The notes below the pieces were generated by a model. It ran no database searches and was not told where the DNA came from. It saw only the letters and a list, made by a program, of their open reading frames with translations. The position numbers and the translations under genes were made by a program. A stretch of 37,672 nt of DNA from a virus, in IMG/VR virus record IMGVR_UViG_3300043015_000381, positions 1-37,672 of that record; one strand, given 5' to 3'. Shown here piece by piece: positions 1 to 37,672 of this stretch (positions within the stretch are counted from its first letter, which is position 1; every line of letters starts with the position of its first letter).

Positions 1-127
1 ATGCGCTAGACATCTTAGCTCAATACCAGAAAGATCAGCGCCAACAAGAACTCTATTACTTCCAACTGTCCATAACTCCCTACAATCGTGGTCTGATGGT
101 ATCTGAGCCATGTTAGGGCTACTGTGT
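1..127. repeat. Terminal overlap of the contig: bases 1-127 are identical to 37546-37672
   Basis: Both window ends read atgcgctagacatcttagctcaatacc...gggctactgtgt. The duplication lies inside one continuous polymerase reading frame, so it is a circularisation overlap and not a biological terminal repeat. Confidence 0.95.
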
Positions 128-1041
128 GTACAACGGTTAGTAACAGCGCCTAGCGTGTTAATACGTCCATGTACCCTACCATCATCCTTAGTTGCTTTAA
201 GCCAAGATTTAACTAGGCCTTGTTTCTTTTGAAGGTAAAAGTATCGTGCCAGTAATTGAGCCTCTGGTAGCTCTATTTGTGACAAGACTGCGTCATCTAT
301 TATGACATTACCTTTCTCTGTGTACTTGTCAAAGTCTACGCCTAAGCCCTCTAGACGCTCCGCAATCTGCTTACGTGATGCTGGATTGAAGACAGTAACT
401 TTGTCTTTAAGGCGCTTACCTGTTTTGACACTAATACGTTCTTCAACAAGCGGCGGGAAGACAGCCTGTAGCTCAGTTGTAATAGCATCCATTTCACTTG
501 TAAGCGATACTTCCATTTCTGTAGCTTTGTCATAATCAATCTTAAACCCTGTTCGTTCCATACGTGAGCAAATAATAGCACACTCATGCTCTAAGTCAAT
601 AGCTTTTTGTGCATTCCATTGCTCAAGTTCACGTTCTAAATGCTTGTGTAGGCGTTCTAGGACAAGAACATCTCTAACACAGTATTCAGCCATTTCGTCA
701 GTGTATCCACCATCAAAGTCCGTTACGTCAAAGTCCATCTTCTCAAAGCCCAGACGCTTACCCCAAGCCTTGAGGCTGTGACCGCCTTCAATGATAGGAT
801 TATGTAGTCTAGACATAATCAGCGTATCAATAGCCTGTGACTTGCGTATCTGAACTCCCCATACAGCACGTAAGATTGGGTAATCAAAGCCTATACCGTT
901 GTGGGCACAGACTTGATCGTTGCCTATATAGGCTTGTAAGCCCTCTGGTGTGCGCCAGTGACGTACTTCACCGTCCTTACGTGTAACACATAACCAGATA
1001 GTATCATGTGCTAAGTTTGTTTCTATATCTAAGTATATCAT
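1..1041 (-). CDS. Family A DNA polymerase, N-terminal part (3'-5' exonuclease plus start of the polymerase domain). The ORF runs off the window start and continues at 37545.
   Basis: Own translation from ATG 1039-1041: MIYLDIETN (ExoI DxE), HNGIGFDYPIL (ExoII), YCVRDVLV (ExoIII). The frame stays open to base 1 and ends ...NMAQIPSDHDCRELW, which is the start of the 36964..37656 ORF. The joined CDS is 1623 nt, 540 aa. The start overlaps the upstream stop as ATGA. Confidence 0.9.
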   Translation of the reverse strand, partial: MIYLDIETNLAHDTIWLCVTRKDGEVRHWRTPEGLQAYIGNDQVCAHNGIGFDYPILRAVWGVQIRKSQAIDTLIMSRLHNPIIEGGHSLKAWGKRLGFEKMDFDVTDFDGGYTDEMAEYCVRDVLVLERLHKHLERELEQWNAQKAIDLEHECAIICSRMERTGFKIDYDKATEMEVSLTSEMDAITTELQAVFPPLVEERISVKTGKRLKDKVTVFNPASRKQIAERLEGLGVDFDKYTEKGNVIIDDAVLSQIELPEAQLLARYFYLQKKQGLVKSWLKATKDDGRVHGRINTLGAVTNRCTHSSPNMAQIPSDHDCRELWTVGSNRVLVGADLSGIELRCLAH

Positions 1042-1391
1042 CACTTATCTCGCTGATGGTTGTTTAGATACTCTGTGTCTATTTCCTGTACAAGATCATC
1101 AACATTCACAGTTTCTGGAGCGTATTCATATAGTAATTGTATTAGAGCCTCGTTAACATACTGCTCATGTTTTAACTGACGGGCTGTACTTAACATTATA
1201 AACAGTCCGTGGTAGAAGTCATTATCTGGTAGATCGAAGTTACCCCCAACAAGTTTTCGAAGTTCCTTGACTATATAGTCAGTCTCTTCAAACTCATGAG
1301 GTTCTGGAGCTACTCCAAACTTAGCTGCATCGTTGTAAGTTTTATAAAAAGACTCTTCCCAATCACACATTAAATTGTTTACTGTTTTCAT
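1041..1391 (-). CDS. Hypothetical protein, 116 aa
   Basis: ORF with RBS gaggaggcaat before the ATG. Its stop overlaps the polymerase start (ATGA). No recognisable motif. Confidence 0.6.
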   Translation of the reverse strand: MKTVNNLMCDWEESFYKTYNDAAKFGVAPEPHEFEETDYIVKELRKLVGGNFDLPDNDFYHGLFIMLSTARQLKHEQYVNEALIQLLYEYAPETVNVDDLVQEIDTEYLNNHQRDK

Positions 1392-1424
1392 ATTGCCTCC
1401 TCTTGGCTTGCTAGTGTTACTAAT

Positions 1425-1453
1425 ATTTTAACATGCTTCGGACAATAAGTCCA
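1425..1453 (-). promoter_or_regulatory. Sigma70-like promoter with extended -10, inside the 3' end of the T5orf172 gene
   Basis: Minus strand reads TGGACT, 17 nt spacer, TGtTAAAAT, then ATTAGTAAC. The discriminator resembles the other promoters in this genome. Confidence 0.45.
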
Positions 1454-1985
1454 GTTGTTTCTCCTGTGCGTGTACAGCGTCAATCATGTCCTTAATGACC
1501 TCGTAGTCTGCGTTGAACCATTCACCTTGACAGTGTGACTCTGGTAATACGTTACGTAGTGATCTATGTACCTGTACCTCTGATGTGTGACGATTGTCGA
1601 ACTTTACAGAATAACGTAGCTCGTAGTCACGGTAGGGTGAGCTAGTCTGATAGCCGTTTAGACGATCTTCTGCGTTGACTGCTTTGCCTACTTTGTACCA
1701 GTTAGGGAAAGCCTTGTTAGTGATAATGTAGACCTCGCCTTCAGTACTACGCTGGTCAATCTCTACATGACTCCACGCATCATCAAGGGTCTTGTAGCGA
1801 CCTGCTTTGTACAATGGATGTTTCTTTGAAATATACTTACCATTTACGTACATGCGAGTCCCGTGAAACTTTGTCATGTTTTCGTTATGACAAGACCTAC
1901 ACACCTTTTTGTTTATAATTACATTGCTCTCGTGCCAATTCTTATTCTCAATAAGAGCTACGCCGCAATCTGTACATGTATTCAT
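1428..1985 (-). CDS. Zinc-ribbon plus T5orf172/MUG113 (GIY-YIG-like) domain protein; candidate free-standing homing endonuclease or DNA-binding protein
   Basis: N-terminus has CTDC...CRSC. C-terminus reads EVYIITNKAFPNWYKVGKA...RLNGYQT...GEWF, typical of the T5orf172 family. The start overlaps the primase-helicase stop (ATGA). Confidence 0.6.
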   Translation of the reverse strand: MNTCTDCGVALIENKNWHESNVIINKKVCRSCHNENMTKFHGTRMYVNGKYISKKHPLYKAGRYKTLDDAWSHVEIDQRSTEGEVYIITNKAFPNWYKVGKAVNAEDRLNGYQTSSPYRDYELRYSVKFDNRHTSEVQVHRSLRNVLPESHCQGEWFNADYEVIKDMIDAVHAQEKQLDLLSEAC

Positions 1986-3565
1986 AGTGCATCATCTCCT
2001 GCATATGGGTCTGCCATTGGGAACATATGCGTTGTCAGGTTATCGTATCGTAGCCAGCCAGCAGAGCCTGTGTCGCCTGTCCGTCTACATTTAACCAAGT
2101 GTAACTTAGTTGCATTCTTTTTACTAGGGTCTTCTGCCATCTTATCACGGCTAATCAGTATTGTATTGAAAGCAATCTGGTTAATGCTTGATGAACCCAG
2201 TAGATCATACTCACTAACTGCATGAGGGTCTTTACCGTCAGGCTTACGCATGTGCGATACCAGTATAACAGCTACGTTGGTCTCTTTAGCAAACTTCAGT
2301 ATAGCATCCATAAAGTTGATTACTGCACCGTTGTCGCTAGAGTCTATAGCAGCCTGAATAGGGTCTATGATAATTAGATCACATTCCTCTGCCTTTGCCA
2401 AGTAGTTTACCTTATTCATAATCGCCTCAGTGCTCAGCGAGCCTTTGTGGTCAATTAAGATTAGGTTGTCCTTTGGTGCTATCTTCTCCTTCCAGTGCTT
2501 CTCTAGTTTGTCCATGTCAAGGTCTTTACGTTCCATACGTCTAATGTTCATAGCCAAGTCAAGGCTAAGCACATCTCGGACGACTTCACGCTGAGTACCT
2601 TCTAAGAACAGTACACCTGTCTTAAAATGTGTGTTCTCCATCAGGTGATACGCTATGTTGGTCACAATAGTTGATTTGCCAATGCTTGTCAATGCGCCTA
2701 CAACTGTCACCTCACCTCGTTCTGTACCTCCTCGCATCATATCGTTAAGTGACACCCAAGAGTCTGGGAATGGTATCTTAACGTTAGAGTCTTCATTGGC
2801 AAATTCGTCCCACATATTGCTAAGGCGAACTACACCAGCCGGACTAAACTGTTCTGCTCGCCACACAGACACGCTGTACTCTGTTTTCTTACCATCCTTC
2901 AGCATGTCGTTAGCGTCTTTGAAGCCATTAGGCATCTTGACAATTCGTGCCTTACTGTTGAATAGTTCTGCTACGACCTTTGTAGCCTCTTGACCTGCAT
3001 CGTCGTTATCAAAGTTGATGTAGATGCTGTCAAAGCTGTTTAGCCATTCAAAGTTAGTCTTACAGTCCTTCAGAGCCGCTTTAGCGCCATTACGTACGCT
3101 TACTACTGGGTACTTACCATCCATCATCTGAAAGGCGCTGAGAGCGTCTATTTCGCCTTCTGTGACGATTACCATCTTACCACCAGCAGAGAAGCGCTCT
3201 TGACCAAACAAGCCTGTGTTGTCCTGCCAAGCGCCTGTGATGGTAAACTCCTTCTGTCCCCCTTTGCGTACCTTTGCAGCCTTACCATATGGGAATACAA
3301 GATCTGCGCCAGAGAAGCCAACACCGTACCGCTCACAGGTATTTACGTTGACACTGCGGTCTACCAAGGCTCTATAGGTCAAAGCTGCTGGTGTTGGTTG
3401 TGTGTACGTCTTAGTCACTATGTATTCCTCTTCATGTTCATAAGAACCATCTAATTTAATGTTTGCATCACAACTGAAGCACTTACCCCAACCATTGTCA
3501 TCTATAGCATACGCATCTGAGCTATCGCACTTTGGGCAAGGTAGTCCTGATTTAACAAATGCCAT
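1982..3565 (-). CDS. Bifunctional primase-helicase (T7 gp4-like)
   Basis: Zn finger CPKCDSSD...CFSCD. TOPRIM motifs VTEGEIDALS and NFDNDDAGQ. DnaB-like Walker A GALTSIGKST and Walker B LIIIDP. 527 aa. Confidence 0.9.
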   Translation of the reverse strand: MAFVKSGLPCPKCDSSDAYAIDDNGWGKCFSCDANIKLDGSYEHEEEYIVTKTYTQPTPAALTYRALVDRSVNVNTCERYGVGFSGADLVFPYGKAAKVRKGGQKEFTITGAWQDNTGLFGQERFSAGGKMVIVTEGEIDALSAFQMMDGKYPVVSVRNGAKAALKDCKTNFEWLNSFDSIYINFDNDDAGQEATKVVAELFNSKARIVKMPNGFKDANDMLKDGKKTEYSVSVWRAEQFSPAGVVRLSNMWDEFANEDSNVKIPFPDSWVSLNDMMRGGTERGEVTVVGALTSIGKSTIVTNIAYHLMENTHFKTGVLFLEGTQREVVRDVLSLDLAMNIRRMERKDLDMDKLEKHWKEKIAPKDNLILIDHKGSLSTEAIMNKVNYLAKAEECDLIIIDPIQAAIDSSDNGAVINFMDAILKFAKETNVAVILVSHMRKPDGKDPHAVSEYDLLGSSSINQIAFNTILISRDKMAEDPSKKNATKLHLVKCRRTGDTGSAGWLRYDNLTTHMFPMADPYAGDDAL

Positions 3566-3574
3566 GTGTATCTC

Positions 3575-3763
3575 CTAAGATTTAGCCATTAGACTATCAT
3601 TATAAGCTTTCCAAGCCTCTTTGTACAGTCCTCCTTTTGCATTAGCTATGCGCCTTGCAGAGTCCCAACGGTTCTTACCAGCTATATAGGCTCTGTAGTC
3701 GTCAGCATAGCCAAATGTAGGGTCTAAGTTGTCTAAGTACTGTTTATATTCATTAAGATTCAT
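3575..3763 (-). CDS. Hypothetical protein, 62 aa
   Basis: ORF immediately upstream of the primase-helicase, with RBS agaggtcac before the ATG. Confidence 0.5.
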   Translation of the reverse strand: MNLNEYKQYLDNLDPTFGYADDYRAYIAGKNRWDSARRIANAKGGLYKEAWKAYNDSLMAKS

Positions 3764-3800
3764 TCTTTGTGACCTCTAAAGTGCGCTGTTTACTATATAG

Positions 3801-4019
3801 TTAATATTTTAGCATGAATTTATCGTCTTGTAAATAGTCTTCTTCGGATTCATACAAGATATCTGCTTCGCCAACCAAGTCAAGTCGCACTGACACCTCT
3901 TTGTCGTCATATTCTGCGGCTTTGTAGCATGAGTTACAAAGGTCAATGAACTCGTCATGCTGGTCTTTACGTGTAGCTTCGTAGTCTGTTAGTTCAATGT
4001 TACAAGCTAGGCATCGCAT
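3801..4019 (-). CDS. Small zinc-ribbon protein, 72 aa (alternative upstream ATG at 4058 would give 85 aa)
   Basis: CLAC...(24 aa)...CNSC four-Cys pattern. AGGAG lies 9 nt before the ATG at 4017-4019, whereas the ATG at 4058 has only a purine-rich stretch upstream. Confidence 0.6.
   Translation of the reverse strand: MRCLACNIELTDYEATRKDQHDEFIDLCNSCYKAAEYDDKEVSVRLDLVGEADILYESEEDYLQDDKFMLKY
3806..3834 (-). promoter_or_regulatory. Sigma70-like promoter with extended -10
   Basis: Minus strand reads TTTACA, 17 nt spacer, TGcTAAAAT, ATTAA, CTATATAGTAAAC. It has the same downstream box as the promoters at 7795 and 18772. Confidence 0.5.
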
Positions 4020-4020
4020 A

Positions 4021-4170
4021 TCAAAATTCTCCTGCGTATTCAATTGTGAAGCGGTCATGGTTCTTCTTTAGTGAAGCTGTGTAGCTATAAAGATCTGTCA
4101 AGGCTACTTTGTAACTATATTTACGATACTTCCAAGTGTTGTCCCAAACTGTGACTATATATTGACTCAT
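4021..4170 (-). CDS. Hypothetical micro-protein, 49 aa (below the ORF-track cutoff)
   Basis: Own translation: MSQYIVTVWDNTWKYRKYSYKVALTDLYSYTASLKKNHDRFTIEYAGEF. GAGG RBS. ATGA overlap with the upstream stop. Confidence 0.45.
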   Translation of the reverse strand: MSQYIVTVWDNTWKYRKYSYKVALTDLYSYTASLKKNHDRFTIEYAGEF

Positions 4171-4367
4171 TTTGACCTCATATCTATACGAATGTTCTCT
4201 ACTTGGTACTGACCGTAGCCAATGTTCTTCATAATGACCATGTTAGTGTCCTCTACCAGCAATGTCAAGTGTTTTCTGAACTCTGGTAGCGGTTTATTAA
4301 CTGTATCTGCTATCTCTTTAGCCTCTGATTCGTTGCATAAGTGCAACACTTCACCATTATACTTCAT
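4167..4367 (-). CDS. Hypothetical protein, 66 aa
   Basis: Start moved to the internal ATG (MKYNGEV...), which has a GGAGG RBS and an ATGA overlap with the upstream micro-ORF. Confidence 0.55.
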   Translation of the reverse strand: MKYNGEVLHLCNESEAKEIADTVNKPLPEFRKHLTLLVEDTNMVIMKNIGYGQYQVENIRIDMRSK

Positions 4368-4513
4368 ACAATATCCTCCAACATCTCCCAAGCGTCATCT
4401 AGGTCTACAGCTTCTTCTTCAATCTGACTGATAATACACTCAGCCTCATCAGTATCTATGTGGCGATCAAAGACTAAGTAGTGCCACATTGCTCCCCATA
4501 GTTCGTTACTCAT
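4364..4513 (-). CDS. Hypothetical acidic micro-protein, 49 aa (below the ORF-track cutoff)
   Basis: Own translation: MSNELWGAMWHYLVFDRHIDTDEAECIISQIEEEAVDLDDAWEMLEDIV. GGAGG lies 7 nt upstream. ATGA overlaps at both ends. Confidence 0.5.
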   Translation of the reverse strand: MSNELWGAMWHYLVFDRHIDTDEAECIISQIEEEAVDLDDAWEMLEDIV

Positions 4514-4830
4514 CGTAGCTCCTCCAGCCATGCTATGTTCTGATCTAGATCATCGCACATCTGTTGATATTCTGTCAAGTCTTTTTTGTCTAACTTATTA
4601 GCCCATTGTGTGAACTCTTGGTGAAACTCTAGACCTGTCAAGCATTGTTTAAGTACCTGTGAAGGCTTGAATGCAAAGCCGCCTACAGTGACTGTCTTGT
4701 AATTGTTGTCAATCCAGTTCTCGTATGAGCTGTAAGTGACATACACTACAGGGTCAAAGTTCTTGATCTGCTTTTGTAGGTCGGTTATCCGTCCCTCAAT
4801 CATGCTGCGTAGGTTCTCTGTCCTTTTCAT
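4510..4830 (-). CDS. Hypothetical protein, 106 aa
   Basis: ORF in the coupled gene chain, with a TAATG overlap with the upstream gene. Confidence 0.6.
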   Translation of the reverse strand: MKRTENLRSMIEGRITDLQKQIKNFDPVVYVTYSSYENWIDNNYKTVTVGGFAFKPSQVLKQCLTGLEFHQEFTQWANKLDKKDLTEYQQMCDDLDQNIAWLEELR

Positions 4831-4961
4831 TAGTATGCTCCTGTGAACTCAATGTAGTAGACTCCATTACTCTCTGTAGCACTGAAGCCTATGCCAAACT
4901 TAACACACATTTGAATCATTGTAAAGTGCAAGTTTAAATCTTCTGTCTTATGCTGCATCAT
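4830..4961 (-). CDS. Hypothetical micro-protein, 43 aa (below the ORF-track cutoff)
   Basis: Own translation: MMQHKTEDLNLHFTMIQMCVKFGIGFSATESNGVYYIEFTGAY. GAGGA RBS. The stop overlaps the next start (TAATG). Confidence 0.4.
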   Translation of the reverse strand: MMQHKTEDLNLHFTMIQMCVKFGIGFSATESNGVYYIEFTGAY

Positions 4962-5109
4962 CACTTTCCTCAAATATACCATGACTTATTACCGCTTCCT
5001 CAACAGCACTAGGAAAGTTTGTAACTATAAAGTCAACAAGCTCGTACCTATCGCTAAATTCAAAGATAGTGTTAGGTTCAGTGCTTATCTTCAGTTCAAA
5101 TGTAGTCAT
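4948..5109 (-). CDS. Hypothetical micro-protein, 53 aa (below the ORF-track cutoff)
   Basis: Own translation: MTTFELKISTEPNTIFEFSDRYELVDFIVTNFPSAVEEAVISHGIFEESDDAA. It starts 1 nt after the stop of the 5111..5479 gene. Confidence 0.4.
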   Translation of the reverse strand: MTTFELKISTEPNTIFEFSDRYELVDFIVTNFPSAVEEAVISHGIFEESDDAA

Positions 5110-5110
5110 G

Positions 5111-5479
5111 TTAGAATACCACCACTGTTCTGTTATCTGCGTCTAGGTAGGCAAACTCAGAGCCTGTGTATGCCTGTTCTGTGTCCTTATGTACAAACGT
5201 GCTGTACTTGTAAGGGTTGTATGTAATGTAATCTACTGGCTCGCCTTCTGTCAAGAACATTTTTACATCTTTTAACATTAATTCACCAACAATACCTGCG
5301 TGTACATTCTTGCGCTGCTCACGTAGCACTCGCTGACGACCTGCCTCGCTTACTTTGGGTTTGCTGTCCCTTAATGTAACGTACTTACTGTGTCCTATTA
5401 CACGTCCTTTGTCCTGTCCTTCTAGAGCCTTAATAGACCAGACGTGCCTGTGTAGATTGTAGTAACAAAAAACTTTCAT
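5111..5479 (-). CDS. Hypothetical protein, 122 aa; first gene of the minus arm
   Basis: ORF directly downstream of the minus-strand promoter at 5518-5546. The sequence (YYNLHRHVWSIK...KNVHAGIVGE) looks like a conserved phage protein that I cannot name. Confidence 0.65.
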   Translation of the reverse strand: MKVFCYYNLHRHVWSIKALEGQDKGRVIGHSKYVTLRDSKPKVSEAGRQRVLREQRKNVHAGIVGELMLKDVKMFLTEGEPVDYITYNPYKYSTFVHKDTEQAYTGSEFAYLDADNRTVVVF

Positions 5480-5517
5480 GGTTCGCTGTCCCTTTAATGT
5501 TTCAGGTTATGTGTCCC

Positions 5518-5546
5518 ACTATATACAGCTATTCAACACAATGCAA
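5518..5546 (-). promoter_or_regulatory. Sigma70-like promoter driving the minus (replication) arm
   Basis: Minus strand reads TTGCAT, 17 nt spacer, TATAGT. An A/T-rich UP-like tract (5547-5570) lies upstream, and the first gene starts about 30 nt downstream. Confidence 0.5.
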
Positions 5547-5611
5547 GTAATAATTTAATTTTTTTTTGTAGCACGCCACTGCCCCTGTACTCATGTACTA
5601 GTACGCTGATA

Positions 5612-5684
5612 CCTGTATAAATATACAGTGCTGTACAGATATACAGTGCTGTACAGATATACAGTGCTGTACAGATATACAGTA
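5612..5684. repeat. 18-bp tandem repeat ATATACAGTGCTGTACAG: 3 perfect copies (5621-5674) plus flanking partial copies
   Basis: Read directly. Each unit contains the palindrome CTGTACAG. The array lies between the two divergent promoters. Confidence 0.9.
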
Positions 5685-5821
5685 GACTAAAGTATAATAC
5701 GAAATAGTTTGACATAGGCTATAAAGTGTAGTACTCGCACGCACACGCATAATAGAAGGTAGCAGTAAATTTTGGTTATAAGCATATTTCAAAGCGATAT
5801 AAAAAATATTTAACTTTTTTG

Positions 5822-5849
5822 TTGCATTCAAAAGTGAAAGCTCTATACT
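5822..5849 (+). promoter_or_regulatory. Sigma70-like promoter driving the plus arm
   Basis: TTGCAT, 16 nt spacer, TATACT, preceded by an A/T-rich tract (aaaaaatatttaactttttt). Confidence 0.5.
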
Positions 5850-5900
5850 TGTAATCACTGGGACGCAACAACGCAGCCCAACAAACAAAAGGTATATATT

Positions 5901-6116
5901 ATGAAACTTATCAACGTTAAACAGACTGCAAACGGTACTACTCGCTTTACACTGCTAAACAAACAAGGGTTTTACCGTATCCGCAAAGTTAAAAGCCGTT
6001 GGGGTTACAATTCAGGCGAATGTTTTAAACAGCTACACTTAGGCAAGCTAACGCTGGCACTAGAGTTCAAACAAAAGAAACGTGATCTATTCCAGTTTGC
6101 AACTAACGCCAAATAA
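5901..6116 (+). CDS. Small basic hypothetical protein, 71 aa; effectively monocistronic
   Basis: AAGG RBS. K/R-rich. Followed by a hairpin terminator at 6134-6155. Confidence 0.55.
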   Translation: MKLINVKQTANGTTRFTLLNKQGFYRIRKVKSRWGYNSGECFKQLHLGKLTLALEFKQKKRDLFQFATNAK

Positions 6117-6133
6117 GCTTAACAGCCCTATAG

Positions 6134-6155
6134 AGCCCGCACTAGCGGGCTTTCT
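6134..6155 (+). terminator. Rho-independent-type terminator
   Basis: AGCCCGC, loop acta, GCGGGCT, followed by TTCT. Confidence 0.5.
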
Positions 6156-6181
6156 AGGTGAAACTATAGGGAGCGTATATC

Positions 6182-6277
6182 ATGCCGCAAATTAACTTAG
6201 AAGACCTGTTTTATATAGTAGCAGCGCTAGCCGTTGCTGTTCTGTTTAGTTCTAGTCTGTTAGGTGGTGCAATATGA
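6182..6277 (+). CDS. 31-aa single-pass hydrophobic peptide, translationally coupled to the next gene
   Basis: Own translation: MPQINLEDLFYIVAALAVAVLFSSSLLGGAI. GGGAG RBS. ATGA overlap with the 6274 start. Confidence 0.4.
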   Translation: MPQINLEDLFYIVAALAVAVLFSSSLLGGAI

Positions 6278-6948
6278 AACTTTTAAGTACAAGCGCAAAA
6301 CTTGAAAAATCTCAGAACGATAACTGGTTAAACTACGTTCTATATTTAGAGCCTAGCGTTGATTACAAATCAATCTGCGCTGGTAGTTCTAAGGGCTGCC
6401 GAGCTAGCTGTTTAGTTAATAGCGGTATGATGCGTATGCCAGTACAGACCAAAGCACGCATTGAGCGTACAAGGCTCTATATAGACGATAGAGAAGCTTT
6501 TATGACTAAACTGGTATCAGAGCTTAACGCAGCACTAAAACGGGCTCAGAAAGCCGGTAAACGCCTAGCAGTGCGCCTAAATGGCACTAGTGATCTAGAT
6601 TGGTCTAGTGTTTACATGCTCTATCCAGATATACAGTTTTACGAATACACAAAGCGAGTACAGATTGTTAAAGCGGTATCAGAATTGCCTAACGTGCATA
6701 TCACTATGAGCGCTACTGAAAAGACAACGCCAGAGCGCATAAAGCTTGTAACTGATAACGGTACTAACGTTGCTATGGTATTCGCAGATAAAGTGCCAGC
6801 AACATACAAGGGCTTTACCGTTATAGATGGCGATAAGCACGACAGGCGCTTTGAAGACCAACAAGGGGTTATTGTAGGGCTTAAGCTTAAGGGGACTAAC
6901 AAGGCTAAACAATCCGCTATTGATACAGGCTTTGCCCGTTATGCTTGA
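6274..6948 (+). CDS. Conserved phage protein resembling the GP88 family; function unknown, enzyme-like
   Basis: 224 aa. Cys cluster CAGSSKGCRASC. Other motifs RLNGTSD, YEYTK and VIDGDKHDRRF. The family assignment is from memory of its pattern and has not been searched. Confidence 0.45.
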   Translation: MKLLSTSAKLEKSQNDNWLNYVLYLEPSVDYKSICAGSSKGCRASCLVNSGMMRMPVQTKARIERTRLYIDDREAFMTKLVSELNAALKRAQKAGKRLAVRLNGTSDLDWSSVYMLYPDIQFYEYTKRVQIVKAVSELPNVHITMSATEKTTPERIKLVTDNGTNVAMVFADKVPATYKGFTVIDGDKHDRRFEDQQGVIVGLKLKGTNKAKQSAIDTGFARYA

Positions 6949-7022
6949 GCTGATAGAGTTAGGCGGTATAGGCTGGTTGCTCTACCATATGTTTAAATGA
7001 TCTAAGGATATAACTAATTTAG

Positions 7023-7054
7023 GCTCTGGGCTTGCAAAGGCTCAGGGCTTTTTT
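7023..7054 (+). terminator. Rho-independent terminator closing the 5901-6948 operon
   Basis: GCTCTGGGC, loop ttgcaaag, GCTCAGGGC (9 bp stem, two G-U pairs), followed by TTTTTT. Confidence 0.6.
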
Positions 7055-7130
7055 GTGCTTAGTGCTATAACCAAATAATATAAATATATTCCCCTTAGTT
7101 ATCCGCCTAAATTGCCCTGTAAGCGCTTTT

Positions 7131-7262
7131 CTATACCCAACTAATACCCTACTATACCTTAGCTCTAACAGCGCTCTAACAGCGCTCTAACGGGCTCTAT
7201 AAAGCTCTAAGCGCCTATGCCAGTATCTATGCCAGCACTATACAGCTATATAGCTCTATATA
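7131..7262. repeat. Helically phased array of about 13 short units, each starting CT[A/C]TA. The core is GCTCTAACAGC x2, followed by variants.
   Basis: Unit starts at 7131, 7141, 7152, 7163, 7174, 7185, 7195, 7205, 7215, 7227, 7238, 7246 and 7254. Spacings are 10-12 bp, then 8 bp. Confidence 0.8.
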
Positions 7263-7290
7263 TGTGAGCACTATGTCAGACTGTTAAGGG

Positions 7291-7324
7291 CTGTATAGAT
7301 CTAATAAGGTCTGTATAGATCTAA
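7291..7324. repeat. Direct repeat CTGTATAGATCTAA x2 with a 20-bp period
   Basis: Copies at 7291-7304 and 7311-7324. Each contains the palindrome TAGATCTA. Confidence 0.85.
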
Positions 7325-7443
7325 ATAGGCTGGTGAGTAGCATACTGTCCCCACACTTTCAAGCTTTTTAGACCTGAAATATTCTCAGCTATTCAGACCT
7401 TGACAGACTACACAGCCTATGCTAGCCCCCTAACATAGCACTG

Positions 7444-7474
7444 TAGATCTATACAGTACTGTACAGCTATACAG
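7444..7474. repeat. Inverted copy of the 7291 repeat (TAGATCTATACAG), fused to a diverged copy of the 18-bp repeat family from 5621
   Basis: The reverse complement of 7444-7456 is CTGTATAGATCTA. 7451-7474 (ATACAGTACTGTACAGCTATACAG) matches 5623-5646 at 22 of 24 positions. Confidence 0.8.
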
Positions 7475-7488
7475 GTCTGTGAAGTCTA

Positions 7489-7550
7489 GTTAGTGAGTAC
7501 TTACTTCAATGTTAGTGAGTACTTACTTCAATGTTAGTGAGTACTTACTA
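7489..7550. repeat. 22-bp tandem repeat GTTAGTGAGTACTTACTTCAAT, 2.8 copies
   Basis: Perfect copies at 7489-7510 and 7511-7532, and a partial copy at 7533-7550. Each holds the near-palindrome GTGAGTACTTAC centred on AGTACT. Confidence 0.9.
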
Positions 7551-7794
7551 GGCTATAGAGATCTGCTTAGGGGACGGGGGAGGGGATTGATGCGCTATTA
7601 TTTTTACTGTACCTGCTCAGACACAAAATAGACCAAAATTGACCCTAATTAGAGACACTATCTATCCAGACTCTGTAGCCTATAAAGTCCTACTAAATCA
7701 GTGGGTTATAGCTAAGAAGGCTATGGAGGAATGCGTGCAGAACCTATAAAGCTAAATAGCAATGTAGATTTATTAAAAAAGATCAGATTAGCTA

Positions 7795-7823
7795 TTGACT
7801 TTTGAGCTAAAATATGATATACT
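7795..7823 (+). promoter_or_regulatory. Sigma70-like promoter for the packaging operon
   Basis: TTGACT, 17 nt spacer, TATACT, then ATC CTATATAGTAAC. An A-tract lies upstream (tattaaaaaag). Confidence 0.6.
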
Positions 7824-7925
7824 ATCTATATAGTAACAACAAACATTGAATACTGTTGTCACCAATCATCAATCACTTTGTATCTATATAACAACTCTTA
7901 ACATATATCATTCCACTTGGAGAAA

Positions 7926-8408
7926 ATGATGAATGACCCAGATAAACCGATAGAGACTACTGTCGTTGACTCTATAGAGCCCGACAACTCTACCAATCCC
8001 GAACAGACTTCTTTGAAGAAAAGAGGGAGAGGAAGACCCCGAAAGACTGAAGTTGCGGCTAAGAAAAAAGGCTCTAGAGGGCAGGTTGGAAGACCTAAAG
8101 GTGATGCCGCCATAATGAACGAGTACAAAGCTCGTATGCTAAATAGCCCTAAGAGTCGTAAGGTCTTAGAGACTATCTTTGATGCTGCTTTGGATGATGA
8201 GCATAAGAACCAAGGAGCAGCTTGGAAGCTTATTATGGATAGACTACTTCCTGCAGGTATGTTTGAGCAAGAGGTCTCTAAAGGTCAACAGCGCAACGCA
8301 GTCAACATAACCATTAGTGGGGTTGGTGGTGAATCTATTAACATTGGTGCTACACAGACCTCTGAAGAAGAAGAGATATATGAAGGGGAGTACCGTGATG
8401 TCAACTAA
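7926..8408 (+). CDS. Putative small terminase / DNA-binding protein with AT-hook-like N-terminus
   Basis: The motifs KKRGRGRPRK and GRPKG, and its position just upstream of TerL. The ORF-track start at 7917 is TTG. The ATGs at 7926 and 7929 follow GGAG. Confidence 0.45.
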   Translation: MMNDPDKPIETTVVDSIEPDNSTNPEQTSLKKRGRGRPRKTEVAAKKKGSRGQVGRPKGDAAIMNEYKARMLNSPKSRKVLETIFDAALDDEHKNQGAAWKLIMDRLLPAGMFEQEVSKGQQRNAVNITISGVGGESINIGATQTSEEEEIYEGEYRDVN

Positions 8409-8874
8409 CCTTAACCAGTCCATGTTGGAACGTACACAGGATGACCTTATTCGCCACGAAGGCTATGTAGACCGTATCTACCTAGACACTGAAGGGCTAC
8501 GTACCTTTGGTGTTGGACATCTTGTTGGACGTAATGACCCTGAAGCTAATTGGCCTGTAGATACACCAGTTAGTGATGCTCGTATCTTGTTAGCCTTTGA
8601 AGAGGACTTCAATGAGGCTGTGAAGGATGCTTGTAGTATTATTCCTAATCTAGAAGCACACCCTAAAGAAGTTCAATCTATTCTCATTAACATGGCTTTT
8701 AACCTTGGCTATAATCGCCTATCTAAATTTAAGAAGATGATAGCGGCTGTAAGGGCTTGTGATTACGCTACAGCCTCGTTAGAGATGAAAGACTCTAAGT
8801 GGTATCGTCAAGTAGCTAGACGTGGAGAAGAGCTTGTAGAGCGTATGGCTAAGGTGGCTGCTGATGGAGCTTAA
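8398..8874 (+). CDS. T4-type lysozyme (GH24) endolysin
   Basis: HEGYVDRIYLDTEGLRTFGVGH shows the E-x8-D-x5-T catalytic spacing of T4 lysozyme. The internal ATG at 8398 has a GGGGAG RBS. The gene overlaps both neighbours by 11 nt. Confidence 0.85.
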   Translation: MSTNLNQSMLERTQDDLIRHEGYVDRIYLDTEGLRTFGVGHLVGRNDPEANWPVDTPVSDARILLAFEEDFNEAVKDACSIIPNLEAHPKEVQSILINMAFNLGYNRLSKFKKMIAAVRACDYATASLEMKDSKWYRQVARRGEELVERMAKVAADGA

Positions 8875-10114
8875 TGTTGAGTTACTACCTTGGCAACAAG
8901 AGGTCTTTAATGATGAGACTCGCTTTAAGATTGTAGCAGCAGGACGCCGTACTGGTAAGTCTCGTCTAGCGGCTTGGATGCTCATCATTTACGCACTACA
9001 GGCTACTAAAGGTCACGTATTCTACGTAGCCCCTACACAGGGACAAGCAAGGGATATCATGTGGCAGACGCTCTTAGAGCTAGCTAACCCTGTCATCAAG
9101 TCTACTCACATTAACAACCTACACATCACACTCATCAATGGTGCTACTATAGCCCTAAAGGGCGCAGATAGACCTGAGACTATGCGTGGTGTTAGTCTTA
9201 AGTTCCTCGTGTTGGATGAATATGCTGACATGAAGCCTACTGTGTGGGAACAGATACTACGTCCAGCGCTTGCCGACCAGAAGGGTGATGCGATGTTCAT
9301 TGGGACTCCGATGGGACGCAACCACTTCTATGACCTGTATACCTATGCAGCCAATGAAGATGATCCTACGTATAAGGCTTGGCACTTTACATCCTATGAC
9401 AACCCACTACTAGATCCAGCAGAGATTGATGTAGCTAAGAAGTCTATGTCATCCTATGCTTTTAGACAAGAGTTTATGGCTTCCTTTGAGGCACTAGGCT
9501 CAGAGATCTTCAAAGAAGAGTGGGTACAGTTTGGTAAAGAACCTGATGAAGGTGATTATTACATTGCAGTTGACCTTGCAGGCTTTGCAGACATAGCTAA
9601 TGCTCATACGAGTAAGGCTAAGAAGCTTGACCAAACAGCTATAGCGGTCGTTAAAGCCAACACTAGCGGGTGGTATGTAGCAGACATTATATACGGACGT
9701 TGGGATATTAAGAAAACAGCTCAAAAGATCTTTGATGCAGTGGCTAAGTATAAGCCTGTATCTATAGGTATTGAGAAAGGGGCGTTGAAGAACGCTGTAT
9801 TGCCCTACCTTACAGACCTTATGAAGGCCCATCAGCGCTATTTTAGGGTTGAAGAGCTTACACATGGCAATAAAAAGAAGATTGACCGTGTTGTTTGGGG
9901 CTTACAAGGCCGCTTTGAGAATGGTCAGGTAATTCTAGGCGAAGGTGAGTGGAATACAGAGTTCTGTGACCAGTTATTTCAGTTCCCTAACCCATTAGTA
10001 CACGATGACTTAATAGACGCACTAGCATACATTGACCAACTAGCAGTTCTTAGCTACTATGTTGACTATGAAGAAGACGATTTTGAGGTCTTAGACCCTA
10101 TAACAGGATATTAA
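8864..10114 (+). CDS. terL: Terminase large subunit
   Basis: Walker A AAGRRTGKS, Walker B FLVLDEYAD, GTP coupling motif. RNase H-like nuclease residues (AVDLAGF, HDDLIDALAY). Confidence 0.9.
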   Translation: MELNVELLPWQQEVFNDETRFKIVAAGRRTGKSRLAAWMLIIYALQATKGHVFYVAPTQGQARDIMWQTLLELANPVIKSTHINNLHITLINGATIALKGADRPETMRGVSLKFLVLDEYADMKPTVWEQILRPALADQKGDAMFIGTPMGRNHFYDLYTYAANEDDPTYKAWHFTSYDNPLLDPAEIDVAKKSMSSYAFRQEFMASFEALGSEIFKEEWVQFGKEPDEGDYYIAVDLAGFADIANAHTSKAKKLDQTAIAVVKANTSGWYVADIIYGRWDIKKTAQKIFDAVAKYKPVSIGIEKGALKNAVLPYLTDLMKAHQRYFRVEELTHGNKKKIDRVVWGLQGRFENGQVILGEGEWNTEFCDQLFQFPNPLVHDDLIDALAYIDQLAVLSYYVDYEEDDFEVLDPITGY

Positions 10115-10117
10115 TAG

Positions 10118-12187
10118 ATGAACTTTGAAGAAGATACGTATTTTGACAGTGACTCCCTAGAAGGATGGGTTACGGATAAGGTACAGCAGTGGCGTGACCA
10201 CTACGAAGCTAACTACAAAGAGCAATTTGATGAGTATTATCGTCTGTGGCGTGGTCAGTGGGACGGTAGCGACTCTATGCGTCAATCTGAGCGCTCTAAG
10301 ATTATCTCACCAGCCCTACAACAGGCTGTAGAAAGCTCTGTGGCAGAAGTAGAAGAAGCTACGTTTGGCCGTGGTAAGTTCTTTGACATCAAGGATAACT
10401 TCGGTGACACTGAAGCTACGGATGTTATGCTCCTTCGTAAGCTAATGTACGAAGACTTTGAATATTGTAAGATCCGTAAGGCTGTAGCAGAGTGTATCCT
10501 AAACAGTGCTATCTATGGTACTGGTGTAGGCGAGATTGTAATGGATGATGTTACTGATATTCGTCCAGCTACACAGCCTATGATGGATGGACAAGTTGAA
10601 GCAGTCGGTGTAGAGAAACGTGAGCGTACAGTAGTCAAACTACGTCCTGTTATGCCTCAGAACTTCTTAATTGACCCTGTAGCGACCTCTATTGAGGAAG
10701 CATTGGGTGTAGCTATTGATGAGTTTGTACCTCTACATCAAGTAGAACTTATGCAGGAGAAGGGCATTTACCGTGATGAGCCTATTACAGTAGATGCTCC
10801 TGATATTGACCTAGAACCAGATCAAACCTTGTATATGTACCAAGATGATAAGGTACGTATTACTAAGTATTACGGGCTTGTTCCACGCCATCTCTTTACA
10901 TCAGCAACCCTTGACGAAGATGAAGAAATGGTTGACCTTGCGGAGGGTGACGACACCGACTCTAGCTACGTTGAAGCTATTGTAGTTATTGCTAACGGCG
11001 GCACACTGCTGAAGGTAGAAGAGAACCCTTACATGATGGGTGATCGTCCTGTTGTAGCCTTTGCTTGGGACGTTGTGCCGTCACGGTTCTGGGGTCGAGG
11101 TGTTTGTGAGAAAGGCTATAATAGCCAGAAAGCGCTTGATACAGAGCTACGTGCTCGCATAGACGCTCTTGCACTCACTGTACATCCTATGATGGCTGTG
11201 GACGCCTCTCGCTTGCCTCGTGGCACTAAGATGGAGATACGCCCAGGAAAAACTGTCTTGACAAACGGTAATCCTGCTGAGATCCTACAGCCTTTCCGCT
11301 TTGGCAACCTAGACCCTAGTACATTCAACCAAGCTGCATCTTTGCAGAACATGGTACAGATGGCTACAGGTGCTGTCGATAGTACAGGCATTGCAGGCTC
11401 TATTAATGGCGATGCTACAGCGGCTGGTATCAGTATGTCTCTTGGCGCTATCATTAAGCGTCACAAACGTACTCTTATCAACTTCCAAGAGTCTTTCTTG
11501 TTGCCTTTTGTACGCAAAGCAGCATACCGTTACATGCAGTTTGACCCTGAGCGTTACCCAGTTAAAGACTACCAGTTCACTGCTAGCTCTTCGTTGGGCA
11601 TTATAGCTCGTGAGTACGAAGTTACACAACTTGTACAGCTTCTACAAACTATGTCTCCAGACAGCCCACTGTACCCAGCGCTTATTGAGAGCATTGTAGA
11701 CAATATGAACCTCTCTAACCGTGAGGAACTAATTGCACGACTGAAACAGGCAGCAGAACCTAATCCAGAAGCTCAGCAGGCAGCTCAGCAGGCTCAGCAG
11801 ATGGAACTGGCTATGAAGCAAGCTCAGATCCAAGCGTTCCAAGGACAGGCAGCAGACTTTAATGCTCGTGCTCAGAAGAACATGGCAGAAGCAGCAGTTG
11901 CTCAGTTTGACGCTGAGACAGATCGTATTAAAGCTATCAGCTCTAACCTACAGACAGGGAACCAAGATGATGTTGAGTTCCAGCGTAGGGCTAAAGTAGC
12001 TGAACTAATGTTAAAAGAACAAGCAATGGACATGAAAGGAGCATCTAATGCTAACCCCGTCACAGATCAAGGAGTTTCTATTACAGGTGGAGACAGCAAT
12101 CAACAACCTAGCCCAGCAGATGCAGGAGCTCCAGCAGAAAGTCGAGCGCCTCGAAAGCTCAGCTTCGGAGCAGGGCAAGACAGTTAA
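10118..12187 (+). CDS. Portal protein
   Basis: 689 aa ORF immediately after terL. It has a Q/A-rich C-terminal tail. The call rests on size and position. Confidence 0.75.
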   Translation: MNFEEDTYFDSDSLEGWVTDKVQQWRDHYEANYKEQFDEYYRLWRGQWDGSDSMRQSERSKIISPALQQAVESSVAEVEEATFGRGKFFDIKDNFGDTEATDVMLLRKLMYEDFEYCKIRKAVAECILNSAIYGTGVGEIVMDDVTDIRPATQPMMDGQVEAVGVEKRERTVVKLRPVMPQNFLIDPVATSIEEALGVAIDEFVPLHQVELMQEKGIYRDEPITVDAPDIDLEPDQTLYMYQDDKVRITKYYGLVPRHLFTSATLDEDEEMVDLAEGDDTDSSYVEAIVVIANGGTLLKVEENPYMMGDRPVVAFAWDVVPSRFWGRGVCEKGYNSQKALDTELRARIDALALTVHPMMAVDASRLPRGTKMEIRPGKTVLTNGNPAEILQPFRFGNLDPSTFNQAASLQNMVQMATGAVDSTGIAGSINGDATAAGISMSLGAIIKRHKRTLINFQESFLLPFVRKAAYRYMQFDPERYPVKDYQFTASSSLGIIAREYEVTQLVQLLQTMSPDSPLYPALIESIVDNMNLSNREELIARLKQAAEPNPEAQQAAQQAQQMELAMKQAQIQAFQGQAADFNARAQKNMAEAAVAQFDAETDRIKAISSNLQTGNQDDVEFQRRAKVAELMLKEQAMDMKGASNANPVTDQGVSITGGDSNQQPSPADAGAPAESRAPRKLSFGAGQDS

Positions 12188-12205
12188 GAAAAGTGTAAAA
12201 AGTTC

Positions 12206-12234
12206 TTGACAAAAGAGCTATTTTATGCTATAAT
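12206..12234 (+). promoter_or_regulatory. Consensus sigma70 promoter with extended -10
   Basis: TTGACA, 17 nt spacer, TGcTATAAT. Both hexamers are perfect. Confidence 0.7.
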
Positions 12235-12303
12235 GTAAAGTATAAGATACAGGCTTTAACACAAGTTAGGGTCTGTGTCAACAATTAATTAACAGGAACC
12301 CTT

Positions 12304-12546
12304 ATGGACAACTCCTTAGTAAAACAGTATGAAGATTATTTTGAGATGTTTACTACTAACGGCTGGAAGCTGTTGATGGAAGACATCGAAGGAATGATTA
12401 AAAGTTTAGACTCTATTGGCTATGTAAACACTCTTGAGGAACTGCATAACTATAAGGGTCAATTAAGTATGCTCCACCGTCTACGTGGTTTTGAAAATGC
12501 TATCACACAGGCGTACGAGCAGCTAACGGAAGAAGAGGCTAACTAA
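12304..12546 (+). CDS. Hypothetical protein, 80 aa, between portal and scaffold
   Basis: AGGA RBS. Its own consensus promoter lies upstream. Confidence 0.6.
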   Translation: MDNSLVKQYEDYFEMFTTNGWKLLMEDIEGMIKSLDSIGYVNTLEELHNYKGQLSMLHRLRGFENAITQAYEQLTEEEAN

Positions 12547-12687
12547 GGCTAAACTTCTTCTACAATAATAAAAGCGCTTCAGAGTTTAGGGGAGTCTATA
12601 ACGGAGCGCTTTAGGGTAAACAGTAGCTTTACTGCCCCTATTAAAACAAGGCTACTTCCACAATGCGATTAACGCACGGAGTTTATA

Positions 12688-13488
12688 ATGGCTATAGAAC
12701 TTTTAGATGACGAACGCCCAGAAGATCAACTTAATGAAGGTGAAGAATACTCAGGCTTTGATGAACAGGAAGCTGAACAAGCTAACCCTGAACCAGAAGA
12801 AGTAGAGGATGACGTACCAGAGAAATACCGTGGGAAGACACCCGCTGAGATTGCTAAGATGCACCAAGAAGCTGAAAAGCTACTAGGTCGACAGAGCAGT
12901 GAGGTAGGCGAACTCCGCAAGATTGTTGATGACTTTGTAAAGGCGCAACTCGCAACTAAGACTGCCCAAGAACAGTCCGAACCAGAGGAAGACGTAGATT
13001 GGTATGTCGATCCTCAAAAGGCTGTAGAAAAGGCTATTGCAAATCATCCTAAGCTACGAGAAGCTGAAGCTCTAACAACAGAGATGAAAAAAGCTAAGGC
13101 GCTCAATGAACTTAAATCTAAACATCCTGACTATACTGAAGTAATTGCAGATCAGGGCTTTGCAGATTGGGTGATGGCATCGCCAGTACGTCAAAGACTG
13201 CTTCAACAAGCTGACCAACAGTTTGATCTTGAAGCTGCTGATGAACTACTGAGTACATGGAAGGAACGCAAGGGTGCGGCTCGTACATTGGCAGTAAAAG
13301 AACAGACTGAACGTAAGAAGCAAGTTAAAGCAGCCTCTACAGGAGCTACAGCAGGATCTGGTGAGGCACCATCTCGCAAGATCTACCGTAGGGCTGATAT
13401 TATTAAACTTATGCAAACAGACCCAGATCGCTATATGCAGTTGGCAGATGATATTGCCCAAGCATATGCCGAGAAAAGGGTTCGATGA
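12688..13488 (+). CDS. Scaffolding protein
   Basis: 266 aa, acidic N-terminus, charged helical composition, located directly upstream of the capsid gene. Confidence 0.65.
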   Translation: MAIELLDDERPEDQLNEGEEYSGFDEQEAEQANPEPEEVEDDVPEKYRGKTPAEIAKMHQEAEKLLGRQSSEVGELRKIVDDFVKAQLATKTAQEQSEPEEDVDWYVDPQKAVEKAIANHPKLREAEALTTEMKKAKALNELKSKHPDYTEVIADQGFADWVMASPVRQRLLQQADQQFDLEAADELLSTWKERKGAARTLAVKEQTERKKQVKAASTGATAGSGEAPSRKIYRRADIIKLMQTDPDRYMQLADDIAQAYAEKRVR

Positions 13489-13517
13489 CTTAATCCCATT
13501 TTGAAAGGATCTTTATT

Positions 13518-14399
13518 ATGGCACTTGGCTCAAATCATGTAACTAACACTACCGCTGCTACTTTTATCCCAGAACTCTGGTCAGATGAAATCGTAGCAGC
13601 ATACAAATCTAACCTCGTGGTAGCTAACCTCGTCAACAAAATGCCTATGCGTGGCAAGAAAGGCGACACTATCCACATTCCTAAGCCTACTCGTGGCTCA
13701 GCTTCAGCTAAGGCTGCACAGACTCAGGTAACTCTGCAGGCTGCAACTGAAAGCGAAGTAATCGTAACTATCGACAAGCACTACGAGTACTCACGTCTGA
13801 TCGAAGACATCACCGAAGTACAGGCTCTTGCTTCTCTTCGTCGCTTCTACACTGACGATGCTGGTTACGCTCTGGCTAAGCAGGTTGATGACGATCTGTT
13901 TGCTGAAGCACAGGCTACCTTCACACTGTACGAAGTTGGTTCAGGTGGCGGTCTAGAAGCTTATGCAGCTAACGGCGCAGCTAACCCAATGACTGATGCG
14001 GCTTTCCGTGATGGTATCCAGCTCCTTGATGACTCTGACGTACCAATGACTCAGCGTGTACTGGTTATTCCACCATCAGCAGTTAATACTATCCGTGGTA
14101 TCGATCGCTACATGTCTTCTGACTTCGTTGATGGCCGTGGTGTTGTAAACGGTAAGATTGGTACTCTGTACGGCATTGACGTATACGTATCTACTAACTG
14201 TCCTGTTCTAGAGTCTGGCGCTAACAAGCTGGGCGTACTGATGCACAAAGATGCTCTGGTACTTGCTGAACAGCAGGGCGTACGTTCACAGACTCAGTAC
14301 AAGCAGGAATTCCTGTCTACACTGTTCACTTCTGACACTCTTTACGGTGTTAAAGCCATTCGCCCAGAAAACGGCATTGGTATCGTTCTGCCAGCATAA
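13518..14399 (+). CDS. Major capsid protein (HK97-fold type)
   Basis: The N-terminal FIPELWSDE motif is typical of podovirus capsid proteins. Strong RBS, biased codon usage, and a strong terminator downstream. Confidence 0.8.
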   Translation: MALGSNHVTNTTAATFIPELWSDEIVAAYKSNLVVANLVNKMPMRGKKGDTIHIPKPTRGSASAKAAQTQVTLQAATESEVIVTIDKHYEYSRLIEDITEVQALASLRRFYTDDAGYALAKQVDDDLFAEAQATFTLYEVGSGGGLEAYAANGAANPMTDAAFRDGIQLLDDSDVPMTQRVLVIPPSAVNTIRGIDRYMSSDFVDGRGVVNGKIGTLYGIDVYVSTNCPVLESGANKLGVLMHKDALVLAEQQGVRSQTQYKQEFLSTLFTSDTLYGVKAIRPENGIGIVLPA

Positions 14400-14412
14400 G
14401 GCAGGCTATGTT

Positions 14413-14440
14413 GGGGGCTCTTCGGAGCCTCCTTCTTTGT
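14413..14440 (+). terminator. Rho-independent terminator after the capsid gene
   Basis: 8-bp GC-rich stem with a UUCG tetraloop (gggggctc ttcg gagcctcc), followed by ttctttgt. A second 11-bp hairpin (14432-14442 with 14458-14468) overlaps it. Confidence 0.7.
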
Positions 14441-14514
14441 ATGTATAGGTTATGTATATACAAAGAAGCATAACAATATAGTTTCATTGCTTCCTACCAA
14501 TACAGGAATGAAGA

Positions 14515-17046
14515 ATGTCTACAAAGATCTTAATCAAACGCTCTTCTACTGCTGGTGTTGTTCCTACTATTGCTCAAGTAGATGTAGGCGAACTAGCCAT
14601 CAACACAGTAGACAAGCGTGTATTTACCAACAACTCAGGCACGATTGTAGAACTAGGAACTACTCCAACTACACAGGCAGTAACAGGCAACGCATCCGTA
14701 GGCGGCACATTTGATGTCGTAGGTGCAGTTACTGTCGGTAACTTTACAGCAGATGGCACTGTTGACCTCACAGCAGCTACAGTGACCATTCCAGCCCCTA
14801 CAGCAGATACTCATCCAGCAACTAAGAAGTACGTAGACGATGAAGTCAACGCTATCTTGGATGGTGCGCCAGCAGCTCTAAATACTCTTAATGAGATTGC
14901 TGCAGCGATTAACGATGATGCTAACCTCTACACAACTCTAACGAACTCTATTGCTACTAAGCTGTCATTAGCTGGTGGTACTATGACAGGCTCCATTGAC
15001 ATGGGCGCCAATAGCATCACTACGTCTGCAGATCCTGCTACAAGTAATACATTGACTCGTAAGAGCTATGTAGACGGTCTATATCAATCTACAGTGGACG
15101 CTGAAGTGTCTGCTGCGAATGCTCTCGCCTCTGAACAGGCTGCAGCGACCTCTGCAACTAATTCAGCTACATCAGCCTCTGCATCAGCTACATCAGCCTC
15201 TGCAGCCTCTACTAGCGCTACTAATGCAGCAAGCTCTGCTACGGCAGCGGCTAGCTCTGCTACGTCTTCAGCAAACAGTGCAACTGCATCGGCTACATCG
15301 GCTACACAGTCTGCAGCATCTGCTACACAGGCTCAGGCGTTGGTTGACTCTATTGAGTCGTTCTACCTAGGCGCTGAAGCTTCTGCACCAACTGTTGATG
15401 ACAACGGTGATCCTTTGCAGGCTGGTGATTGGTACTTCAATACTACTGACAATGCTACCTACATTTACAATGGTAGTTCTTGGCAGTCTGTATCGCCTGA
15501 TGTAGTGGCTGACTTGACTCCACAGCTCGGTGGCAACCTAGATACTAATGGCAATGACATCAACTTCGGTGACAACCAGAAAGCCATCTTCGGTGCTAGC
15601 AGTGATTTGCAGATTTACCATGATGGTAGTAACAGCGTTATACATGATGCCGGCACTGGAAATTTACTATTACGTGCAGGTAGTTACCGACTAAATAGCG
15701 CTGATAACTCAGACAACATGATACGTGCCGTAGATGGCGGCGCTGTAACTTTGTATAACGCAGGTGTAGCAAAACTAGCCACAACCTCCACAGGCATTGA
15801 CGTAACTGGCACAGCTACAATGGATGGGCTGACGGTTGATGCTGGCACAGCTAACACAGTAGCTACCTTTAGCAGTACCGACATAGGTGCTAACTTAACT
15901 TTGTCCGATAGTTTTCAAACAGGTCAGCTAAGTTCTACAGGGGCTGTATTTTCTATAGATGCAGACCCTAGTAACTTGTACGCCTCAACAAAACTACGCT
16001 TAAGTACCGATGGTACTAAACGTGTTGATATAGACAACAACGGAGACATCTCCTTCTACGAAGACACAGGGACAACTGCGAAGTTCTTCTGGGATGCGTC
16101 TGCTGAGTCTTTGGGGATTGGTACGAGTAGTCCTATTAGCACTCATGGTACGCAATTAACTGTATACGGAGCATCTAACGGTGGTTTATCTTTAGCTACA
16201 ACTACAAACGCATCTGCAATTTCTCAAAATGGCAACGATGTTTATTTTGATATTAGTAGGGATGGCTCCGCAGGTAATTTAATATTTAGACGCAGTTCTT
16301 CTTTCAATGAAAGTATGCGCCTTGATGCCTCAGGCAACTTGCTTGTGGGTAAGACTGATACAGGAGCAGGTACAGCAGGGCATCGCTTTAGTCCTTTAGG
16401 CAAGATACAGTCAACACTATCTTCTGATACGCACCTCCTAAACCGACTTGTTTCTGACGGTAGTATTTTATCTTTCGCCAAAGACGGTGCACCCGTGGGG
16501 AGTATTGGTGTTAAAACAGGCTCATCACCTTACCTTACAATAGGTAACGCTGATACTGGTTTCCTATTTAACGGGAACGATAATACTGTTGAGCCTTGGA
16601 ACGTCTCTACTAACTCAGGTTCAGATGGCTCTATAAACTTAGGTGCATCAACAGCCCGCTTCAAAGACCTCTACCTATCAGGCGGTGTCTACTTAGGTGG
16701 CACAGGGGCTGCTAATCACTTAGATAACTATGAGACTGGTACGTTTACGCCTACGGTAGGTGGGACTTGGACTACAAGCCCGACATCACTGTCTGGGTAT
16801 TACGTAAAAACAGGGAAGTCAGTGTTCATTCACATACAATTTACTGGCGGTGCGAAAGCATCTTCTTCAGCTGGATGGCTAGCTGGATTGCCTTTTGTTA
16901 TGACGGAAAATGGTACTGGATCAGTAGTTGACTCTAATGTTACCGCATTCGGCTCATGTTTGCTTGCTAACTCAGATAGATGTTGGCTCACAAGCAATTC
17001 GTTTAGTGCAACTAACTATCTTACTGGAACATATGTGACCTCATAA
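14515..17046 (+). CDS. Tail fibre protein
   Basis: N-terminus ILIKRSSTAGVVPT...GELAINTVD. Also ATKKYVDDEV and LAGGTMTG fibre motifs, plus a Ser/Ala/Thr heptad-like repeat region. 843 aa. Confidence 0.8.
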   Translation: MSTKILIKRSSTAGVVPTIAQVDVGELAINTVDKRVFTNNSGTIVELGTTPTTQAVTGNASVGGTFDVVGAVTVGNFTADGTVDLTAATVTIPAPTADTHPATKKYVDDEVNAILDGAPAALNTLNEIAAAINDDANLYTTLTNSIATKLSLAGGTMTGSIDMGANSITTSADPATSNTLTRKSYVDGLYQSTVDAEVSAANALASEQAAATSATNSATSASASATSASAASTSATNAASSATAAASSATSSANSATASATSATQSAASATQAQALVDSIESFYLGAEASAPTVDDNGDPLQAGDWYFNTTDNATYIYNGSSWQSVSPDVVADLTPQLGGNLDTNGNDINFGDNQKAIFGASSDLQIYHDGSNSVIHDAGTGNLLLRAGSYRLNSADNSDNMIRAVDGGAVTLYNAGVAKLATTSTGIDVTGTATMDGLTVDAGTANTVATFSSTDIGANLTLSDSFQTGQLSSTGAVFSIDADPSNLYASTKLRLSTDGTKRVDIDNNGDISFYEDTGTTAKFFWDASAESLGIGTSSPISTHGTQLTVYGASNGGLSLATTTNASAISQNGNDVYFDISRDGSAGNLIFRRSSSFNESMRLDASGNLLVGKTDTGAGTAGHRFSPLGKIQSTLSSDTHLLNRLVSDGSILSFAKDGAPVGSIGVKTGSSPYLTIGNADTGFLFNGNDNTVEPWNVSTNSGSDGSINLGASTARFKDLYLSGGVYLGGTGAANHLDNYETGTFTPTVGGTWTTSPTSLSGYYVKTGKSVFIHIQFTGGAKASSSAGWLAGLPFVMTENGTGSVVDSNVTAFGSCLLANSDRCWLTSNSFSATNYLTGTYVTS

Positions 17047-17125
17047 TGAAAACCTGCACTAAATGTAAAACAACCTAAACCATATGCCCACTGGATTGTG
17101 GGCACAGACCAAAAGGAAATACACA

Positions 17126-17383
17126 ATGTTAGAGAAGAAAACAGTATGCGACAAAGTGGAAGTAGTGAATATGGACACTATCCCTATGCTGCAATGTCGT
17201 GAAGCTACTTGGGTAGAAGAAGATGGTGTAATGATTGGTGGTAAGCAGTATCACCGACACGTAATCAGTCCTTCTGACGATGTAAGTAACGAGCCAGCAG
17301 AAGTACAAGCCTTTGCAGCTGCACTGTTCACTGATGAAGTGAAAGCAGCTTATGCGGCTAAACAAGCTCAGGAGACTATCTAA
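17126..17383 (+). CDS. Hypothetical protein, 85 aa
   Basis: The internal ATG has an AAGGAAA RBS, whereas the ORF-track start at 17084 has none. Confidence 0.5.
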   Translation: MLEKKTVCDKVEVVNMDTIPMLQCREATWVEEDGVMIGGKQYHRHVISPSDDVSNEPAEVQAFAAALFTDEVKAAYAAKQAQETI

Positions 17384-17640
17384 TGGACAGTATCACGCTA
17401 AGCTGTACGTCTGAAAATCCTATCGCAGTACTTGATCTTAAACCTAACTACTCTGTTACGTTTCACAATGAAGGTAAGCAAGTAGGTGCGTTAGACTTCA
17501 ACGGTGATGTTATGAAGTTTGAAGGGGAGGCTGAAGAGTCAGCTAAAGCGTTTTTTGATTGGCTTTCAGGTATGTTTGATAAGCGTATTAAAGATGCGTA
17601 TGCAGAAGGCTATGAAGCCGCTAAGAAGGAGACTAACTAA
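17383..17640 (+). CDS. Hypothetical protein, 85 aa
   Basis: TAATG overlap with the previous gene. Confidence 0.55.
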   Translation: MDSITLSCTSENPIAVLDLKPNYSVTFHNEGKQVGALDFNGDVMKFEGEAEESAKAFFDWLSGMFDKRIKDAYAEGYEAAKKETN

Positions 17641-17933
17641 TGACTACTTACACTTGGACTATCGCTAACCTCGAGCGTAAACCAGATGACTACATCACTA
17701 TCGTACACTGGCGCTGCGAAGGCTCTGACGAAACCAACACTGCATCAGCCTACGGCACCATCAGCTTCAACCAAGAAGAAGGTGAAGAGATTGTACCGTT
17801 TGATCAGATCACTGAAGAGATGGTATGGGGCTGGGTAGATGAGAAGATGGATCGTGCAGAAGTAGAAGCCAATGTGCAGAAGCAACTGGATGAGCTGTCT
17901 AACCCACCAATGATCTCAGGTCTGCCGTGGTAA
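17640..17933 (+). CDS. Hypothetical conserved phage protein, 97 aa
   Basis: TAATG overlap with the previous gene. The protein ends in LPW. Confidence 0.55.
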   Translation: MTTYTWTIANLERKPDDYITIVHWRCEGSDETNTASAYGTISFNQEEGEEIVPFDQITEEMVWGWVDEKMDRAEVEANVQKQLDELSNPPMISGLPW

Positions 17934-17943
17934 GGAGTAGCTC

Positions 17944-18210
17944 GTGGATGAGTCACGCTTTGACAGGCTAGAACAGAAGATTGATAAACTAACTGATGCT
18001 GTTACTAAGATTGTACGTGTTGAAGAACAGATGGCAAGTAACAATCGTAGACTAGATGCGATTGAAACCCGTCTGAACAAACACTCAGAAGATATAAACA
18101 AGGTCGCTGAGTTAGCACGTAATAATGAACGTACTGCTAAAGTTGCTGACAAGTTATTCTGGTTGGTAGCAGCTAGTATAATCAGTACAGCATTTTATTT
18201 TTTGAGGTAA
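17944..18210 (+). CDS. Tail-anchored coiled-coil membrane protein with XhlA-like architecture; putative lysis-associated protein
   Basis: GTG start 6 nt after AAGGAG. Heptad-like N-terminal region and a single C-terminal TM segment (LFWLVAASIISTAFYFL). Confidence 0.45.
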   Translation: MDESRFDRLEQKIDKLTDAVTKIVRVEEQMASNNRRLDAIETRLNKHSEDINKVAELARNNERTAKVADKLFWLVAASIISTAFYFLR

Positions 18211-18215
18211 TTACT

Positions 18216-18395
18216 ATGTGGGTCTTAATTGGAATACTACTGACTCAAGAGGCTATATATGCGCAGCCTGTGAGTCCTCACGTGACTCTGGAAGACTGTT
18301 TTGAGGCTAGAGAAGTAGCCATGCAAGACCTCCCACAGCCTAAGATTAACTATGAGTTCGTATGTGTACGCACTGACTTGATTGAAGGAGTCTAA
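18216..18395 (+). CDS. 59-aa protein with a hydrophobic N-terminus (signal or anchor) and two Cys (below the ORF-track cutoff)
   Basis: Own translation: MWVLIGILLTQEAIYAQPVSPHVTLEDCFEAREVAMQDLPQPKINYEFVCVRTDLIEGV. GAGGT RBS. The stop lies 1 nt before the holin ATG. Confidence 0.4.
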   Translation: MWVLIGILLTQEAIYAQPVSPHVTLEDCFEAREVAMQDLPQPKINYEFVCVRTDLIEGV

Positions 18396-18396
18396 T

Positions 18397-18768
18397 ATGT
18401 GGAGTGTACTCGCAAAGATATTCGGTAGTGGTGATGTAATTAAATCAGGCATTGACTTGATTGACAACTTACACACTAGTACCGAAGAAGAAATACAGGC
18501 TAAGACTAAAGCCAAAACAGACCTGCTTAGCGCTTACGCTCCATTTAAGCTCGCTCAGCGGGTTATAGCTTTTAGCTTTACCTTTGTATACCTAATGTGC
18601 TTTAGCCTCGTGTTGGGCTTTACATTGGCTGAGATGGCCTCTGATGCTGATAAGGTCAAACAAGTGCTAGAAGACTTCCAAATAGGCTATGCAATGCTTA
18701 TCATTCTTACCTTCTACTTTGGTGGTGGAGCATTTGAAGGTATACTTAGTGCTAAAAAGCCTAAATAG
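18397..18768 (+). CDS. Putative holin
   Basis: The ATG at 18397 follows GGAG. Amphipathic N-terminus, then TM segments (VIAFSFTFVYLMCFSLVLGF and IGYAMLIILTFYFGGGAF). It resembles the 3-TM GTA-type holin family by pattern. Confidence 0.5.
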   Translation: MWSVLAKIFGSGDVIKSGIDLIDNLHTSTEEEIQAKTKAKTDLLSAYAPFKLAQRVIAFSFTFVYLMCFSLVLGFTLAEMASDADKVKQVLEDFQIGYAMLIILTFYFGGGAFEGILSAKKPK

Positions 18769-18771
18769 GTG

Positions 18772-18800
18772 TTGACTTTGCCTAAAAAGTATGCTATAAT
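18772..18800 (+). promoter_or_regulatory. Near-consensus sigma70 promoter with extended -10
   Basis: TTGACT, 17 nt spacer, TGcTATAAT, then ATT CTATATAG. Confidence 0.7.
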
Positions 18801-18821
18801 ATTCTATATAGAGACAACGAT

Positions 18822-19160
18822 ATGATTAAGAAGTCCTATGCACTTCCTCTAACAAACGTATATCAAACAGTATACTCAGTACCTAATGGTAAGAAAGCTG
18901 AGTGGGTCTTGATGTATGTAACTAATACTTCAGGATCTACATCAAACTTTAGTGTTCGTCTTTGGAGCGAAGAGTTACAAACATACCTAACAATGTTTGA
19001 TAGCTATTCATTATCTGCCAATGAGTTCTTTAAGATTGGTGGAGGCACTAATGACTTTGTTATGCTTAAGGAAGGCGATAAGATTGAAGCTCTAGATGGG
19101 GCTGGTATGACCTTTGTTGTCTCATTGATTGAGCATAATGATATTATACAAGGTGGTTAG
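18822..19160 (+). CDS. Hypothetical (probably structural) protein, 112 aa
   Basis: First ORF after the 18772 promoter. Confidence 0.55.
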   Translation: MIKKSYALPLTNVYQTVYSVPNGKKAEWVLMYVTNTSGSTSNFSVRLWSEELQTYLTMFDSYSLSANEFFKIGGGTNDFVMLKEGDKIEALDGAGMTFVVSLIEHNDIIQGG

Positions 19161-19196
19161 TGTGTTTAATTATTTTACGAAAAAGGATAACTAATA

Positions 19197-21692
19197 ATGA
19201 GTTTCTGGAGTAGTGTCGGCAGCTTCTTTTCAGGCGATAGTTCTTCGTCTAGTACTGTTTCTGACAGTGATTTCGATGCTGCTATAGCTCAAGATTTAGC
19301 TAACCGTAATAACAACGGCGGCGGCATCAGTTATGGTACTGGAGGATATATAGGCTCTGACAGCAGCTCTAGCTCTCCAGACCCTGTAGTGGCTGCACCA
19401 AAGGTCTATACAGCAAAAGATGGTACTAAGTACACAAACGTAGCAGATAGAGACGCACAGAACGCTAAGATAGCGGAAGCAGCTCGTCAAGAGCAAATTG
19501 CTGCTGATAAGGTACAAGCTAATACGTCTTTTAATGCTACTTACGATCAACTACTTAATCAGATTGTAGGCACTAAAGGTTACTACACTGCTGATGATGT
19601 AGCTGCAGCGTACAAACAAGCGCAAGAGTCTACCACTAATAATCAATATGTAACTGCCACTACTGCAGGTCTTTTGTCTTCAGGCGACCCTACCTTTGGT
19701 GGCGATATGTACAACCAAAACTGGCTTGATGATACTATTACGTCATTCCTTAAAGGGGCTGACTATGCCACACCTGAGGAGAAAGCATTACCTTCGGTGA
19801 CCCAGAGCGACATGGACGAATTCAAATGGTCTAATCTATTTGGATCTGTTGGAGGCATGTTCGATGAGGCCTTTACATCTTCGGGTGAGAAAGCTGCCAT
19901 TGAGATTGTAGACTCCCTAGCGGCTGCAGAAGGTGGTACAACAGCTAAAGGTGCTTCTAGCGCAGAGTTCTCTGTCATTGACGGTAAAGTCTATGTAGAT
20001 GCTCCGTATCAACGTGAAGGCGCTATAGACCCTAATGGGCTAGCTGTAGACTTTGGTGAGCAGTTTAGAATTAGTGAGTCTTCTCTTAACGCTCTATACA
20101 AGAATACTGACTTCTATGGTACAGGCATTAGAGCAGAAACAGCGTTTGCTGAGGACATGCTAAAAGCACAACAAGCAGCCTCTGCCAACAGTATTGACAT
20201 GCTCACTGGTGATCGTACTCTGACGATTAACCCTGAAGGACGTATCGTGGTTGGCGAAGGTGTTTCACTTGCAAACACTATTGCCTCTGGTATTGACACT
20301 GTAGTCAACAAAGGTATAAACTACGGTCTAGGCTATGCTGCTGGCGCTCTAATGTTCTCCCTGACGGGCGGTATTGCTCCTGCACTTTACACAGCGTTCG
20401 GTACTCGTCAAGTCCTAGATACTGCAGCGATGGTTGGCAACGGTATTGTAAACAACCAAGTATTCGTAGACGGCGATGGAACACAATGGGTAGACACCAC
20501 AATTGCTGGTGAGCGCTCAATGTACCGCTTGGACGAAATGTTTGAGAATGCTACTACCAACGCAGCCAATGCTGACACTAAGCTGGCCTCCGGTGACTTT
20601 GACATTGGCGAGTCACTTAACATAGGCATGGGCGGCAGTGCTGAAGTTGTAGCCACGAACCCGCAGGCGCAAGAAGCTACAGGCACTAAAAAGCTTAGCT
20701 GGTCAGACTATGGGTATGACTTAGACTTCTCTTTTGACGATCTAGTCAAGCAAACATTAGTAGGCGCTAATGCTTCTGCTGAAACTATTAAAGGTATTGA
20801 GTTTGCAACTCAGGTTGCTAACGGCACTAACGTAGCAGAAGCAGCTATAAACATCTACGGTGACAAGATTGTAGATGTGCTGCCTACTGAGCTTAATAAG
20901 CCCACAGAGGCTGCTATTCGTGTAGGCCTTGGTGAGAACAAGATTAAAGTCTTCGGAGATATTTACGGCGCTGATGTTGGCCTAGATAATCCTCTAGGTC
21001 AGGCTGGTCTAAGCTCTGCTATTACCTATGACCAGACAGGAGACGGTCAGCAGGCTATCACTGATGGTCTAGTTACATACGTTAAAAAAGGTGGTACATT
21101 CCCTGAGTTTGAAGTTCCTGACTTCCTACCAGATGATGTAGATACTGACTTTGATTTTGAGTGGCTAACAGGGATCACAGATAGTTTGCCTGATATGAAG
21201 CTAGGTGATTGGGTTACGGACTTTAAACTACCTACAGGTGTGTTTAATGGTGTAAACTTTGGAGACATAGCTGCTAACTTCCCAGACATCAAAATTCCTA
21301 GCATGAAAGAGCTAGGTATCGAGATAGGTAAGCTAGACTTCTCAGGGACAAGTTTTGCAGGGCTAGGTGATTATATTCCAAATATCAACATACCTAAGAT
21401 GATTGATCTTGGTATTAAGGTACCAGAAGTAGACTTTACAGGTGCTAACTTTGCAGACCTTGATATGAGCCTACCTGAGATACAAGACTTAGGGATTGAT
21501 TGGAAAGGTATCAATCTGGATGGCATTCCTTTACCAGAGCTATTATTGGCAGGAGGTGCGGATCAGGCTCAACAGGATGCCGAACAATTAGCTTACGAAG
21601 ACCCCTTTGCAGACACGACTGAGGAAGAAGATACGTTGCCTACTAAGACACCTCTATCTCAAGTACTTCTTAAAACTACTCCAGTGGCATAA
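19197..21692 (+). CDS. Large virion-associated protein, 831 aa, with C-terminal tandem repeats of about 30 aa
   Basis: AGGA RBS. Ser-rich N-terminus. Repeats of the form PDIKIPSMKELGIEIGKLDFSGTSFAGL and PNINIPKMIDLGIKVPEVDFTGANFADL. Confidence 0.6.
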   Translation: MSFWSSVGSFFSGDSSSSSTVSDSDFDAAIAQDLANRNNNGGGISYGTGGYIGSDSSSSSPDPVVAAPKVYTAKDGTKYTNVADRDAQNAKIAEAARQEQIAADKVQANTSFNATYDQLLNQIVGTKGYYTADDVAAAYKQAQESTTNNQYVTATTAGLLSSGDPTFGGDMYNQNWLDDTITSFLKGADYATPEEKALPSVTQSDMDEFKWSNLFGSVGGMFDEAFTSSGEKAAIEIVDSLAAAEGGTTAKGASSAEFSVIDGKVYVDAPYQREGAIDPNGLAVDFGEQFRISESSLNALYKNTDFYGTGIRAETAFAEDMLKAQQAASANSIDMLTGDRTLTINPEGRIVVGEGVSLANTIASGIDTVVNKGINYGLGYAAGALMFSLTGGIAPALYTAFGTRQVLDTAAMVGNGIVNNQVFVDGDGTQWVDTTIAGERSMYRLDEMFENATTNAANADTKLASGDFDIGESLNIGMGGSAEVVATNPQAQEATGTKKLSWSDYGYDLDFSFDDLVKQTLVGANASAETIKGIEFATQVANGTNVAEAAINIYGDKIVDVLPTELNKPTEAAIRVGLGENKIKVFGDIYGADVGLDNPLGQAGLSSAITYDQTGDGQQAITDGLVTYVKKGGTFPEFEVPDFLPDDVDTDFDFEWLTGITDSLPDMKLGDWVTDFKLPTGVFNGVNFGDIAANFPDIKIPSMKELGIEIGKLDFSGTSFAGLGDYIPNINIPKMIDLGIKVPEVDFTGANFADLDMSLPEIQDLGIDWKGINLDGIPLPELLLAGGADQAQQDAEQLAYEDPFADTTEEEDTLPTKTPLSQVLLKTTPVA

Positions 21693-21695
21693 GAT

Positions 21696-22346
21696 ATGAC
21701 ATACTTAGAACTAGTAAATGCAGTACTGCGTAAACTCCGTGAGGATGCAGCGCAGACTGTGAATGAAACAAACTACACAGCTCTTATAGGTGCTTTTGTA
21801 AATGACGCTAAGCGCCTTGTAGAGGATGCTTGGGACTGGTCAGCTCTACGTACCACTCAAGAGTTTCAAACAGTAGCAGGTACTGATACCTACTCCCTAG
21901 ATGGGTTTGGTACACGATCAGAGATCTTTCAAGTCTTCGATGAGACTAATCAGCACGTACTTGATAAGATCTCTATCCGTGAAGCACGTAGGCGTAATAT
22001 GCTAACTGCGGATCAGCAGGGCATTCTTACACACTATGCTATGGCAGGTACAAGCCCTACAGGAGACATTCAGATTAAAATGTTCCCTGTACCTAAAAAC
22101 AACGGAGACACTATCAGCGTCTACGGTATCAAGAGACTTGAAGATCTTGTCAATGATGCTGATGAGATTTTTGTAGCCACTAATGTTATTGTTGATTGGG
22201 CTCATGCGTATGCGTTGATTGAACGAGGTGAAACAGGTGGCCAGAGTGGTTCTGAGCAAGCATTGTTTGCCAAGAACAGTCTCAGTAATGCAATTGCATT
22301 GGATGCTCGTTACCATGACGAAGAACTTAACTGGACGGTAGTATAA
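21696..22346 (+). CDS. Putative head-tail adaptor / tail tubular A-like protein
   Basis: 216 aa. The call is based only on size and its position before a 499-aa protein, in T7-like order. Confidence 0.35.
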   Translation: MTYLELVNAVLRKLREDAAQTVNETNYTALIGAFVNDAKRLVEDAWDWSALRTTQEFQTVAGTDTYSLDGFGTRSEIFQVFDETNQHVLDKISIREARRRNMLTADQQGILTHYAMAGTSPTGDIQIKMFPVPKNNGDTISVYGIKRLEDLVNDADEIFVATNVIVDWAHAYALIERGETGGQSGSEQALFAKNSLSNAIALDARYHDEELNWTVV

Positions 22347-23845
22347 TGGCTAAGCCCCTACAGAGTATAGCAATACAGGCCCCAGGATTTTATGGACTGA
22401 ACTCAGAAGACTCGCCTACTGCACTGTCTGAACAGTTTGCATTAGAAGCTGATAACTGTGTCATAGACTCCTTTGGTCGTATAGGTGCTCGTAAGGGCTG
22501 GAGCTACCTGAATGAAGATACTGATAGCCAGATTGTAAGTATGGGTGAGTACATTGCCCATGACGGAACAAGTGAGGTAATGTCAACTACAGAGGGCAAG
22601 ATTTACAAAGGTAAGAATGCCCTCACTGATATTACTCCAGTAGGCTATATAGTCGGTACAGGTAACTACAGTCATGCGAGCTTTAATGACTATCATTTCA
22701 TGTTTGCTGGCGATAGTCTCCCACTTTATTATGATGGTACTACATGTGACCTAGTATCTAATCACGCTAACTACAGTGGAACAGTACCTCAAGGGGATAT
22801 TGTAGTAGCTGGTTTTGGTCGGTTATGGGTTACAGGTGTAGCAGCAAACAATGATGTAATCTATTGGTCAGACCTACTTAATGGTTTTGCTTGGGATACA
22901 GGCTCTAGCGGCTCTATAGACATCTCTAAGGTGTGGCCTAATGGTCAGGATGAGATTACAGGACTAGCTATTCATAATGGCTTCTTGATTATCTTTGGTA
23001 AACGACAGATCTTAGTATATCAAGGCGCTCAAGACCCTGCAACAATGTCTCTAGCGGATACCGTGATTGGCACAGGCTGTATAGCTCGTGACTCTATTCA
23101 AAGCACAGGTGGGGACATAATGTTCCTGTCAGATAGTGGCGTAGCCTCTTTTGGTCGTGTTATCCAGCAGAAGTCTCTACCTATCCTAGATATTACTAAG
23201 AACATTCGTACTGACTTTATGAATGACATTAGGGCTGAGACTGGTAATATTAAAACAGTATTCAGCCCTGAAGAAGCTTTTTACCTCATTAAACTTCCAA
23301 ACCTCAATGTAGCCTATTGCTTCGATACTCGTGCGCCTCTACAGGATGGCTCTTTGAGGACAACTAAATGGACAGGATATGCAGGTGCTTGTTTCCTTAG
23401 AGATGCTGGCGGTGAGCTGTTGGTAGGCATGGAAAGAGGTATAGGGCTATACAACGGATACAGTGACAATGGTGCTTTCTACCGTATGTCATACTTCACT
23501 AACTACATGGACTTTGGCGCTCCTAATAACCTTAAGATGCTAAAGAACCTGAAGATAACCGTAATAGGTGGTAGTGCAACAGACGTTACACTCAACTGGG
23601 GCTATGACTACAGCTACGCATACAAGAAACGTAAGTTTACTTTGTCTACACAGGTCATTGCAGAATACAACGTTGCAGAATACAATGAGGGTGAGTTTAA
23701 CGCTGGTGTGTTGGTAAACAGACCTAACGTGAACGCTTCAGGCGGTGGTGCGGTAATACAGCTAGGTATTGAAGCAGACATTGATGGCGCTCCAGTATCC
23801 ATTCAGCGCATGACAGCACAGGCAATCATAGGACGTACAATATGA
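22346..23845 (+). CDS. Putative tail tubular B / nozzle-like protein
   Basis: 499 aa, coupled by ATGA/TAATG overlaps on both sides. Positional inference only. Confidence 0.35.
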   Translation: MAKPLQSIAIQAPGFYGLNSEDSPTALSEQFALEADNCVIDSFGRIGARKGWSYLNEDTDSQIVSMGEYIAHDGTSEVMSTTEGKIYKGKNALTDITPVGYIVGTGNYSHASFNDYHFMFAGDSLPLYYDGTTCDLVSNHANYSGTVPQGDIVVAGFGRLWVTGVAANNDVIYWSDLLNGFAWDTGSSGSIDISKVWPNGQDEITGLAIHNGFLIIFGKRQILVYQGAQDPATMSLADTVIGTGCIARDSIQSTGGDIMFLSDSGVASFGRVIQQKSLPILDITKNIRTDFMNDIRAETGNIKTVFSPEEAFYLIKLPNLNVAYCFDTRAPLQDGSLRTTKWTGYAGACFLRDAGGELLVGMERGIGLYNGYSDNGAFYRMSYFTNYMDFGAPNNLKMLKNLKITVIGGSATDVTLNWGYDYSYAYKKRKFTLSTQVIAEYNVAEYNEGEFNAGVLVNRPNVNASGGGAVIQLGIEADIDGAPVSIQRMTAQAIIGRTI

Positions 23846-24075
23846 GTAATTATACAAAGACTACTAACTTTGCAGTTAAAGACACTCTACAGTCTGGCAA
23901 CCCTGCAAAGATTATCAAAGGCTCTGAGATTGACTCAGAATACACTAACATTCAGACTGCTGTTGCTACAAAGGCCGACATTGCTTCGCCAACCTTCACA
24001 GGTACAGTTACTATTCCAACCCTAAGCGTATCAGGTACAGCTACTATTGGTACTGTTGATGGAGGTACATTTTAA
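23842..24075 (+). CDS. Short fibre-like protein, 77 aa
   Basis: The motifs TNFAVKDTLQSGNPAKIIKGSEIDSEY...ASPTFTGTVT resemble the N-terminal module of many phage fibre proteins. Confidence 0.5.
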   Translation: MSNYTKTTNFAVKDTLQSGNPAKIIKGSEIDSEYTNIQTAVATKADIASPTFTGTVTIPTLSVSGTATIGTVDGGTF

Positions 24076-25355
24076 TGAGTATTACTAGTCTATTGGGACT
24101 GGGTGGTTTAGCAGCATCTGCCTACCTACCGTACTCAGAAGCAGGGAGCCAGATTGACTACCTTAAAAATCAGGTTCCCGGCTATGTATCCCAAGCGGAG
24201 GATATCACTAATAGGGCTGTACAGGAAGCTCAGTTTAGCCCCTTCACTGTCCGTACAGGTACGGGAGGCACAGCCTCAGTAGGCGCTGGTGGAGGTCTAA
24301 CGACTACGCTTGGTGCTGAAGAGCAGGCATTGCAGTCAGGGCTTCTAGGAGGCGCACAGAGCGCTCTTGGTGGTCTAGGTGGTGTGGATACATCAGGTAT
24401 TCAGCAGCAGGCTCTAGGAGGCGTCTCTGGCGCTCTCAGCCAGCAGGTTGACCCTTCTATTGCAGCTCAGCAGGCTACAATGGCTAACCTGTTTAATCAG
24501 CAGGCTGGTACTGTAGGCGGTTACTCTAGCGCCCTAAGTGGTCTAACATCACAGGCCCTGTCAGGAGCGCAGCAGGCTCTAGGTGCTCAGACTCCTACAG
24601 CTTCTAGTTTGTTCCAGCAGATGCAAATGGCTCAATCGCCTGAACAGGAACGTCAGCGTCTAGCTCTAGAGAACCGTCTAGCAGCGCAGGGTCGTCTTGG
24701 TGTGCAGACCGCCGCTTATGGTGGTACGCCAGAACAGCTTGCAATGGAAAAGGCTATTCAAGAACAACAGTCAAGCAACTTCCTCAATGCTACTACTCTT
24801 GCAGATCAGCTAGCTTCATCTCAGCAGGCACGTGCAGCTCAGTTGGGCTCACTAGGTACTTCCGGTCTTGGTGCTATGCAGGGCATGACAGCCAATGACA
24901 TTAACCAGTTGCAGGCTCTACAGCAAGGTAACATTGGTGCTACATCAGCACAGCAGCAACTACAGCAAGGTAATGTAAACCTTGGTTCAAGTCTGTTCGG
25001 TCTTGGCTCAGCAGCCTCTATGTTGCCTACGCAGTACGATGCAGCTCAGCTTGCTAATCTGGGTACAATGCTTGGTCAGGCTTACATGCCTCAACAGCAG
25101 CAACTTGCAGCGCTTGGTGCAGCTAGTCCATTCAGTCAGCTCGCTACTTCAGCAGCTCTGTCTCGTGCAGAACAGCTTAGCTCTGGTGGTCAGTATGGTC
25201 TTGAAGCTCTCGCAGCAGGTAATCAGTCTATTGCTGGTCTTGAGTCTGCTCGTGTTAATGCTCTGGCAAACACTCTGTCAGGCTTGTTCACGGCTACAGG
25301 GGCTTCAGAGAAGTCTCCATTTGAAACACTCGTAGAACAGCTAACAGGAGGCTAA
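24075..25355 (+). CDS. Q/A/G/L-rich low-complexity protein; putative internal virion (ejection) protein
   Basis: 426 aa. The call rests on composition and its position before two large proteins. Confidence 0.45.
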   Translation: MSITSLLGLGGLAASAYLPYSEAGSQIDYLKNQVPGYVSQAEDITNRAVQEAQFSPFTVRTGTGGTASVGAGGGLTTTLGAEEQALQSGLLGGAQSALGGLGGVDTSGIQQQALGGVSGALSQQVDPSIAAQQATMANLFNQQAGTVGGYSSALSGLTSQALSGAQQALGAQTPTASSLFQQMQMAQSPEQERQRLALENRLAAQGRLGVQTAAYGGTPEQLAMEKAIQEQQSSNFLNATTLADQLASSQQARAAQLGSLGTSGLGAMQGMTANDINQLQALQQGNIGATSAQQQLQQGNVNLGSSLFGLGSAASMLPTQYDAAQLANLGTMLGQAYMPQQQQLAALGAASPFSQLATSAALSRAEQLSSGGQYGLEALAAGNQSIAGLESARVNALANTLSGLFTATGASEKSPFETLVEQLTGG

Positions 25356-25356
25356 T

Positions 25357-26934
25357 ATGGCAGGTACAGTACAGTCACTGTTTGGTGATATGTTTAAAAC
25401 CCCTGAACAGATACGCAGGGAACAGCAGGCAGCTTTGATGAACGAAGGTCGTCAGAGCGCTGGTATGCTGATGGCTGGTGGTGGTAGTGGTCTTGCACAA
25501 GCTATCAAAGGTCAGGCAGCTAATATTGCTCAGTACATCCCTAGTAGCGCAGATCAGCTTAAGCGAGGTGCTTTGCAGGCTGCTGGTCAGATTGCAGGTA
25601 TGCAGGGCAATGAAGAAGGTAAGCGTGCTCTTAATCTAGCGGCTATGAGCCCTGAAGAGCAAAGAGCTACACAGCTCCGTCAGGCTCTGAAGGGAGTAGA
25701 TATTCAAGATCAGGCCAGTGTAGATGCGGCAGTATCTAAACTGCAAGATATGGGAATGACTAGAGAGGCTATGGCGCTTACACAGCGTTCTGATGCTCTA
25801 CGTTCTCGTCAGCTTGAGAAGGATAAGTTTGAACAGTCTAAGAAGTACCAAGACTCAATGATTGAGCATCAGGGAAAACAGCTTGGCTTCCAGAAAGACC
25901 AGTGGAATGACCCTACAGCAGTAGCGACTCGTAAGACTGCATTGGATACAGCTAAGCAGACTCTTAGCTCTACTCGGTCTCAAGAGGCTGGCTTTGCTGA
26001 GATTGCTGGTAATCCATCAGCCCTTAAAGGTCTTGGATTTACTAACGAGCAAGTACAAGCTATGGCAGACAGTGAAAACAAAGCTGGCTGGTATCCTATG
26101 ATTAAGGCTCGTATGGAAGCGCTGGATGCAGGCGGTACTGGTGATACGCTTGGTGGTATTGAGGGTGAGAAGGCTAACATTCTTGGTACAGCTATTGACA
26201 AGCTCAACTCTCTTGAAGAAGGTACTCCTGAATGGGATAAACAGAACCTTGTAGTTTCTCGTTTGGCTGAACAGTTCGGAGCTAACCAGACCTCTACTAT
26301 TGATGCACGTTCTAAGCTCAATGCTGAAAACGCTGGTGCAGCCTCTACTCAGAACTCTCGTATCAATCAGGTTGTAGACTTCATCAATAAGTATGGCGAC
26401 CAAATGAAAACAGGTCTGTCTGCTGATTTGCAAGACTTCTTTAGTAAGACTTTTGGTACTCAGAGCCCTGAACAGCTAGTACGCACACAGATTCAAGGTA
26501 TCATAAACAGTAACATTATCAATGACTTGCCACCTGGAGTTGCTTCAGATAAAGACGTTGAATTGGTACTGAAAGGGGCTCTACCAGCCAATGCTAGCCC
26601 TGAACAGCTAAAGCAGTACTTGAATGGTATTCGTCAGATTAACGAGTACAAGATTCAGGAACAGGCTCGCTACTCTGCATACGTTAAAGATGCTCGTAAC
26701 CAGATCAACCCTTATGGCTATGATGACTTCCGACAGACTAAGATGATGGAAGAGCGTAAGCAGGACTTAATTGCTCGTGGTTATCCTGCTGCGGCTGAGA
26801 AGCCTGAGAACTTGACAGGCTCTGGTTACTTTGATTTCCTTCAGAAAGTAAAACCTAAGTATAGCACTGTAGAAGATGTTGAAACTTATGTATCTGGTTC
26901 TAAGTCTGAACGTGACAAACTAATGGGACGTTAA
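25357..26934 (+). CDS. Putative internal virion protein, 525 aa
   Basis: Position and size only. Confidence 0.4.
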   Translation: MAGTVQSLFGDMFKTPEQIRREQQAALMNEGRQSAGMLMAGGGSGLAQAIKGQAANIAQYIPSSADQLKRGALQAAGQIAGMQGNEEGKRALNLAAMSPEEQRATQLRQALKGVDIQDQASVDAAVSKLQDMGMTREAMALTQRSDALRSRQLEKDKFEQSKKYQDSMIEHQGKQLGFQKDQWNDPTAVATRKTALDTAKQTLSSTRSQEAGFAEIAGNPSALKGLGFTNEQVQAMADSENKAGWYPMIKARMEALDAGGTGDTLGGIEGEKANILGTAIDKLNSLEEGTPEWDKQNLVVSRLAEQFGANQTSTIDARSKLNAENAGAASTQNSRINQVVDFINKYGDQMKTGLSADLQDFFSKTFGTQSPEQLVRTQIQGIINSNIINDLPPGVASDKDVELVLKGALPANASPEQLKQYLNGIRQINEYKIQEQARYSAYVKDARNQINPYGYDDFRQTKMMEERKQDLIARGYPAAAEKPENLTGSGYFDFLQKVKPKYSTVEDVETYVSGSKSERDKLMGR

Positions 26935-26935
26935 T

Positions 26936-29299
26936 ATGAGTCAAGAAACTCTAAACGCTCTTGATAAAATGGCTGAGCAGACTGAGAAGAAACTCCTGTC
27001 TGCTAAGTCTAATCTTGAGAAACAACAGCTACAGGCTGAGCTAGAAGCTACATTGGCTGATATGCGTGAAGTTAAGACTAAGATGGATGCGCCTCCCATG
27101 GAGAAGATTGCATCTAGTCCTGTAGGTCAGGCTAGTCAGTCTCTGATGGACACTGTTACTGAGACAGCTCCAGAGGTCTTTCAGGATGTAAACACAGCGA
27201 CAGCTAGGACCATTTCAGGTTTTCTGTCAGCGCCTTACGAGCTGCCTTCTTTTGCTCTGGAGGGCGTCACTGCCATACCACGCTCATTAGGCTTTGATGT
27301 TCCAAACCCAATGCCTCAAGGGGCTGGTTATCAGACTATCTTGGACTTCGTAGGCGCTAACCGTCCATACAACAATGAGACATTTGGAGCTATGGCTGAG
27401 AATGTTTCAGAGTCTGCTATGGTGTCTGCACCTGTCTTTGCAATAAACCCTATTGCTGGCGCTGGTGTATTCATGGAAGAAATGATGCGTACATCTATGG
27501 CTGATGCAGCTCGTGTATACATCAATGACCCAACGACAGGTAACTTCGTAGCCAATGCCATTGAGATGACTCCACTAAGTCCTACTCAGATTGCAATGTT
27601 TAAGAAGCAGCCTCTAGACCCTGTACAGGCTCAGAAGCAAGCTGATAAGCAAGCTCAGAAGGCTCGTGAGCAAGGCAGCGCTAACCAGCGGGCTATTGAT
27701 GAAATGACAGCTATGCAGGCTAAGGCTTCAGAGTATGGTATTACGCTTACTCGTGGCGAAGGTACTGGTGATCGTGTCACTATGGCAATTGAGAACAGTC
27801 TACAACGCAGTCCCGAAGGCGGTGTATTGGTGGATGTTCAGCAAGGCACAGCTAACCGCTTCATGTCTTGGATGCAACGTAGCTTCAGAGTAGGTGAGAA
27901 TGGTATGTCTCCTGAACGTCAGCGTGCAGTTATTACAGGTCTGCATGAGGGCTATCAGAAGTCAGAGCTAGCTAAGTTCAATGCACGTAAGGAGGCTATC
28001 TTTAAGGATATTCCAACTAACGCTACATTCAATGCACAGCCTATCTTAGACGTAATCTCAGACCTTGAGAAGCAGTTTAACCTCGTAGGCGACGGCATCA
28101 ACGTAGACACCTTTACAGACGCTCAGAAGGGCTTACGTAGCGGTCTACAGCGTATCCGTGAGTCTATCAGTGCTGAAGGCTCTAAGCAGGTCTTTGACCC
28201 TGCTACACAGTCCTTTAAAGAAGTACCTGATGGTAACTTTACAGCGAAAGATATCAGTGCTTCTGAGCTACAGACTTTGATGGCTGATATTGGTCGTGCT
28301 ACCTTCAAAGGAGACAACCCAGCCTTTGGCGGCGCTCCAAGAAACATGACTCAGACTATTGGCAGGGCTCTTGGAGGTTCTCTGAATGATCTGATGAAGC
28401 AAGCAGCAGACACTAACCCAGACTTAGCTAAGCTAGTTAATGCTCGTAATGAGTTTAAGCTATTGTTAGATGATGCTTCAGCGGCTAGTCAGCTACCATT
28501 TATGAAGCTGTTTGATAAACCTCTTGACATTACTAATCCTAATATCGTAGCAGACAGTCTACTGGACTTGCCTGTAGAGGTTGCAGATAACGGTAAGATT
28601 AAGATGGGTAGTCAGGGCTTGGCTATGTCACTAATTCAGGACTATGCACCTGAGATGTTACCAGTGATTCGCCAGAGGGCTTTAGAGCGTGTCTTTGAGA
28701 ACGCTATGAAGGACAAACCAGTTCTAGGTAGTTCTGGTAAGCAGTTTGATGTAGGATACGATAGCTACAAATTGAAGCAGGGCTTGGAAGGGCTTGAGAC
28801 TAATCTGTTCTTTGCAGATCTAAATGGTAAGAGAGCTTTCAACGAGTATAAGAACAACCTAGAACCTATCATGGCTCGTGTGTCTGCTCGTGAGCTTGAT
28901 GTATCTAACGTGCCTCCTGAAGCATTAGCTGAGAAGATAGCTCGTGTGGTTACAGAGATCTCTGGTGTAGTTGGCGGTACTCCTGCACGATACACTGCAC
29001 AGGTCGGTGAACGTATCACAGAGACTGTATCTGATATGATGCGTGACCCTCGTGCTCTAGCCCAGCTTGCAGTGTCTCCTTACACCCCTACGATTGTCCG
29101 TAAAGCTATTGAAGGTAAGACTCTGAAGCCTGAAGAGCTTAAGAAGCTAGGTGCTCTTATGGATGCTCACCGTATCCGTCTTGCTCAAGATCTTGGTCAG
29201 ATGACTACAGAGAATGAGGAATGGAAAGCAGAGCAAGAGGCTAAACAGGCTGCACAGATGCAAACATTGCAACAGTCTGCACAGCCTATGCCACAATAA
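26936..29299 (+). CDS. Putative internal virion protein, 787 aa; last gene of the plus arm
   Basis: Position and size only. I recognised no lytic transglycosylase or polymerase motifs. Confidence 0.4.
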   Translation: MSQETLNALDKMAEQTEKKLLSAKSNLEKQQLQAELEATLADMREVKTKMDAPPMEKIASSPVGQASQSLMDTVTETAPEVFQDVNTATARTISGFLSAPYELPSFALEGVTAIPRSLGFDVPNPMPQGAGYQTILDFVGANRPYNNETFGAMAENVSESAMVSAPVFAINPIAGAGVFMEEMMRTSMADAARVYINDPTTGNFVANAIEMTPLSPTQIAMFKKQPLDPVQAQKQADKQAQKAREQGSANQRAIDEMTAMQAKASEYGITLTRGEGTGDRVTMAIENSLQRSPEGGVLVDVQQGTANRFMSWMQRSFRVGENGMSPERQRAVITGLHEGYQKSELAKFNARKEAIFKDIPTNATFNAQPILDVISDLEKQFNLVGDGINVDTFTDAQKGLRSGLQRIRESISAEGSKQVFDPATQSFKEVPDGNFTAKDISASELQTLMADIGRATFKGDNPAFGGAPRNMTQTIGRALGGSLNDLMKQAADTNPDLAKLVNARNEFKLLLDDASAASQLPFMKLFDKPLDITNPNIVADSLLDLPVEVADNGKIKMGSQGLAMSLIQDYAPEMLPVIRQRALERVFENAMKDKPVLGSSGKQFDVGYDSYKLKQGLEGLETNLFFADLNGKRAFNEYKNNLEPIMARVSARELDVSNVPPEALAEKIARVVTEISGVVGGTPARYTAQVGERITETVSDMMRDPRALAQLAVSPYTPTIVRKAIEGKTLKPEELKKLGALMDAHRIRLAQDLGQMTTENEEWKAEQEAKQAAQMQTLQQSAQPMPQ

Positions 29300-29337
29300 A
29301 AAAGCCCCTGTAGGGCTCCGAAGAACTCTACAGGGGC
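29298..29337 (-). terminator. Hairpin terminator at the convergence of the two arms
   Basis: GCCCCTGTAG (29304-29313) pairs with CTACAGGGGC (29328-29337). The run of six U lies on the minus-strand transcript side (plus-strand A-run 29298-29303). Confidence 0.7.
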
Positions 29338-29348
29338 AAAGCTTCAAG

Positions 29349-29537
29349 TCAAACGAAGCGGCCTACAATAATCTTTATAAACGGTAAGCAAATAACTATA
29401 CCGTTAAACATTCCAACATTAGGGTCATCCTCATAAGGGTCTTGACCTTCTTCCCATACCCATAGCGGTAGAGTGTCTACCAAGTCTATGTCAAAGCCGA
29501 AGCCATTACGCAGCATTACTTGTGTGAACATCTTCAT
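29349..29537 (-). CDS. Hypothetical protein, 62 aa; last gene of the minus arm
   Basis: ORF overlapping the nrdB 3' end by 32 nt. Hydrophobic C-terminus. Confidence 0.4.
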   Translation of the reverse strand: MKMFTQVMLRNGFGFDIDLVDTLPLWVWEEGQDPYEDDPNVGMFNGIVICLPFIKIIVGRFV

Positions 29538-30486
29538 CGCCCCACCATTCGCCTACCAATGTACCAGCACTGTAGTCAGTGACGGTTCCTTCAAAGAAGT
29601 TCTTAAAGCTATCCCCATTGATGATCCAATCTAGCCAATCTAGTGGGTTCTCTTTGACCTTCCAGTTAGCCTTTAATCCAAGCTGAATTAGTCGTCTGTC
29701 TGCGATGTAGCGGATGTACTGTTTGACTTCTTTAGCAGTAAGACCTTCCACATCTCCCAACTCAAACGCAATGTCAATAACTTTGTCTTCAAGCTTAACA
29801 GCATCACGGAACATCTGGTATATGTTAGCTTTAAACTCGTCTGTAACAATGCGAGGATGCTCATCACAGAATGTCCTAAATAGCTTAGCCATTCCGTCAC
29901 AGTGCATAGACTCATCTCGTATACTCCATTCTACAATCTCACACATGCCTTTCATCTTGCCAAAGCGCTGATAGTTCAGCAACATTGCAAAGGCACTAAA
30001 TAGGCTCATACCCTCGTTCAGTACGCTACGTGCTACTGCAAGTCCCAATCCAGACACACTGTTGGTATCTAGGTCAGCCATAAAGTCTAGTTTGTCCTGC
30101 ATAGCCTGTACTTCTGTAAAGGCACTGAACTCCTCTTCAGGCAATCCTAGCGTGTCATTAAGTAGAGCATAACTGCGCTGATGAACAAATTCACGGTTGA
30201 CAAAGCTAGACAGCATTGCACGTATCTCGTTGTTCTTGAACTTAGGGAGATAATTCTCAATGTAGTTCGTTCCAACAGCAACGTCTGTCTGAGTAAAAAG
30301 TCTAAGGATTTGCGTGATATGGTTCTTCTCTGTATCTGACAGCTTTCCAGACTTCCATTGGGTAACATCATCCTGAAGCTTTGCCTCCCATTCCCCCCAA
30401 TGAATACGCTCATGGTCTATGGCGTAGTTCACTGCCCAAGAATACTTAAATGGTTTGTAGGCTGTATTTTGTTCTGTTAGGCTCAT
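29506..30486 (-). CDS. nrdB: Ribonucleotide reductase small subunit (class I beta)
   Basis: Di-iron/tyrosyl R2 pattern (LFTQTDVAVG, SSFVNREFVHQRSYALL, SIRDESMH). Preferred start is the ATG at 30486, with GGAGG upstream, 1 nt after the upstream stop. Confidence 0.85.
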   Translation of the reverse strand: MSLTEQNTAYKPFKYSWAVNYAIDHERIHWGEWEAKLQDDVTQWKSGKLSDTEKNHITQILRLFTQTDVAVGTNYIENYLPKFKNNEIRAMLSSFVNREFVHQRSYALLNDTLGLPEEEFSAFTEVQAMQDKLDFMADLDTNSVSGLGLAVARSVLNEGMSLFSAFAMLLNYQRFGKMKGMCEIVEWSIRDESMHCDGMAKLFRTFCDEHPRIVTDEFKANIYQMFRDAVKLEDKVIDIAFELGDVEGLTAKEVKQYIRYIADRRLIQLGLKANWKVKENPLDWLDWIINGDSFKNFFEGTVTDYSAGTLVGEWWGDEDVHTSNAA

Positions 30487-30487
30487 G

Positions 30488-30670
30488 TTAGTGGACACCT
30501 CCGACATCTAAATCATAATCTTCTGCGGCATACTTTAGCATACCTTGTTTGACCAATTCCAGCACTCCAACGCCCTCTACAATCGTTAGACCGTCTAGAG
30601 CCTTCAATACGTTCTGTGCCGCCTGTTGAGCTAAGCTGTGCCTAGCTAGCATCTCTTTTGTTACGTCCAT
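30488..30670 (-). CDS. Hypothetical protein, 60 aa
   Basis: The internal ATG has a TGGAG RBS. The ORF-track start is 30688. Confidence 0.45.
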   Translation of the reverse strand: MDVTKEMLARHSLAQQAAQNVLKALDGLTIVEGVGVLELVKQGMLKYAAEDYDLDVGGVH

Positions 30671-30830
30671 AGTTACTCCAGTATCCATAGCCCCAACGAT
30701 GGCTAGGGTAAGTTCTCATTTGTCCAGAGCCTGTCTTGAACCTGTTACGGTTCTTATGGCAGACAATGTAGACAATTCTATTCCTTCGGCTCATGCTCTG
30801 GCGAAGTTTCCAGTATAGCTTGCTCATCAT
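30642..30830 (-). CDS. Possible very basic small protein, 62 aa, overlapping both neighbours
   Basis: AGAGG precedes the ATGATG. The ORF fills an otherwise 107-nt gap but overlaps the flanking genes by 53 and 29 nt. Confidence 0.3.
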   Translation of the reverse strand: MMSKLYWKLRQSMSRRNRIVYIVCHKNRNRFKTGSGQMRTYPSHRWGYGYWSNYGRNKRDAS

Positions 30831-30990
30831 TCCACCTCTTTAGAACACTCACAGGTGTTTCTCCTGTAGCACCAGCAACGATAGACCAGAGGATACCTTG
30901 CTCTACCATGACTCTGCGTTCATCTTCAGTAAGGTCGAAGGTGTACGTAGCACTACCATCTTCATGTTCTACTTCATCAATTACTTTCAT
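30778..30990 (-). CDS. Hypothetical acidic protein, 70 aa
   Basis: The start at the internal ATG has a GGGAG RBS and an ATGA overlap. Confidence 0.55.
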   Translation of the reverse strand: MKVIDEVEHEDGSATYTFDLTEDERRVMVEQGILWSIVAGATGETPVSVLKRWNDEQAILETSPEHEPKE

Positions 30991-31274
30991 CGCTGTCTCC
31001 CGCAATCCATCTTGTGTTTACCATAGACTGATCTACACTCAGCACAAATATCAAACTCTTGCATAAACCTCTGTGCGTTAGCTACGTCACGAGCATCAGC
31101 AGACATGCCTATGGCTATGAAGTCTTGTAAGTCTAGTATTCTTTCTTGGCTATCTAACATGCCTTCTCGGAAGCCAACCCTACCTCCTTCCTGCCACGCA
31201 TCCCTAGCAGCATCTTTAGGGTCTTTGTGAATCACCCCACCGCCTGAGATATTCCACCATTCTTCAAATGTCAT
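30987..31274 (-). CDS. Hypothetical protein, 95 aa (MTFEEW paralogue group; C-terminal CAEC...C)
   Basis: GGAG RBS. It shares the N-terminus MTFEEW with the 31527..31691 gene. Confidence 0.55.
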   Translation of the reverse strand: MTFEEWWNISGGGVIHKDPKDAARDAWQEGGRVGFREGMLDSQERILDLQDFIAIGMSADARDVANAQRFMQEFDICAECRSVYGKHKMDCGRQR

Positions 31275-31275
31275 C

Positions 31276-31527
31276 TTAGCTACTCCTAATAAGTTTCCAT
31301 GTGCGCTCTATACCTTCCTGTATACCAGCATTACGTATTACTTCAAGGTCAGTATCGTTATGCTCACGACCACGATTGTATCCAGACAACTCACCATCCT
31401 CCCAACCTTCACGCCATCCAGCAGTGTAGGCATCTATGAGCATAGACTCTAGGTCATACGCTTCTTGTGATAGATGTGGTGAACTGAGGTAGATGTCAGC
31501 CCACTCTCTTGCTTGTACAAGTTTCAT
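31276..31527 (-). CDS. Hypothetical protein, 83 aa (same motif family)
   Basis: The ATG at 31525-31527 follows GGAGG and overlaps the upstream TGA by 1 nt. Motif AYTAGWREGWEDG. Confidence 0.55.
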   Translation of the reverse strand: MKLVQAREWADIYLSSPHLSQEAYDLESMLIDAYTAGWREGWEDGELSGYNRGREHNDTDLEVIRNAGIQEGIERTWKLIRSS

Positions 31528-31691
31528 CACTCTTCCTCCAATGTAAGCTGTAGTTTATTGAGCGTATTAGCATTCTGCTTTAACGTCCATTTAACACCTT
31601 CGTCAAAGGCAGCTTCCCAATACTCTTCTGCTGTTCTATTGTCCATGTTGAACATATTAAAAAGGTCTTTAGCCCATTCTTCAAACGTCAT
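31527..31691 (-). CDS. Hypothetical protein, 54 aa (MTFEEW paralogue group)
   Basis: The internal ATG has a GGGAGG RBS. The longer ORF-track version would overlap thyX by 155 nt. Confidence 0.5.
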   Translation of the reverse strand: MTFEEWAKDLFNMFNMDNRTAEEYWEAAFDEGVKWTLKQNANTLNKLQLTLEEE

Positions 31692-32346
31692 TTTGTGCCT
31701 CCCAGTATCCATTGTCACGCATCTGCAATGCCTTCCATGACTCAGGGAACTCAGGGAAGATTGCATCGTGCAGTAGATGAGCAAACACCTTAGCTTCCTC
31801 CTGTGCTCCTTCACCAGAGCGTAGCTTGTATACATGATAGAATGCTAAGAGATTACCAGACCAGATGAAGTTCACCATCATGTTCTGCGGCAGTACCATA
31901 CGTGCCATCTCTGGTGCTACGTTGTCTGCTAGCATGTCACGGTACAGCGCAATAGACTCCTGTACGTGTTCATCTACGTATCGTTGCCACATAGGACTCT
32001 TATGATGGTGTTTACCACTACCTTGCTTTATAGAGTCATCAGGGCGTTGTCGCCACGCTGAAGGGACGTAGAACGATGGAGTATCGTCAACGTATCGTCT
32101 ACTCTCTTCATTCCACGTTAGACCTGCTTGGTGCTTCATAAGCTGTCTCGCCAGAAATAGAGGCACACGACAACGAAGCTGAATAAAATTGTGTCTAAAC
32201 GGAGTGTCATGTCTATGCTTGGCAAGGTATCTAATAAGCCGCTCATCATTGCCCGTCATCTCCTTGACTTCTTTATTGAAGCTTACTCGTGCAGAGTTGA
32301 CGACACTAAGGTCGCCACCTGCAAAGTCAATTAGTTCTACTTTCAT
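31681..32346 (-). CDS. thyX: FAD-dependent thymidylate synthase ThyX
   Basis: ThyX signature in the form KHQAGLTWNEESRRY, plus an upstream RHDTPFRH. 221 aa. Confidence 0.8.
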   Translation of the reverse strand: MKVELIDFAGGDLSVVNSARVSFNKEVKEMTGNDERLIRYLAKHRHDTPFRHNFIQLRCRVPLFLARQLMKHQAGLTWNEESRRYVDDTPSFYVPSAWRQRPDDSIKQGSGKHHHKSPMWQRYVDEHVQESIALYRDMLADNVAPEMARMVLPQNMMVNFIWSGNLLAFYHVYKLRSGEGAQEEAKVFAHLLHDAIFPEFPESWKALQMRDNGYWEAQNDV

Positions 32347-32347
32347 T

Positions 32348-34075
32348 TTACCCCTGACAACTTACACATTCTTCTGCATCCTTCAGCGCATTACGCTCTA
32401 CAGCTAGACCGACCTTATCAGCCTCTACAGCAGCGTTTGTACGGAAGTAATACAATCCCTTAAGTCCTTGCTTAAAAGCCCTCAGATGGACGCTGTTGAC
32501 GTATGAGCGTGGGCTGCCAGCAGGGAAGAACAAATTCACCGACTGTCCCTGACAAATAAAGCGCTGGCGCTCTGCTGCATGGTCAACTACATAGGTCTGG
32601 TCAATCTCAAAAGCTGTCTTAAAGATGTCCTTAATCTCTTGTGGAATATCTAGATGCTGTACTGAGCCATTGTTGTTAATGATACCTTTCCATACTGCAT
32701 CTGTATTCATACCTAGTTCTGTTAGTACTTTGTCTAGGTACTTGTTCTTAACTAGGTGAGCCCCTGCTCGTGTCCTGTGCGTAAATGCGTTGGACTTCAA
32801 AGGCTCTATAGAAGCTGTACATCCACATATGATACTGCTATTAGCATTAGGAGCGATAGCGAATATATGAGCATTACGTAGCCCAGTTCCACGAAGGTCG
32901 TTAGGTTCTCCTTTCTCTTTAGCCAGCTTAGCAGACTCTGCATAAGCCTTCTCCTTCATCTCTTTAAAGATGTTGTTGTTAAGGACTGATGCGCCTAGAT
33001 CGCCCCAAGCATATCCTTTCTGCTGTAGTAGTCCTGCAAAGCCCATAGCACCAATACCAATACTACGTTCCATCAGAGCACTGTAGCGAGCCTTCTCAAT
33101 CTCGTCTGGTGCGTGTTCAATGAAGAAGCTAAGCACATTGTCTAGGAAGCGTGTTAGGTCTGCAATCATATCTGTATTGCGCCACTCATCCCACTTCTCT
33201 AGGTTGACAGAGCTGAGGCAACATACTGCTGTGCGCTGTTCATCTGTGACAAGATGGATCTCATTGCAAAGGTTAGAGCCTCGTACTCTGAGTCCAGCCG
33301 CCTGCTGAGCTTGGTTGAGTCCTCTGTTTGCTGTGTCAATAAAGTTAATGTAAGGGCTTCCAGTTCGTACACGAGCTTCAAGTATTCGCTCCCATAGTTC
33401 TCTAGCTCTGACAACTTCTGTGCGTAATCCTGATGCTGGGTCAATGAGGTTCCATTCCCTATCATTCTCTACAGCCTCCATAAACTTGTCTGTTACGTTG
33501 ACAGCGTTGAACAAGTTGAAACACTTGCGGTTACTGTCGCCACCTGTAGGCATCTTGATGTTGATGAACTCTACAATGTCTGGGTGGTCAATGTCAATGT
33601 AGGCCGCATACGAGCCCTTACGAGTCTTGCCTTGCTTATAGGCAGTCATCTGTGCGTCAACTACCTTGACAAACGGGATAGTACCCGGGCTCTTATCAGA
33701 GATACCTCGGACATCGCTCCAGTGACCTCCTACACCGCCACCCTTTACACTAAGCCAAGCCACTTCTGCATTGTGCTCGATAAGGCCGTGTAGATCATCA
33801 GGCACATAAGTAAGGAAGCAACTAATAGGTAGCCCCTTGACTCCTTCACCCACGCTTGGAGCATTAGAAAGTACTGGGCTAGAGAACATAAACCAACGCT
33901 TGCTAGCGTAGTCATATATTCGTTGAGCAAAGTCCATGTCTCCTTCTGCATAGGCCATTGCAGCTCGTGCAAATGCGTCCTGTGGGTCTTCTCCAGCTCT
34001 ACAGTAGTAGTCCTTGAGCAAGCTTAGTGCCTGTTCGGAGAACCCCTTATTACGATCATAATCTACTTTAACCAT
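32348..34075 (-). CDS. nrdA: Ribonucleotide reductase large subunit (class I alpha, no ATP-cone evident)
   Basis: Active-site motifs GSNLCNEI, GLKGLYYFR and the C-terminal Cys pair CVSCQG. 575 aa. Confidence 0.85.
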   Translation of the reverse strand: MVKVDYDRNKGFSEQALSLLKDYYCRAGEDPQDAFARAAMAYAEGDMDFAQRIYDYASKRWFMFSSPVLSNAPSVGEGVKGLPISCFLTYVPDDLHGLIEHNAEVAWLSVKGGGVGGHWSDVRGISDKSPGTIPFVKVVDAQMTAYKQGKTRKGSYAAYIDIDHPDIVEFINIKMPTGGDSNRKCFNLFNAVNVTDKFMEAVENDREWNLIDPASGLRTEVVRARELWERILEARVRTGSPYINFIDTANRGLNQAQQAAGLRVRGSNLCNEIHLVTDEQRTAVCCLSSVNLEKWDEWRNTDMIADLTRFLDNVLSFFIEHAPDEIEKARYSALMERSIGIGAMGFAGLLQQKGYAWGDLGASVLNNNIFKEMKEKAYAESAKLAKEKGEPNDLRGTGLRNAHIFAIAPNANSSIICGCTASIEPLKSNAFTHRTRAGAHLVKNKYLDKVLTELGMNTDAVWKGIINNNGSVQHLDIPQEIKDIFKTAFEIDQTYVVDHAAERQRFICQGQSVNLFFPAGSPRSYVNSVHLRAFKQGLKGLYYFRTNAAVEADKVGLAVERNALKDAEECVSCQG

Positions 34076-34313
34076 TTAGTTTCTCTTTAAGCTCAGTGTA
34101 ACCACCAACATACTCGCCATTCATAAATATCTGAGGCACTTGTCGTACTCGCTGTCCTAGCCGCTTCTCAAGCTCTTCAAGACTGTCTAGGTCTACATCA
34201 ACCTGCCTATACTTGTAGTCTTGATTACGAGCTACACAGAGCAACTGAGCGTCTTTACAGTACTGACAAGCGCTAGTGCCGTAGATCTCAATCACCTTCG
34301 ACAACCTCTGCAT
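34068..34313 (-). CDS. Glutaredoxin / NrdH-like redoxin
   Basis: VIEIYGTSACQYC (CxxC) and VPQIFMNGEYVGGY. The only in-frame ATG is at 34313, because the ORF-track start is TTG. The gene overlaps the nrdA start by 8 nt. Confidence 0.8.
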   Translation of the reverse strand: MQRLSKVIEIYGTSACQYCKDAQLLCVARNQDYKYRQVDVDLDSLEELEKRLGQRVRQVPQIFMNGEYVGGYTELKEKLNG

Positions 34314-34503
34314 CCATATCTGTCTCAAGCTCAGCTCCAAGCTCTGCTGTAAGACGTTGCTCAAGAGCTACCATAGCGTTGGCTTCCATGACCTTAGCGT
34401 TCTTCATAGCCTGTGTAGACTGAATATCAGCAATCAAGTTCTTCGCTGTATCTGATACTGAGTCTAGGTTATATTCTACATCGTTAAAAGTAAATGTTTC
34501 CAT
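34288..34503 (-). CDS. Hypothetical acidic protein, 71 aa
   Basis: TAATG overlap with the mazG stop. Confidence 0.5.
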   Translation of the reverse strand: METFTFNDVEYNLDSVSDTAKNLIADIQSTQAMKNAKVMEANAMVALEQRLTAELGAELETDMDAEVVEGD

Positions 34504-34799
34504 TATGCTGCTTCCTTTACAAATACACCATCAATCATTCGTCCCTTACGTTGGGCAATTACACCGTATGCTGTGCGTAAGCAGTCACGGTAGTCTAGGC
34601 CGTACATCCTAGCGAGGATTACTAGAACCACTGCACAGTCCCCAATAGCGTCTGCGTACTCTGTTCGGTCGTCCTTCTCGTAAGCTTCCTTTAGTTCGTC
34701 TAGTTCCTCTTGAAGCTTGCATAACTGTCCCTCAATAGTGCCTTGTTCCAAAATACCACGATCTTCTGCCCAACCAACCACTAGGTCTTCTAAGCTCAC
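34503..34799 (-). CDS. mazG: MazG-like nucleotide pyrophosphohydrolase
   Basis: EELDELKEA...EYADAIGDCAVVLVILA pattern. The ORF-track start is TTG. A GTG at 34797-34799 lies 7 nt after AGGAG and is preferred. Confidence 0.75.
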   Translation of the reverse strand: MSLEDLVVGWAEDRGILEQGTIEGQLCKLQEELDELKEAYEKDDRTEYADAIGDCAVVLVILARMYGLDYRDCLRTAYGVIAQRKGRMIDGVFVKEAA

Positions 34800-34821
34800 G
34801 AGTTTGCTCCTGTAAACACGA

Positions 34822-35061
34822 TCATTTGTTATCCTCAATCATTCGTTCAATATACCAAATACATTTGCGTAGGTCTTCTACTGGTTTGTTCTTGTTTAAG
34901 TGCCGACTGAGATACTTTAACGCATTACCAAAGTAAAAGCTATAACAATCAGGCACTGTGTCGTCTATGTAGTCAATTACCTCTATCTCTTTGTTAGTAT
35001 AGTGACTAGGACGATCTACTGCATCCATGCGCTCGTCATGTGCGCTACTGAAATGGGTCAT
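34822..35061 (-). CDS. DUF3310-family protein
   Basis: PSHY...IEVIDYI...FGNALKYLSRH...DLRKCIWYIERMI matches the DUF3310 pattern from memory. GGAGGA RBS. Confidence 0.65.
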   Translation of the reverse strand: MTHFSSAHDERMDAVDRPSHYTNKEIEVIDYIDDTVPDCYSFYFGNALKYLSRHLNKNKPVEDLRKCIWYIERMIEDNK

Positions 35062-35233
35062 AGTCGTCCTCCAGTTCCTCTACAAGGCTGTCTAATTTGT
35101 TCTCTATGAAGTCTGTAAAGCGCTCTACAATGTCCTCTGATGTAATGTTTAGGACTTCTAGAAGCAATACTTCATCAAGACGCATTAGACGTTCCTTTGT
35201 CTCATTTAGTGTCAGCATCTTCTTTAAGCTCAT
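35045..35233 (-). CDS. Hypothetical acidic protein; start uncertain (62 aa, or 46 aa from the internal ATG at 35185)
   Basis: ORF. The best RBS (AAGGA) precedes the internal Met. Confidence 0.4.
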   Translation of the reverse strand: MSLKKMLTLNETKERLMRLDEVLLLEVLNITSEDIVERFTDFIENKLDSLVEELEDDYDPFQ

Positions 35234-35384
35234 AACCGAAGGAGGCCCCTAGAGTCTTTCGTAAGTCTTCCATGATATCCATCCAAGTTATGAAATCATC
35301 GTAGACTGTGTTCATTGAGATGGTCTGCGCAATCTTATCAGCGCCATCGCCGTCCTGTGTAACTGTAAGCTCAACTTTCATCAT
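35202..35384 (-). CDS. Hypothetical protein, 60 aa
   Basis: ATGA overlap with the endonuclease I stop. Confidence 0.5.
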   Translation of the reverse strand: MMKVELTVTQDGDGADKIAQTISMNTVYDDFITWMDIMEDLRKTLGASFGYELKEDADTK

Positions 35385-35800
35385 TTCTTAATCTTCCATT
35401 CTTTAGGTATAGTGTCTAAGGTAAAGTATCTGAAGTCATTGTATTCTGCCCAAGCTCCATGCGTCATCCTAGTACCATCTTTTCGCCTCTTAGCGTGTGG
35501 GAAGGGTGTTGCTGGGTTCTGGAATAGGAATACTAACTCTTCATTTTTTTCAAGACCGTCTCGTATATCTTTATACTTCCTAGCCTCTGCAGCATCTCGG
35601 AAGCGCCCTTTAGTTTCTATGTAGATTTTAAACCCTTTGGGACTGATATACAAGAAGTCAGGCTCATATATTTTATGTTGCACATATGAGATCTTATCAG
35701 GGTGGTACAGGCAGTTTCTCAAGTACTTTGTATGTGCATCGTGCTCAAAGAAACTGTCGTATCCCTTGGGTGGCTTTACCTTTCGTCTGGAGGTTGCCAT
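35381..35800 (-). CDS. Endonuclease I (T7 gp3-like Holliday junction resolvase)
   Basis: YEPDFLYISPKGFKIYIETKGRF parallels the T7 endonuclease I core YTPDFLLPNGIFVETKG. 139 aa. Confidence 0.7.
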   Translation of the reverse strand: MATSRRKVKPPKGYDSFFEHDAHTKYLRNCLYHPDKISYVQHKIYEPDFLYISPKGFKIYIETKGRFRDAAEARKYKDIRDGLEKNEELVFLFQNPATPFPHAKRRKDGTRMTHGAWAEYNDFRYFTLDTIPKEWKIKK

Positions 35801-36468
35801 ATCTCATCATCCTTACGTCTCATGTGAAGCAGTATAGCGTCCTCTACAGCCCTTTCACGGCTACCATGTGCCTCTAAGCACACGTTCCAGAAGTCCATCT
35901 CTGTCTTACATTCAACAAGTAGTTTGTCAGCTTTCTTAGGCCCAATGCCTTGTACGCCTCGTATATTATCAACTCTGTCACCAGTAAGCAACTGATGGTA
36001 GAAGTTGTATAGAGCCGTATCTTCGCCAACGTAGTAGAGTTTGTGTTTACGGAAGTTATAGTGCCAGCCTTGCACAGTGTCTAAGTCTTTGTCTATGCTT
36101 ATGCAGATGCACTTATCTCCCAGCTCAGTCATACGCTTACTTATAAGATCATCCGCTTCCTCCCCAACCGCAACAACAGCACCCCAATAGGTGACGAGTC
36201 GCTCTCGTAAGGCCTGTAAGTGCTCAGGCTTCTTAGCTGTGCGGTTCCCTTTGTAGGGCTGAGTAGTAGCGATCACCTCCCTATAGTTAGGTTTGTTTTT
36301 ATCCTTACCAGTTATAAAGAACTCGAACTGAAATACATCAGGTAGTTCAAACAGAAGGAGGTCGCAGATGAAACCGTCTAAGGTATTGAGGGCGCTCGTT
36401 TCTGAGTCACCCTCCGCACCAAAACCTATTTGATAAGTAAGTATGTCAGCATCGACAAGTCCAATCAT
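35776..36468 (-). CDS. 5'-3' exonuclease / flap endonuclease (T7 gp6 functional class)
   Basis: PIN-like N-terminus MIGLVDADILTY. Acidic clusters. H3TH motif GVQGIGPKKADKLL. Confidence 0.8.
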   Translation of the reverse strand: MIGLVDADILTYQIGFGAEGDSETSALNTLDGFICDLLLFELPDVFQFEFFITGKDKNKPNYREVIATTQPYKGNRTAKKPEHLQALRERLVTYWGAVVAVGEEADDLISKRMTELGDKCICISIDKDLDTVQGWHYNFRKHKLYYVGEDTALYNFYHQLLTGDRVDNIRGVQGIGPKKADKLLVECKTEMDFWNVCLEAHGSRERAVEDAILLHMRRKDDEIWQPPDER

Positions 36469-36872
36469 TAGAGAATGTCATCGTCATCATCAATGCTTAC
36501 TGGTTCTGCGTCAGTGTACGCTACAAGCTCGGTAATGGCAAGCTTTTTAAGTGAGGGGCTTACACCTTCTTTGTTACGGAAAGTCCAAGCATAGGAACCA
36601 ATTACTGCGATGGCTTTAGAGCCATTACCAACTGAAACACCGTCTAGTTCCAGACCATTCGCATCATAGGCTCGGATGGGATTATTAGACTTACAGGTAA
36701 TGAAGTCACCTTTGTCATCTTTGTTCTTAACTTCAATGCCCATATCACGTAGAGCTTGTGTAGCACCCGCACTTAGGTTACATAGATCTACTTGGTACTT
36801 ACCAGACATTTCGTTACGGATGTCAAGGTTAGCCCACATTACGTCTGCTTTCAGTTTGATTGGGTTGCTCAT
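36468..36872 (-). CDS. Single-stranded DNA-binding protein (gp2.5-like)
   Basis: 134 aa with an acidic C-terminal tail (SIDDDDDIL). Located between the polymerase and the exonuclease, with its own strong promoter. Confidence 0.6.
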   Translation of the reverse strand: MSNPIKLKADVMWANLDIRNEMSGKYQVDLCNLSAGATQALRDMGIEVKNKDDKGDFITCKSNNPIRAYDANGLELDGVSVGNGSKAIAVIGSYAWTFRNKEGVSPSLKKLAITELVAYTDAEPVSIDDDDDIL

Positions 36873-36911
36873 AGCAATTATCCTCTTTGGTTTATTTCAT
36901 TCTATATAAAT

Positions 36912-36940
36912 ATTATACCCTGTATTTTAGCAGGGGTCAA
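36912..36940 (-). promoter_or_regulatory. Near-consensus sigma70 promoter upstream of the SSB gene
   Basis: Minus strand reads TTGACC, 17 nt spacer, TATAAT, then ATT TATATAG. The spacer itself contains the hairpin CCCTG-n8-CAGGG. Confidence 0.65.
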
Positions 36941-36963
36941 CACTTTTTTACATTATTTGTAGC

Positions 36964-37672
36964 TTAGTGTGTATCTGCCCACGTCTTACCGTGATCTGCC
37001 TCTGCCGCTACCTCCAAGCGGAAGCCTAGTTGTTCGCCAGCAGTCTTAGCAGCCTCTACCAGCAGCTCTTTAAGCTTGTCTACGTCCTTGTCAGCACAGT
37101 CCCACTGCGTCTCATCGTGTACGAATGCTACAAGCTTAGCGTCTAGTTTGTGCTTAACCACCTGCTTCTGGCTCTCTACAAGCCACTGCTTAGCCACTAT
37201 AGCCCCTGCTGACTGCAAGAGCATATTCAAGGCGCTGTGCTCTGACTTTACCTGTATACGTCTACCGTCTAGTGCTGGAACCCAGCCTTTAGCGCTTATA
37301 CGTTTGACTTTCTCAATAAGCTTCTTCATTGAAGGTATCTTACGGAAGAAAGCTTGCTTTAGCTTCGCACCTTCCTTGCCGCCACCGCCAACGATAGAGC
37401 CAAGTTTGGCCTCACCTGCACCGTAGAGGAACGCATAGATGAATGTCTTTGCATCGTTTCGTGTAGGTAGACCTGCTGCCTCTTGGTTTGCTGTGTGTAT
37501 ATCACCTTCTAGTAGCTCCTTTGTGTATTTAGGGTCATTCATATAATGCGCTAGACATCTTAGCTCAATACCAGAAAGATCAGCGCCAACAAGAACTCTA
37601 TTACTTCCAACTGTCCATAACTCCCTACAATCGTGGTCTGATGGTATCTGAGCCATGTTAGGGCTACTGTGT
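36964..37672 (-). CDS. Family A DNA polymerase, C-terminal part (palm and fingers). Same gene as 1..1041.
   Basis: Motif A DLSGIELR, motif B RNDAKTFIYAFLYGAG (Tyr at the T7 Y526 position), motif C FVHDETQ. The frame is open to the window end and overlaps 1-127. Confidence 0.9.
   Translation of the reverse strand, partial: HSSPNMAQIPSDHDCRELWTVGSNRVLVGADLSGIELRCLAHYMNDPKYTKELLEGDIHTANQEAAGLPTRNDAKTFIYAFLYGAGEAKLGSIVGGGGKEGAKLKQAFFRKIPSMKKLIEKVKRISAKGWVPALDGRRIQVKSEHSALNMLLQSAGAIVAKQWLVESQKQVVKHKLDAKLVAFVHDETQWDCADKDVDKLKELLVEAAKTAGEQLGFRLEVAAEADHGKTWADTH
37546..37672. repeat. Second copy of the 127-bp contig-end overlap
   Basis: Identical to 1-127 by direct comparison. Confidence 0.95.

Follow-up and report, generated by a model that had tools for sequence, protein, structure and literature searches.

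A gene-free, repeat-dense region upstream of the terS-like gene

The window (the whole stretch of DNA analysed, 37,672 nucleotides) represents a 37.5-kb podovirus genome that is complete and circular in the assembly, with a 127-nt overlap of the ends. The genome encodes a T7-type replication set consisting of a primase-helicase, a family-A polymerase, a gp2.5-like SSB, an exonuclease and an endonuclease. Protein family searches detected no RNA polymerase gene in it; the ORFs that were scanned yielded neither an integrase nor a repressor, and the 30 proteins scanned yielded no initiator-like family, several small ORFs having no match of any kind. The locus studied, 6949-7925, is bounded upstream by a GP88-like gene (Pfam PF17338, E=3.6e-37) that ends at 6948 and downstream by a gene starting at ATG 7926 or 7929, with GGAG at 7919-7922. 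The latter gene, termed terS-like here, lies just upstream of TerL, which it abuts in the relatives L001-L005.

The original prediction that this gap holds no credible ORF was confirmed. Only two ORFs of at least 30 aa lie within it, both overlapping tandem repeats or a hypervariable stretch; gene callers placed no gene in the homologous gap of three close relatives, and the indels that distinguish close relatives here have lengths that are not multiples of three. The predicted repeat density was borne out as well. Self-recurring 10-mers cover 22.7% of the region, the top-ranked segment of its size in the genome (median 3.5%), as compared with 4.7 ± 2.8% (maximum 13.3%) in 200 dinucleotide-preserving shuffles. 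Searches for RNA genes gave only Rfam hits far under the gathering scores and no tRNA or tmRNA, and RNAalifold, applied to 77 sequences of the conserved element described below, found zero consensus pairs; the structured RNA that had been named as a way in which the original prediction might fail thus received no support. The features of the gap are listed here from left to right, followed by one related array elsewhere in the genome.

7021..7057, + strand: intrinsic terminator of the orf71/GP88-like operon, a 13-bp stem (7021-7050) with 6 G-C pairs, then a T run
7131-7158: 11-nt-period array CTATACCCAA, 2.7 copies (Tandem Repeats Finder)
7162-7199: 11-nt-period array GCTCTAACAGC, 3.5 copies (Tandem Repeats Finder)
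7215-7235: CTATGCCAG, two copies, with a variant copy at 7417
7238-7260: CTATAnAG repeats with an 8-nt period
7285-7324: 20-bp tandem TAAGGGCTGTATAGATCTAA, two copies, with an inverted copy at 7444-7456
7325..7374, + strand: block in common with L001 (blastn of 7314-7375 against L001, 80%)
7400..7430, + strand: promoter-like site P_G, by homology to promoters abutting the G tract in relatives
7441..7474, no strand: pair of LexA(SOS)-box-type palindromes with 18-bp phasing, CTGTAGATCTATACAG and CTGTACAGCTATACAG, just after the predicted P_G start
7489..7549, no strand: 22-bp tandem in 2.8 copies, giving three iterons GTTAGTGAGTACTTACTTCAAT (TRF score 122, 100% matches)
7509-7631: small ORF lying over the tandem repeat
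7570..7585, + strand: G tract GGGGACGGGGGAGGGG, the 5' part of a family-wide conserved element
7586..7608, + strand: AT-rich spacer of 23 nt, conserved in length and variable in sequence (alignment of relatives)
7609..7644, + strand: block B GTACCTGCTCAGACACAAAATAGACCAAAATTGACC, the conserved core (nhmmer across related loci)
7625-7644: AAAATWGACC, two copies, part of block B
7639-7749: small ORF with a TTG start
7701..7794, + strand: conserved stretch upstream of the late promoter, 92-93% identical in L134/L138/L139
7795..7823, + strand: predicted late promoter TTGACT-17-TATACT with TG before the -10 (10/12 match)
7824..7925, + strand: 5' leader of the terS-like/lysozyme/TerL operon, 100% identical in L134 and 88% in L138/L139
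5613..5682, no strand: part of a divergent intergenic region holding four LexA-type boxes with 18-bp phasing, TATAAT (5693-5698) lying just downstream of the last

By regex search, the terminator, the repeat families, the lone G tract and the promoter all lie at or within a few bases of where they had first been placed. The phased CT[A/C]TA array of the first description corresponds to the two 11-nt-period arrays. The repeat family CTGTATAGATCTAA originally described as having an inverted copy is present, and it includes two CTGT-N8-ACAG palindromes, the pattern of the gamma/beta-proteobacterial LexA box; the 20-bp tandem units are half-site-like (CTGTATAG) and not full CTGT-N8-ACAG boxes. The gap is the central non-coding control region of the phage, conserved and composed of multiple elements, and the term 'hub' is apt for it.

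Relatives of the phage and its probable host

The region was compared in about 200 related contigs. Searches of 50,697 phage records with the gap (blastn) and with the terS-like protein (tblastn) gave no match to a cultured relative. Other proteins of the phage resemble those of cultured phages at some distance: TerL has at most 44% identity over half of its length, the portal about 23% (HMO-2011 type) and the polymerase about 40% (pelagiphage and roseophage). Since cultured relatives are only distant, no phage with mapped ends could serve as a guide. More than 5,000 homologs of the terS-like protein were found, Tara samples among them, and the family consists of very abundant, uncultured marine podoviruses. 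Near-identical contigs occur, for example, in JGI 3300040959 and 3300042019 and in ENA ERR7460765. A search of bacterial genomes for the host yielded a single, uninformative 1.8-kb MAG contig. The types of site present (CTGT-N8-ACAG, TGCACC-N5-GGTGCA and TTGACA promoters) hint at a gamma- or beta-proteobacterial host.

Conserved islands and a variable cassette

Alignment with relatives revealed a mosaic in which conserved islands (the G tract at 7570-7585, block B at 7609-7644, and 7701-7925) surround or follow a hypervariable cassette at 7433-7556. In genomes with 95% identical terS-like proteins, identity falls to 43-48% in the cassette as against 97-100% in the flanking islands. The alignment that the original prediction had called for sets the conserved G tract and block B, with its two AAAATWGACC copies, apart from the arrays of 7433-7556, which turn over.

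Block B was matched by nhmmer in 90 of 133 related loci and then in 204 of 249. In relatives it is always on the + strand, about 100-450 nt upstream of the terS-like gene; in the window, where it has one copy per genome, the element lies 280 nt upstream of the terS-like start. It is 98% identical in L134 and 80% identical in L138/L139. Within the G tract, which is the only such tract in the genome, CGGGGG is nearly invariant among 77 aligned relatives, the tract being swapped for a C-rich or palindromic version in L002, L053, L138, L139 and others. Duplex stability in the region is lowest at the late promoter and near the terminator, and not at the AT-rich spacer.

Other parts of the gap show differing degrees of conservation. 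The terminator is 97% identical in L134. The 11-nt arrays are one unit short in L134, and L138/L139 have other repeats (GGCTGCAGAGGCT) in their place. The block at 7325-7374 is possibly a degenerate copy of 'block A' (CTATAGGGTRCTRCNYAGACTCTCACACT), which in relatives is found 60-200 nt upstream of the G tract and forms with block B a direct repeat, the two being 150-270 nt apart; this assignment is tentative, because the block A profile is significant in 29 relatives and not in the window. Blocks A and B were also considered as promoters for a phage RNA polymerase and rejected, block B being single-copy and no RNA polymerase gene having been found. The conserved stretch at 7701-7794 contains an A-rich, UP-like sequence and, at 7721-7752, a degenerate CTGCGGAG...CCCGC motif that was found in more than 50 relatives. 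This motif is a possible hairpin, with unpaired flanks and a mean z of -1; no covariation was seen, and none is scorable, because GCGG and CCGC are invariant. The late promoter itself is 100% identical in three relatives, and an A-rich stretch plus CTTGACA occurs at its position throughout the family.

Promoters directed into the G tract

At least 24 other loci have an extended -10 σ70 promoter of the form CTTGACA-N17-(TGn)TAxxxx, which is located about 30 nt upstream of the G tract and is directed into it. L134, the closest relative, has a TTGACA-18-TAGAAT promoter in place of the iterons. The corresponding rightward site in the window, P_G, consists of TTGACA at 7400-7405, a 17-nt spacer, TG at 7420-7421 and a -10 of TAGCCC at 7423-7428, with a C run at 7426-7430. 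It was missed by a consensus scan because this -10 is weak. By sequence, then, the window has a promoter, with a weak -10, that points at a tract whose non-template strand is rich in G; its homology to the other sites suggests that P_G is a promoter and may be active.

Host-regulator site arrays and iterons

The cassette beside the G tract holds, in relatives, either a σ70 promoter or arrays of consensus sites of the DnaA, Fur-like, NtrC-like or LexA type. Any enrichment of these sites is to be read with the reservation that the four host factors were chosen after the motifs had been seen and that related loci are not independent samples. DnaA boxes were found in 25 of 148 relatives (about 17%), with 3-10 boxes each by the pattern TTATNCACA and up to 7 exact TTATCCACA boxes. 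These arrays, of 3-7 exact boxes or up to 10 by the looser TTATNCACA, abut the G tract. Element-bearing loci contain 108 perfect TTATCCACA boxes, of which 90 are no more than 400 nt from the tract; 89 of these fall in the first 200 nt on its upstream side. The density of TTATNCACA is 54-fold above that elsewhere in the loci. Where the window has its iterons, L024 has DnaA boxes spaced by 11 and 22 nt. A promoter into the tract was found in only 2 of the 25 loci with DnaA arrays, which suggests that promoter and DnaA array may be two alternative ways to open the same element. No DnaA box occurs in 6949-7925 of the window, even with one mismatch allowed.

Fur-like boxes overlap the promoter-like site beside the G tract in relatives of the L033 and L019 types. 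σ54 promoters downstream of NtrC-like sites, looked for by eye in L070 and L084, were rejected for lack of the GG-N10-GC spacing. For the LexA type, six exact CTGT-N8-ACAG sites were found in the genome of the window, against 1.5 expected by chance, and all of them lie in two intergenic regions; six sites were reached in none of 100 shuffles. Two of the sites have at most 3 mismatches to the 20-mer TACTGTATATATATACAGTA, the match at 7441-7474 being 17 of 20 positions, and the consensus is that of gamma/beta-proteobacteria. The pair at 7441-7474 follows the predicted P_G and is not conserved at the same spot in L134, while the box at 5667-5682 precedes the TATAAT of a predicted promoter at 5693; the array at 5613-5682 has four units in the window versus two in L134. 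In relatives with DnaA or NtrC-like cassettes, sites of the type found in the cassette likewise appear again in a second intergenic region. LexA or some other protein may bind the arrays.

At 20 nt from the G tract, the 22-bp iterons of the window occupy the position that arrays of DnaA, Fur-like or NtrC-like sites take in relatives. Each holds a 14-bp near-palindrome, AGTGAGTACTTACT, that occurs nowhere else in the genome, and they are spaced by two helical turns. No convincing match to a known regulator motif was found for the 22-bp unit, which is private to the lineage of the window. Arrays of host-factor sites in phages had no relevant precedent in the literature searched.

A possible replication origin combined with a late promoter

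The reading that we favour, tentatively and at somewhat less than an even chance, is that the gap contains a replication origin, opened by transcription or by an initiator, together with a late promoter. The conserved element would be the origin core for a T7-type replisome that works without a phage RNA polymerase. Opening might occur in two ways. Host RNA polymerase would transcribe into the G tract, here through P_G, and act by an R-loop or by 'transcriptional activation'; or the opening would be the work of an array of bound initiator-type proteins abutting the tract, for example at the DnaA boxes that many relatives carry. Once the DNA is open, synthesis by the phage primase-helicase and DNA polymerase would begin at the AT-rich spacer and block B. 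In this scheme the variable repeats act as gates or iterons, to which host proteins (LexA-type here) or others would bind and so time the firing of the origin; they would not be terminase sites. R-loop formation or unwinding, and the start of replication within the gap, are thus presumed events in this scheme.

Several observations are in favour of such an origin. In 204 related loci the element occurs, always in one orientation, ahead of the terS-like gene. Groups of DnaA boxes next to a GC cluster and an AT-rich stretch are typical of DnaA-dependent origins, and other loci have a promoter into the tract. The L024- and L065-type cassettes lie in a divergent intergenic region between leftward genes and the rightward terS operon. 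In the window, three phased 22-bp iterons, two helical turns apart, lie beside the element and its AT-rich region, as in iteron-type origins. P_G would not be needed merely for late-gene transcription, since a strong, fully conserved late promoter is located 200 nt downstream. The phage has T7-type replication genes, and no RNA match or fold was found for the region. The cumulative GC skew is lowest at 5-8 kb and highest at about 29 kb; the curve follows gene orientation, and the effects of replication and transcription are not separable in it. Of the functions first proposed (pac/cos site, terminus or origin), it is the origin that gained support from the comparison of relatives.

Against an origin are the lack of a DnaA box in the window, the poor -10 of P_G, a spacer that is not the stability minimum and the failure to identify an initiator gene. 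To our knowledge, Fur, LexA and NtrC are not origin-opening proteins, and their arrays therefore fit a regulatory or decoy role better than that of an initiator. The inverted or palindromic G tract of some relatives would fit a GC clamp and not a strand-specific R-loop. Finally, a pac or cos site would be expected just as much to lie immediately ahead of the terS-like gene.

A possible packaging site

That the locus is a pac or cos site, with terminase recruited to and cutting at the G tract and block B, is in our judgement rather unlikely. Block B, which is A-rich, and the short direct repeats that follow it would serve as sites for the AT-hook terS-like protein, and the upstream host-protein arrays would be architectural helpers, as IHF is in lambda cosB and P1 pac. 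The AT-hook motifs noted in the original prediction were found again: the protein matches Pfam AT_hook at 19 bits against a cutoff of 17.4, and its RGRP and GRPKGD motifs are invariant in 34 homologs. The AT hooks could bind block B. Both the element and these DNA-binding motifs are conserved family-wide, and in every case the terS-like gene follows the element on the same strand, 100-450 nt further on. The order of phased repeats, unique GC-rich tract, short direct repeats and terS recalls cosQ-cosN-cosB-Nu1 of lambda and pacL-pacC-pacR of SPP1, and GC-rich cohesive ends are common among cos phages. TerL does not classify as a T7-type large terminase by Pfam (Terminase-T7_RNaseH-like, 21 bits against a cutoff of 27; best families Terminase_6N and 6C), its ATPase domain being of the T4 and P74-26 type, and for 2 out of 107 contigs the G tract is the exact starting point.

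Contig starts, used as a proxy for cos or DTR ends, do not however pile up at one fixed base and are scattered 8-160 nt upstream of block B; G runs alone also break Illumina assemblies, and the start of the L085 contig is read through by another contig. An inverted tract in close relatives is hard to square with an asymmetric cohesive end, and we know of no role at pac or cos sites for perfect DnaA-box arrays or for promoters aimed into the tract. The terS-like protein is, moreover, no more than a putative small terminase: apart from AT_hook it has no Pfam match, no PHROG and no PDB sequence or profile match, and the name rests on its position and on an AF2 model of low confidence (pLDDT 58; three helices, two strands). 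For the variable repeats, the original analogy with arrays of small-terminase sites (lambda cosB R sites, SPP1 pac) is not supported. The variable arrays do not co-vary with the small terminase as terminase-binding repeats should; they turn over between genomes with 95% identical terS-like proteins, and host-protein consensus sites take the homologous position while the DNA-binding motifs of the protein stay invariant. The only candidates left for terminase binding are block B and its two AAAATWGACC copies.

Regulatory readings

An alternative of similarly low probability is a pure transcriptional switch, in which P_G and the operator arrays form a second promoter and leader for the late (structural) operon, gated by the state of the host. 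It could act as a copy-number timer, host repressors blocking read-through at low copy and being titrated as phage DNA replicates. The order promoter, operators, conserved leader and late operon agrees with this, as do the LexA-type boxes, which span about +5 to +38 relative to the predicted start of P_G, the Fur-like boxes overlapping the promoter-like site in L033- and L019-type relatives, and the presence of one site type in both promoter-bearing intergenic regions of a genome. However, the downstream late promoter is consensus-like, fully conserved and has no evident operator, so that the late genes would be independent of P_G. Moreover, 7-10 perfect DnaA boxes go far beyond the needs of promoter control, the leader has no conserved RNA structure, and the high conservation of block B is left unexplained.

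A broader proposal, which we likewise consider rather improbable, is that the phage outsources its initiator or repressor to whichever host regulator is abundant, so that host physiology gates replication or the early-late switch, with the arrays serving as decoys too. Gating would then be by replication status, iron, nitrogen or DNA damage, depending on the regulator used in each lineage (DnaA, Fur, NtrC, LexA or private iterons).

More doubtful still are arrays that act solely as decoys, a 'sponge' whose sites, multiplied by genome copies, drain host DnaA, LexA, Fur or NtrC, the element being a mere neighbour. Such a role would account for sites at or near perfect consensus in arrays, for a regulator that differs by lineage, for further arrays in a second non-coding region of the same genome and for fast turnover in copy number (the four LexA-type units in the window versus two in L134). 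Yet the arrays are not scattered and keep one set position against the G tract, the private iterons of many lineages, that of the window among them, have no known counterpart in a host, the LexA-type boxes of the window number only six, and the literature searched offers no precedent.

A structured non-coding RNA or missed small protein is very improbable, for although a promoter-like site is directed into conserved sequence and two small ORFs exist, RNA searches and folding of 77 sequences were negative, the ORFs lie over tandem repeats or the hypervariable stretch where relatives have no called gene, and close relatives differ by indels that are not multiples of three.

Implications

How replication starts and how late timing is set are poorly understood in T7-like phages without their own RNA polymerase, and the abundant marine groups are uncultured, which makes these questions difficult to study. 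This locus supplies a definite and testable candidate, namely a 75-bp element that is conserved in hundreds of contigs and is faced by either a promoter or an initiator array. If the reading is true, regulator arrays swapped between lineages would give a virulent phage a novel means of sensing or disturbing host physiology by DNA sites alone, and could bear on how the outcome of infection depends on iron, nitrogen and stress in the sea. For annotation, a repeat-rich gap next to terS should not default to pac or cos.

Comparison with known systems

The arrangement in the window, a promoter into a G-rich tract and then an AT-rich stretch in a phage with a T7-type replisome, resembles transcription-primed or R-loop origins, and can be likened to the T7 primary origin (promoters phi1.1A/B plus an AT-rich region), T4 oriF and oriG, RNA II of ColE1 and mitochondrial LSP-CSBII; the G run GGGGACGGGGGAGGGG is of the same kind as that of CSBII. 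It differs from these in that there is no phage RNA polymerase, the promoter being of the host σ70 type and weak in the window, in the operator or iteron arrays that lie between promoter and G tract, and in the inversion of the tract in some relatives.

In bacterial oriC, DnaA boxes are followed by a GC-rich cluster and then by the unwinding element. About 17% of the relatives, with phased boxes, a GC cluster and an AT-rich stretch, resemble oriC, P1 oriR and the plasmid origins with DnaA boxes. No repeats like the DnaA-trio were seen, and, unlike in DnaA-dependent origins, the window has no DnaA box, box orientation varies by lineage and the phage has its own helicase. The lambda ori has four phased iterons, an AT-rich region and a palindrome. 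The window is similar in its three identical, phased, near-palindromic 22-bp iterons beside a conserved core, the iteron sequence being lineage-specific. Unlike those of lambda, these iterons lie outside any initiator gene, no O-like initiator was identified, and host-factor sites replace the iterons in relatives.

With lambda cos and with SPP1 and P1 pac, the locus shares a position just upstream of a small-terminase-like gene, a unique GC-rich tract flanked by repeats and the possible use of host DNA-binding proteins. It departs from them in repeats that are not conserved alongside terminase and in promoters or DnaA arrays aimed at the tract. The circular assembly is compatible with headful packaging of the SPP1, P22 and P1 type, and is not diagnostic of it.

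Boxes for host regulators at or just after phage promoters have counterparts in tum of coliphage 186, in rstA of CTXphi and in GIL01 (LexA), and in the PhoB and NtcA sites of cyanophage promoters. Unlike in those cases, the boxes in the present family form tandem arrays (of two and four in 18-bp phase), the scanned ORFs gave neither integrase nor repressor, and sister lineages have sites for different regulators at one and the same locus.

Gene layout

Comparison of the window's two ends (1-127 and 37546-37672) shows 127 nt of identical sequence; thus the assembly is a complete circle, 37,545 bp in length. Leftward genes run from 5479 through the junction to 29506, and rightward genes from 5901 to 29299. 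The leftward block carries a T7-type replication set (primase-helicase, family-A DNA polymerase, gp2.5-like SSB, exonuclease and endonuclease) and the nucleotide metabolism genes RNR, ThyX, MazG and thioredoxin; the 541-aa polymerase ORF lies across the circular junction on the minus strand (36964 to 1044). The rightward block includes the terS-like gene, lysozyme, TerL (Terminase_6N/6C), an SU10-type portal, capsid and tail genes. Among the ORFs scanned, none was recognised as an RNA polymerase, integrase or repressor. Cultured relatives are distant only. Marine metagenomes contain more than 5,000 homologs of the terS-like protein, all of them unannotated. A 185-aa ORF at 1428-1985, adjoining the primase-helicase gene, matches homing-endonuclease-like PHROGs and is a possible mobile insertion into the replication module. 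The lysozyme gene (8398-8874), which follows the terS-like gene and precedes TerL, may be a mobile module, since it is missing from this position in the closest sub-lineage (related loci L001-L005), where the terS-like gene abuts TerL.

The gap and its conserved element

The gap between the GP88-like and terS-like genes spans 6949-7925. The original prediction described it as repeat-dense and free of credible ORFs. Both descriptions held, and all of the elements it listed are present. The 10-mers that recur inside the gap cover 22.7% of it, far above chance (4.7 +/- 2.8% in dinucleotide shuffles; genome-window median 3.5%), making it the genome's top window for repeat density. In three close relatives, gene callers likewise left the homologous gap empty. 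The features of this gap and of a second control region are as follows.

Features of the two control regions in the window
5613-5682, four LexA-type boxes in 18-bp phase, within the divergent intergenic region 5480-5900
7021-7050, terminator stem
7400-7428, predicted rightward promoter P_G: TTGACA 7400-7405, TG 7420-7421, TAGCCC 7423-7428, by alignment to relatives' promoters
7441-7474, two CTGT-N8-ACAG (LexA-type) boxes, between P_G and the G tract
7489-7549, three 22-bp iterons, between P_G and the G tract
7570-7585, G tract, the only one in the genome
7586-7608, AT-rich spacer
7609-7644, block B
7721-7752, degenerate copy of the CTGCGGAG motif
7795-7823, late promoter TTGACT-17-(TG)TATACT

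Searches anchored on the terS-like protein and TerL yielded 133 IMG/VR loci, and a pattern search with block B yielded 107 more. The closest relatives, found by near-identical protein look-ups, were L134 (terS-like protein 95% identical) and L138/L139 (85%). Aligned with these, the gap is a mosaic of conserved islands and a hypervariable stretch. The island at 7557-7645 is 97-98% identical in L134 and 80% in L138/L139, the latter over 7595-7645 only; 7701-7925 is 92-100% and 88-100% identical, respectively, with the promoter hexamers 100% conserved in all three. The hypervariable cassette, 7433-7556, falls to 43-48% in L134 and 25-43% in L138/L139, L138 having a scaffold gap here.

With a profile of window 7550-7660, the element, about 72 nt long, was found once in each of 204 loci; in every case it shares the strand of the terS-like gene and precedes that gene by 100-450 nt. 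Its consensus is CGGGGGnGGG, about 20 variable AT-rich nt, then GTACCTGCnYAGAYACAAAAAAGAGCnAAATT. Some relatives carry the G tract in inverted form, and the spacer is not at a duplex stability minimum in the window.

Other motifs were seen nearby. Block A, CTATAGGGTRCTRCNYAGACTCTCACACT, precedes the G tract by 60-200 nt in relatives (e.g. L033:5368-5414) and has no significant match in the window. It shares TAG-GTACYnCnYAGAC with block B, forming a direct repeat on both sides of the variable cassette; a promoter -10 (TAGACT), a nick site and a repeat boundary are candidate roles. More than 50 loci have a second motif, CTGCGGAG-N15-25-(A/T)CCCGC(C/T), immediately before the late promoter, in relatives at +135 to +180 nt relative to the G tract (e.g. 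L065:4961-5000); its GCGG and CCGC are invariant, so a hairpin and a two-part protein site are indistinguishable. Of two IMG/VR contigs that start at or just before the G tract (L197:1-52 and L235:1-34), one begins with the random-amplification primer-like GTTTCCCAGTCACGATC, directly followed by the G tract, and the other exactly at the G tract. Contaminating adaptor sequence, an assembly break at the G run or a physical end could explain such starts.

Host-regulator consensus sites in the variable cassette

Relatives carry phased arrays directly upstream of the G tract, and the repeat unit depends on the lineage. Among element-bearing loci, 90 of 108 perfect DnaA boxes (TTATCCACA) are no more than 400 nt from the G tract, and 89 of these fall in the 200 nt upstream. 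Arrays abutting the tract have 3-7 exact boxes, or up to 10 if counted as TTATNCACA; those of L024 lie at -136, -124, -102, -80, -58, -35 and -13. Other lineages have Fur-like arrays in which GATAATGATTCTCATTAGC, matching the E. coli Fur box at 16/19 positions, is repeated 3-6 times, or 2-3 NtrC-like palindromes per cassette, TGCACC-N5-GGTGCA, several of them exact. The NtrC-type array of L066 spans -144 to -44 from the G tract, and the L084, L070 and L080 cassettes also hold exact or near-exact palindromes of this type; no sigma-54 promoter was recognisable downstream of the palindromes in these four (L070 and L084 inspected by eye), and block B is altered to TAGACTTGCAAGAGGGCAAAATA. One or two LexA-type sites, CTGTAT-N4-ATACAG, occur in some relatives' cassettes. 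Many lineages instead have private iterons without a known match. The cassette of L001, a close relative, has (at 1749-1808) six perfect tandem 10-bp units, GCTGTCAAGT, and further CTGTCAAG copies; the units are Pho box-like, but spaced at 10 rather than 11 bp.

In a panel scan of 87 dereplicated loci, consensus sites were denser in the cassette than in the rest of the loci by 54-fold (DnaA), 21-40-fold (LexA), 45-fold (Fur), 114-fold (NtrC) and 10-fold (IHF), figures to be read in light of the non-independence of related loci and of the choice of DnaA, LexA, Fur and NtrC after their motifs had been seen. CRP, FNR, PhoB, PurR, TyrR, MetJ, ArgR, CpxR and Cra consensus sites had zero cassette matches in these 87 loci.

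Promoters directed into the G tract

At least 24 loci have an extended -10 sigma-70 promoter, CTTGACA-N17-(TGn)TAxxxx, directed into the G tract and stopping a few bases short of it; in L134, TTGACA-18-TAGAAT lies about 30 nt upstream. Only 2 of 25 DnaA-array loci have such a promoter. Window 7393-7428 can be aligned with these sequences, but P_G is weak by sequence and, unlike in relatives, about 135 nt separate it from the G tract.

Exact CTGT-N8-ACAG sites number six in the genome, all intergenic and in 18-bp phase, against a chance expectation of 1.5 (0 of 100 shuffles reached six). The arrays at 5613-5682 and 7441-7474 thus bracket the orf71/GP88-like operon on both sides. The former is flanked by a leftward TTGCAT-17-TATAGT (about 5520-5550, by eye) and a rightward TATAAT (5693-5698). 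L134 has two units there, against four in the window, and no conserved counterpart of the 7441-7474 pair, which indicates fast turnover. The cassette's site type is found again in the same genome's other control region: L074 and L078 have four additional DnaA boxes about 2.7 kb upstream, and L070 and L084 an NtrC-like site. In L024- and L065-type genomes, the cassette itself lies within the intergenic region from which the leftward genes and the rightward terS operon diverge. In the window lineage, one ancestral control region appears to have been split in two by the orf71/GP88-like operon.

Possible function of the locus

The common theme is that the G tract, AT-rich spacer and block B have a promoter, or an array of putatively bound proteins, directed at them. 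We tentatively suggest that the locus is an origin core, gated in a lineage-specific way, with the late promoter after it. An origin is favored by the T7-type replisome without a phage RNA polymerase, by the location at or near the transcription divergence point and at the cumulative GC-skew minimum, and by the separate, fully conserved late promoter downstream. Counting against it are the lack of any DnaA box in the window, the weakness of P_G, the spacer's duplex stability and the inverted G tracts; Fur, LexA and NtrC are, to our knowledge, not origin openers, which also counts against it. The stronger claims are based on relatives rather than on the window itself, where two LexA-type boxes, private iterons, the conserved element and the late promoter are directly seen.

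The original prediction likened the repeats to small-terminase site arrays. The variable repeats do not fit this role, because they vary whereas the terS-like protein keeps its DNA-binding motifs invariant, and because those of sister lineages are host-protein consensus sites. A pac or cos site is plausible, though less probable than an origin: position and the co-conserved AT-hook protein speak for it, but contig starts, a weak test, gave no fixed end. We consider a purely transcriptional gate or copy-number timer for the late genes similarly plausible. Decoy arrays draining host regulators, which could coexist with the other readings, are less probable still. Since no consensus RNA pairs were found in the element (RNAalifold, 77 sequences) and Rfam gave no match, constraint acts on DNA or primary sequence; a structured RNA or hidden gene is very improbable.

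Comparison with known systems

The locus is perhaps a phage origin and control region, a kind already known. Phage promoters with a single host-regulator site are known, as are DnaA boxes at some phage and plasmid origins. In the literature searched, we met no account of an abundant family, without detected lysogeny genes, that bears next to a conserved element, always in the same place, a swappable cassette of DnaA, Fur-like, NtrC-like and LexA-type arrays. In DnaA-dependent origins, DnaA-box clusters lie beside a GC cluster and an AT-rich stretch; relatives resemble these in having DnaA arrays beside the G tract, whereas the window, without a DnaA box, differs. In the transcription-primed origins of T7, T4 (oriF/G), ColE1 and mitochondria (CSBII), a promoter runs into a G-rich tract, and the likeness here lies in a predicted promoter directed into such a tract.

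What the first reader, a model, noticed from the sequence alone, without database searches (positions are those of the whole stretch)
7489..7550. Perfect 22-bp tandem repeat (2.8 copies), each with a near-palindromic operator-like core
GTTAGTGAGTACTTACTTCAAT is repeated head to tail. Each unit contains GTGAGTACTTAC, a 12-bp imperfect palindrome around AGTACT. A 22-bp period is close to two helical turns, so three dyad sites sit on the same face. That is the classic layout for cooperative binding of a dimeric DNA-binding protein. I recognised no HTH repressor anywhere in the genome, so the binding partner would be one of the unannotated small proteins, the terS-like protein, or a host factor.
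Basis: partly seen in the sequence, partly recalled or inferred. Interest (0 to 1): 0.62.

Follow-up and report, generated by a model that had tools for sequence, protein, structure and literature searches.

The report
Tandem host SlmA-binding sites in phage
The perfect 22-bp repeat is three back-to-back copies of the DNA site bound by SlmA, a bacterial protein that blocks cell division over DNA, so this marine phage probably loads a host division inhibitor onto its own genome without encoding any protein for it.

Summary
A perfect 22-bp x 2.8 tandem repeat lies at 7489-7549, far beyond chance.

Each unit carries GTGAGTACTTAC. This fits every position of the experimentally defined SlmA-binding site (SBS, GTGAGTACTCAC, tolerated as GTRAGYRCTYAC). 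The genome's only three matches are these (expected 0.04). The phage encodes no TetR-type or other recognisable DNA-binding protein.

The array lies 20 nt upstream of a conserved G-cluster/core element, in a 730-bp non-coding hub before terS. In relatives the same slot holds other arrays:
- consensus DnaA boxes (18 of 80)
- NtrC sites
- a parS site
- in more distant lineage members, 2-3 SBS in the same place

The window's hub also holds six gamma-type LexA boxes. Tandem SBS pairs occur in 99 viral contigs (chance below 1).

Best reading: a swappable cassette of host-factor sites, here recruiting host SlmA. On multicopy phage DNA this should block Z-ring assembly, as published multicopy tandem-SBS plasmids do. 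The operator, iteron and pac readings are disfavoured.

The host is unknown and no binding has been tested. An earlier AI note of this scan reported SBS-like palindromes in an SSU5-type phage-plasmid.

The parts
7489..7549 (.). Perfect 22-bp tandem repeat, 2.8 copies (GTTAGTGAGTACTTACTTCAAT), which gives three abutting SlmA-type sites
   Evidence: TRF score 122, 100% matches; direct-repeat family D4; 39-nt exact self-match against at most 12 nt in shuffles
7493..7504 (.). SBS core 1, GTGAGTACTTAC (fits GTRAGYRCTYAC), with left flank GTTA
   Evidence: Pattern search gives 3 hits in the genome against 0.04 expected. Consensus and tolerated substitutions come from PMC3020112
7515..7526 (.). SBS core 2, GTGAGTACTTAC
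7537..7548 (.). SBS core 3, GTGAGTACTTAC
7441..7474 (.). Two abutting gamma-type LexA (SOS) boxes, CTGTAGATCTATACAG and CTGTACAGCTATACAG, 15 nt upstream of the SBS array
   Evidence: All six CTGT-N8-ACAG matches of the genome lie in two arrays, against 1.5 expected and 0 of 100 shuffles reaching 6. Consensus from PMC4471891
5613..5682 (.). Four abutting LexA boxes (18-bp period) in the gap between the divergent arms; the same unit as at 7441-7474
7570..7585 (+). G-cluster GGGGACGGGGGAGGGG, the start of the conserved core, 20 nt after the array
   Evidence: Alignments A1 and A2. 23 of 114 SBS clusters in other viral contigs have such a cluster within 200 bp, against about 2% by chance
7566..7643 (+). 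Conserved ~80-nt core (G-cluster, about 20 nt, TATTnTTAC-GTACCTnCTCAGAyACAAAAwAGA). Function unknown. Conserved as DNA sequence, not as an RNA fold
   Evidence: nhmmer finds it in 38 of 80 relatives, always on the + strand and always just downstream of the variable arrays. No covariation. No Rfam hit
7131..7199 (.). Two further arrays with an 11-bp period (CTATACCCAA x2.7 and GCTCTAACAGC x3.5), specificity unknown
7021..7050 (+). Intrinsic terminator closing the small upstream operon; left border of the hub
7795..7823 (+). Sigma-70 promoter TTGACT-17-TATACT with TG extension, for terS and the structural operon; right border of the hub
   Evidence: Conserved in relatives
7926..8408 (+). terS-like protein with a double AT-hook N-terminus (context only; not the partner of the array)
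   Evidence: Pfam AT_hook. N-termini do not co-vary with array type

Best explanation
The 22-bp repeat is an array of three abutting, high-affinity binding sites for the host nucleoid-occlusion protein SlmA. SlmA is a TetR-family dimer that binds each site as a dimer of dimers.

The array sits in a non-coding hub, between a terminator at 7021-7050 and the late promoter at 7795-7823. In this hub the phage lineage keeps interchangeable arrays of consensus sites for host DNA-binding proteins, directly upstream of a conserved G-cluster/core element. In this genome the arrays are LexA boxes plus SlmA sites. In relatives they are DnaA boxes, NtrC sites, parS, or SlmA sites again.

Shown here:
- the sequence match to the SlmA site;
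- its uniqueness within the genome;
- the absence of any phage-encoded candidate binder;
- the shared position with arrays in relatives;
- the recurrence of such arrays in other viral contigs.

Taken from published work: SlmA bound to its site is the active antagonist of FtsZ. A multicopy plasmid with tandem sites, together with functional SlmA, gives a lethal, cell-wide block of Z-ring assembly.

Inferred:
- The host is a gammaproteobacterium that has SlmA.
- As phage DNA replicates, 3 sites per copy draw the roughly 500 SlmA dimers of a cell onto phage DNA dispersed through the cytoplasm. The infected cell then stops dividing.
- This would achieve with DNA what phage lambda Kil or T7 gp0.4 achieve with proteins.

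I put about 0.6 on 'SlmA-type sites bound by host SlmA' and about 0.35 on division arrest being the selected effect.
For: 1. Site identity. The published consensus is 5'-GTGAGTACTCAC-3'. G, T, A and G at positions 1, 2, 4 and 5 are required. Position 3 accepts any purine (G to A gives Kd about 60 nM against about 50 nM). Position 6 accepts any pyrimidine (PMC3020112). The window's GTGAGTACTTAC has half-sites GTGAGT and GTAAGT, so it meets every rule.
2. Uniqueness. GTRAGYRCTYAC has 3 hits in the genome, all in the array, against 0.04 expected; 0 of 100 shuffles reach 3.
3. Flanks. The 20-bp site used in the field is GTAAGTGAGCGCTCACTTAC (10.1101/264192). The window's left flank GTTA belongs to the flank class that dominates viral arrays (GTTA|TAAC 52, GTAA|TAAC 26, GTTA|TTAC 24).
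4. No phage-encoded binder. No TetR_N domain appears in six frames and no DNA-binding family in 38 ORFs. Ten near-complete phage genomes with such arrays also lack TetR_N.
5. Host type. Six LexA boxes of the gamma type, CTGT-N8-ACAG, lie in the same hub. V. cholerae SlmA binds the E. coli consensus site (PMC5519180).
6. Same slot in relatives. Arrays lie 0-25 nt upstream of the conserved core in relatives: DnaA-box clusters in 18 of 80, NtrC-type clusters in 5 of 80 (consensus). Lineage members L185, L261 and L201 (terL 58-63% identical) have 2-3 SBS directly before the G-cluster. L261 has DnaA boxes and SBS together.
7. Recurrence. Tandem SBS pairs occur in 99 viral contigs, where I estimate fewer than 1 by chance. 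42 of 203 contigs with the motif have a related terL. The same layout occurs in a lineage whose terL is only 20% identical and whose terS is unrelated.
8. Mechanism precedent. [quoted passage not shown] There are about 500 dimers against 24-52 sites per nucleoid (PMC3573117).
9. A cultured case. Salmonella phage-plasmid SSU5 has 3 strict matches in 103 kb, against 0 for the reversed control pattern.
Against: - The host is unknown, so the presence of SlmA in it is inferred only from the site type and the LexA-box type.
- Nothing has been bound or expressed.
- The same 12-mer palindrome in tandem also occurs in more than 120 bacterial contigs, almost all Actinomycetota. The core is therefore used by other regulators too. 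Those sites have different flanks (CGGA|TCCG, GTGG|TCAC).
- GTGAGCGCTCAC is also the core of the symmetric lac operator.
- The right flank of the window's units (TTCA, and TAGG in copy 3) matches the extended site at only 2 of 4 positions.
- In the published plasmid experiment SlmA was about 4 times its native level. The effect at native level is uncertain.
- A relative with 94% identical terL lacks the array altogether, so the array is dispensable for the basic life cycle.
- Cultured phages in the collection show no perfect 20-bp site.
Confidence: 0.55

Rival explanations
1. Host SlmA, or whichever host protein a given cassette recruits, does bind. But its role is architectural for the neighbouring conserved core. 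A large nucleoprotein complex next to the G-cluster would help start phage replication or concatemer processing and packaging. This resembles the transcription-factor sites that flank origins of eukaryotic DNA viruses, or the DnaA boxes next to plasmid iterons. The effect on FtsZ would be incidental.
For: - Arrays always abut the conserved core, whatever their type.
- In relatives the layout DnaA boxes, GC cluster, A/T-richer stretch resembles a bacterial origin.
- The cumulative GC-skew minimum lies at 5-8 kb.
- The hub lies just upstream of terS. Two linear long-read contigs of a 93%-terL relative both start about 50-70 nt before terS, so a genome end or packaging site may be close by.
Against: - The stretch after the G-cluster is not unusually easy to melt (-50 against a genome mean of -53.4 kcal/mol per 40 nt).
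- DnaA boxes occur in both orientations relative to the core.
- LexA, SlmA, NtrC and DnaA share no unwinding activity, yet they replace one another.
- A second array cluster sits 1.8 kb away, in the divergent-promoter gap and without a core.
- The GC skew is confounded by the switch in transcription direction.
Confidence: 0.2
2. The units are sites for a different dimeric regulator that shares the GTGAGTACTCAC core, for example another host TetR- or LacI-type protein or an unrecognised small phage protein. They would act as a regulatory element, such as an operator or a roadblock, and not through SlmA.
For: - The same core in tandem is widespread in Actinomycetota genomes and occurs in the symmetric lac operator.
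- About 20 small phage ORFs have no family assignment.
Against: - The flanks match the E. coli-type extended SBS class, not the actinobacterial class.
- The array lies 246 nt from the nearest promoter.
- No TetR_N domain is present in this genome or in ten other array-bearing phage genomes.
- It occurs together with other consensus host-factor sites typical of Proteobacteria.
Confidence: 0.13
3. The repeats would be cooperative operator or iteron sites for a phage-encoded protein: the 71-aa basic product, the terS-like protein or a Rep-like initiator. They would control late transcription, replication initiation or pac recognition.
For: - A 22-bp spacing of direct repeats is typical of plasmid iterons and of phage lambda ori (my own knowledge).
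- The position is upstream of terS.
Against: - The array is absent from relatives that keep the same terS-like N-terminus, the replication genes and homologues of the 71-aa protein.
- No Rep or HTH protein was found.
- There is no adjacent easily melted region.
- The array overlaps no promoter.
Confidence: 0.06
4. A recent, neutral slippage duplication in a fast-evolving non-coding region, with no function. The match to the SlmA site would be coincidence.
For: - The copies are perfectly identical, as after a recent expansion.
- The hub turns over quickly between relatives.
- Assemblies break inside it.
Against: - I estimate the chance that a random 22-mer contains GTRAGYRCTYAC at about 1e-5.
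- The same site type recurs in the same slot in other lineage members and in 99 viral contigs.
- The neighbouring arrays are also consensus host-factor sites.
Confidence: 0.06

Closest known systems
SlmA-binding sites (SBS) of E. coli and V. cholerae chromosomes
   Same: The 12-bp palindromic core meets all published positional requirements. The left flank is of the same class as the 20-bp extended site. The array lies outside promoters, as chromosomal sites do in E. coli.
   Different: Chromosomal sites are dispersed: 24-52 in 4.6 Mb, and 79 in V. cholerae. Here three lie in 61 bp on a 37.5-kb phage genome, abutting at a 22-bp period and next to other host-factor arrays. Binding has not been tested.
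Laboratory multicopy plasmid carrying two tandem SBS (pUC-2xSBS, pHC534; Cho and Bernhardt)
   Same: Tandem sites on a multicopy replicon. In the published case this gives a global, SlmA-dependent block of Z-ring assembly.
   Different: That is an engineered construct, tested with SlmA at about 4 times its native level. This is a natural phage element with three sites, and its copy number and effect are unknown.
Phage-encoded protein inhibitors of FtsZ (lambda Kil; T7 gp0.4)
   Same: The proposed outcome is the same: arrest of host division during infection (Kil: PMC3961180, listed; gp0.4: my own knowledge).
   Different: Those are proteins that act on FtsZ or ZipA directly. Here the proposed agent is non-coding DNA that activates a host inhibitor.
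DnaA-titrating and DnaA-binding clusters (datA; DnaA boxes in plasmid and P1 origins) and use of host LexA by phages (CTXphi, GIL01, coliphage 186)
   Same: Mobile elements or chromosomes carry clustered consensus sites for host regulators. Relatives of this phage carry dense DnaA-box arrays, and this phage carries LexA boxes. The comparison systems are cited from my own knowledge.
   Different: In the known cases the sites overlap promoters or belong to a defined origin. Here the arrays are interchangeable between close relatives, are maximally packed, and overlap no promoter.
Iterons of plasmid and lambdoid origins
   Same: Direct repeats at a spacing of about 22 bp, each with internal dyad symmetry.
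   Different: There is no cognate initiator gene, no adjacent unwinding element, and no conservation among relatives that share the replication genes.

Membership tests
SlmA-binding site (SBS) | 12-bp palindrome GTGAGTACTCAC with G, T, A, G at positions 1, 2, 4, 5 of each half, a purine at 3 and a pyrimidine at 6 | tested here: met
   All three units read GTGAGT|ACTTAC, so the half-sites are GTGAGT and GTAAGT. Rules from PMC3020112. Pattern hits.
SlmA-binding site (SBS) | Extended 20-bp site GTAA-core-TTAC, recognised by a dimer of dimers | tested here: inconclusive
   The left flank GTTA is in the GT[AT]A class that dominates viral arrays and is one base from GTAA. The right flank is TTCA (copies 1 and 2) or TAGG (copy 3), which matches at only 2 of 4 positions.
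SlmA-binding site (SBS) | Bound by SlmA in vitro or in vivo | not testable with these tools
   Needs EMSA, fluorescence polarisation or ChIP.
SlmA-binding site (SBS) | The cell in which the DNA resides encodes SlmA | not testable with these tools
   The host is unknown and no cultured relative exists. Indirect support comes from gamma-type LexA boxes in the same hub. The phage itself has no TetR_N domain.
Plasmid or phage origin iterons | Tandem direct repeats of 17-22 bp at a spacing of about 22 bp | tested here: met
   Period 22, 2.8 copies.
Plasmid or phage origin iterons | A cognate initiator encoded by the element, co-varying with the repeats | tested here: not met
   No Rep or HTH family was found. 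Relatives with the same replication genes, terS-like protein and homologues of the 71-aa protein carry other arrays.
Plasmid or phage origin iterons | An adjacent A/T-rich unwinding element | tested here: not met
   40-nt duplex stability next to the array and G-cluster is -47 to -57 kcal/mol, against a genome mean of -53.4. The least stable windows are at the promoters.
Phage repressor operators (CI/Cro type) | Dyad sites overlapping or flanking the -35/-10 of the regulated promoter, with a repressor gene in the element | tested here: not met
   The nearest promoter-like site starts 246 nt downstream. No repressor-like protein was found.
TerS recognition repeats (pac / cosB) | The repeats co-vary with the DNA-binding domain of the small terminase | tested here: not met
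   Double AT-hook N-termini are nearly identical in relatives with DnaA-type arrays (L022) and NtrC-type arrays (L019).

The most novel reading that the evidence does not exclude
The hub is a protein-free takeover device. Phages of this very abundant marine lineage, and of at least one unrelated lineage, would carry swappable, maximally packed arrays of consensus sites for host chromosome and cell-cycle proteins next to a conserved element close to the packaging genes. The proteins are DnaA, SlmA, LexA, ParB and NtrC. As the genome multiplies, the arrays would sequester or activate these proteins. The SlmA array would arrest division through DNA-activated SlmA. DnaA arrays would stop host re-initiation. 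LexA arrays would derepress the SOS response. Each strain would pick a different set of these arrays.
Probability: 0.3. Interest if true: 0.9.

Novelty: new variant of a known kind. Interest (0 to 1): 0.74.

Why it matters
SlmA sites are known only as dispersed chromosomal landmarks that keep the division ring off the nucleoid. Finding them as dense tandem arrays on phage genomes suggests that phages can manipulate the host cell cycle with non-coding DNA alone. Such arrays occur here, in other members of a lineage with thousands of metagenomic relatives, and in 99 viral contigs overall.

The only precedent is a laboratory plasmid, which shows that the mechanism is physically possible.

The wider pattern gives a directly testable model for the repeat-rich 'junk' regions that many podovirus genomes carry near their packaging genes. 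That pattern is interchangeable arrays of DnaA, LexA, NtrC, ParB and SlmA sites in one slot. The arrays also offer a sequence-only clue to the host of uncultured phages, because the type of LexA box and the presence of SlmA, ParB or NtrC sites narrow the host clade.

Tried and rejected
- Nucleotide similarity of the hub to cultured phages: none.
- The exact 22-mer in viral contigs, and a 34-mer in metagenome contigs: none.
- Identical-sequence contigs from other samples (L083, L084, L085) stop at or inside the array or at the 10-bp repeat at 7619-7644. I read these as assembly-graph breaks at tandem repeats, not as evidence of a genome end.
- DnaA boxes in the window: none.
- Rfam families in the hub: none credible.
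- Conserved RNA fold in the core: none.
- A sigma-70 or sigma-54 promoter in the core: not found by the scan or by eye.
- An easily melted region next to the G-cluster: not found.
- Co-variation of array type with terS, the 71-aa protein or GP88: none.
- Host assignment failed by every route. Cultured relatives are below 36% identity. All close TerL homologues are metagenomic. The records labelled 'ncbi' are metagenome assemblies.
- Perfect 20-bp SBS in cultured phages by BLAST: none, at limited sensitivity.
It therefore gave no view of Proteobacteria. It did reveal a look-alike operator family with different flanks.
- The records behind L412-L414 could not be searched whole.
- I considered Xanthomonas-type LexA (TTAG-N6-TACTA), CRP, FNR, TrpR, Fis and IHF consensus sites for the unit, from memory. 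I rejected them on spacing or key positions.

Full report
**What the window is.** The window is a complete IMG/VR virus record. It is 37,672 bp with a 127-bp end overlap, which indicates a circular assembly.
- The minus arm runs from 5479 to 1 and from 37672 to 29506. It carries early and replication genes: an L5 gp82-like protein, primase-helicase, a T5orf172 protein, DNA polymerase, exonuclease, MazG-like, glutaredoxin, ThyX, and the large and small subunits of ribonucleotide reductase.
- The plus arm starts with a 71-aa basic ORF and a GP88-like protein, closed by a terminator at 7021-7050. After a non-coding stretch comes a near-consensus sigma-70 promoter at 7795-7823. It is followed by an AT-hook terS-like gene, lysozyme, terL, portal, capsid and tail genes.
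- No cultured phage is close: identity is below 36% for primase-helicase and about 23% for portal.
- The lineage is very abundant in metagenomes. At least 7,995 TerL homologues reach E below 1e-60, all from metagenomic sources.

- TRF gives 7489-7549, period 22, 2.8 copies, 100% matches, score 122. This is the second-highest score in the genome.
- The exact self-match is 39 nt, against at most 12 nt in shuffled genomes.
- The near-palindrome alone is only mildly unusual, with p about 0.03-0.09.

**The array is one of about seven short arrays in the gap.** Their periods are 8 to 22 bp.

**What the unit is.**
- A search of viral contigs with TTAGTGAGTACTNAC returned many contigs. A large subset carry clusters of the perfect palindrome TTAGTGAGT|ACTCACTAA in non-coding gaps.
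- Its core, GTGAGTACTCAC, is the SlmA-binding site defined by REPSA and ChIP-seq. G, T, A and G at positions 1, 2, 4 and 5 are required. Position 3 takes any purine (G to A gives Kd about 60 nM against about 50 nM). Position 6 takes any pyrimidine (PMC3020112).
- The window's GTGAGTACTTAC has half-sites GTGAGT and GTAAGT, so it satisfies every rule.
- The degenerate pattern GTRAGYRCTYAC hits the genome three times, all in the array. The expectation is 0.04, and 0 of 100 shuffles reach three.
- The 20-bp form used in the field is GTAAGTGAGCGCTCACTTAC. The window's left flank GTTA belongs to the flank class that dominates viral arrays. The right flank matches at only 2 of 4 positions.
- A period of 22 bp is therefore one extended site plus 2 bp, which is the tightest possible packing. 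It is also the shortest common spacing in other viral arrays, where peaks lie at 22, 29-30 and 42 bp.

**Who binds it.**
- The phage encodes no TetR_N domain in any frame.
- No recognisable DNA-binding family appears among 38 ORFs scanned. The exception is the AT-hooks of the terS-like protein.
- The terS-like N-terminus is nearly identical in relatives with quite different arrays.
- Homologues of the 71-aa protein occur in relatives that lack the site.
- Ten near-complete genomes of other array-bearing phages also lack TetR_N.
- A host protein is therefore the economical partner.
- The hub itself points to the host type. All six CTGT-N8-ACAG matches of the genome form two abutting arrays, four at 5613-5682 and two at 7441-7474. 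The expectation is 1.5, and 0 of 100 shuffles reach six. This is the gammaproteobacterial SOS box (PMC4471891).
- V. cholerae SlmA binds the E. coli consensus site.

**Comparative anatomy.**
- Nucleotide conservation in the hub is confined to the late promoter and to an ~80-nt core at 7566-7643. The core has the form GGGGaCGGGGGAGGGG, about 20 nt, then TATTnTTAC-GTACCTnCTCAGAyACAAAAwAGA.
- The core is present in 38 of 80 relatives, always in the same orientation. It has no conserved RNA fold and no Rfam match.
- Directly upstream of the core, by 0-25 nt, every relative has an array, but the unit differs.
- In 18 of 80 relatives the unit is GTTATCCACAG, a perfect DnaA box, at an 11-bp period and in either orientation.
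- In 5 of 80 it is TGCACC-N5-GGTGCA, the NtrC consensus.
- L020 has a perfect parS palindrome among its DnaA boxes. L032 has LexA boxes.
- The DnaA-type relatives L023 and L027 carry a second DnaA cluster in the divergent-promoter gap. The window carries its second LexA cluster in the same gap.
- The window's SBS array ends 20 nt before the G-cluster, so it lies in this same slot.
- More distant lineage members (L185, L261 and L201; terL 58-63% identical) have 2-3 SBS abutting the G-cluster. L261 combines DnaA boxes and SBS.
- A relative with 94% identical terL (L414) keeps the core and promoter but has neither SBS nor LexA boxes. The cassettes therefore turn over fast and are accessory.

**Recurrence beyond the lineage.**
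- Tandem SBS pairs (GTGAGTACTYAC, 6-30 nt, GTRAGYRCTYAC) occur in 99 viral contigs. I estimate fewer than one by chance.
- Of 203 contigs with the motif, 42 have a terL related to the window's.
- Others, such as L142, L172 and L179, belong to a lineage whose terL is only 20% identical and whose terS is unrelated. They show the same order: SBS array, G-cluster, terS.
- 23 of 114 SBS clusters have a strict G/C cluster within 200 bp, against about 2% by chance.
- NtrC-type clusters (24 contigs) and DnaA clusters (9 contigs) co-occur in these contigs; shuffles give 0.
- The cultured Salmonella phage-plasmid SSU5 has three strict matches in 103 kb, against 0 for the reversed control pattern. This partly checks an earlier AI note of this scan.

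**A caution.** The same tandem 12-mer occurs in more than 120 bacterial contigs, nearly all Actinomycetota with GC about 0.70. Their flanks differ (CGGA|TCCG, GTGG|TCAC), whereas viral arrays carry E. coli-type flanks. GTGAGCGCTCAC is also the core of the symmetric lac operator. The core is therefore not exclusive to SlmA. The assignment rests on the flanks, the companion sites and the lack of a phage-encoded binder.

**Mechanism.**
- Published work shows that SlmA bound to its site is the active FtsZ antagonist.
[quoted passage not shown] A nucleoid has about 500 SlmA dimers and 24-52 sites (PMC3573117).
- A replicating phage genome with three sites is the natural counterpart of that plasmid.
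- I infer that the array relocates and activates host SlmA on phage DNA and so stops division during infection.
- That experiment used about 4 times the native SlmA level, so the strength of the effect at native level is open.
- The main rival keeps SlmA binding but assigns the complex an architectural role for the adjacent core, in replication or packaging. Supporting it are the constant adjacency to the core and the origin-like layout in the DnaA-type relatives. Against it are the lack of an easily melted stretch, the DnaA boxes in both orientations, and the interchangeability of proteins with unrelated activities.
- The operator, iteron and pac-repeat readings each fail a defining feature.

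**Novelty.** I found no paper describing SlmA sites on phage genomes. SBS as such are known. Dense phage-borne arrays, as part of an interchangeable hub of host-factor sites, appear to be undescribed.

**Limits.** The host is unknown. No binding or phenotype data exist. The functions of the core and of the 11-bp arrays at 7131-7199 remain unassigned.

Noticed in passing
window 5613-5682 and 7441-7474: The 18-bp 'palindromic' repeat is an array of abutting gamma-type LexA (SOS) boxes: four copies in the first cluster and two in the second. CTGTATAAATATACAG matches 15 of 16 positions of the E. coli consensus as I recall it. All six CTGT-N8-ACAG matches of the genome lie in these two clusters, and neither cluster overlaps a predicted promoter.
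   Followed up: partly
window 7566-7643; relatives L003-L082: A conserved ~80-nt DNA element (G-cluster plus GTACCTnCTCAGAyACAAAAwAGA) lies about 300 bp upstream of terS in 38 of 80 relatives. It has no RNA fold and no Rfam match. A similar G-cluster before terS also occurs in an unrelated lineage (L142, L172, L179 and phage DSL-LC05, L410 2780-2805). It is a candidate packaging or replication signal.
   Followed up: partly
L003, L015, L020, L022, L023, L025-L027, L031, L035, L037, L042, L046, L047, L055-L057, L068 (about 1-2 kb upstream of terL): Relatives carry 3-11 perfect DnaA boxes (GTTATCCACAG) at an 11-bp period, in either orientation, directly before the core. L023 and L027 have a second cluster in the divergent-promoter gap.
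   Followed up: partly
L019, L029, L033, L015, L025; also L123, L153: These loci carry arrays of TGCACC-N5-GGTGCA, the NtrC enhancer consensus, in the same slot. In L123 and L153 they are interleaved with SlmA-type sites.
   Followed up: partly
L020, about 3250-3290: A perfect parS palindrome, TGTTTCACGTGAAACA, lies among DnaA boxes in the hub of a relative.
   Followed up: no
window 7131-7199 and 7285-7324: Further arrays of unknown specificity: CTATACCCAA x2.7, GCTCTAACAGC x3.5 (both with an 11-bp period) and TAAGGGCTGTATAGATCTAA x2. L414 has GTTGCTGGTTA x3 in the equivalent region.
   Followed up: no
L412 and L413 (starts of the contigs); equivalent to window about 7866-7884: Two linear long-read contigs come from different samples of a relative with 93% identical terL. 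One is 37,026 bp, which is full genome length. Both begin 18 nt apart, about 50-70 nt upstream of the terS start codon. This may mark a physical genome end or packaging cut, and would put the hub at the other end of the virion DNA.
   Followed up: partly
window 7926-8408: The terS-like protein has two AT-hook motifs (RGRPRK and VGRPKG) at its N-terminus. They are conserved across relatives. No terminase small-subunit family matches it.
   Followed up: partly
L290-L369 (bacterial genome contigs): Tandem pairs of the same 12-bp palindrome, but with CGGA|TCCG or GTGG|TCAC flanks, are common in Streptomyces, Actinomadura, Nocardia and related genomes. Paractinoplanes lichenicola has arrays with up to 8 sites. 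This is probably an operator family of an actinobacterial regulator.
   Followed up: no
L083, L084, L085 compared with window 4323-7489, 5654-7518 and 7631 onward: Contigs 100% identical to the window, from two other samples, end at or inside the 18-bp, 22-bp and 10-bp tandem repeats. The same phage strain is therefore present in other samples, but its hub is not assembled there.
   Followed up: yes
W01 = NC_018843.1 (Salmonella phage SSU5) 2035-2046, 27478-27489, 78713-78724: Three strict SBS-pattern matches occur in a cultured phage-plasmid of a host that has SlmA. One lies immediately after the terL stop codon. The reversed control pattern gives none.
   Followed up: partly
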